From NCBI GenBank assembly GCA_964589775.1, contig CAZPUN010000017.1, positions 60,001 through 92,000 of the forward strand: DNA of 32,000 nt, read 5' to 3'. This stretch comes from an uncultured archaeon. Lineage in GTDB: Archaea > Asgardarchaeota > Thorarchaeia > Thorarchaeales > CAZPUN01. This document shows positions 1 to 32,000 of the stretch, piece after piece. A model generated the notes under the pieces. The model was not told the origin of the DNA. It worked only from the letters and a program-made list of their open reading frames with translations, and ran no database searches. The position numbers and the translations under genes are program-made. The number at the start of each line of letters is the position of its first letter. Within the stretch, counting starts at the first letter, position 1.

Positions 1-61
1 CGCGACGAACACCAACGCCAAGGACTTCAGCAGCTAATCTTTTTTGTACATCCAACTTCAA
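1..61 (-). CDS. rpl19e: 50S ribosomal protein L19e, N-terminal part (runs off the window edge)
   Basis: Not in the ORF track. Manual translation from TTG at 61: MKLDVQKRLAAEVLGVGVRR. GGAGG SD at 70-74. Canonical position after L32e. Confidence 0.9.
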   Translation of the reverse strand, partial: MKLDVQKRLAAEVLGVGVRR

Positions 62-76
62 TTATAATTCCTCCAA

Positions 77-478
77 TTAGAGTTCTTCGCTTTCTTCAAT
101 TAGTTCGCCGGGATTTACAATACGAATCATTAATGATTCTGCACGATCAATAATTTCCATACGCTTCTTACGACCAACAGAGGAGGCAATACGCGCTACA
201 TCACGGTCGGCATCTAATTTTTCTAGATCCTTAACATTGTAAACTATATGCTCCCGCAATCCAGATGGATGAAGATATCTAACTGCACGAGGATTTCTAT
301 AACCAACGCCGGGTTGCTTCTTATAACCGGCGCGCTTCATTCGAACCTTATTATCAATACCTCGTGGTTTTCTCCAGCTAGACTTTACACGGACTAAGCG
401 GTCGCTTTCATGTCTGATGAATTTAGGACGCTTCTTTGCAATTTTCTTACGCAACTTAAATAATCGTTTTTCAGTCAT
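77..478 (-). CDS. rpl32e: 50S ribosomal protein L32e
   Basis: KKRPKFIRHES...WRKPRGIDNKVR...GYRNP...LHPSG motifs; spc operon position. Confidence 0.97.
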   Translation of the reverse strand: MTEKRLFKLRKKIAKKRPKFIRHESDRLVRVKSSWRKPRGIDNKVRMKRAGYKKQPGVGYRNPRAVRYLHPSGLREHIVYNVKDLEKLDADRDVARIASSVGRKKRMEIIDRAESLMIRIVNPGELIEESEEL

Positions 479-487
479 TTTAATCCC

Positions 488-1054
488 TCAATGAACTATT
501 CTTTTCACATGATCTCCATGGCGTTTCTCATAAACATAAATACCATCCATGAAGGTTCTAACATCTTTCTTGCGGATTTTTGTTGCTTGTTGAATATTTG
601 CAGCTGTTTGACCGACTTCCTCGATGTTAATTCCTTTTACGATGATATCATCATCTTTCACGATTACTTCTGTATCACCAACTGCTTTAGCCCGCCTAAC
701 ATCGCGCTCACCAATTAGATTTTCAATTATGATATCGCGTCCTTGAACCTTAACAGTCATTGGAAAGTGGGAATATACAATCTTTAATTTATATTCGTAT
801 CCCTTTGTAACACCAATAATCATGTTTCTAATGTGAGCTGCAGTTGTACCAATTAGTGCTTTTTCAAATGCGCGGGCATTTCGAACAGATAATTTCACAA
901 CATTATCCTCTAACTTAATATCTACAGGGGTAATCCCAAAGTCACGCTTTAATGTTCCGAGGGGACCCGATACGGTTATAGATTTTCCCTCGACATTTAC
1001 GGTGACATCGGAAGGGATTTTTACTTCCTGTTCAATAAGGGGTACTTTAGGCAT
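488..1054 (-). CDS. rpl6: 50S ribosomal protein L6 (uL6)
   Basis: GPLGTL, GVTKGYEYKLKIVYSHFP, KDVRTFMDGIY. Start moved to ATG 1054 (MPKVP), which has a GGAG SD. Confidence 0.96.
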   Translation of the reverse strand: MPKVPLIEQEVKIPSDVTVNVEGKSITVSGPLGTLKRDFGITPVDIKLEDNVVKLSVRNARAFEKALIGTTAAHIRNMIIGVTKGYEYKLKIVYSHFPMTVKVQGRDIIIENLIGERDVRRAKAVGDTEVIVKDDDIIVKGINIEEVGQTAANIQQATKIRKKDVRTFMDGIYVYEKRHGDHVKRIVH

Positions 1055-1067
1055 TCTTATTTTCCTC

Positions 1068-1460
1068 CTAGTACACATATGCGATTAATTTTCCACCGGT
1101 TCTCTGTGCTCGTGCCTCTTTGTGCGTCATAATTCCAGAGGGTGTGCTTACGATGAGAAGACCAAAGTTGTATGCAGGCAAGAACCGCTTTTCATATTCT
1201 TCAAATTGATTGTATTTAACGGCATACCTTGGCTTAATGACACCACAACTGTTTATTCTACCCATAAGCTGAACTCTAAATCTACCTGCACGACCATCAT
1301 CGATGAACTCAAATTCACCAATATATCCTTCTTTCTGAAGAACACTAAGTACGTTAGCAATTAATTTCGAAGCGGGTTTGACAATTACCTCAGTATGACC
1401 AACTTTTTCGTTATTTAGTATAGTTGTTAAAGCATCTGCTAATGGATCCAACAAAGTCAT
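1068..1460 (-). CDS. rps8: 30S ribosomal protein S8 (uS8)
   Basis: [51 protein letters not shown]. Confidence 0.98.
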
Positions 1461-1470
1461 TATTTACACC

Positions 1471-1623
1471 TCATTTTAACTTCTTAAATCCAAGTTCACC
1501 AGCTACCTCTCTGAGGCATCGTCGGCAAATCATTAGTCCATATGAGCGTATTACTGCACGATGAGTACCACATCTGATACAAACCCGGCTTCCCTTTCCA
1601 AATTTTTTCTTAATAGTAGCCAT
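1471..1623 (-). CDS. rps14: 30S ribosomal protein S14 (uS14, Zn-binding), 50 aa
   Basis: Not in the ORF track. Manual translation: [50 protein letters not shown] (CxxC...CxxC). Lies between L5 and S8. Confidence 0.96.
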
Positions 1624-2188
1624 ATTGATATTCCTCCTCTTTTTCTGCGATTTTAATGCCGAATTCTTCTTGCAAGAATGCCATACTTTCTTCCGGCGTC
1701 AATCTGTGACGCTTTGGAATGCGTCTTCTAGCAATATGTCTTCGTTTAATTCTAAATCCAGGACGAATAATGTTAACTGTAATATTCATACCAAATATAC
1801 CAATATTGGGATCATACTTCACACCAGGTATATCGATGTGCTCTTTTATCCCAAATGCAACATTACCTTCACGATCAAATTGCTTTTTCAGTAATGTATT
1901 GTTTTTGACCTGAAGTACTCTCTTTAGAAAGTCGATAGCAGCCTGTCTACGTAATGTTACACGAACAGCTATTGGTTCTCGTTTTCGAATACCAAACTCA
2001 CGAATTGTTTGTTTTGCTCTTGACTCTACAGGCTTTTGACCAGTTAGCGATTCTAATAATTGGGAAGCCTTTACAAGAGGTTCACCACTTTTTCCGGTAC
2101 ATATATCGACTACGACTTTTTCAATTCGGGGTTTTCTCATGGGATGCTTTTCCCAATCTTCCAAATATCGCTTTGCATCAACAGACAT
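1610..2188 (-). CDS. rpl5: 50S ribosomal protein L5 (uL5)
   Basis: [57 protein letters not shown]. Confidence 0.98.
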
Positions 2189-2203
2189 TTTTGTCAGCTC
2201 CTA

Positions 2204-2953
2204 TTACTCCAATGTAATTATAGGCGACTCTTTTCCAATTACAAACACGTAGTCGAGTGCCGTTTGGAATAATTCACCAGATTCACTTTGTAAAGTTGCA
2301 ACACTTGCATGAGGACCGAATCGAATTTCATATTCTACAAGTTTGCCGGTTTTACCAACGTTTTTACCTGCAAATACAAAGGCTAAAGAACCAATCTCGA
2401 ATTTAACAAAGTCCAGAATATTTTGCTCAGGAACTTGTATTTTTACGACATCCTTAGTACGTAGTGTTTTCAAGTCAGGATTTTCTTCGAGCCGCTCTTT
2501 AGTAAGTAAGATATTACGTCCATCATGCAGATTGAGTTGAATAAGACCGCCTTTAGTCATAGTCTTATTGACAATACGGCATAGTTTGATTTTACTTTCT
2601 TCTGAACTTATCTTCACAAGTTTAAATCCACTACCACTTTTGGGGATCATACGATAGAATTCGCCCGATGGAACAAATTCAATTGTATCCATTAACCCCA
2701 CTGGAAAGTGTGGATCTCGACGAATTTTACCATCAATTTTAACTTTATCTTCACGGAGTATTTGCTTTACCTCACGCATTGTTCTTGCATAACCTAGGAG
2801 GTCACGAACAATTAATGCCAGAGGTAAGCTTTGTTCAATACTGTGAGGTCCAGGATGTGTTTTCGCAATCCATTTCGTAACTTTTCTTTTAATTTGCCAA
2901 TTTCTAGGGGATGCAACACGTTTTATTTGTCTAGTCATACCTTTTCGTGCCAT
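2204..2953 (-). CDS. rps4e: 30S ribosomal protein S4e
   Basis: PGPHS, LPLALIVRDLLGYA, FPVGLMD, QLNLHDGRNIL, DYVFVIG. Confidence 0.98.
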   Translation of the reverse strand: MARKGMTRQIKRVASPRNWQIKRKVTKWIAKTHPGPHSIEQSLPLALIVRDLLGYARTMREVKQILREDKVKIDGKIRRDPHFPVGLMDTIEFVPSGEFYRMIPKSGSGFKLVKISSEESKIKLCRIVNKTMTKGGLIQLNLHDGRNILLTKERLEENPDLKTLRTKDVVKIQVPEQNILDFVKFEIGSLAFVFAGKNVGKTGKLVEYEIRFGPHASVATLQSESGELFQTALDYVFVIGKESPIITLE

Positions 2954-2965
2954 TTTTCAGTCCTC

Positions 2966-3340
2966 CTAGGCCAGTTTACCCTTTTTTTCGAGAGCTTGTT
3001 TTCTGCTCTTTGTCATATTCAAAGACATTATCATCAAATTAGACGGGGATATCGGAGCTTGTGCCTCACTACCGTCTCGCTTTGTTCGTACAATTCCTTC
3101 AACATATACACGAAGTTTACGGTAGTCTACTTCGGTAACTTTTCCTTCTGCACCTTTAAAATCGCCACTAAGAATTTTCACAGTATCTCCAACATGAACT
3201 AACATAGACCTCGTATGATATTCCTCACGAAGGTCAGGATGAAGATGTACTCTCATGAATCGCTTTCTAATATGATTAGGAGCATTCCTAAGATACGATC
3301 TTTGTTTTCGTGGCTTGCTTGATTTTGTCTTGGGATTCAT
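2966..3340 (-). CDS. rpl24: 50S ribosomal protein L24 (uL24)
   Basis: SSKPRKQR, KOW motif GDTVKILSGDFKG, PSNLMI. Start set at ATG 3340 because the track's GTG lies inside the GAGGTGA SD. Confidence 0.96.
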   Translation of the reverse strand: MNPKTKSSKPRKQRSYLRNAPNHIRKRFMRVHLHPDLREEYHTRSMLVHVGDTVKILSGDFKGAEGKVTEVDYRKLRVYVEGIVRTKRDGSEAQAPISPSNLMIMSLNMTKSRKQALEKKGKLA

Positions 3341-3350
3341 TAAATTCACC

Positions 3351-3773
3351 TCAAATCACTACACTAGCAAGAGCAGATAATCTAGGCCATCTTCGTGTAA
3401 CTTCACGAGCTATTGGACCTCTAATTTCAGTCCCTTGAGGATCCCCACTGGGTTTAATAATAGCAACAGCATTATCCTCAAATTGTATCCAAGTGCCATC
3501 AGGGCGTCGATAAGGCTTTCTTTGCCTTACAACTACAGCTTGCAAGACTTGGCGACGCATGTCTAATGTGCCTTTCTTAACAGATACAGTGACAGAATCA
3601 CCAACACCTGCTTTTGCATATCTGTTTAATCTACCTTTGTAACCATAAACAGCAATAATCTCAACTATTTTTGCTCCGGAATTATCCGCACAGATGGCGC
3701 GAGAGCCAACTGTAAGCCCCTTTGAAATATTCGGGACAAATTTCACAATTCCTCTTGTTAATTTACGTGACAT
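3351..3773 (-). CDS. rpl14: 50S ribosomal protein L14 (uL14)
   Basis: CADNSGAK, AVVVRQRKPYRRPDG, FEDNAVAII, GPIARE. Confidence 0.98.
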   Translation of the reverse strand: MSRKLTRGIVKFVPNISKGLTVGSRAICADNSGAKIVEIIAVYGYKGRLNRYAKAGVGDSVTVSVKKGTLDMRRQVLQAVVVRQRKPYRRPDGTWIQFEDNAVAIIKPSGDPQGTEIRGPIAREVTRRWPRLSALASVVI

Positions 3774-3785
3774 TCATAGCCCTCC

Positions 3786-4115
3786 TTATTGCTTACTAAG
3801 ATTTTCCACGACTACGAAAGACACTGTCTTACTTAATGGTCGACATTCTGCAATTTTCACTTTATCCCCTTCCTTCACTTCAATACACGGCGGAAGGTGT
3901 GCATGGAATTTTGCCTGACGACGCTCATAACGATCATATGTCTTTACATAGTATGAATAGTCTCTACGAACAACTACGGTTCTATACATTTTTGTACTTA
4001 CAACAACACCTTCATGAATTTGTCCTCTAACGGATAAATGACCGTGAAATGGACAATATTCATCATCACAGGTGTTTTCAGGGGGCTTTACATCAATTCC
4101 TATATTTCTCACCAT
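3786..4115 (-). CDS. rps17: 30S ribosomal protein S17 (uS17)
   Basis: [32 protein letters not shown]. Likely start ATG 4115. Confidence 0.97.
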
Positions 4116-4420
4116 ATTTTCCAAATCCCCTTAGGCGTTTTCTTTAGACGATTTTCAGGACGTTCTACAAGATTTTTTCCAATTATTCTTATTTTTGAAC
4201 CATCTGGTAGTGTTATTTTAAACACACAGATTTGTTTTGGAATTTTCATAATTCTTTCATTTTTCATTATTGCAATCATGTTCCTTGATTCGTCGATTAT
4301 AGTACCGCGAATGCCCACTAATGTAGGATCTCGCGATTCCTCTACAGTGAGCTCAAGACCAATGAGTTCATGATGAATCAAATTTTTAGGACGAATCAAG
4401 GCAACCACATCATTACTCAT
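4109..4420 (-). CDS. rnp1: RNase P protein component 1 (Rpp29/POP4)
   Basis: [38 protein letters not shown]; canonical position between L29 and S17. Start is 4420 or 4429. Confidence 0.95.
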
Positions 4421-4613
4421 TATTTTCATGCATAATTGTTAAGAGACGTGCGATAGATCTCTTAATATTTCGAATTTGGTAGGGATTTTCACTTCCCCCA
4501 CCAGTAGAGACTTGTATTCTCGTTCTTGCCAATTCAGCGTATAATTCAGTCAATTTTTTCTTACGCTCAGCAGGAGTCATTTTCCGAATGTCTTTTGGCT
4601 TTAATACACCCAT
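4413..4613 (-). CDS. rpl29: 50S ribosomal protein L29 (uL29)
   Basis: DIRKM...KKLTELYAEL...ENPYQIRNIKRSIARLLT. Likely start ATG 4613. Confidence 0.95.
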   Translation of the reverse strand: MGVLKPKDIRKMTPAERKKKLTELYAELARTRIQVSTGGGSENPYQIRNIKRSIARLLTIMHENNE

Positions 4614-4618
4614 ATATC

Positions 4619-5440
4619 TCACTCACCTTTAGACTCGTTGGACTCTTGAGATTCTGTAGCCTCATCTATTGCCTCATCAAGACTTTCAAGTTCTTCAAGC
4701 TCTTCAAGATCTCCGATTTCTTCAAGCTCTTTCTCAGTCAGGGAAATATCTTCTTCGAAAGTTTCCTCTTCTTGTTCAGAAACTTCTTCAACTTGAGATT
4801 CTTCCTGAGGCTTTACAAGCTGTGGCTTCTTAACTTGTCGATCCTTTGGAGGCTTGATTATAATCTTATCAGGCAGACGGGCTTTTGGCAACATGATTTT
4901 TACTGTTACACCAATTGTTCCTGCTTTTAATACTGCATAATCATGAGCTATTGTAACATATTTTACAGCAGGTTCACCAGATTTTCCAATAGTACCTTCA
5001 CGGAACTTCTGGTATCTTGCACGAGCACTGGATATTTTTCCTTTTACAATGATCTCACACCCCAGTGCACCTGCACGCATTACTTTTTTCAGAATCCAAT
5101 ATGCAGTCTTTCTAAATCGAATACCACGTTCTAATTGTCTTGCCAATCGTGAAGCCATAACTTGTGCATCTAGCCATGGATTCTCTACTTCAGAAACTTC
5201 AACTTGGGGATTTTCAATACCAAATCGCTTTTCTAAGACATCGGTAATTTCACGAATCTTACTACCACGACGCCCAATTACAACACCAGGTCTAGATGCA
5301 CGGATAGTAACTATTGTACGAGTGGGTGTTTTTCTAATATCCACTTTCGAATATCCGGCTGCGTTTAATTCTTTTCTTAGATACTCATCTACAGCCATTT
5401 TACGAGTATTAAGAGTTACAAAGTTTTTTATGGCGGACAT
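4619..5440 (-). CDS. rps3: 30S ribosomal protein S3 (uS3) with long acidic C-terminal tail
   Basis: KH motif RPGVVIGRRG, GALGCEIIVKGKI, GTIGVTVKIM; Glu-rich tail of about 60 aa. Confidence 0.98.
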   Translation of the reverse strand: MSAIKNFVTLNTRKMAVDEYLRKELNAAGYSKVDIRKTPTRTIVTIRASRPGVVIGRRGSKIREITDVLEKRFGIENPQVEVSEVENPWLDAQVMASRLARQLERGIRFRKTAYWILKKVMRAGALGCEIIVKGKISSARARYQKFREGTIGKSGEPAVKYVTIAHDYAVLKAGTIGVTVKIMLPKARLPDKIIIKPPKDRQVKKPQLVKPQEESQVEEVSEQEEETFEEDISLTEKELEEIGDLEELEELESLDEAIDEATESQESNESKGE

Positions 5441-5443
5441 TGA

Positions 5444-5905
5444 TTAAATCTCCTCTACAGCAATTTCAACATGTGTTAGATAGTTATAATATGGAGATGA
5501 TCGGCCAAAAGCACGTGGAATATTCTTTTTAATAACACGTGCACGATGTGCAGCAGCATGAATTATTTTCAATCGGTCAATATCAAGGCCTTTATTATCG
5601 GCATTAGCCTCTACATTCTTTAAGACTTTTAAGATAGCCTTTGATGCTCTAACTGGATAACCTCCAGTATGCCATTTTTTAAGCCCTGCATGATGACCTC
5701 GCTTCTTATGATGACGCTTATAGGGAACCATAGCGTTCATCGCGATTACTTCTTCGAGATAATCAACTGCCTTATCAAACATCATACCTTTGATAGTATT
5801 GCAAATCTCTCTTGCCCACTTGGGCGATATATTTAGATCCCGACCACTTGCGATTGCTGTCTTGTCAGGATCAAGACCAATTATGGAATATTTCATATGC
5901 GGCAT
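5444..5905 (-). CDS. rpl22: 50S ribosomal protein L22 (uL22)
   Basis: ISPKWAREIC, GGYPVRAS, NVEANADNKGLD, PRAFGRSSP, THVEIAVEE. Confidence 0.97.
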   Translation of the reverse strand: MPHMKYSIIGLDPDKTAIASGRDLNISPKWAREICNTIKGMMFDKAVDYLEEVIAMNAMVPYKRHHKKRGHHAGLKKWHTGGYPVRASKAILKVLKNVEANADNKGLDIDRLKIIHAAAHRARVIKKNIPRAFGRSSPYYNYLTHVEIAVEEI

Positions 5906-6100
5906 CTAAATTCCTCACTTCGATTTTACTGCTTATCCACAATTTTGAGATTATTGTAGATGCATACGCAAGAGGTCAAGCACGCTGAGCTAACCGCCCC
6001 ATTTAGCTTGGCCATGGATTTTAATGCGCGAGCTTAGAATGATTCAAACCATTTAGCCAAACTAAAATTTTGGAACGGCAGCAATTATATTTTTGACCAT
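5906..6100 (-). ncRNA. Putative structured cis-regulatory 5' leader RNA of the rpl22 operon
   Basis: Nested helices found by eye on the minus strand: 6098-6093/5979-5974, 6082-6072/6000-5989 and 6066-6054/6014-6002, plus a separate hairpin at 5964-5930. Several G-U pairs form only on the minus strand. Confidence 0.6.
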
Positions 6101-6120
6101 GGAACAATCAAAAGCTAGAA

Positions 6121-6134
6121 TATATAAGGATTTC
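6121..6134 (-). promoter_or_regulatory. Archaeal BRE/TATA promoter for the rpl22 operon
   Basis: Minus strand GAAATC-CTTATATA. Standard spacing predicts a transcription start near 6098-6100. Confidence 0.65.
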
Positions 6135-6150
6135 TTTAAATACACAAAAA

Positions 6151-6537
6151 TTAAGGCACATGACCAAACTCATCCATAAAGGATTTGAATGCATTTGACA
6201 TATACTTCTCAATTAAATTTACACCTTTCTGAGTAAGAACAACCTTAGCAAAAATTGGACCTATTGAAATAATATGTAAATACTTTTTGTTTGCCAAACT
6301 TTTAAGGATCCTTATAACAATATCCGTAAACTCTTGCTCAGAAACTTTTAAAAACCCTGAAGCATCTTGAAATTCTTTTGTACGTCGTAATATATCTTTA
6401 ATTGATGCAAGATAGCGAATATTTGTAGAATACGGATTTGAATAAAGCCATAACAATACAATTAATTCGCTAACTATTAAATTAATTTGTGGATATTTCT
6501 CAAGAGTCTTGCGGGCAACTAATTCTACAGCAGGCAT
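6151..6537 (-). CDS. Hypothetical winged-helix protein
   Basis: C-terminal helix-wing pattern ILKSLANKKYLHI...KVVLTQKG (MarR/PadR-like wing). Start ATG 6537 has a GGGG SD. Confidence 0.6.
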   Translation of the reverse strand: MPAVELVARKTLEKYPQINLIVSELIVLLWLYSNPYSTNIRYLASIKDILRRTKEFQDASGFLKVSEQEFTDIVIRILKSLANKKYLHIISIGPIFAKVVLTQKGVNLIEKYMSNAFKSFMDEFGHVP

Positions 6538-6551
6538 AATACATCCCCAGA

Positions 6552-7286
6552 TCACACCAAAGATATCCAATTCACTCTAGGTTCATATAGAACCCCAGAA
6601 GCAATTAAACCATTTATTACCTTTTGAATTTCTTCATCAGAATATCCATATTTATTGAACTCTAATATAAGTTCAGATGTTTTAATAGGCATATTATGTG
6701 CTTCTAGAAATTCAATAATTGCACGTTCTAAGGATTTCATAGATTTTTTAGATTTTACGGGCGTAGTCTCCTTGATTCCAGGAATTTCAGATTCGGAAAC
6801 TAATTGAATTTCCCATGGCTTGGGAAAAATAATAATTCCATCTTGAGATAACTTTTCTAAAGAATCGGTAACCCATTGCCAGTCTAATTTATATTTTTCA
6901 GCAAGTGCTCTAAACTTATCAAGTGTAATAGGATTCTTAGCAAATTGCACTAAAAGTGAGAATAATGTCCGAGATTTGCCACCGGAAATATAAGTTACTT
7001 TATCATCGCTAATACTTTCAGTTTCTTGCATGTCTAAATATTCATATAATTTAACAATGCTTTCACGACTTGCCTCAACAGCCATTATGAATTCGTCACT
7101 ATTCTTTTTTGCATTATATTGTTTTACTAATTTGGAAGCTTCTTCTATGGACTCTACAAGCTGAGATTCTGCGGGATTTATTTTTATAATATGATTACAA
7201 TATGTACAACGCCTTGTCTTTTGTCTTACTGGAGCGTAAAGAAAAGCGCCACATTTCGGGCATTTAAATACTAAAAACTTTTGCAT
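6552..7286 (-). CDS. DUF1922-like Zn-ribbon protein with two C-terminal winged-helix repeats
   Basis: CPKCG...QKTRRCTYC at the N-terminus. Repeats end LEKLSQDGIIIFPKPWEIQLV and INGLIASGVLYEPRVNWISLV. Start ATG 7286 has a GAGG SD (alternative start 7307). Confidence 0.75.
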   Translation of the reverse strand: MQKFLVFKCPKCGAFLYAPVRQKTRRCTYCNHIIKINPAESQLVESIEEASKLVKQYNAKKNSDEFIMAVEASRESIVKLYEYLDMQETESISDDKVTYISGGKSRTLFSLLVQFAKNPITLDKFRALAEKYKLDWQWVTDSLEKLSQDGIIIFPKPWEIQLVSESEIPGIKETTPVKSKKSMKSLERAIIEFLEAHNMPIKTSELILEFNKYGYSDEEIQKVINGLIASGVLYEPRVNWISLV

Positions 7287-7303
7287 TTTGAGATTCCTCG
7301 ATA

Positions 7304-7912
7304 TCATAATTCAATTAATTTTTCATTTAAACGCTTTTTAAGGCATCGTTCTATAAATTGATAGAGATCCGTTTGAAGGGATGAAGGAATTATACTAAGT
7401 TTATTAGTTAATTCATCAACAATTTCATCAGCAATAATTGATGTCGAACGGGATTTTAAGGGCTCTAAGGCATTTTGAATCTTACTTATAGAGATATTAT
7501 ATGAAATACGAGTATTAATAATACAATAAGAAACATCATCAGGCGGAATGAAGTAAGGAAAATGTTGTAGATCATGCAATACAATAATATTAAGTGATTC
7601 ACAAATTGTTTTGACATACCAATCAAAAGAAGACTCTTTTACATTAAAGCGAGATATAAATTCGATTTTTGTAAATGGATTAGGATATGTCCAAGGATGC
7701 CTAGAAATAATATATAATATCGATGCATAAAAAGGATATGGCTCCCGAGGTTCTGTTGCTATGAGATAATACGCACGGATTAGATTCAATGCAGGCTCAA
7801 TATATTTATCATCAACACTATTTTTTTCATAAAATTCTTTTGCTTCTTTTAATACATTAACAAGATATGCATCATCAAATGGGGGACTCTTATGAGCATG
7901 CACTTTTTTCAA
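7304..7912 (-). CDS. Hypothetical protein, possible TFIIB/cyclin-fold repeat
   Basis: YASILYIISRH...PFTKIEFISRFNVKESSFDWYVKTICESLNI resembles the TFB repeat AAALYIA...RTQREVA..AGV.E.TVR.RYKEL...L. TTG start. Confidence 0.5.
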   Translation of the reverse strand: MKKVHAHKSPPFDDAYLVNVLKEAKEFYEKNSVDDKYIEPALNLIRAYYLIATEPREPYPFYASILYIISRHPWTYPNPFTKIEFISRFNVKESSFDWYVKTICESLNIIVLHDLQHFPYFIPPDDVSYCIINTRISYNISISKIQNALEPLKSRSTSIIADEIVDELTNKLSIIPSSLQTDLYQFIERCLKKRLNEKLIEL

Positions 7913-7918
7913 ATCCCT

Positions 7919-8428
7919 TTATTCCTTTATTTTTTCAAATGTCCATCGAATAGCGCCAATTAGTTTATTTAAATCTTCATTGGAGCCATAATTTGAAATT
8001 ATGATTTTTTCTAAGATTCCATCAGCATCCTTATCAATTGTATAATTAAATTGCTTTTTGTGATCTGTAGATACTTTCTTATTCTCAAATATCTTTTTTA
8101 CCAAAAATTTAGTAAAAGGTCCTAAATTTGTATTTAATCGGACGCCTTTTTCAGGAAGAATAATCAATTTGTCAGGATATACTTGTACTTTAGCAAGACT
8201 ACCAAATGCAGGTGTCTTTATATCGATCGTTCTTATTGTTGAGGTTTTAAGGTCGGGTTCGGACATGCCAACTAAATCTGCAGCGGTCGTAAAACTATTT
8301 TTCTTAAGAACAATATCTAACGCATCAACATATGATTGCAACTCATTAATTTTCTCTTGCAATTTTATAATTTCACTCGTTAAAGATTCTCTAAGTTCGG
8401 CAAGTGCTTTTAAAGTGGAATCATCCAA
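7919..8428 (-). CDS. Hypothetical protein with N-terminal coiled coil
   Basis: Heptad pattern LAELRESLTSEIIKLQEKINELQSYVDAL; C-terminal IRWTFEK; GAGGTGA SD with TTG start. Confidence 0.7.
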   Translation of the reverse strand: MDDSTLKALAELRESLTSEIIKLQEKINELQSYVDALDIVLKKNSFTTAADLVGMSEPDLKTSTIRTIDIKTPAFGSLAKVQVYPDKLIILPEKGVRLNTNLGPFTKFLVKKIFENKKVSTDHKKQFNYTIDKDADGILEKIIISNYGSNEDLNKLIGAIRWTFEKIKE

Positions 8429-8478
8429 AAATTTTCACCTCAAATATAATAAATATAAAAAAGTAAATTAAGTTAACA

Positions 8479-8694
8479 CTATTTTTCAATATGGATTGCA
8501 AAATCTGGGCAAGATAATTCACATAGCATACATGATACACATTTTTCAAAATCAATAATTATTGGTACATGTACGCCACGTTCATTAAATTCCTTTGACA
8601 TTGCAAGAACATTTTTAGGGCATACCGCAACGCAGATTTGACATCCTTTACAGAGTTTGTCGTCGATAAGTATTGCTTTAGGAGGTTTTACCAA
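8479..8694 (-). CDS. 2[4Fe-4S] ferredoxin (KorD/delta-subunit-like)
   Basis: CKGCQICVAVCP and CVSCMLCELSCPDFAI. Confidence 0.92.
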   Translation of the reverse strand: MVKPPKAILIDDKLCKGCQICVAVCPKNVLAMSKEFNERGVHVPIIIDFEKCVSCMLCELSCPDFAIHIEK

Positions 8695-8761
8695 TAAGAA
8701 TACTCTCCTTTTTTATGCGTTGAAAATATTGAGGTGCTATAAGTCTTATTATGATTACGCT

Positions 8762-9055
8762 TTAGGATTTTATTTGTGTGTCATCTACTATTTTTTTACC
8801 AGCATACACTTGATCAATGGAATGAATGACAGCACCAGATTCTTCTAATACCTCCTTTATGCGGTCAAAATCTAGATCTTCACCCTCAACGACTAATTTT
8901 ATAGATTCGGTATTTGCATCGACCTCGGCGACCATAAGATTGACGCCTTCAACATTAGGAATAGAAACTAACATCAAAGATAAATCAGTCAATCTAGGAC
9001 TATGTAATTTCAAGACATCCAATACTAATTTACGTATTCCGTTTCCTTTGCTCAA
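8762..9055 (-). CDS. DUF211 family protein
   Basis: IRKLVLDVLKLHSP, VEGVN, GAVIHSIDQV. Confidence 0.9.
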   Translation of the reverse strand: MSKGNGIRKLVLDVLKLHSPRLTDLSLMLVSIPNVEGVNLMVAEVDANTESIKLVVEGEDLDFDRIKEVLEESGAVIHSIDQVYAGKKIVDDTQIKS

Positions 9056-9122
9056 TTTTTAAAACCTCTCATTTTTTCAACTATAAAAAACAATAAATGT
9101 ATAGAATAATAAAGCTTATGCT

Positions 9123-9353
9123 ATGAAAACAAATAATAAAAGTCTGATAAAAATGGATTTACAAGATTTTACAATAGATGAAATTATTGAACTAGCGAAA
9201 TTTCATCCACTATATAATGGCGCTCTAAACTATGTTAAGAATAATGAAAAACTAAAAGACATGTATTATGAAGACTTATCAAAATACTTACAGATTCCTA
9301 GGGCAATGGCAAAAGTAATATTATTAGAAATTAAATCCGAAAATGAGGAATAA
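9123..9353 (+). CDS. Small helical hypothetical protein upstream of hypD
   Basis: 76-aa ORF ending 2 nt before the hypD ATG; contains the hypD SD (GAGGA); lacks the HypC N-terminal MC motif. Confidence 0.6.
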   Translation: MKTNNKSLIKMDLQDFTIDEIIELAKFHPLYNGALNYVKNNEKLKDMYYEDLSKYLQIPRAMAKVILLEIKSENEE

Positions 9354-9355
9354 GG

Positions 9356-10453
9356 ATGACAATTTTGAATGAAATAGAAAAAGGTCTCAGAGACCCAAAT
9401 AAGACAAAAGAGATCATTCAGCAGATTAGGCAAAAATCGGAAGGCTTGAAAATTAACATAGTTCATGTATGTGGAACCCATGAATATACGATAAGTCATT
9501 ACGGATTAAGGTCTATATTACCAAAAAATATACGATTAATAGCAGGACCAGGTTGTCCGGTATGTGTTTGTGCAGCAAAAGATATAGATGAAGCAATATA
9601 TCTTGCAAAAAATGGCGTTACTTTGACAACCTTTGGAGACATGATTAGAGTTCCATCAACTAATGAAACATTAAGTGAGGTACGAAGTAAAGGTGGAAAA
9701 GTAGTTGTAGTGTATAGTATTCATGATGCAGTAGAATACGCAAAATCACATCCGGATGAAGACGTTGTATTTTTTGCAGCAGGATTTGAGACGACTGCAC
9801 CAAGCATTGCTTATGAGGTTGTAAGTAATCCGCCAAGTAATTTCTCAGTTCTTACATCTCTAAAAGTTGTGCCACCAGCAATGAAAATTATGCTTGATAT
9901 TAAAGATATTAATGTAAGTGGGTTCATATGTCCAGGTCATGTATCCGCGATAATTGGTTCAGATGCTTACAAAGAATTTCCAGAAAAATACAATATACCA
10001 ACAGTTGTGGCAGGATTTGAACCGATAGATGTATTATATGCAATTTTACTGATTGTTGAGCAAGTACGAAATGGCGAGGCAAAAAATATCAATGAATATT
10101 TTAGGGTTGTTAGACCAGAAGGTAATATACAAGCGAAAAAGATCATGAATGATGCATTTACAATAATTGATACACAATGGCGGGGATTAGGCACAATAAA
10201 AAACTCGGGATTAGAAATTTCAGAAAAATATTCAGAATACAATGCTAGAAAGAAATATGATATCAAAATTGGAAAATCAGTAGATATTATTCCTGGATGC
10301 ATCTGCCATTTAGTCATCGTAGGACTTGCAGAACCCGAAGAATGCCCATTCTTTGGAACAAAATGCACTCCACAAATGCCATATGGACCATGTATGGTTT
10401 CATATGAAGGCACATGTAGAATTCGATATGAGACAGGAGAAATCGAATTATAG
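9356..10453 (+). CDS. hypD: [NiFe]-hydrogenase maturation protein HypD
   Basis: CGTH, GPGCPVC, GFETT, PGHVS, GFEP, QWRGLG, C-terminal Fe-S cysteines (GPCMVSYEGTC). Confidence 0.98.
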   Translation: MTILNEIEKGLRDPNKTKEIIQQIRQKSEGLKINIVHVCGTHEYTISHYGLRSILPKNIRLIAGPGCPVCVCAAKDIDEAIYLAKNGVTLTTFGDMIRVPSTNETLSEVRSKGGKVVVVYSIHDAVEYAKSHPDEDVVFFAAGFETTAPSIAYEVVSNPPSNFSVLTSLKVVPPAMKIMLDIKDINVSGFICPGHVSAIIGSDAYKEFPEKYNIPTVVAGFEPIDVLYAILLIVEQVRNGEAKNINEYFRVVRPEGNIQAKKIMNDAFTIIDTQWRGLGTIKNSGLEISEKYSEYNARKKYDIKIGKSVDIIPGCICHLVIVGLAEPEECPFFGTKCTPQMPYGPCMVSYEGTCRIRYETGEIEL

Positions 10454-11083
10454 ATTTCTCTTCTTTAATATGTTTGTAATTTTTGAAAGATCTGCACGTG
10501 TATTAATATTCATAAACGAATACAGATTAGGATCTATTTGACGAAAAACTTCTGTAGAAACATATAATACATTACGTAGTTCATCAATTATTTTATGAAC
10601 GCGATACTCTTTATTATCTAACAGATCATGAACAATTTCTCGGGTAGAATTTGTATGATAAACTGAATGGAGGGGTTCGATATATCCAGAAGGCCATCTT
10701 GGAATTACTGCACCATGAGATGGTGCAAATGATAAAATAAAGTGTACAAATTCCGGAGAAATTAAGGGGGTATCTACGGGCAATACAAGTACATAATCTG
10801 TATTGATGTTTTTTAATCCAGTATATAATCCAACAAGTGGTGCAAAAATATTGGAGTTGTCTGGAATTATATTTATATTAAAATTGGACAATAGAGACTC
10901 GTAATTATTTTTTTGTGATTCAGTCTTTACTACTACAACAATATCAGAAACAATTTGAGAAACCGTAGAAATTATAAAATAAGATAAAGGCTTTCCATTG
11001 ATTAGGAATAATCCTTTATCTTCTGAGAATCGCTTTGATTGACCACCTGCTAAAACAATTACACCAAAAGATACATCATGCAT
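10448..11083 (-). CDS. mobA: Molybdenum cofactor guanylyltransferase
   Basis: LAGGQSKRF..DK, PLVGL, LPVDTP, EPLHSVY, FMNINT. Confidence 0.92.
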   Translation of the reverse strand: MHDVSFGVIVLAGGQSKRFSEDKGLFLINGKPLSYFIISTVSQIVSDIVVVVKTESQKNNYESLLSNFNINIIPDNSNIFAPLVGLYTGLKNINTDYVLVLPVDTPLISPEFVHFILSFAPSHGAVIPRWPSGYIEPLHSVYHTNSTREIVHDLLDNKEYRVHKIIDELRNVLYVSTEVFRQIDPNLYSFMNINTRADLSKITNILKKRNL

Positions 11084-11086
11084 AAC

Positions 11087-11638
11087 TTAACCTTCCTGAT
11101 CTTGAATAAATTCAGATCCGATTTGTAATGCTTTCTTATTAAGATCTGCAAATCTGGGCCATCTAACTTCAACGGCCTTTTCTGCGGAATCTAATGAGAT
11201 AATTTTTGTAACTTCTATGAGTGATCCTAACATAACCATATTTGCAACTTGACGACGATATAACTTTGTTTCAGCAAGCTTTGTAGCGGGAACTGAAAAC
11301 ATTTTGACACCAGCAGGTAGTTTTCTATTCTTATCGACTGATACAAGATCAGACTCCACGAGAATTACACCATTTTCACGAATTTGCGAACCATATTCAA
11401 CGTATGAACCTTGGTTAAAGCAAATTAAGGCATCAGGCTCCAAGACAAGAGGATAATCAATTTCTTCATTTGAAATAACAACTTCACCTCTACTTGATCC
11501 CCCTCGTGCCTCAGGGCCATAACTCTGAGTTTGTACAACATTTTTTCCTTCAAACATTGATGCAGCATATCCTAAAATATATGCGGCAGCCACAATTCCT
11601 TGGCCACCAAATCCTGCGAATCGGACTTCATATCGCAT
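11087..11638 (-). CDS. korC: 2-oxoacid:ferredoxin oxidoreductase gamma subunit
   Basis: AGFGGQGI, QTQSYGPEARGGSS, NMVMLG. Confidence 0.93.
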   Translation of the reverse strand: MRYEVRFAGFGGQGIVAAAYILGYAASMFEGKNVVQTQSYGPEARGGSSRGEVVISNEEIDYPLVLEPDALICFNQGSYVEYGSQIRENGVILVESDLVSVDKNRKLPAGVKMFSVPATKLAETKLYRRQVANMVMLGSLIEVTKIISLDSAEKAVEVRWPRFADLNKKALQIGSEFIQDQEG

Positions 11639-12474
11639 TATTTATTTTCCTCCTTAACAGAAAGGATTAGTTTATCATATAATTCAGTCAACTCAGGCTT
11701 TGTAGTATCTACAAATTCTCCACAAACTAGAATTTCATTAAAATCAAAATCTGCTTCTTCAGGAGGTACATTTTTCTTGACTTCAATCTTCTTAAGATGC
11801 TCAAGCATTTCTGGGGCATCACCAAGACGATTGTAACGCCCATAGGCAGTAGGGCATATACCAACGAATTCTATAAATGAGAAACCTTTGTGTAAAATTG
11901 CTTTCTTTATACTTTTTACGCCTTTAAATACGTCTAGGGGGGTCCATCTAGCAACATAAGTAGCTCCCGCAGATGCAGCCAGCTTAGATAAATTGAATGG
12001 CTGCTCAATTGTACCATAGGGTGATGTCTGGGTTCTACTTTTCAGTGGTGTAGTCGGACCATACTGACCCCCGGTCATGCCATAATTAAAATTATTAATA
12101 GCTATGACAGTTATGTCTATGTTTCTACGTGCTGCATGAATTAGATGATTCCCGCCAATAGAAGCAAGATCACCATCACCACTAATTACGATTACATTTA
12201 GTTCAGGATTTGCTAATTTTACACCAGTTGCAAATGGGATTGCTCGACCATGTGTGGTGTGAAATGCACATGCATTAAAATAACCACTTGCACGTCCAGT
12301 ACAACCAATACCTGAGACAACCACAGTTTTTGTTAAATCAAGATTTAATTCTTTCATAGCACGAGCAACCATACCAATTATAGTCCCAATACTACAACCA
12401 GGACAAAAGATAAAAGGCAGTCTATCGGTCCGTATATAATCTGCAAGAGGATGTGGGGATACTTTTTGTGCCAA
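11638..12474 (-). CDS. korB: 2-oxoacid:ferredoxin oxidoreductase beta subunit (TPP-binding)
   Basis: FCPGC, SGIGC, HTTHGRA, GDGD, NNFNYGMTGGQ. Confidence 0.95.
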   Translation of the reverse strand: MAQKVSPHPLADYIRTDRLPFIFCPGCSIGTIIGMVARAMKELNLDLTKTVVVSGIGCTGRASGYFNACAFHTTHGRAIPFATGVKLANPELNVIVISGDGDLASIGGNHLIHAARRNIDITVIAINNFNYGMTGGQYGPTTPLKSRTQTSPYGTIEQPFNLSKLAASAGATYVARWTPLDVFKGVKSIKKAILHKGFSFIEFVGICPTAYGRYNRLGDAPEMLEHLKKIEVKKNVPPEEADFDFNEILVCGEFVDTTKPELTELYDKLILSVKEENK

Positions 12475-12477
12475 TGT

Positions 12478-13626
12478 TTATACCTCCATAACAACATCCA
12501 AGATCTCCTTAGGCAATGGAATATTTCCTGTTAATTTAGAAAATGGAATTACAGGAACAGTACCAGTAAATCGTTCAACTTCTCTAACAATCTGACCATA
12601 ATTCATTTCAGGTACGACAAATGCCTTTGCGGTCTTGCTTAATTCTTTTACTTTTTTACCCGGAAATGGCCAAATTGTAATTAAACGTAACAAACCAACT
12701 TTAATGCCCTTTTTTCTACCATCAATAACAGCTCGTTTAGCACTTCTAGCAGTAGAGCCATATGCAATAAGAACGATTTCTGCATCATCTAACATAAATT
12801 CTTCATATTTTATAATTTTATCAGCATTTTTACGAATCTTATCACATAATCGCTTCACAAGAGATTCATAAACCTTGGGATCATTATCGGGATAACCCAT
12901 TTCATTATGAGTTAGACCCGTAGCATAAAATCTATAGCCACTTCCAAACGTTGCCATGGGAGGAACAAGAGATTCATCAACTTTAAACGGCTTGTATTCC
13001 TCAGGCTTACATGTGGGCTTTTTGCGATTTACAATTTTGATCTCAGACTTTTTAGGAATTACTAATTTTTCACGCATGTGGCCCAAGATACCATCAGCTA
13101 GAACAAATACGGGAACACGATATTCCTCAGATAGGTTAAACGCTTCAATTGTAAGTGAATACATTTCCTGAACAGTAGATGGTGCGAGCGCAATTATTTC
13201 GTAGTCACCATGGCTTCCCCATTTAGCTTGCATAATGTCGCCTTGCCCAGCATTAGTAGGAGATCCAGTACTGGGCCCACATCGCATAACATTAATAATA
13301 ACTAGAGGCGCCTCGACCATAGCTGCCAATCCAATATTTTCGAGCATAAGACTAATACCCGGGCCAGCTGTCGCAGTCATTGCCTTGACACCAGTATATG
13401 ATGCACCAATAGCTGCTATTATAGAAGCTATCTCATCTTCCATCTGAATATACTTTCCACCGACCATCGGTAATCGCTTTGCCATGATTTCCGCAATTTC
13501 AGTAGCGGGTGTAATTGGATAACCTGCAAAAAATCGGCATCCAGCGGAAATAGCACCTTCCGCACAGGCAAGATCACCCATTGTGAAATGTTCACCAGTT
13601 AATACATCTTTATCATTATTTGACAT
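12478..13626 (-). CDS. korA: 2-oxoacid:ferredoxin oxidoreductase alpha subunit
   Basis: GYPITPATE, QMEDEIAS, GPGISLM, GPSTG, PEMNYGQ. Confidence 0.95.
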   Translation of the reverse strand: MSNNDKDVLTGEHFTMGDLACAEGAISAGCRFFAGYPITPATEIAEIMAKRLPMVGGKYIQMEDEIASIIAAIGASYTGVKAMTATAGPGISLMLENIGLAAMVEAPLVIINVMRCGPSTGSPTNAGQGDIMQAKWGSHGDYEIIALAPSTVQEMYSLTIEAFNLSEEYRVPVFVLADGILGHMREKLVIPKKSEIKIVNRKKPTCKPEEYKPFKVDESLVPPMATFGSGYRFYATGLTHNEMGYPDNDPKVYESLVKRLCDKIRKNADKIIKYEEFMLDDAEIVLIAYGSTARSAKRAVIDGRKKGIKVGLLRLITIWPFPGKKVKELSKTAKAFVVPEMNYGQIVREVERFTGTVPVIPFSKLTGNIPLPKEILDVVMEV

Positions 13627-13632
13627 TAAAAA

Positions 13633-13914
13633 TTACGCCTCCTGTTTTGCGCGCTCCTTTTTTTGCTCCCATTCGAGATAAATTGCAAAATCAGGACAAT
13701 TATATTCACATAGTAAACATCCAATACAATCATCAGGCTTTGACAAAGTTGCGGGATAATATCCCTTTGAGTTGAAGTATTTAGCAAAATCTAAACATTT
13801 TCGAGGGCATACCATTATACAAATGCCACACCCTTTACAATAATCCTCATTAATTACAACTCGCCATGTTCGACCACGCGAGGATATAGGTTTTGATACT
13901 ACATGAGAGGACAT
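13633..13914 (-). CDS. korD: 2-oxoacid:ferredoxin oxidoreductase delta subunit (ferredoxin)
   Basis: CKGCGICIMVCP and CIGCLLCEYNCPDFAI; first gene of korDABC. Confidence 0.92.
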   Translation of the reverse strand: MSSHVVSKPISSRGRTWRVVINEDYCKGCGICIMVCPRKCLDFAKYFNSKGYYPATLSKPDDCIGCLLCEYNCPDFAIYLEWEQKKERAKQEA

Positions 13915-14038
13915 TGTTGGATCTCCCAGATTATTTTTTTAAAGTTTTATGTATAAATGTAATGATATTGAATTATGATTGTGGCAAAACACGATATGAA
14001 CGATATAAATGTTCCTTAATGAACATTGAGGAGAAGGT

Positions 14039-14779
14039 ATGAACTTGAAAAGATGGCATAAATGTGATGTTGCAAGGATTAACAAAATTCTTTATGAGAT
14101 TTATAATATCAAAGCAAAGTCTATTGAAAATATTGGTGGGAAAAAAAATATTGTGTGCAAAGTGACTATGGAAAATAAAGAATTTGTTATAAAAATATAC
14201 AAAGTAGGCGATATGAAACAAGAATTGAAACTTCTTCAAATTTGTACTACACTAAGTATTACAGTTCCAAAGGTCGAACATGTGGGAACCGATTATATAA
14301 TTTTAGAATATATTAATGGCATAAATATGGGTGATTTACTAGAAAATAATTTTTCAGAGATACATATTAAAAAATTATCACAATGGATCTTTGAGTTCCA
14401 TACAAAATTAAAAAATCAAATGGGCATAGACTGGATCAAGGGAGATTCTAGAATAACAAACTATATTTTCTCAAATAATAGAGTATATGGTATAGATTTT
14501 GAAGAATCAAATAATGGTCCGTGGCAAAAAGATATTGCTGAAATCGCAACATCCATCTTAGACTTAGATCCAATGTTTACTGATACAAAGATAAAAATCG
14601 CTAGAGAATTCATAAAACAATATTTAATTTTGAGAAAAAATATTAGTAAAAAAGAAATAGAAGTCCTACAAAAATTTATAATTAACACACTACAGGATAC
14701 ATCTAAGCGTCGCGGAAATATAGTTGAGATTAACAATTTTGTAGAACAAATAAAACAAGATAAAATAAAATTAATCTAG
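14039..14779 (+). CDS. Atypical protein-kinase-like phosphotransferase (RIO/Bud32/APH superfamily)
   Basis: VIK, VPKV, LEYING, catalytic loop KGDSRITN, GIDFEES; GAGGAG SD. Confidence 0.8.
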   Translation: MNLKRWHKCDVARINKILYEIYNIKAKSIENIGGKKNIVCKVTMENKEFVIKIYKVGDMKQELKLLQICTTLSITVPKVEHVGTDYIILEYINGINMGDLLENNFSEIHIKKLSQWIFEFHTKLKNQMGIDWIKGDSRITNYIFSNNRVYGIDFEESNNGPWQKDIAEIATSILDLDPMFTDTKIKIAREFIKQYLILRKNISKKEIEVLQKFIINTLQDTSKRRGNIVEINNFVEQIKQDKIKLI

Positions 14780-15328
14780 AATTACCAAATCTGCGATACC
14801 ATTCTTTATTAGTATTTTTGCATTTAATGAGGGAAGAATGACAATATCACCCTTTGAAAAAGGACCATATGAAATCATATCTGCACCCATTATAGCAGGA
14901 TAATCCTTGTGAAATAAAACAAGCATTTTTTCAGGTTCAGCCACAGTTTCTTTCTCAACAGAAGGTTCAAGTGTAGTTCCAGAAGAAATATTATTAACAA
15001 AGTCAAAATAGTCAGAATATGCACGCTTCATTCGTTCAAAATATTGAGATTCATCAAGTGTAATAAGAGATAAATCAATATCAGTATTTGAGAAAACATA
15101 ATTCATAATTTTTGATAAACGAACATCTAACAAATCTTGTAACATATATTCCATATTTTTCAATTTTTGTTCAATTAGTCGTTCAGTAATTCTATCTGTA
15201 GATTTGGCTAAAACAACTCTTGTCTCACTGATTTCACGTGCAATATCGTTTAGAAATGCATCTGATAACGAAGATAAAGACGAATCGGATATTTCTTGTA
15301 GCCATTTTTCATATAATTTTTTATACAT
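14771..15328 (-). CDS. GINS complex subunit Gins51 (Gins15)
   Basis: Helical A domain (LLDVRLSKI) then B domain PAIMGADMISYGPFSKGDIVILP..NAKILI; follows priS. Start ATG 15328 overlaps the priS stop. Confidence 0.88.
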   Translation of the reverse strand: MYKKLYEKWLQEISDSSLSSLSDAFLNDIAREISETRVVLAKSTDRITERLIEQKLKNMEYMLQDLLDVRLSKIMNYVFSNTDIDLSLITLDESQYFERMKRAYSDYFDFVNNISSGTTLEPSVEKETVAEPEKMLVLFHKDYPAIMGADMISYGPFSKGDIVILPSLNAKILIKNGIADLVILD

Positions 15329-16529
15329 CGAGTTCAAGAGTTGCAACCCCTTTGCAAAGCATGAATACTGCTACCGACATAGGAACTTCAACAGTTACAT
15401 TGTTATATGGTCCATAATACTCATTACCAATTCTAATCTTGGGCGATTCTTTAATATGAATTGTTAATTCACCTCTAAAGAAAATTGCGTCACTAAATGG
15501 ATCATATGATTCTAAATCATTAAATGAAATATTCATCACTTTAAATCCAGTTCCACCATGTAATGAACCAGGCAAGCGTATTAATCTTTTTGTATCATAT
15601 GCAACAGGTTCGTCAATTTTAGCGCTATAATGATGTGCTACAAATTTTCCAATTTCTTGCCATGTAGATTCACTAATTCGAGGTATTACACCAAGATTTG
15701 GATTTGGCGATTGTAGTGCTTTGATAAACACCTCTTTGTTTTTATTCAATATATTTGCCCAACGAAAATTCAGTGAATCAAGATCATTTGAAAGAGATAC
15801 TAAATACCTAATAAGACGCCCCTTCCATCCGGGAGATTTTAAAGATGGCGCAGGATTTCCCATAAGCCTACCAAACCCGAAATATTTAGGAACAATACCC
15901 ACTCCAGTCAAATAATCAACGATCTCTCGACGTGCGCGTTGGTTTAATTCTTTTACAAAATCTGATAGGACATGTACATGATAACCTCTATGTCCGGAAA
16001 AGACTATGCTTAATTCATGCTTACTAATGCCAAAGTCAGGTATTAAAAAATCTTCTATTATTTTATAAACCTCATTTTTTGCAGTGTCTAAACATTGTTC
16101 ACATAGCCATTTCTTCACTTTTAATTTATCAGAACCACATTTAGGACATTTCTCGGGAGGAACACCTTTTCCTTTCATTCCACATTTTAGACATGTCCAA
16201 GTATCATGTTCTTTCTTACATGGTGTATTAAGGTGGTCCGCATCAATATCAAAAACCAATTCGGCACCCAACCAACCTTTTTCAGCCATAATTGATGCGC
16301 CAGGATTGTCATAATATGCTGTCGAATAAAAAGCATGTTTGGGGGCATATGTTGTGAGATATTTAATTAAAGCATCAGGACTTTGAAAACTTAAATGCCT
16401 ACGCATAGAAGGAATATCAAAATGAAAGAATCCAAATTCGCGTTGTGAAATTTTTTCGGGAATCGAAATAATTGACTTTGATTCATTATAATATTGGCGG
16501 AATTTATTTCTTAGAAACGTTTGACTTAT
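15321..16529 (-). CDS. priS: DNA primase small (catalytic) subunit; start codon non-canonical or uncertain
   Basis: ELVFDIDAD, FSGHRGYHVH, IDEPV..D.KRLIRLPGSLHG, and a Zn-finger insert. The conserved N-terminus (FRQYY...P....QREFGF) lies upstream of the first ATG (16406). ATA 16529 is the proposed start. Confidence 0.93.
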   Translation of the reverse strand: MSQTFLRNKFRQYYNESKSIISIPEKISQREFGFFHFDIPSMRRHLSFQSPDALIKYLTTYAPKHAFYSTAYYDNPGASIMAEKGWLGAELVFDIDADHLNTPCKKEHDTWTCLKCGMKGKGVPPEKCPKCGSDKLKVKKWLCEQCLDTAKNEVYKIIEDFLIPDFGISKHELSIVFSGHRGYHVHVLSDFVKELNQRARREIVDYLTGVGIVPKYFGFGRLMGNPAPSLKSPGWKGRLIRYLVSLSNDLDSLNFRWANILNKNKEVFIKALQSPNPNLGVIPRISESTWQEIGKFVAHHYSAKIDEPVAYDTKRLIRLPGSLHGGTGFKVMNISFNDLESYDPFSDAIFFRGELTIHIKESPKIRIGNEYYGPYNNVTVEVPMSVAVFMLCKGVATLELDV

Positions 16530-17562
16530 CTTTTTTGCCCCCTTTCAGAATTCTTAATTTTCTCTTGTAATAATTAAGAGGATGTGATACACGCTCACAT
16601 AATTTTTCTTCAGGAAAACATAAACCTATTGTGCGTAAATAAGAACACGATGGAGGAGTATAAGGAGTCCTCGACCCGCGAAGGCCCGCAATATGTTCTA
16701 TTTGATACCTTGCAATTTCTGGATCAAAATCAGGCGATGCAGAAAATAAGTTTAGTATATCATCGATTTGCATTCCAATTTTTAGTAGAAATGCAGTCAT
16801 TGCAAACCTTGCTTGATGCGGAAGACCATGTCCACTTTTAGTTTCAGAGATCATATATTTTATGCATGGGGGAAATGCTTCCTCATTAATCTGCGACAGA
16901 TCAACATCAGAATATTTCGCAATCTGACGATTCAGAACAATTTTTACGCGCGAAACAACTTGCTCTAATGCCTCTGGAATTTTTCGGGGAAGTACATGAT
17001 GTGATGTGATAATTCGAAACTTTACTTTTTCAGAGATAAGTCGGACAAGTTCATCTTTATTTAAATATACATAACCTTTGATTAAAAAACGATTTACTAG
17101 TTTCCACGTATCAGAAAAGTAAACTGATGCATCTAGAAATGATGAGAAATGCATTTTAAATTCAATTATTCTAGAACCAAACAGTGGCTCTGTTTCATCA
17201 AAAGAAGTTAATAATACATCCCAGTTTAAAGTTGTTTTAGCAATATGAACTATTTTTTTAAGAGGCTCATCCTTTAACAATACTTCGATACGTTTTGATT
17301 CTGCAGTCGCAAAACGATGCAATAAATATTCATTTCGAATGTAGGCAATGATAAATCTGATTAATGGATAAATAAATATATTTGAATATTGATTTATTCT
17401 TCCGGTCAGTATAACTTCTTTTAAAATAAGCTCGGATTCGCTAAGAACTTTTGAATATTCCGAGCTAGCAAGGTCTGAAAGTGAGATAGGATGACTTTTC
17501 ATATATTCTTCAAATTCTATTGTAAATGGATATTTTAGTAGATCGAGCTTAGATAATTGCAT
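16504..17562 (-). CDS. priL: DNA primase large subunit
   Basis: KYPF, WKLVNR..IKGYVYL, FPPCI, PDFD...ARYQIEHIAG, YTPPSC, C-terminal Fe-S cysteines, HPLNYY. Likely start ATG 17562. Confidence 0.95.
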   Translation of the reverse strand: MQLSKLDLLKYPFTIEFEEYMKSHPISLSDLASSEYSKVLSESELILKEVILTGRINQYSNIFIYPLIRFIIAYIRNEYLLHRFATAESKRIEVLLKDEPLKKIVHIAKTTLNWDVLLTSFDETEPLFGSRIIEFKMHFSSFLDASVYFSDTWKLVNRFLIKGYVYLNKDELVRLISEKVKFRIITSHHVLPRKIPEALEQVVSRVKIVLNRQIAKYSDVDLSQINEEAFPPCIKYMISETKSGHGLPHQARFAMTAFLLKIGMQIDDILNLFSASPDFDPEIARYQIEHIAGLRGSRTPYTPPSCSYLRTIGLCFPEEKLCERVSHPLNYYKRKLRILKGGKKDKSNVSKK

Positions 17563-17586
17563 TTCAGATACTCCAAATTTAAGCAC

Positions 17587-18339
17587 TTAAACTCGTTCAA
17601 CACGAGGCGCGATAATATAGGATATACGACCACCACCAGGAAGGCCAAAATCCATCTGTAATGGGCGTTCAGAAGCAAATTGCAAGCGGACGGTATCTGA
17701 AGCACTTATTGCTTTGATCATATCTGAAAGATAGCTTAATGCATACATTGCACGAGAAGGCGCAGAAATCTCCATAGAGAGAACGGCTTCGTTTTCACGT
17801 TCAACAATAACAGACACTTCACCAGCATCTCCAGTACCTTTAATTTCGAATGCTTTTTCGCTTGCTTCAAATATAACTTGACTCGCAACAACTTGAGCAT
17901 CTCTAATTGCTTGCTTTAATAATTCACCATTCATTTCAATCTTAGTTGTTGATTTGAGATTGGGTTTCTTTGGAATGGGTTCTGTTGAATCGAGTAGAGG
18001 TAATGAGAACACTCGTTTTGCACGACCAACTAACGTAATTTGAAGACGCTCACGTTCGGGTTGAAGACTTAATTGAACAAGATCATCACCCTGAACACGC
18101 TTAGTAACTTTTACGAGATCATCCATACTTACTGATATTTCATATCGTTCATCACAATGATATTCATCGAATGATGCGTTAGGTATGTACAGGTCTACCA
18201 TAGCAGCTTTTGATGGGTCGAGCGCCCTGAGAAATAATGCTTCAGGTTCAGCAACAAATCTTGCCTCATTAATTAAAGTAGATATAGCATCAATGATTTG
18301 CTTCCAGAGTTTTCCGCTAGAAAGAACTGCATTAAACAT
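17587..18339 (-). CDS. pcn: DNA polymerase sliding clamp PCNA
   Basis: RALDPSKAAMVDL, YALSYL, PLQMDF, YIIAPRVE. Confidence 0.97.
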   Translation of the reverse strand: MFNAVLSSGKLWKQIIDAISTLINEARFVAEPEALFLRALDPSKAAMVDLYIPNASFDEYHCDERYEISVSMDDLVKVTKRVQGDDLVQLSLQPERERLQITLVGRAKRVFSLPLLDSTEPIPKKPNLKSTTKIEMNGELLKQAIRDAQVVASQVIFEASEKAFEIKGTGDAGEVSVIVERENEAVLSMEISAPSRAMYALSYLSDMIKAISASDTVRLQFASERPLQMDFGLPGGGRISYIIAPRVERV

Positions 18340-18353
18340 TTAATATAACCTCC

Positions 18354-18707
18354 CTATGAATATAATAGCTCAATTTTTTTCTCCAAATCAATAACTTCTT
18401 TGTACAAATTCACATCGAAATTCTTAATTTCCGATATAGCATCTGCAATAATAATAATTTCATTATTTTGCAATACAACATTACCTATAACAATTACTTT
18501 AGAACCAATATCAATGTTTTTATCAGTAATTATAGTTACACTAGACGTACCATCATCAACAAGCAAAGAACCAGCATGACTGTCAACTACAGTTCCGATT
18601 ATTCGAACCTTAGTAACATCAGGGGATATTTCAATAATTTCCATATATTTTCCAGAAGGTATGTGATACCTTTCACTTTTTGCAGAATCATCACTCAATT
18701 TATACAT
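18354..18707 (-). CDS. Single OB-fold protein, RPA3/RPA14-like
   Basis: KVRIIGTVV...LLVDDGT...GSKVIVIG OB-fold, followed by a C-terminal helix (FDVNLYKEVIDL). Confidence 0.75.
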   Translation of the reverse strand: MYKLSDDSAKSERYHIPSGKYMEIIEISPDVTKVRIIGTVVDSHAGSLLVDDGTSSVTIITDKNIDIGSKVIVIGNVVLQNNEIIIIADAISEIKNFDVNLYKEVIDLEKKIELLYS

Positions 18708-18789
18708 CCCACTTTTTTAATACTACTACTAAAAAAGTCAAAAAAGTATAAAAATTTATACTAATAAAATAAGTTCAAATAGTAGTGGA

Positions 18790-19137
18790 TTAATAACCAC
18801 CATAATTTCGCCAAGTATGACCACATTTGGTACATTTATAAAATTCAGTCATTGCTTCATCTGCACTACGAGTCTGTAATTGCCAATAGTAAGCTTCATT
18901 ATTTCCGCATTTGGGACAGGTTACTTTTACTTTTGGCATAGGTGCACTATCATCCTCAACAACGATAATTTCATCTTTTGGATCTTTTTTGATTTTTTGT
19001 GAAATCACATAATCATCTTTTGATTTAATAGGTTTTTCAAAACCACATTGGCGACATTTTAAAACTAATTCACCACGTTCATTCCGTGCAGGAACCATCA
19101 ATGCGCCACATTCATCACAAAATTCCAAGTGCCTCAC
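18790..19137 (-). CDS. tfs: Transcription elongation/cleavage factor TFS
   Basis: Two Zn ribbons (CDEC..CRQC; CPKC..CTKC) and QTRSADE with the catalytic DE intact. Confidence 0.95.
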   Translation of the reverse strand: MRHLEFCDECGALMVPARNERGELVLKCRQCGFEKPIKSKDDYVISQKIKKDPKDEIIVVEDDSAPMPKVKVTCPKCGNNEAYYWQLQTRSADEAMTEFYKCTKCGHTWRNYGGY

Positions 19138-19185
19138 CAGAACTTTTTAATAAATATTCACAAATTTTGTTTTTAAAAATAGTGA

Positions 19186-19632
19186 CTAAGGCACAAGTGA
19201 TACATTTACATTTACAAGTAATGTAAAAATATGGTCCAATAAAAATTGGAATGCATTAATTGATTTTACATTTAATTCTGAGCGATCATTTATATCAATA
19301 TCGATAAGTTTTGTTTCTAAAATGCTCTTGCACTTTTCAACATCTAAAAAGTCTCCAAGAATTGAAAAACAAATTAAGGCTTCTGAAAAATCTGCCAATG
19401 TATGTAGATCTGAACGTACATGTACATATTTACCAAAATTAGAACGCCTAAAGGCATTTCCAAGTATTGCTGCTGAAACTTTTTTACTAGTTATATGTTT
19501 CATAGAAGCACTAATAGCAAGAGAATAAATCAAATTTGCAAAGACATCACCCAATTTAGCGAGAGCATGATCGTTAATTATATCAAAAATTGTTTTATAT
19601 TTCTCTTTATTAAAAAAAGGTAGAATGACCAA
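19186..19632 (-). CDS. Archaeal stand-alone RNase III-like domain protein
   Basis: LAKLGDVFANLIYSLA and ADFSEALI motifs; no dsRBD. Confidence 0.75.
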   Translation of the reverse strand: MVILPFFNKEKYKTIFDIINDHALAKLGDVFANLIYSLAISASMKHITSKKVSAAILGNAFRRSNFGKYVHVRSDLHTLADFSEALICFSILGDFLDVEKCKSILETKLIDIDINDRSELNVKSINAFQFLLDHIFTLLVNVNVSLVP

Positions 19633-19634
19633 AG

Positions 19635-20561
19635 TTAATCATCCCACTGATTTTCGGTTATTCCACTTTCAATAGATTCATCCTTTGGTACATATTCTCT
19701 AATATCAGTAACTGTATGAACTTCCAGAACGGGTAATTTTAACGTATCAATAAGCCAACTTCTAAAGTAATGTACAGATCTTCGACGAAATAGTTTAACA
19801 TATAATAATGTATTAATTAGTACAACAGAGAATAAGCTCCCAAATGCTATAATAAATATTAACAATAACCAAGTAATACCAATAAATTGTAAAATCAAAA
19901 ACATTACAGCTACAAGATTAATTATATTTAATCCTGCAAATCCTTTAAGGAATCCTTCGAACCATATACCTATATTAAATACAGAACGTAATGTTTCACC
20001 AGATTCGGAAATAAAAGAGAGACCAGCTTCTTTAGATATCCACGGAGCAAAAAATGCAATAGCTAAAATAAAAGGTAACAAGAACGTTTCTATGACTACC
20101 AATATTTGCGAGTGATACGTTAATAAAGATATAGCAGCCTCACGCAAAGTTGGGTCTGAGCCAGCTCGAGCTACGTTAACAACATCACCAAGAAGTAATA
20201 TTAAGGTTATTCCTAAAAATAAGAGCGCACCATACATAGCACGAGAAGCAGATTCTTTCAGCCCCATATGGGGAATTTCAACATCACCTTCTACAAAAAA
20301 GCGACCATTTTTCGATTTAAACACACGAGATACAAAAGCATAAGGAATCATCAAAACGGATCTCTTTTTTAATAGAAGAAAATAAGTAATACCACTAACA
20401 ACCAAGATAATGACTAATGAACCACCTGTAACAGCAAGTTCAGATAATAAAGGATCATTAAAAAATATTGGATTCCCAACCAAGTATAAAATGATATGAT
20501 TAGAAATTATAAATAAAAATACTGCAAATAATATTCCAAGTTTATGGGACTCCATTTTCAT
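19635..20561 (-). CDS. Hypothetical multi-pass membrane protein
   Basis: About 6 hydrophobic segments; co-oriented within the rpoL-tfs cluster. Confidence 0.75.
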   Translation of the reverse strand: MKMESHKLGILFAVFLFIISNHIILYLVGNPIFFNDPLLSELAVTGGSLVIILVVSGITYFLLLKKRSVLMIPYAFVSRVFKSKNGRFFVEGDVEIPHMGLKESASRAMYGALLFLGITLILLLGDVVNVARAGSDPTLREAAISLLTYHSQILVVIETFLLPFILAIAFFAPWISKEAGLSFISESGETLRSVFNIGIWFEGFLKGFAGLNIINLVAVMFLILQFIGITWLLLIFIIAFGSLFSVVLINTLLYVKLFRRRSVHYFRSWLIDTLKLPVLEVHTVTDIREYVPKDESIESGITENQWDD

Positions 20562-20574
20562 TTATATGCACCTA

Positions 20575-20865
20575 CTAAAATGGTTCGAAGTTTTGAACAC
20601 TTTCATCAAATTTAATTGCAAATTCATTAGATCTAGCAATAAGTTTCTCAAGAGCTTCTTTTAAAGCTTCTTTAGCGGGTTTATCTTGCGTTCTTACAGA
20701 CATAATAGGGTTGGAAAGGAGTGGATGCTCAAGGGAATAGCCTGCAAATACGACATAAGGATCTTCAATAAGAATCCTACGTAATACATTACAAAATCCG
20801 TGACTTTCACCAATTACTTCAAACTTCATAAATTCAGGTTTATCTTCAATCATACGAATGGTCAT
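20575..20865 (-). CDS. rpoL: DNA-directed RNA polymerase subunit L (Rpo11)
   Basis: GESHGFCNVLR, VVFAGYSLEHPL; follows csl4. Confidence 0.95.
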   Translation of the reverse strand: MTIRMIEDKPEFMKFEVIGESHGFCNVLRRILIEDPYVVFAGYSLEHPLLSNPIMSVRTQDKPAKEALKEALEKLIARSNEFAIKFDESVQNFEPF

Positions 20866-21472
20866 GAATTTTCACCTCACGTTTAGTTCTATTAGAAATC
20901 CCAAACATAACACCATAATCTTTTGCAATTGCACGACGCTCACGATTACGACACGAAGGGCATATTAATGTATTTCCTTTTAATATTCGCAAATAATCAC
21001 CACAATTTACACATGTAGCTCGAATAACTCCAAGACTACTACCCATAATAGATAGACTCACAGGTAAAACATGAGTTGAAATTACTTTCGCGCGTACAAT
21101 ATCACCAATCGTAAGAGCGTCCCGCATGGTTTTCAAATATCTTGTTGTAACATTAGATATGTGAATCTCACCTGTTATGGGTACAAGTAAATCTTTATTG
21201 TTTATGCGGACAATAGACACTTCCGCACGTTGTTCGAATACATTTTCAACTAAACCAATAATTATATCGCCTTTTTTAGGCAAAGAAAGACTATTATTTT
21301 TCATAGGCATGACTGAAATTGATTTTTCATCATGGTCGATCCGAACAATACCTGCAATTGATGCGTAAATTTTTCCATCATCTTCATATGTTCCGTTTTT
21401 TGGTATAAATTCTTCAATTACTCCCAATTTTTCACCGAGGATTACAAAATCCCCATCTTTAACTTTTACCAA
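20846..21472 (-). CDS. csl4: Exosome RNA-binding cap protein Csl4
   Basis: GEKLGVIEEF, S1 domain (IHISNV, GDIVRAKV), LGVI.ATCVNC...CPSC...ERR. Confidence 0.95.
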   Translation of the reverse strand: MVKVKDGDFVILGEKLGVIEEFIPKNGTYEDDGKIYASIAGIVRIDHDEKSISVMPMKNNSLSLPKKGDIIIGLVENVFEQRAEVSIVRINNKDLLVPITGEIHISNVTTRYLKTMRDALTIGDIVRAKVISTHVLPVSLSIMGSSLGVIRATCVNCGDYLRILKGNTLICPSCRNRERRAIAKDYGVMFGISNRTKREVKIHDHSYD

Positions 21473-21478
21473 TGTAAT

Positions 21479-22096
21479 TTACCTCGTAATAATTCTATAA
21501 ATATCAACGTCAAATACATATTTTTCATGTTTATGAAATGGATATAATGCGCGTATTGGAAATTGCTTAGTCCAAATATCACTTATTTTACCATTATGAG
21601 ATTCTATAAATTTTTTTAAATAACGATAATTACCACTTTTGTGTATTGTATATATAACTTTACTTATTTCTAATGCAAATTCTAAAAATTTTATATCTGC
21701 ACCACGCCTATGGATACCAAATGGAGGGTTCTGAAACACTGTATCGACCGTAGAATCAAGTGGCATGAAAAATACATCAGAAAATATCCATGCAGTATTG
21801 TTTAAGTTTAGCTTCATTGAGTTTCTCTTTGAAATTGAAATTGCACGCCAAGATTTATCAATACCCAAACTCAATTTTGCGCCCATTAATGCACTACCAA
21901 TTGCAAAAAATCCAGAACCACAGCCCAGATCTACTACGATTTTATTAGAGATATCGTGAAACCTAGACTCTGCAATAAATAAGATTTCTGAGACAAGCTG
22001 GATTGGGGTTGGATATTGTTCCAATGAAATATCTTCAGATGGCGCTATATCAAGAGATTGTAGAATAATTTCTAAATTTCTTTTCTTAATTTGCAT
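21479..22096 (-). CDS. METTL5-family SAM-dependent RNA methyltransferase
   Basis: LEQYPTP, DLGCGSG, QNPPFG, AD.KFL, IYTIHK. Likely start ATG 22096. Confidence 0.92.
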   Translation of the reverse strand: MQIKKRNLEIILQSLDIAPSEDISLEQYPTPIQLVSEILFIAESRFHDISNKIVVDLGCGSGFFAIGSALMGAKLSLGIDKSWRAISISKRNSMKLNLNNTAWIFSDVFFMPLDSTVDTVFQNPPFGIHRRGADIKFLEFALEISKVIYTIHKSGNYRYLKKFIESHNGKISDIWTKQFPIRALYPFHKHEKYVFDVDIYRIITR

Positions 22097-22158
22097 AATA
22101 AATACATAACATTGTAAATATATATAAAATATATTAAGAATCCATAAGGCGAAATGCA

Positions 22159-23343
22159 ATGATTAATCCCGAAGATGTTAGAAAGGAGATTACATTATTA
22201 AGAGAAAATAAAATTGCATATTTTGATTCAGCAACCGCGTCATTAATGCCAGATTTTATTATTGATAAAATTTCAGAAGGATATAGGCACTTTGCATTTC
22301 CACCAAATCAGGGCAATAATTCATTAATTAGAAAATCAAAAATAATTATTGAAGAAACTAGAGAATCATTTGAAAAATTTATCGGTGCTGAAGAACAAAC
22401 TATATTTTTTGCTCCGAATATAATGTATGGATTATCGAACATCCTTTGGAGCCTTATTCAGAACAAAAAAGGCCGCATTATAATATCACCATTATTACAT
22501 ACATCGATATTAGGCCCCATCATCAAATTATCAATGATTAATGGTAATAAAATCCAGATAATACAAATTGATGAAAATAATAGACTAGACATTAATTATA
22601 TAACAAGCATATTGGACAAAGATGTAATTGCGATAATTACAGATGATGTATCCTCAATCTATGGAGTACAACAACCGACAAAAGAGATTGCACAACTTTC
22701 TAAAGAATATAATATTCCACATATTGTTGATGCAACAAAAAGTATAGGTCATGATCATTTTTCAATTAAGGAGAAAAAAGTAGACATCGCAATTATGGAA
22801 GGAAACATAGGATTAATGGGACCGAGTGTATCTATGATTCATGTATCTCGGGAAAATTTAGAGAACAGAGAACCAATGCTCTTAGGCGGAGGTACAATTG
22901 AAAAACTTAGTATAGAAAAACTCAAACCTATAAGAAATATCACAAAATATGAAGGCGATTTTATTGATGTTGCAAAAATATACGGATTAAAATATGCAAT
23001 TGAGTATATTCAAAAGATTGGTATTGAAAATATTAGAATTCAAGAGCTAAAAATAATAAGGAAGATTCGAAAAATATTAGAAAACTATGGATTATTAATT
23101 CATTCCACTGAGCAAAGCCAAAACATTATAAGTTTTAGTTCGGAGACCCTTGGCGCACATGATATAGGGATGTTTCTGGATGAAGATGAAATATATATAA
23201 GAACTGGAAAAATTTGTACATATTTAGCTCCAATCTTTAGGAAAATATCTAACGTATGTCAAATATCGATCCATTATTATAACACAATTACTGATGTAAA
23301 AAGATTAGAAGACGGCTTGGAGTCCTTGTTTACGATGATATAA
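22159..23343 (+). CDS. Class V aminotransferase / SufS-like protein with degenerate active site
   Basis: YFDSAT, IVDATKSIGH, MGP, LGGGTI, IRTGKIC, SIHYYNT; the SxHK lysine is absent. Confidence 0.8.
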   Translation: MINPEDVRKEITLLRENKIAYFDSATASLMPDFIIDKISEGYRHFAFPPNQGNNSLIRKSKIIIEETRESFEKFIGAEEQTIFFAPNIMYGLSNILWSLIQNKKGRIIISPLLHTSILGPIIKLSMINGNKIQIIQIDENNRLDINYITSILDKDVIAIITDDVSSIYGVQQPTKEIAQLSKEYNIPHIVDATKSIGHDHFSIKEKKVDIAIMEGNIGLMGPSVSMIHVSRENLENREPMLLGGGTIEKLSIEKLKPIRNITKYEGDFIDVAKIYGLKYAIEYIQKIGIENIRIQELKIIRKIRKILENYGLLIHSTEQSQNIISFSSETLGAHDIGMFLDEDEIYIRTGKICTYLAPIFRKISNVCQISIHYYNTITDVKRLEDGLESLFTMI

Positions 23344-23572
23344 AACTAGGCGGATACATTGTAAAATAATGCAAAACTATTAATAATATAATTCCGCCAA
23401 CAATCATTGATTTTGATTTACGAGAATCATACTCAGTCAACCATAAAATTAGACCTACTGCAATACTTACATAAGCACTAAATTGACCTATTGCAATTAT
23501 AAAATTCCATATATCACTAAAATAACCATATAAAAATTCAAGCAAATTACTAAGGTCAATCAAATAGATCAT
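23330..23572 (-). CDS. Small two-TM membrane protein (80 aa)
   Basis: AGGTGA SD before ATG 23572; two hydrophobic helices flanking a basic loop (SRKSKS). Confidence 0.65.
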   Translation of the reverse strand: MIYLIDLSNLLEFLYGYFSDIWNFIIAIGQFSAYVSIAVGLILWLTEYDSRKSKSMIVGGIILLIVLHYFTMYPPSFISS

Positions 23573-23618
23573 TATTAAATCACCTATAAAATATAAATTA
23601 AAAAAAAGATATAAACTC

Positions 23619-25442
23619 CTACAAAACTGTGACACTTTTTGCAAGATTTCTAGGTTTATCTGGGTCTAAACCTTTTCGAGTAGCCATATAATAGCTGAAT
23701 AATTGTAATGGAACAATATATCCAATAGGACTAAAATCAATTGGAAAATCAGAAGGAATATGAAATGAAAATTTCGATATTGATTCTATTTCACTATCAT
23801 TGTCAGATATTACAGAGATTATTTTTGCATTTCTGGCTTTCATCTCCATTATATTTCCAATGGTTCGCTCTCGCGTTTCATCAGGAGGTACAACAAAAAC
23901 AACTGGAAAATCATGTTCAACCAACGCTATAGGGCCATGCTTAGATTCGCCTGCAGAATATGCTTCGGCATGATTATATGCAATTTCTTTTAATTTTAAG
24001 GCACCTTCCATAGCTGTAGTTATAGATATTCCTCTGCCCAGATAATAAAAACTCTGCTTAGTATATAATTCGTTAGATATAAAGCGCGCAGATTTTTCTT
24101 CACTATTAACTATATTTGATATAAATCCAGGAATTCTAAGCAAATCTGATGAATATGCGGCATATTCACTATTATTTAGTAAGCCCGTTAATTTACCTAA
24201 TTCGATAGATAAACGAGATAAAGTAATTAATTGCACTAGAAATGTCTTTGTAGCTGCAACACCGATCTCAGGCCCAGCTTGAGTAAGAATTGTATAATCT
24301 GAATATGAAGTTATAGAACTACCGATTACATTCGTAATTGATAAGATCTTTGCGCCGTGTCTTTTTGCAAATTTTACTGCATTTATAGTATCCAAAGTTT
24401 CACCGGATTGTGTGATTGCAATAACAATAGATTCCTCACTTAAATTATTATTAATTATATATTCAAATTCACTCGAATTTTCCATAAATGATGACAAGCC
24501 ACTAATCTTTGAGAACAAATATCGCCCAGCGAGACCAGCGTGACCCGAAGTCCCTGCGGCAACAAAAAATATTTCTTTAGAATCATGAATTAATTTAGCA
24601 GCATTAGATATTATATCTTGCTTGACATGCAGAGTGTCGCGTAAGGCTTGTGGTTGCTCATGGATTTCTTTTAGCATAAAGTGTGGGAATCCACCTTTTT
24701 CAGCCATATCTGCAGTCCATGTAATATGAATTTTATCGCGTTTAATTTTATGCCCATCAAAGAGTGATTCAATAGATATGCCATCAAGCGAAACAATAGC
24801 AAATTCACCATCATGTAACAATAATACATCCTTTGTCATTTGAAGAAATGCAGGAATATCAGAAGCACAATAATACGATTCTGCAGATATACCCAAAACA
24901 AGAGGATTGCCATTTCTAATGCAAAATATTTTGTTAGGTTCATATGTAGATATAATAACTATTGCAAAAGTTCCTTCTAAATCCATAGCAGTCTTTCGAA
25001 TAGATTCTTTCAAAGAATTACCTTCAGAAACATATTTTTCGATCAAATGGGGAATTACTTCTGTATCGGTCTCGGATTTGAAAACATGACCTTCAGCAAC
25101 CAAATTACGTTTTAATGATTCAAAATTATCGATTACACCATTATGAACAACAGCGATAGAGTTTGTACAATCTAAATGGGGATGTGAATTTTCCTTTGAA
25201 GGAACACCATGGGTAGCCCAACGAGTATGCCCAATTCCAATAGAACCAGGTAAATCATCGAGATTTAGATAGGCATGCACTTTATCGATTTTACCAACAC
25301 CCTTCTTAAGGTATATTTGATTATTGAAAATAGTAGCAATACCAACTGAATCATAACCGCGATATTCTAGTCTCTTTAAGGCACGATGCAAAAATGGTGC
25401 AACTTGACCATGATTAAATATAGCTGCTGAAATTCCGCACAT
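23619..25442 (-). CDS. glmS: Glutamine-fructose-6-phosphate transaminase (isomerizing)
   Basis: MCGI (catalytic Cys1, so the start is ATG 25442), LEYRGYDS, GHTRWATHG, QSGET, AATKT, DKPRNLAKSVTV. Confidence 0.98.
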   Translation of the reverse strand: MCGISAAIFNHGQVAPFLHRALKRLEYRGYDSVGIATIFNNQIYLKKGVGKIDKVHAYLNLDDLPGSIGIGHTRWATHGVPSKENSHPHLDCTNSIAVVHNGVIDNFESLKRNLVAEGHVFKSETDTEVIPHLIEKYVSEGNSLKESIRKTAMDLEGTFAIVIISTYEPNKIFCIRNGNPLVLGISAESYYCASDIPAFLQMTKDVLLLHDGEFAIVSLDGISIESLFDGHKIKRDKIHITWTADMAEKGGFPHFMLKEIHEQPQALRDTLHVKQDIISNAAKLIHDSKEIFFVAAGTSGHAGLAGRYLFSKISGLSSFMENSSEFEYIINNNLSEESIVIAITQSGETLDTINAVKFAKRHGAKILSITNVIGSSITSYSDYTILTQAGPEIGVAATKTFLVQLITLSRLSIELGKLTGLLNNSEYAAYSSDLLRIPGFISNIVNSEEKSARFISNELYTKQSFYYLGRGISITTAMEGALKLKEIAYNHAEAYSAGESKHGPIALVEHDFPVVFVVPPDETRERTIGNIMEMKARNAKIISVISDNDSEIESISKFSFHIPSDFPIDFSPIGYIVPLQLFSYYMATRKGLDPDKPRNLAKSVTVL

Positions 25443-25520
25443 ATTAAATTCACTCACTGATTTTTAATATATCCTTTAAATAATTAATAAATAAATATAA
25501 TTATGATATATTAAACAATT

Positions 25521-27539
25521 TTACGAATCCTGACGCGAACGGCGATATTCTTCAATAATATCAAGGATTCGTTTTTCATTGCGCTTTTTATGCTCATTTT
25601 CAATAAAATGCAAGGATCGTTCCAATTGCTCTTCAAATATATTTCGATCAATATATGCAATATTGTTAATAATTTCATAAGAAATATCTGAAGAAAAAAT
25701 AAACGGAATACGAAGCTCAATTAGACGCTCAAACGATAAATGTGTTGGATTACCATTTAATATTACGGCACGAATTTTCTTATTATACAAATAATCTACA
25801 GTAGAAACACCACCACCGCTTGCATCATTAAAGAATAATATGTCACCACGTCGTATTCCAATTAAATCTTCAATTTTTAATATTGCATCCTTAGTAAAGG
25901 ATGAAACAATTTTGGCAGGAAGTACATCCCCACGAATATATGAATTTTCAATCCGTTTTAGTTGCTCAAGAGAACCTCTTAATTGTGCATTTTCACCTTC
26001 TAATTCATGCAAGGATTCCTCTAAGGCTCTAATTTTATGATTTAATTTTGTGATTAGACGATCCTTTCGAATATTCCGATACGTTTTTGTTTGGGAATAT
26101 TTTATGTAATCTTCTAATTCTGAAATTTTAAACTTCAAATAACGATTCTCAGATAATACTTGTTCAAATTTTTCAGATAATTCATTAAATTCGTTGCGTA
26201 ATTGTTGCATTTTTTTAAGTAATTTATCAATATCAATAGTAGATTCTTTAGTTTCATGAGAAGAAACTGCTTCAGGTATTTTTGGCAATACCTTTTTAAT
26301 GGCTTCGTTTATGTTAAGTCCACGAAGAACTAAAGCTTTAACTAAGTTTCCATCAATATAATGTGGAAGTTCCATTATTTTTTGCTCAACTTGCGTGATT
26401 TTTGCCTTATAATGGTTAAACGCTTTAATTGCCGCGGCTAAAGCATCACGCTCATGTGAATCATTAATGGATACATTGGGAGGAAGAGAACGCATTAAAT
26501 GCTGCTTTTCTGAAATTGAATAAGGATGTTCTGGTAAATATAATCGAGCATTATAAATGGAGGATATTTTTTTAACAATCTGTGGGGGACTAGGAACATC
26601 AGAAGTTACAACTACAGGGGTCCCAAATTCTAACAAAATCTTTAGTAAATCACTTCTAGAAAGATTTTTTGCACTATTTATATAAATAATTTCACCATCT
26701 AAATTAATCATTGCAATTCCGATATTTGTTCCAGCATCAAGCCCTAATATATAAAAATCAGCATTTGAGGACAAAAGATTAGATTCAATAGATAAAGGTA
26801 CGAATGATATTTGCTTTCGTACCGGATATACATTAACACGTATATCAGAAGTTCTGAATGGATGAATAATTGATCTAACATCAGAATATGCGCCAAAAAC
26901 AGTTATCGTAGCGGAACTCAAACCTGAATCGGATATTCTCGTATTTACTTCGAATTTAAAATTGTGATCTTTTAATTTTGATGTTACCTCGTTAAAATAT
27001 TCTTTAATTAAAGTATGTAATCGTCTACGATATCTATTTGCGCTTTGACCACCTTTTCCAATAGAACGTCCTCTAGAAATTTTAATAATTGTTTCAGATT
27101 CGAATACATGTAGAAACGACCCAATGCCCATAGCAGCTAATCTGGCAGAAATTTCAGCAGTCTCAATAGCTGTAAGTTTTCTACTAAAATGATACCCAAT
27201 TCGACGAGCTAAAACTTTTAATGAAATCATTCTTGGAGGGGACCCAGTTACTTGAACTATTTTTGTATAAGTTGGAATTTTCGCCAAAATTGTATAAACA
27301 CCCTTAATATTAGGAAATATTTCAAATATATTATCAGTCGCAACGATTGATACTTTATTTTTTTTAATAATTGAAATTACTTCATTCAACGAAATAAGAT
27401 TATATTTTTCTTGGATACTATCATCTTTGAGTAATACAGCAGAAAATTTAGCACCCGAATGAGATAAGGGACTTCCAGATGCAATATCAAGCCCTAAAAT
27501 AACTTCGTTTCTTAATTCCATTTTATCATCAGTATCCAC
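25521..27539 (-). CDS. DUF460/COG2433 protein (RNase H-fold domains plus coiled coil)
   Basis: ILGLDI, ATDNIFE, QVTG, GKGGQSANRYRR, GLDAG, HERDALAAA, long coiled coil, IIEEYR. Confidence 0.9.
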   Translation of the reverse strand: MDTDDKMELRNEVILGLDIASGSPLSHSGAKFSAVLLKDDSIQEKYNLISLNEVISIIKKNKVSIVATDNIFEIFPNIKGVYTILAKIPTYTKIVQVTGSPPRMISLKVLARRIGYHFSRKLTAIETAEISARLAAMGIGSFLHVFESETIIKISRGRSIGKGGQSANRYRRRLHTLIKEYFNEVTSKLKDHNFKFEVNTRISDSGLSSATITVFGAYSDVRSIIHPFRTSDIRVNVYPVRKQISFVPLSIESNLLSSNADFYILGLDAGTNIGIAMINLDGEIIYINSAKNLSRSDLLKILLEFGTPVVVTSDVPSPPQIVKKISSIYNARLYLPEHPYSISEKQHLMRSLPPNVSINDSHERDALAAAIKAFNHYKAKITQVEQKIMELPHYIDGNLVKALVLRGLNINEAIKKVLPKIPEAVSSHETKESTIDIDKLLKKMQQLRNEFNELSEKFEQVLSENRYLKFKISELEDYIKYSQTKTYRNIRKDRLITKLNHKIRALEESLHELEGENAQLRGSLEQLKRIENSYIRGDVLPAKIVSSFTKDAILKIEDLIGIRRGDILFFNDASGGGVSTVDYLYNKKIRAVILNGNPTHLSFERLIELRIPFIFSSDISYEIINNIAYIDRNIFEEQLERSLHFIENEHKKRNEKRILDIIEEYRRSRQDS

Positions 27540-27593
27540 TATTTTCCTTCAATTATTATTTTAATAAAGAATTATATGAGATTTCCGAAATAA

Positions 27594-28460
27594 TCATAAT
27601 ATTTTATTAAGTATATCCTTATGAGATATAGAATAACCCAATTCAGTAAAGAATGTAGAAATATTGAACAGATCACGCTCTAAAAATTTCATTCCATATT
27701 TTGATGTTAGGGGAACTGCTTGCCCCCAATCGATAATGAAGGGCTTTAAATCACTAAGGCGAATTATTATATTATATGCACTTAAATCGCCATGAACAAG
27801 ATGTGCATTTTTTGAAATTCGTATGACATTTTCTAAAATTAAATCTACCATGTCTTCACTTATTAATTCTTTGTCGATCTCAGATAATAGAATACCATCA
27901 ATATACTCAAGTAATACAACATTATTTGCAATAGACTTTGGCATAGGTACACTGACTTTTGATTCCCACGCTTTTATTAAATTATTAAATTCTCTTTTTG
28001 CAGAGTCTTTTGAAAGAATAAACCAGTTTACATCAATAGGGCTTATATTTCTAGAACGAACTACAGATTTAAAACTTGGAAAACCTAGCCTAAAGATTTT
28101 AACAGCCAAAATTTCATTTATAGGAGATATACCTTTCAGAACATAGGATTCTTTACCGACACCAATATTTCCTAACAAGCCACTTATTTGATTCTTAACC
28201 TTAAGATAGTGTAAAGAAATCAAATCAAGTCCATACGGTTCAAGAGCAACACCAAAATAAGGCGATTTCTTAACTTTTATTAATCCATATCCTTTTAAAT
28301 ATTTCAAAATGTTTTCAACTGCTTCTTCTGAAGTTTTTAATTTTTTAGACAATAATTTTACTGGAACAAATTTATATTTATTCAAATTATGTTCAAGGAA
28401 TGTTAAGATTTCAATATCAATATCTCGGAGGATACTTAGTGCTTTGTATAATTGATACAT
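27594..28460 (-). CDS. rio2: RIO2-type serine/threonine kinase
   Basis: N-terminal winged helix, IGVGKES, VKIFRLG, SAKREF, HGDLSAYN, IIDWGQ, LERD. Confidence 0.92.
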   Translation of the reverse strand: MYQLYKALSILRDIDIEILTFLEHNLNKYKFVPVKLLSKKLKTSEEAVENILKYLKGYGLIKVKKSPYFGVALEPYGLDLISLHYLKVKNQISGLLGNIGVGKESYVLKGISPINEILAVKIFRLGFPSFKSVVRSRNISPIDVNWFILSKDSAKREFNNLIKAWESKVSVPMPKSIANNVVLLEYIDGILLSEIDKELISEDMVDLILENVIRISKNAHLVHGDLSAYNIIIRLSDLKPFIIDWGQAVPLTSKYGMKFLERDLFNISTFFTELGYSISHKDILNKIL

Positions 28461-28565
28461 AATTTTTAGAAGTTGTTTTTTAATTAAAAATTCTTTGATT
28501 TAAAACTTAATTTATAAATTTAAATATCTATAGAAATTAGTAAAAATACAAAATATAGTAAAATC

Positions 28566-28859
28566 GTGATTAATATGACAGATAAAAAAACATACGCAAT
28601 TCAATTAAACGATAACGAACAAGATTTAGAAATTTTAAAAGTAATAATCTCGTCATGGAATGTATTAAAAGTCCTAAAACAAGGAAAACAGGATATAACA
28701 ACAATTGCAAAAGAAATTAATCAAACAGAAGCAAATATCAGTATGAAAATAAAAAAATTACAAAAATTGGGTATTGTAAAATGTTTCTTTGAACCAGCAG
28801 AACATGGCGTAAGAAAAATTTGCGAGATTCAACCAACGGAAATAAAAATAGTTCTATGA
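28566..28859 (+). CDS. ArsR-like winged-helix transcriptional regulator
   Basis: DITTIAKEINQTEANISMKIKKLQKLGIV helix-turn-helix and GVRKIC wing. Start is GTG 28566 or ATG 28575. Confidence 0.82.
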   Translation: MINMTDKKTYAIQLNDNEQDLEILKVIISSWNVLKVLKQGKQDITTIAKEINQTEANISMKIKKLQKLGIVKCFFEPAEHGVRKICEIQPTEIKIVL

Positions 28860-29309
28860 GCCAGATAAGATTTTTCGCCATTTTTCAATATTTGAGATTA
28901 TATAATCTTTTTGATCATCAGATAAAAGGGGAACACTCCATTTTGTCACCTCATCACACAAAGATTCAACTTCACGACGTATTGTTGTAAATTCGGAATC
29001 GCCAATAAGTCTCAATAATGATTGTCGAATTATTTCTGCAATATCAAAAGAAGACAACGAACTCGTTTTAATTTCATTTATTAATGGATCAATTACACGA
29101 GAAACCTTAGATGGCGGAATGGCAGGAATACTTTTTGATGTAGATTCTTTGATTTTTGAACCCTCGATAGAACGAGTAGATGAGGAAAAATCAATTCGAT
29201 TTAGAGTGTCTTTAATTTCAATAATTTTATTTGAAAGAATTCGTAAAACAGTTTGCATCTCTTCAAGGTCGCTAAGAATCTTTTCTATCTCCGGAGATTT
29301 TTCAGACAT
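28854..29309 (-). CDS. Hypothetical protein (N-terminal coiled coil, S/P-rich linker, helical bundle)
   Basis: Intact ORF with heptad pattern LSDLEEMQTVLRILSNKIIEIKDTL; no family recognised. Confidence 0.65.
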   Translation of the reverse strand: MSEKSPEIEKILSDLEEMQTVLRILSNKIIEIKDTLNRIDFSSSTRSIEGSKIKESTSKSIPAIPPSKVSRVIDPLINEIKTSSLSSFDIAEIIRQSLLRLIGDSEFTTIRREVESLCDEVTKWSVPLLSDDQKDYIISNIEKWRKILSGS

Positions 29310-29357
29310 TTTAAACACAAATTGTATAATAGCCCAAAAGGAATAAAAAGTTTATTA

Positions 29358-30299
29358 CTAAAGACGTTCATTAATTAAATCATTCAACTCGTGAAAACTT
29401 TCTAAATCTTTTAAGATTTTAACCTCCAATAAAACGACCCCATCGATATTATCGGTTTCAGCTTTCTCATTTATGAACATTACAGCAGGTTCGTTAAATA
29501 TATTTGAAAAGCTAGAAATAAGAGATATTTTTTTCTTAATTCTATGTGTATTCATTTTTGCAATTCCGGATATTAATCGATATTTTTCTTTTGTAATAAA
29601 ATTAAATGGAGAACGCCTAGTCCATATAGGCTCCAATCCAATTCTACGGATATATAGATCAATCACTTGCTCTATCGCAGCCTCAGGCATCCAACTAGGC
29701 TCTTCAGGAGGCTCAAATCGTTCGGAAAACGAAATAGGTTCAATAAGATCAATATCTAATATCTCTTCTAATGCAATAGCTATATCTAAAGATACGGAGA
29801 TTTCACCACCCTCATATGCAAATAAAGCTCGGGGAGTTATATTCAAAAGAGTTGATAATTCACGAACGGAGATATTCTTTGCTTTTCTTGCATTTTTTAA
29901 AGCCTCAGCATTAATTTTTACAAATCTACCTCCGCGTTGAACAAAAATATAAGGTAATGTTCTATTAACAAGAAATGCTAAGAAAGTTTCGACACTTACA
30001 GCAGGAACACCATATCTCTCATAAATCATATCTTTTTCTAGAATAGTACGACGATTGCGATATCCAATTATGATTGGTGTAGCTCTTAGAATCTTGGCTA
30101 AATATGATAATTCCTCAGCATCTTCCGATTTAAATGCATCTACATTATATAATATCTTAATTAATAATATTTCATAGTCTTTTCGAGCAACGATATCAAA
30201 ACAGCTAGGTCTAAGATCGCAAAAGGTGGATACTACATAGCCATTATCTTCTAATGCATTTTGTATAAGAGATATGATTTCTTTTCGTGTGTTAGACAT
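29358..30299 (-). CDS. COG1395-type HTH transcriptional regulator (nuclease-like domain plus Cro/C1 HTH)
   Basis: SCFDIVAR...LLIKILYNVD, YERYGVPAV, RGG.FVKI, XRE-type HTH. Likely start ATG 30299. Confidence 0.88.
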   Translation of the reverse strand: MSNTRKEIISLIQNALEDNGYVVSTFCDLRPSCFDIVARKDYEILLIKILYNVDAFKSEDAEELSYLAKILRATPIIIGYRNRRTILEKDMIYERYGVPAVSVETFLAFLVNRTLPYIFVQRGGRFVKINAEALKNARKAKNISVRELSTLLNITPRALFAYEGGEISVSLDIAIALEEILDIDLIEPISFSERFEPPEEPSWMPEAAIEQVIDLYIRRIGLEPIWTRRSPFNFITKEKYRLISGIAKMNTHRIKKKISLISSFSNIFNEPAVMFINEKAETDNIDGVVLLEVKILKDLESFHELNDLINERL

Positions 30300-30389
30300 T
30301 CGTATCCACCAAGTATATATTTTATATCTATTCAATTTATAAGAATTAAGATATTACAAAAAATAAATTATATGTTTTTTACATAAAAA

Positions 30390-30830
30390 TCATTTAACAC
30401 TAAATGCGATAATACTAAGGGTGCGAAACATTTTTCGAAATTGCATAATATGAGGCTTATATAGGACAAAAGAACTACTATCAATTTTTTTAAGATATTC
30501 GGAATAGTTTTCTGTAGAAATCTCGCCTAACACAATTTTTACAGATAAAACATTGTATTTTGAACCACTAACAGTATATGCACCACTACCAAGATCAATA
30601 CGCCTCAAAAATACAATAGGTAATGAAACATATCTGTAAAATTTATCAGGAATTAATGAAATAAACTCTTTAAATTCTGATTCTGAAATATAATGATATG
30701 ATGAATCTTTTAATTTGAAATGAAATAATTTATTCTTTAAGATAGTCTCAATGTTTCGAAATTCGACAGGAACATGATCATTCAAATGCGATAGTTCATT
30801 CTCAATGACTTTATCAATAAATTTAAACAT
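30390..30830 (-). CDS. DUF61 (UPF0216) family protein
   Basis: LNDHVP, LKDSSYH, LPIVF, G.Y.VSG, LYKP; next to fibrillarin. ATG 30830 has a GAGG SD. Confidence 0.75.
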   Translation of the reverse strand: MFKFIDKVIENELSHLNDHVPVEFRNIETILKNKLFHFKLKDSSYHYISESEFKEFISLIPDKFYRYVSLPIVFLRRIDLGSGAYTVSGSKYNVLSVKIVLGEISTENYSEYLKKIDSSSFVLYKPHIMQFRKMFRTLSIIAFSVK

Positions 30831-30846
30831 TTTGAGATCCTCGGAA

Positions 30847-31533
30847 TTACTTATATTTTGCAAGGATCATTATATGGTCTTTTTCAAGAGGATCAAGATT
30901 TATTTGTTCAAGAATTTCAATACCATGGTCTATGAGATATTTTATTTCATTTTTGTAAATAGACTTAGGGTCTTTTGTTACATCAATACTTCTAGCTTTT
31001 ATTGCTAATAAGATATACGAATTGTTTTTCGCATAAAATTCTGCATTTTTAACAACAATTTCTGATTGAAATGGTTGTGCAATATCCTGATAAAGAACAT
31101 CTACAGTATTAACAAAATGAGAATACATGTCGGGCTTTCTAGCATCAGCAACAATAGGTGCAATATTCTTACGGGATCTAGCTAAGACCACTAAAGACCT
31201 TGAAACATGAGGGGCGAATTCAACAGCATATATCATACCACGATCTAAGACAATGTCAGAAATATGACTTACTGTGGTACCTGAAGCCGCGCCCAAATAT
31301 AAAACAGTACTCCCAGGAACAACAGGAAGTTTATTCAGACCACTTAATATAGCTGCAGACAATTTTGAACGATAGGGTGACCAAATTCGAAATTCTTCTG
31401 ATTTGAAATTAACTAAACGCTCACCATAAACAGACTTACCCGGCGTTAAATTTTTCGTTGCAAGTTTAGTAGTATTAACTTGTTTAACATAGTACACACC
31501 AGAAAATTTAGGATGCGGTTCCACAATATTCAT
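30847..31533 (-). CDS. flpA: Fibrillarin-like rRNA/tRNA 2'-O-methyltransferase
   Basis: VYGE, WSPYRSKLSAA, VLYLGAASGTTVSHISD, DIAQP, IKARSID. Confidence 0.98.
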   Translation of the reverse strand: MNIVEPHPKFSGVYYVKQVNTTKLATKNLTPGKSVYGERLVNFKSEEFRIWSPYRSKLSAAILSGLNKLPVVPGSTVLYLGAASGTTVSHISDIVLDRGMIYAVEFAPHVSRSLVVLARSRKNIAPIVADARKPDMYSHFVNTVDVLYQDIAQPFQSEIVVKNAEFYAKNNSYILLAIKARSIDVTKDPKSIYKNEIKYLIDHGIEILEQINLDPLEKDHIMILAKYK

Positions 31534-31534
31534 T

Positions 31535-32000
31535 TTAATTTCGTCTCCGTTTAGATTTCTTACCTTTCGATTTATTTTTCCGCTTACTTGATTTTACTTT
31601 ACGTGAAGATTTCTTAGGAGCTACAGGATATTTTCGCCTAATTTCATCCAATCTCTTTTGAAAACGTAGTTGAAGATATTCTGAAATATTTCTTCGCGAT
31701 ATTGAATCAACTTTTGCAGCTATAGAAATTAACCCAGACAGCATACGTGCAATTTTTCCACGTTGCCAATAGGGTGCCAGACCAATAGCAGGATGCTGAA
31801 AGATTATTCCATGTTTTGGAGGATTTGCACCACTTTTTAATGATCTAAATAAAGCTTTTTCTGCACCCAATACTTGAATTGTACTTGATGGCTTAGATGC
31901 AAGGACTTCAAGACCCCCGGCGAGACTTATCAATCTTGCACCTAATAAGGCACCAACTAAAGATGTAATGTTTGGTGCAATCTTATTCATTTTAGTTTCA
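31535..32000 (-). CDS. nop5: C/D box sRNP protein Nop5 (Nop56/58), C-terminal part (5' end outside the window)
   Basis: APN...LGARLISLAGGL..LA..PSSTIQVLGAEKALF, PKHGIIFQHP, RGKIAR, Lys-rich tail; frame open to the edge. Confidence 0.97.
   Translation of the reverse strand, partial: ETKMNKIAPNITSLVGALLGARLISLAGGLEVLASKPSSTIQVLGAEKALFRSLKSGANPPKHGIIFQHPAIGLAPYWQRGKIARMLSGLISIAAKVDSISRRNISEYLQLRFQKRLDEIRRKYPVAPKKSSRKVKSSKRKNKSKGKKSKRRRN

Follow-up and report, generated by a model that had tools for sequence, protein, structure and literature searches.

The S8-bound spc operator and the L4-bound S10 leader of E. coli control the bacterial counterparts of the string of ribosomal protein (r-protein) genes considered here, which correspond to the distal part of S10 together with spc. 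In E. coli, S8 binds at the start of L5 and not ahead of L22. In bacteria, S8 represses the spc operon (PMC4176348). For archaea, four candidate r-leaders have been put forward, two of them for S15, one for eL15, and one for L4 (Eckert and Weinberg 2020, PMC7247131); the S15 leaders are known from Halobacteria and Methanomicrobia (PMC7247131). The initial annotation of the present locus stated that no leader was known for an archaeal L22-headed operon, and this agrees with the published collection, in which neither such a leader nor any Asgard lineage is named (PMC7247131). Like the leader described below, the collected r-leaders are structured 5' UTRs of archaeal r-protein operons, proposed to act as autoregulatory protein-binding sites (PMC7247131). 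They differ from it in operon, lineage, and structure, and their Rfam models miss both the window (the whole 32-kb stretch of DNA that was analysed) and its relatives. A core cluster running from uL22 to uL15 is described in a survey of Asgard r-protein clusters, where a search by terms returns no mention of a leader (PMC10833476).

The window is part of contig 17 of a metagenome-assembled genome of 2.16 Mb, with 35% GC and 97% completeness. Among the 87 species genomes of the Thorarchaeia, this genome is alone in its own family, the other 86 being Thorarchaeaceae; it represents a deep-branching, AT-rich lineage of the class.

A structured RNA in the 5' UTR of the rpl22 operon

The operon opens with rpl22 and continues with S3, L29, Rpp29 (the RNase P protein), S17, L14, L24, S4e, L5, S14, S8, L6, and L32e. 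Many primary rRNA binders are thus encoded in it, S8 among them. Its other intergenic gaps are tiny, as had been pointed out, with neighbouring genes abutting or overlapping; the non-coding gap ahead of rpl22 spans 245 nt (6150-5906, minus strand) and holds a promoter block, a nested rod of 125 nt, a second hairpin, and a partly paired Shine-Dalgarno site (Table 1). Upstream the gap is bordered by a 139-aa ORF (6570-6151) that has no Pfam match. In all relatives from the Thorarchaeia the rpl22 promoter adjoins, on its upstream side, a small Pfam-less ORF preceded by a DUF1922/winged-helix gene (6151-7307, minus strand, in the window), and the C-terminal residues of the small ORF are conserved in the class. 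The usual L3-L4-L23-L2-S19 string sits away from the rpl22 promoter in Thorarchaeia.

Table 1. Positions of the leader elements and of the double changes in P3
Feature	Position	Strand	Basis or remark
Promoter block, BRE-like purine run and TATA box	6119-6144	minus	sequence; conservation in four haplotypes
Predicted transcription start, foot of P1	6097-6100	minus	TATA spacing, about 26 nt from box centre
Rod (P1, P2, P3, inner 4-bp helix, 31-nt apical region)	5974-6098	minus	MFE, shuffles, haplotypes
P1	6098-6093 with 5979-5974	minus	RNAfold
P2	6082-6071 with 6001-5989	minus	RNAfold; bulged U at 5993, 3 G-U
P3, 12 bp	6066-6055 with 6013-6002	minus	RNAfold; 2 G-U
Inner 4-bp helix	6052-6049 with 6017-6014	minus	RNAfold
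Apical region: UUCU 6039-6036, GCUCGCG heptamer 6033-6027	6018-6048	minus	conservation
Possible anti-SD segment	5968-5973, pairing with 5913-5918	minus	MFE
Hairpin 2, 12 bp, 2-3-nt bulge, 9-nt loop, 1 G-U	5930-5964	minus	z -4.12
Shine-Dalgarno region GAAGUGAGG	5913-5921	minus	7 nt before ATG
rpl22 (uL22), first gene of the operon	5444-5905	minus	Pfam PF00237, E 4e-25
Double change, P3	alignment columns 39-95		window G-C to A-U, haplotype L142
Double change, P3	alignment columns 40-94		window U-G to A-U, haplotypes L136 and L138
Double change, P3	alignment columns 44-90		window G-C to A-U, haplotype L138

The BRE/TATA box named in the initial annotation falls inside a block that is identical in the four leader haplotypes described below, while the 20 nt between this block and the rod are variable. 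The TATA box lies at about 6127-6120, preceded by a purine-rich stretch, and a second TATA-like sequence, TTTAAAG, is found at 6140-6134. The predicted start of transcription follows from a TATA centre near 6123. The leader contains no stretch of five or more T that could serve as a terminator. A TATA-like box is likewise lacking from the interval between rod and rpl22 ATG, in the window as in the GC-rich relatives. Thus rpl22 must be transcribed through the rod, and the alternative originally offered, an independent noncoding RNA, becomes the less likely one. The leader element is single-copy in the genome. The 3' end of the genome's 16S rRNA is the standard anti-Shine-Dalgarno sequence, and the Shine-Dalgarno region is partly paired in most family members (mean unpaired probability about 0.46-0.5).

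Folding of the minus strand with RNAfold reproduces the helices proposed in the initial annotation, P1, P2, P3, the inner helix, and hairpin 2, to within 1-2 nt. The energies lie well below those of shuffled sequences. The whole 195-nt leader folds at -54.4 kcal/mol (z -3.14, with 1 of 200 shuffles equally good) and the rod alone at -41.0 kcal/mol (z -3.86, with none of 200 equally good); hairpin 2 gives z -4.12. The opposite strand is weaker, with z -1.16 for the whole leader and -1.87 for the rod, because the fold includes six G-U pairs.

A search of 5.8 billion proteins with L22, made for closer relatives of this genome, returned no L22 at 70%-90% identity. Contigs encoding the same L22, or one at least 90% identical, supplied three more leader haplotypes, so that the comparison within the lineage covers four closely related haplotypes in total. 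The 52 proposed pairs are 99% paired across the four, against at most 45.7% when the partners are slid. The 38 rod pairs are kept, with three double changes, all in P3, and three single compatible ones. The one-sided changes that preserve pairing comprise two in P2 of L142 (columns 21-110, U-A to U-G, and 22-109, G-U to A-U) and one in the inner 4-bp helix of L136. An alternative pairing, 6084-6080 with 5987-5983, is disrupted by the P2 change in L142, and P2 as originally drawn therefore stands. Loops, bulges, and the apical region take up nearly all remaining substitutions and every insertion or deletion. The inner 4-bp helix is wholly lost in one haplotype, and the apex, GCUCGCGCA, is unchanged in all four. 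The stem of hairpin 2 is constant while its bulge and loop differ. Since P1, most of P2, the hairpin 2 stem, and the six pairs of the anti-SD helix are invariant among the four haplotypes, these are helices that covariation cannot probe.

These results bear on two quite different explanations of the locus. The first is that the fold arises by chance, or that it reflects a palindrome at the level of DNA, such as a transcription-factor site. AT-rich intergenic DNA does fold readily, and the two arms of the rod form an imperfect inverted repeat. A z score of -3.9 with none of 200 shuffles as good, a fold made strand-asymmetric by six G-U pairs, the compensatory changes, and the position of the element downstream of the promoter leave this explanation with a negligible share of the probability. 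The original argument that the G-U pairs point to RNA rather than to a DNA palindrome is borne out by the strand asymmetry together with the compensatory changes. The second explanation is that a 12-codon upstream ORF (6100-6062, minus strand) with a leaderless start controls the operon. Its ATG coincides exactly with the predicted start site, and position 1 is A, G, or T among the haplotypes, each giving a possible start codon. Against this, a 1-nt deletion in L142 shifts the frame and alters both the sequence and the length of the peptide, the Thorarchaeaceae leaders contain no equivalent, and the constraint on the sequence tracks base pairing rather than codons; control by such an ORF appears highly improbable. 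The element is a genuine, selected, minus-strand structured RNA in the 5' UTR of the rpl22-to-spc operon mRNA.

The leader matches no existing Rfam family. At the gathering threshold Rfam 15 gives no match in the whole window, matches in the region 5700-6400 are at chance level (E>3), and the corresponding loci of 18 relatives also give none. K-turn, H/ACA, and bulge-helix-bulge motifs are absent by inspection. The 3' strand of P2 (6000-5985, minus strand) resembles the 5' end of a tRNA, with an acceptor strand and the beginning of a D-arm; the equivalent stretch of the Thorarchaeaceae lacks this likeness, and ARAGORN finds no tRNA gene in the window.

Relation to the leader of the Thorarchaeaceae

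In 40 of the 40 relatives examined, rpl22 lies behind a gap of 236-261 nt with a TTTAAAT box and the same upstream gene. The layout is also common to all 40: a promoter in corresponding position, a rod, a variable hairpin, and GAAGUGAGG. The TTTAAAT box stands at a distance from the rod equivalent to that of the window's promoter. The Thorarchaeaceae leaders align well, and their rod has 30 pairs, with 94.6% of alignment cells paired as against at most 46.6% with the partners slid; double changes occur in 15 of the 30 pairs, a level that none of 500 shuffles matches. The covariation originally suggested as a mark of a selected structure is thus seen twice, as compensatory changes in close relatives and in the covarying Thorarchaeaceae counterpart. 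The internal loop of the Thorarchaeaceae rod holds about 20 invariant unpaired nt, with CAGU on the 5' side and A-N-A-C-G..UGCC on the 3' side, and the rod has two inner helices, P4 and P5. Between the rod and the start codon every Thorarchaeaceae member has a hairpin of unrelated sequence, and the GAAGUGAGG ribosome-binding region is nearly invariant in 29 Thorarchaeaceae leaders. A CCGG/CCGG pseudoknot joining the rod to the Shine-Dalgarno region in this family was considered and rejected, inspection giving no consistent covariation.

A covariance model of the Thorarchaeaceae rod, R1, was built from 28 family members. In 81 of 86 Thorarchaeaceae genomes it detects a single copy, always directly before rpl22, with scores of 79-130 bits (E 1e-18 to 1e-32). 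No real copy is found in 122 sampled genomes of other Asgard families; two marginal matches in one such family are spurious, as they fall within a large coding gene. In the other Asgard classes rpl22 either follows straight after S19 or has its own promoter and leader, and the Thorarchaeia motif was not found in those leaders. One of them (locus L163 of genome G123, from another Asgard family) carries three tandem 33-nt units about 60-190 nt before rpl22, behind a TATA box of its own and with a sequence unrelated to the Thorarchaeia leader.

The question whether the rod of the window is the same RNA as that of the Thorarchaeaceae is answered no by statistics and probably yes by anatomy. With its filters off, R1 gives no match at E<=10 in the 32-kb window; on a 261-nt target containing the window's leader it scores 3.9 bits (E 0.34), which is not significant. 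Profiles built from the Thorarchaeaceae find no match in the window with nhmmer, and BLAST of the window's leader against the 40 relatives returns only noise. The anatomy is shared in several respects. Both leaders have the same upstream gene, gap length, and promoter-to-rod geometry, and in both a rod of about 120 nt is followed by a variable hairpin and then by the GAAGUGAGG ribosome-binding site. As in the Thorarchaeaceae, the window's leader is located between a wHTH-type gene and rpl22, and its TATA box precedes the ATG by about 215 nt.

Two stretches of sequence are also held in common. The first is the apical UUCU..GCUCGCG (6039-6027 in the window). GCUCGCG has 71 copies on the two strands of the genome, so that 0.003 would be expected per 195 nt; preceded by UUCU it has seven copies, the other six of which lie in long ORFs, and the chance expectation falls to 0.0003 per leader. 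The second is the 3' strand of P2, UGGGGCGGUU, which with its partner matches the G-U-rich helix of the Thorarchaeaceae pair for pair; in both versions this strand reads UGGRGYGGUU. The window differs from the Thorarchaeaceae in having neither the invariant internal loop nor the two inner helices, and in having the 12-bp P3 in their place. The correspondence of the helices is ambiguous, in that MAFFT and Infernal favour an equivalence of P3 with the long helix and the 3'-strand motif favours P2. The conserved core is small because the internal loop is missing from the window and the inner 4-bp helix is lost in one of its haplotypes. Taken together, these likenesses suggest that the window's rod is probably a strongly diverged version of a Thorarchaeia-wide leader. 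On this view, the window adds a divergent, lineage-specific variant to that leader.

Candidate ligands and mode of action

It has been proposed, in the initial annotation, that the leader is autoregulatory and bound by a product of the operon. The part of this proposal that calls for a selected structure in the 5' UTR of rpl22 has held up. No rRNA mimic to go with it has been found in the window. When the leaders are compared with the 23S, 16S, and 5S rRNAs of the window's genome and of one Thorarchaeaceae genome, shared words occur at chance level, and the comparison with the genome's own three rRNAs gives no convincing mimic in the window's leader. The sequence CUCGCG of 23S rRNA was considered as the model for the apex and rejected, being one strand of a helix in 23S and standing in a different context.

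Some irregularities of rRNA genes also came to light. In genome G000 the 23S rRNA gene (contig C23:99368-103215, loci L144 and L145) is 3848 nt long, and across model positions 1423-2973 it exceeds the model by about 880 nt, an excess that points to sizeable insertions, either expansion segments or an intron. The 16S gene of G000 lies about 77 kb from the 23S on the same contig, and its 5S is on another contig. In another genome (locus L172, G021) the 5S candidate, whose score falls short of the Rfam cut-off, measures 152 nt; its helix III/loop C arm is enlarged by an insert of about 32 nt.

S8 is one protein to consider. In helix 21 of 16S rRNA its site consists of a G-C and a U-A pair with a bulge of two bases, the last of them A (PMC4176348), the two strands reading GU and AUAC. 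The same G-U / A-N-A-C arrangement recurs in the Thorarchaeaceae, in the invariant internal loop that is the best candidate for a protein site in that family; there the counterpart of base 641 may be U, G, or A, and one G is added. A scan for the S8 site finds both 16S helix 21 and the Thorarchaeaceae loop, plus 5-15 other places per rRNA, and shows that an S8-like internal loop is absent from the window's leader. S8 may thus offer a weak lead, and for the Thorarchaeaceae leader only.

The apex is the other feature that could be recognized. Its heptamer is complementary to CGCGAGC, a universal sequence of 5S rRNA helix IV/loop D, and in the window's genome the complementarity extends to 9 bp. 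It exists in both families; variant apexes need a shift of register in order to pair. This pairing was set aside, since the 5S motif is universal and is tied up in a stable helix and tetraloop, and since 16S and 23S rRNA contain complementary heptamers too. It is nonetheless conceivable, as a long shot, that the functional core of the leader is the shared apical UUCU..GCUCGCG loop, and that this loop would recognize an assembly component other than a classical repressor, for example free 5S rRNA, by pairing with its complementary 9 nt, or L5 or L18, which bind 5S rRNA and are encoded further downstream. If this were true, reading by the apical loop would couple the synthesis of about 20 r-proteins to the availability of the 5S rRNP in Asgard archaea.

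The same complementarity enters into a further explanation, that a small RNA is cut from the leader and acts in trans through its GC-rich palindromic apical loop, or dimerizes. Closed by P1, the rod forms a domain of its own; its apex is complementary to 9 nt of the genome's own 5S helix IV/loop D, and the CGCG palindrome is present in the apex of all variants. A processed RNA is distinctly unlikely in view of the evidence on the other side. Inspection reveals neither a bulge-helix-bulge nor any other recognizable processing motif, and the operon mRNA has no site complementary to the apex. The 5S segment is buried as well as universal, and heptamers complementary by chance occur in 16S and 23S rRNA. 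The element, moreover, is single-copy and strictly linked to rpl22.

The structure might also function without any ligand, protecting the long polycistronic mRNA from decay that depends on its 5' end, setting the efficiency of translation or the pausing of transcription, or acting as an RNA thermometer. In keeping with such a role, the rod begins at the predicted 5' end, which is typical of stabilizing 5' stem-loops; its helices are kept despite drift or deletion in much of the inner sequence; and no rRNA mimic was found. What speaks against it is the conservation of particular nucleotides: a GC-rich heptamer that is invariant in a genome of 35% GC and common to two families that otherwise differ, and the roughly 20 invariant unpaired nt of the Thorarchaeaceae internal loop. 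The invariance of the apical heptamer across two families argues for specific recognition rather than mere stability, and a ligand-independent structure, though possible, seems unlikely.

The reading preferred here is that of an autoregulatory r-protein leader with a putative binding site for a protein of the operon, to which a probability of about one half can be assigned. Under this reading, transcription from the conserved BRE/TATA promoter would begin at about 6097-6100, and the first 125 nt would fold into a long rod with UUCU..GCUCGCG presented at its apex. The second hairpin would form next, and the ribosome-binding site could pair with the stretch immediately 3' of the rod. An rRNA-binding protein encoded in the operon, when in excess over rRNA, would then bind the rod. 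Binding could stabilize a fold in which the ribosome-binding site is hidden, or it could otherwise block initiation or destabilize the mRNA. In either event the outcome would be reduced synthesis of the operon's proteins.

The leader is a candidate for a new RNA family in Rfam. The small core common to its two versions narrows the place where a ligand would bind, and a class-wide, single-copy leader ahead of an operon for about 20 r-proteins provides a concrete and testable entry point.
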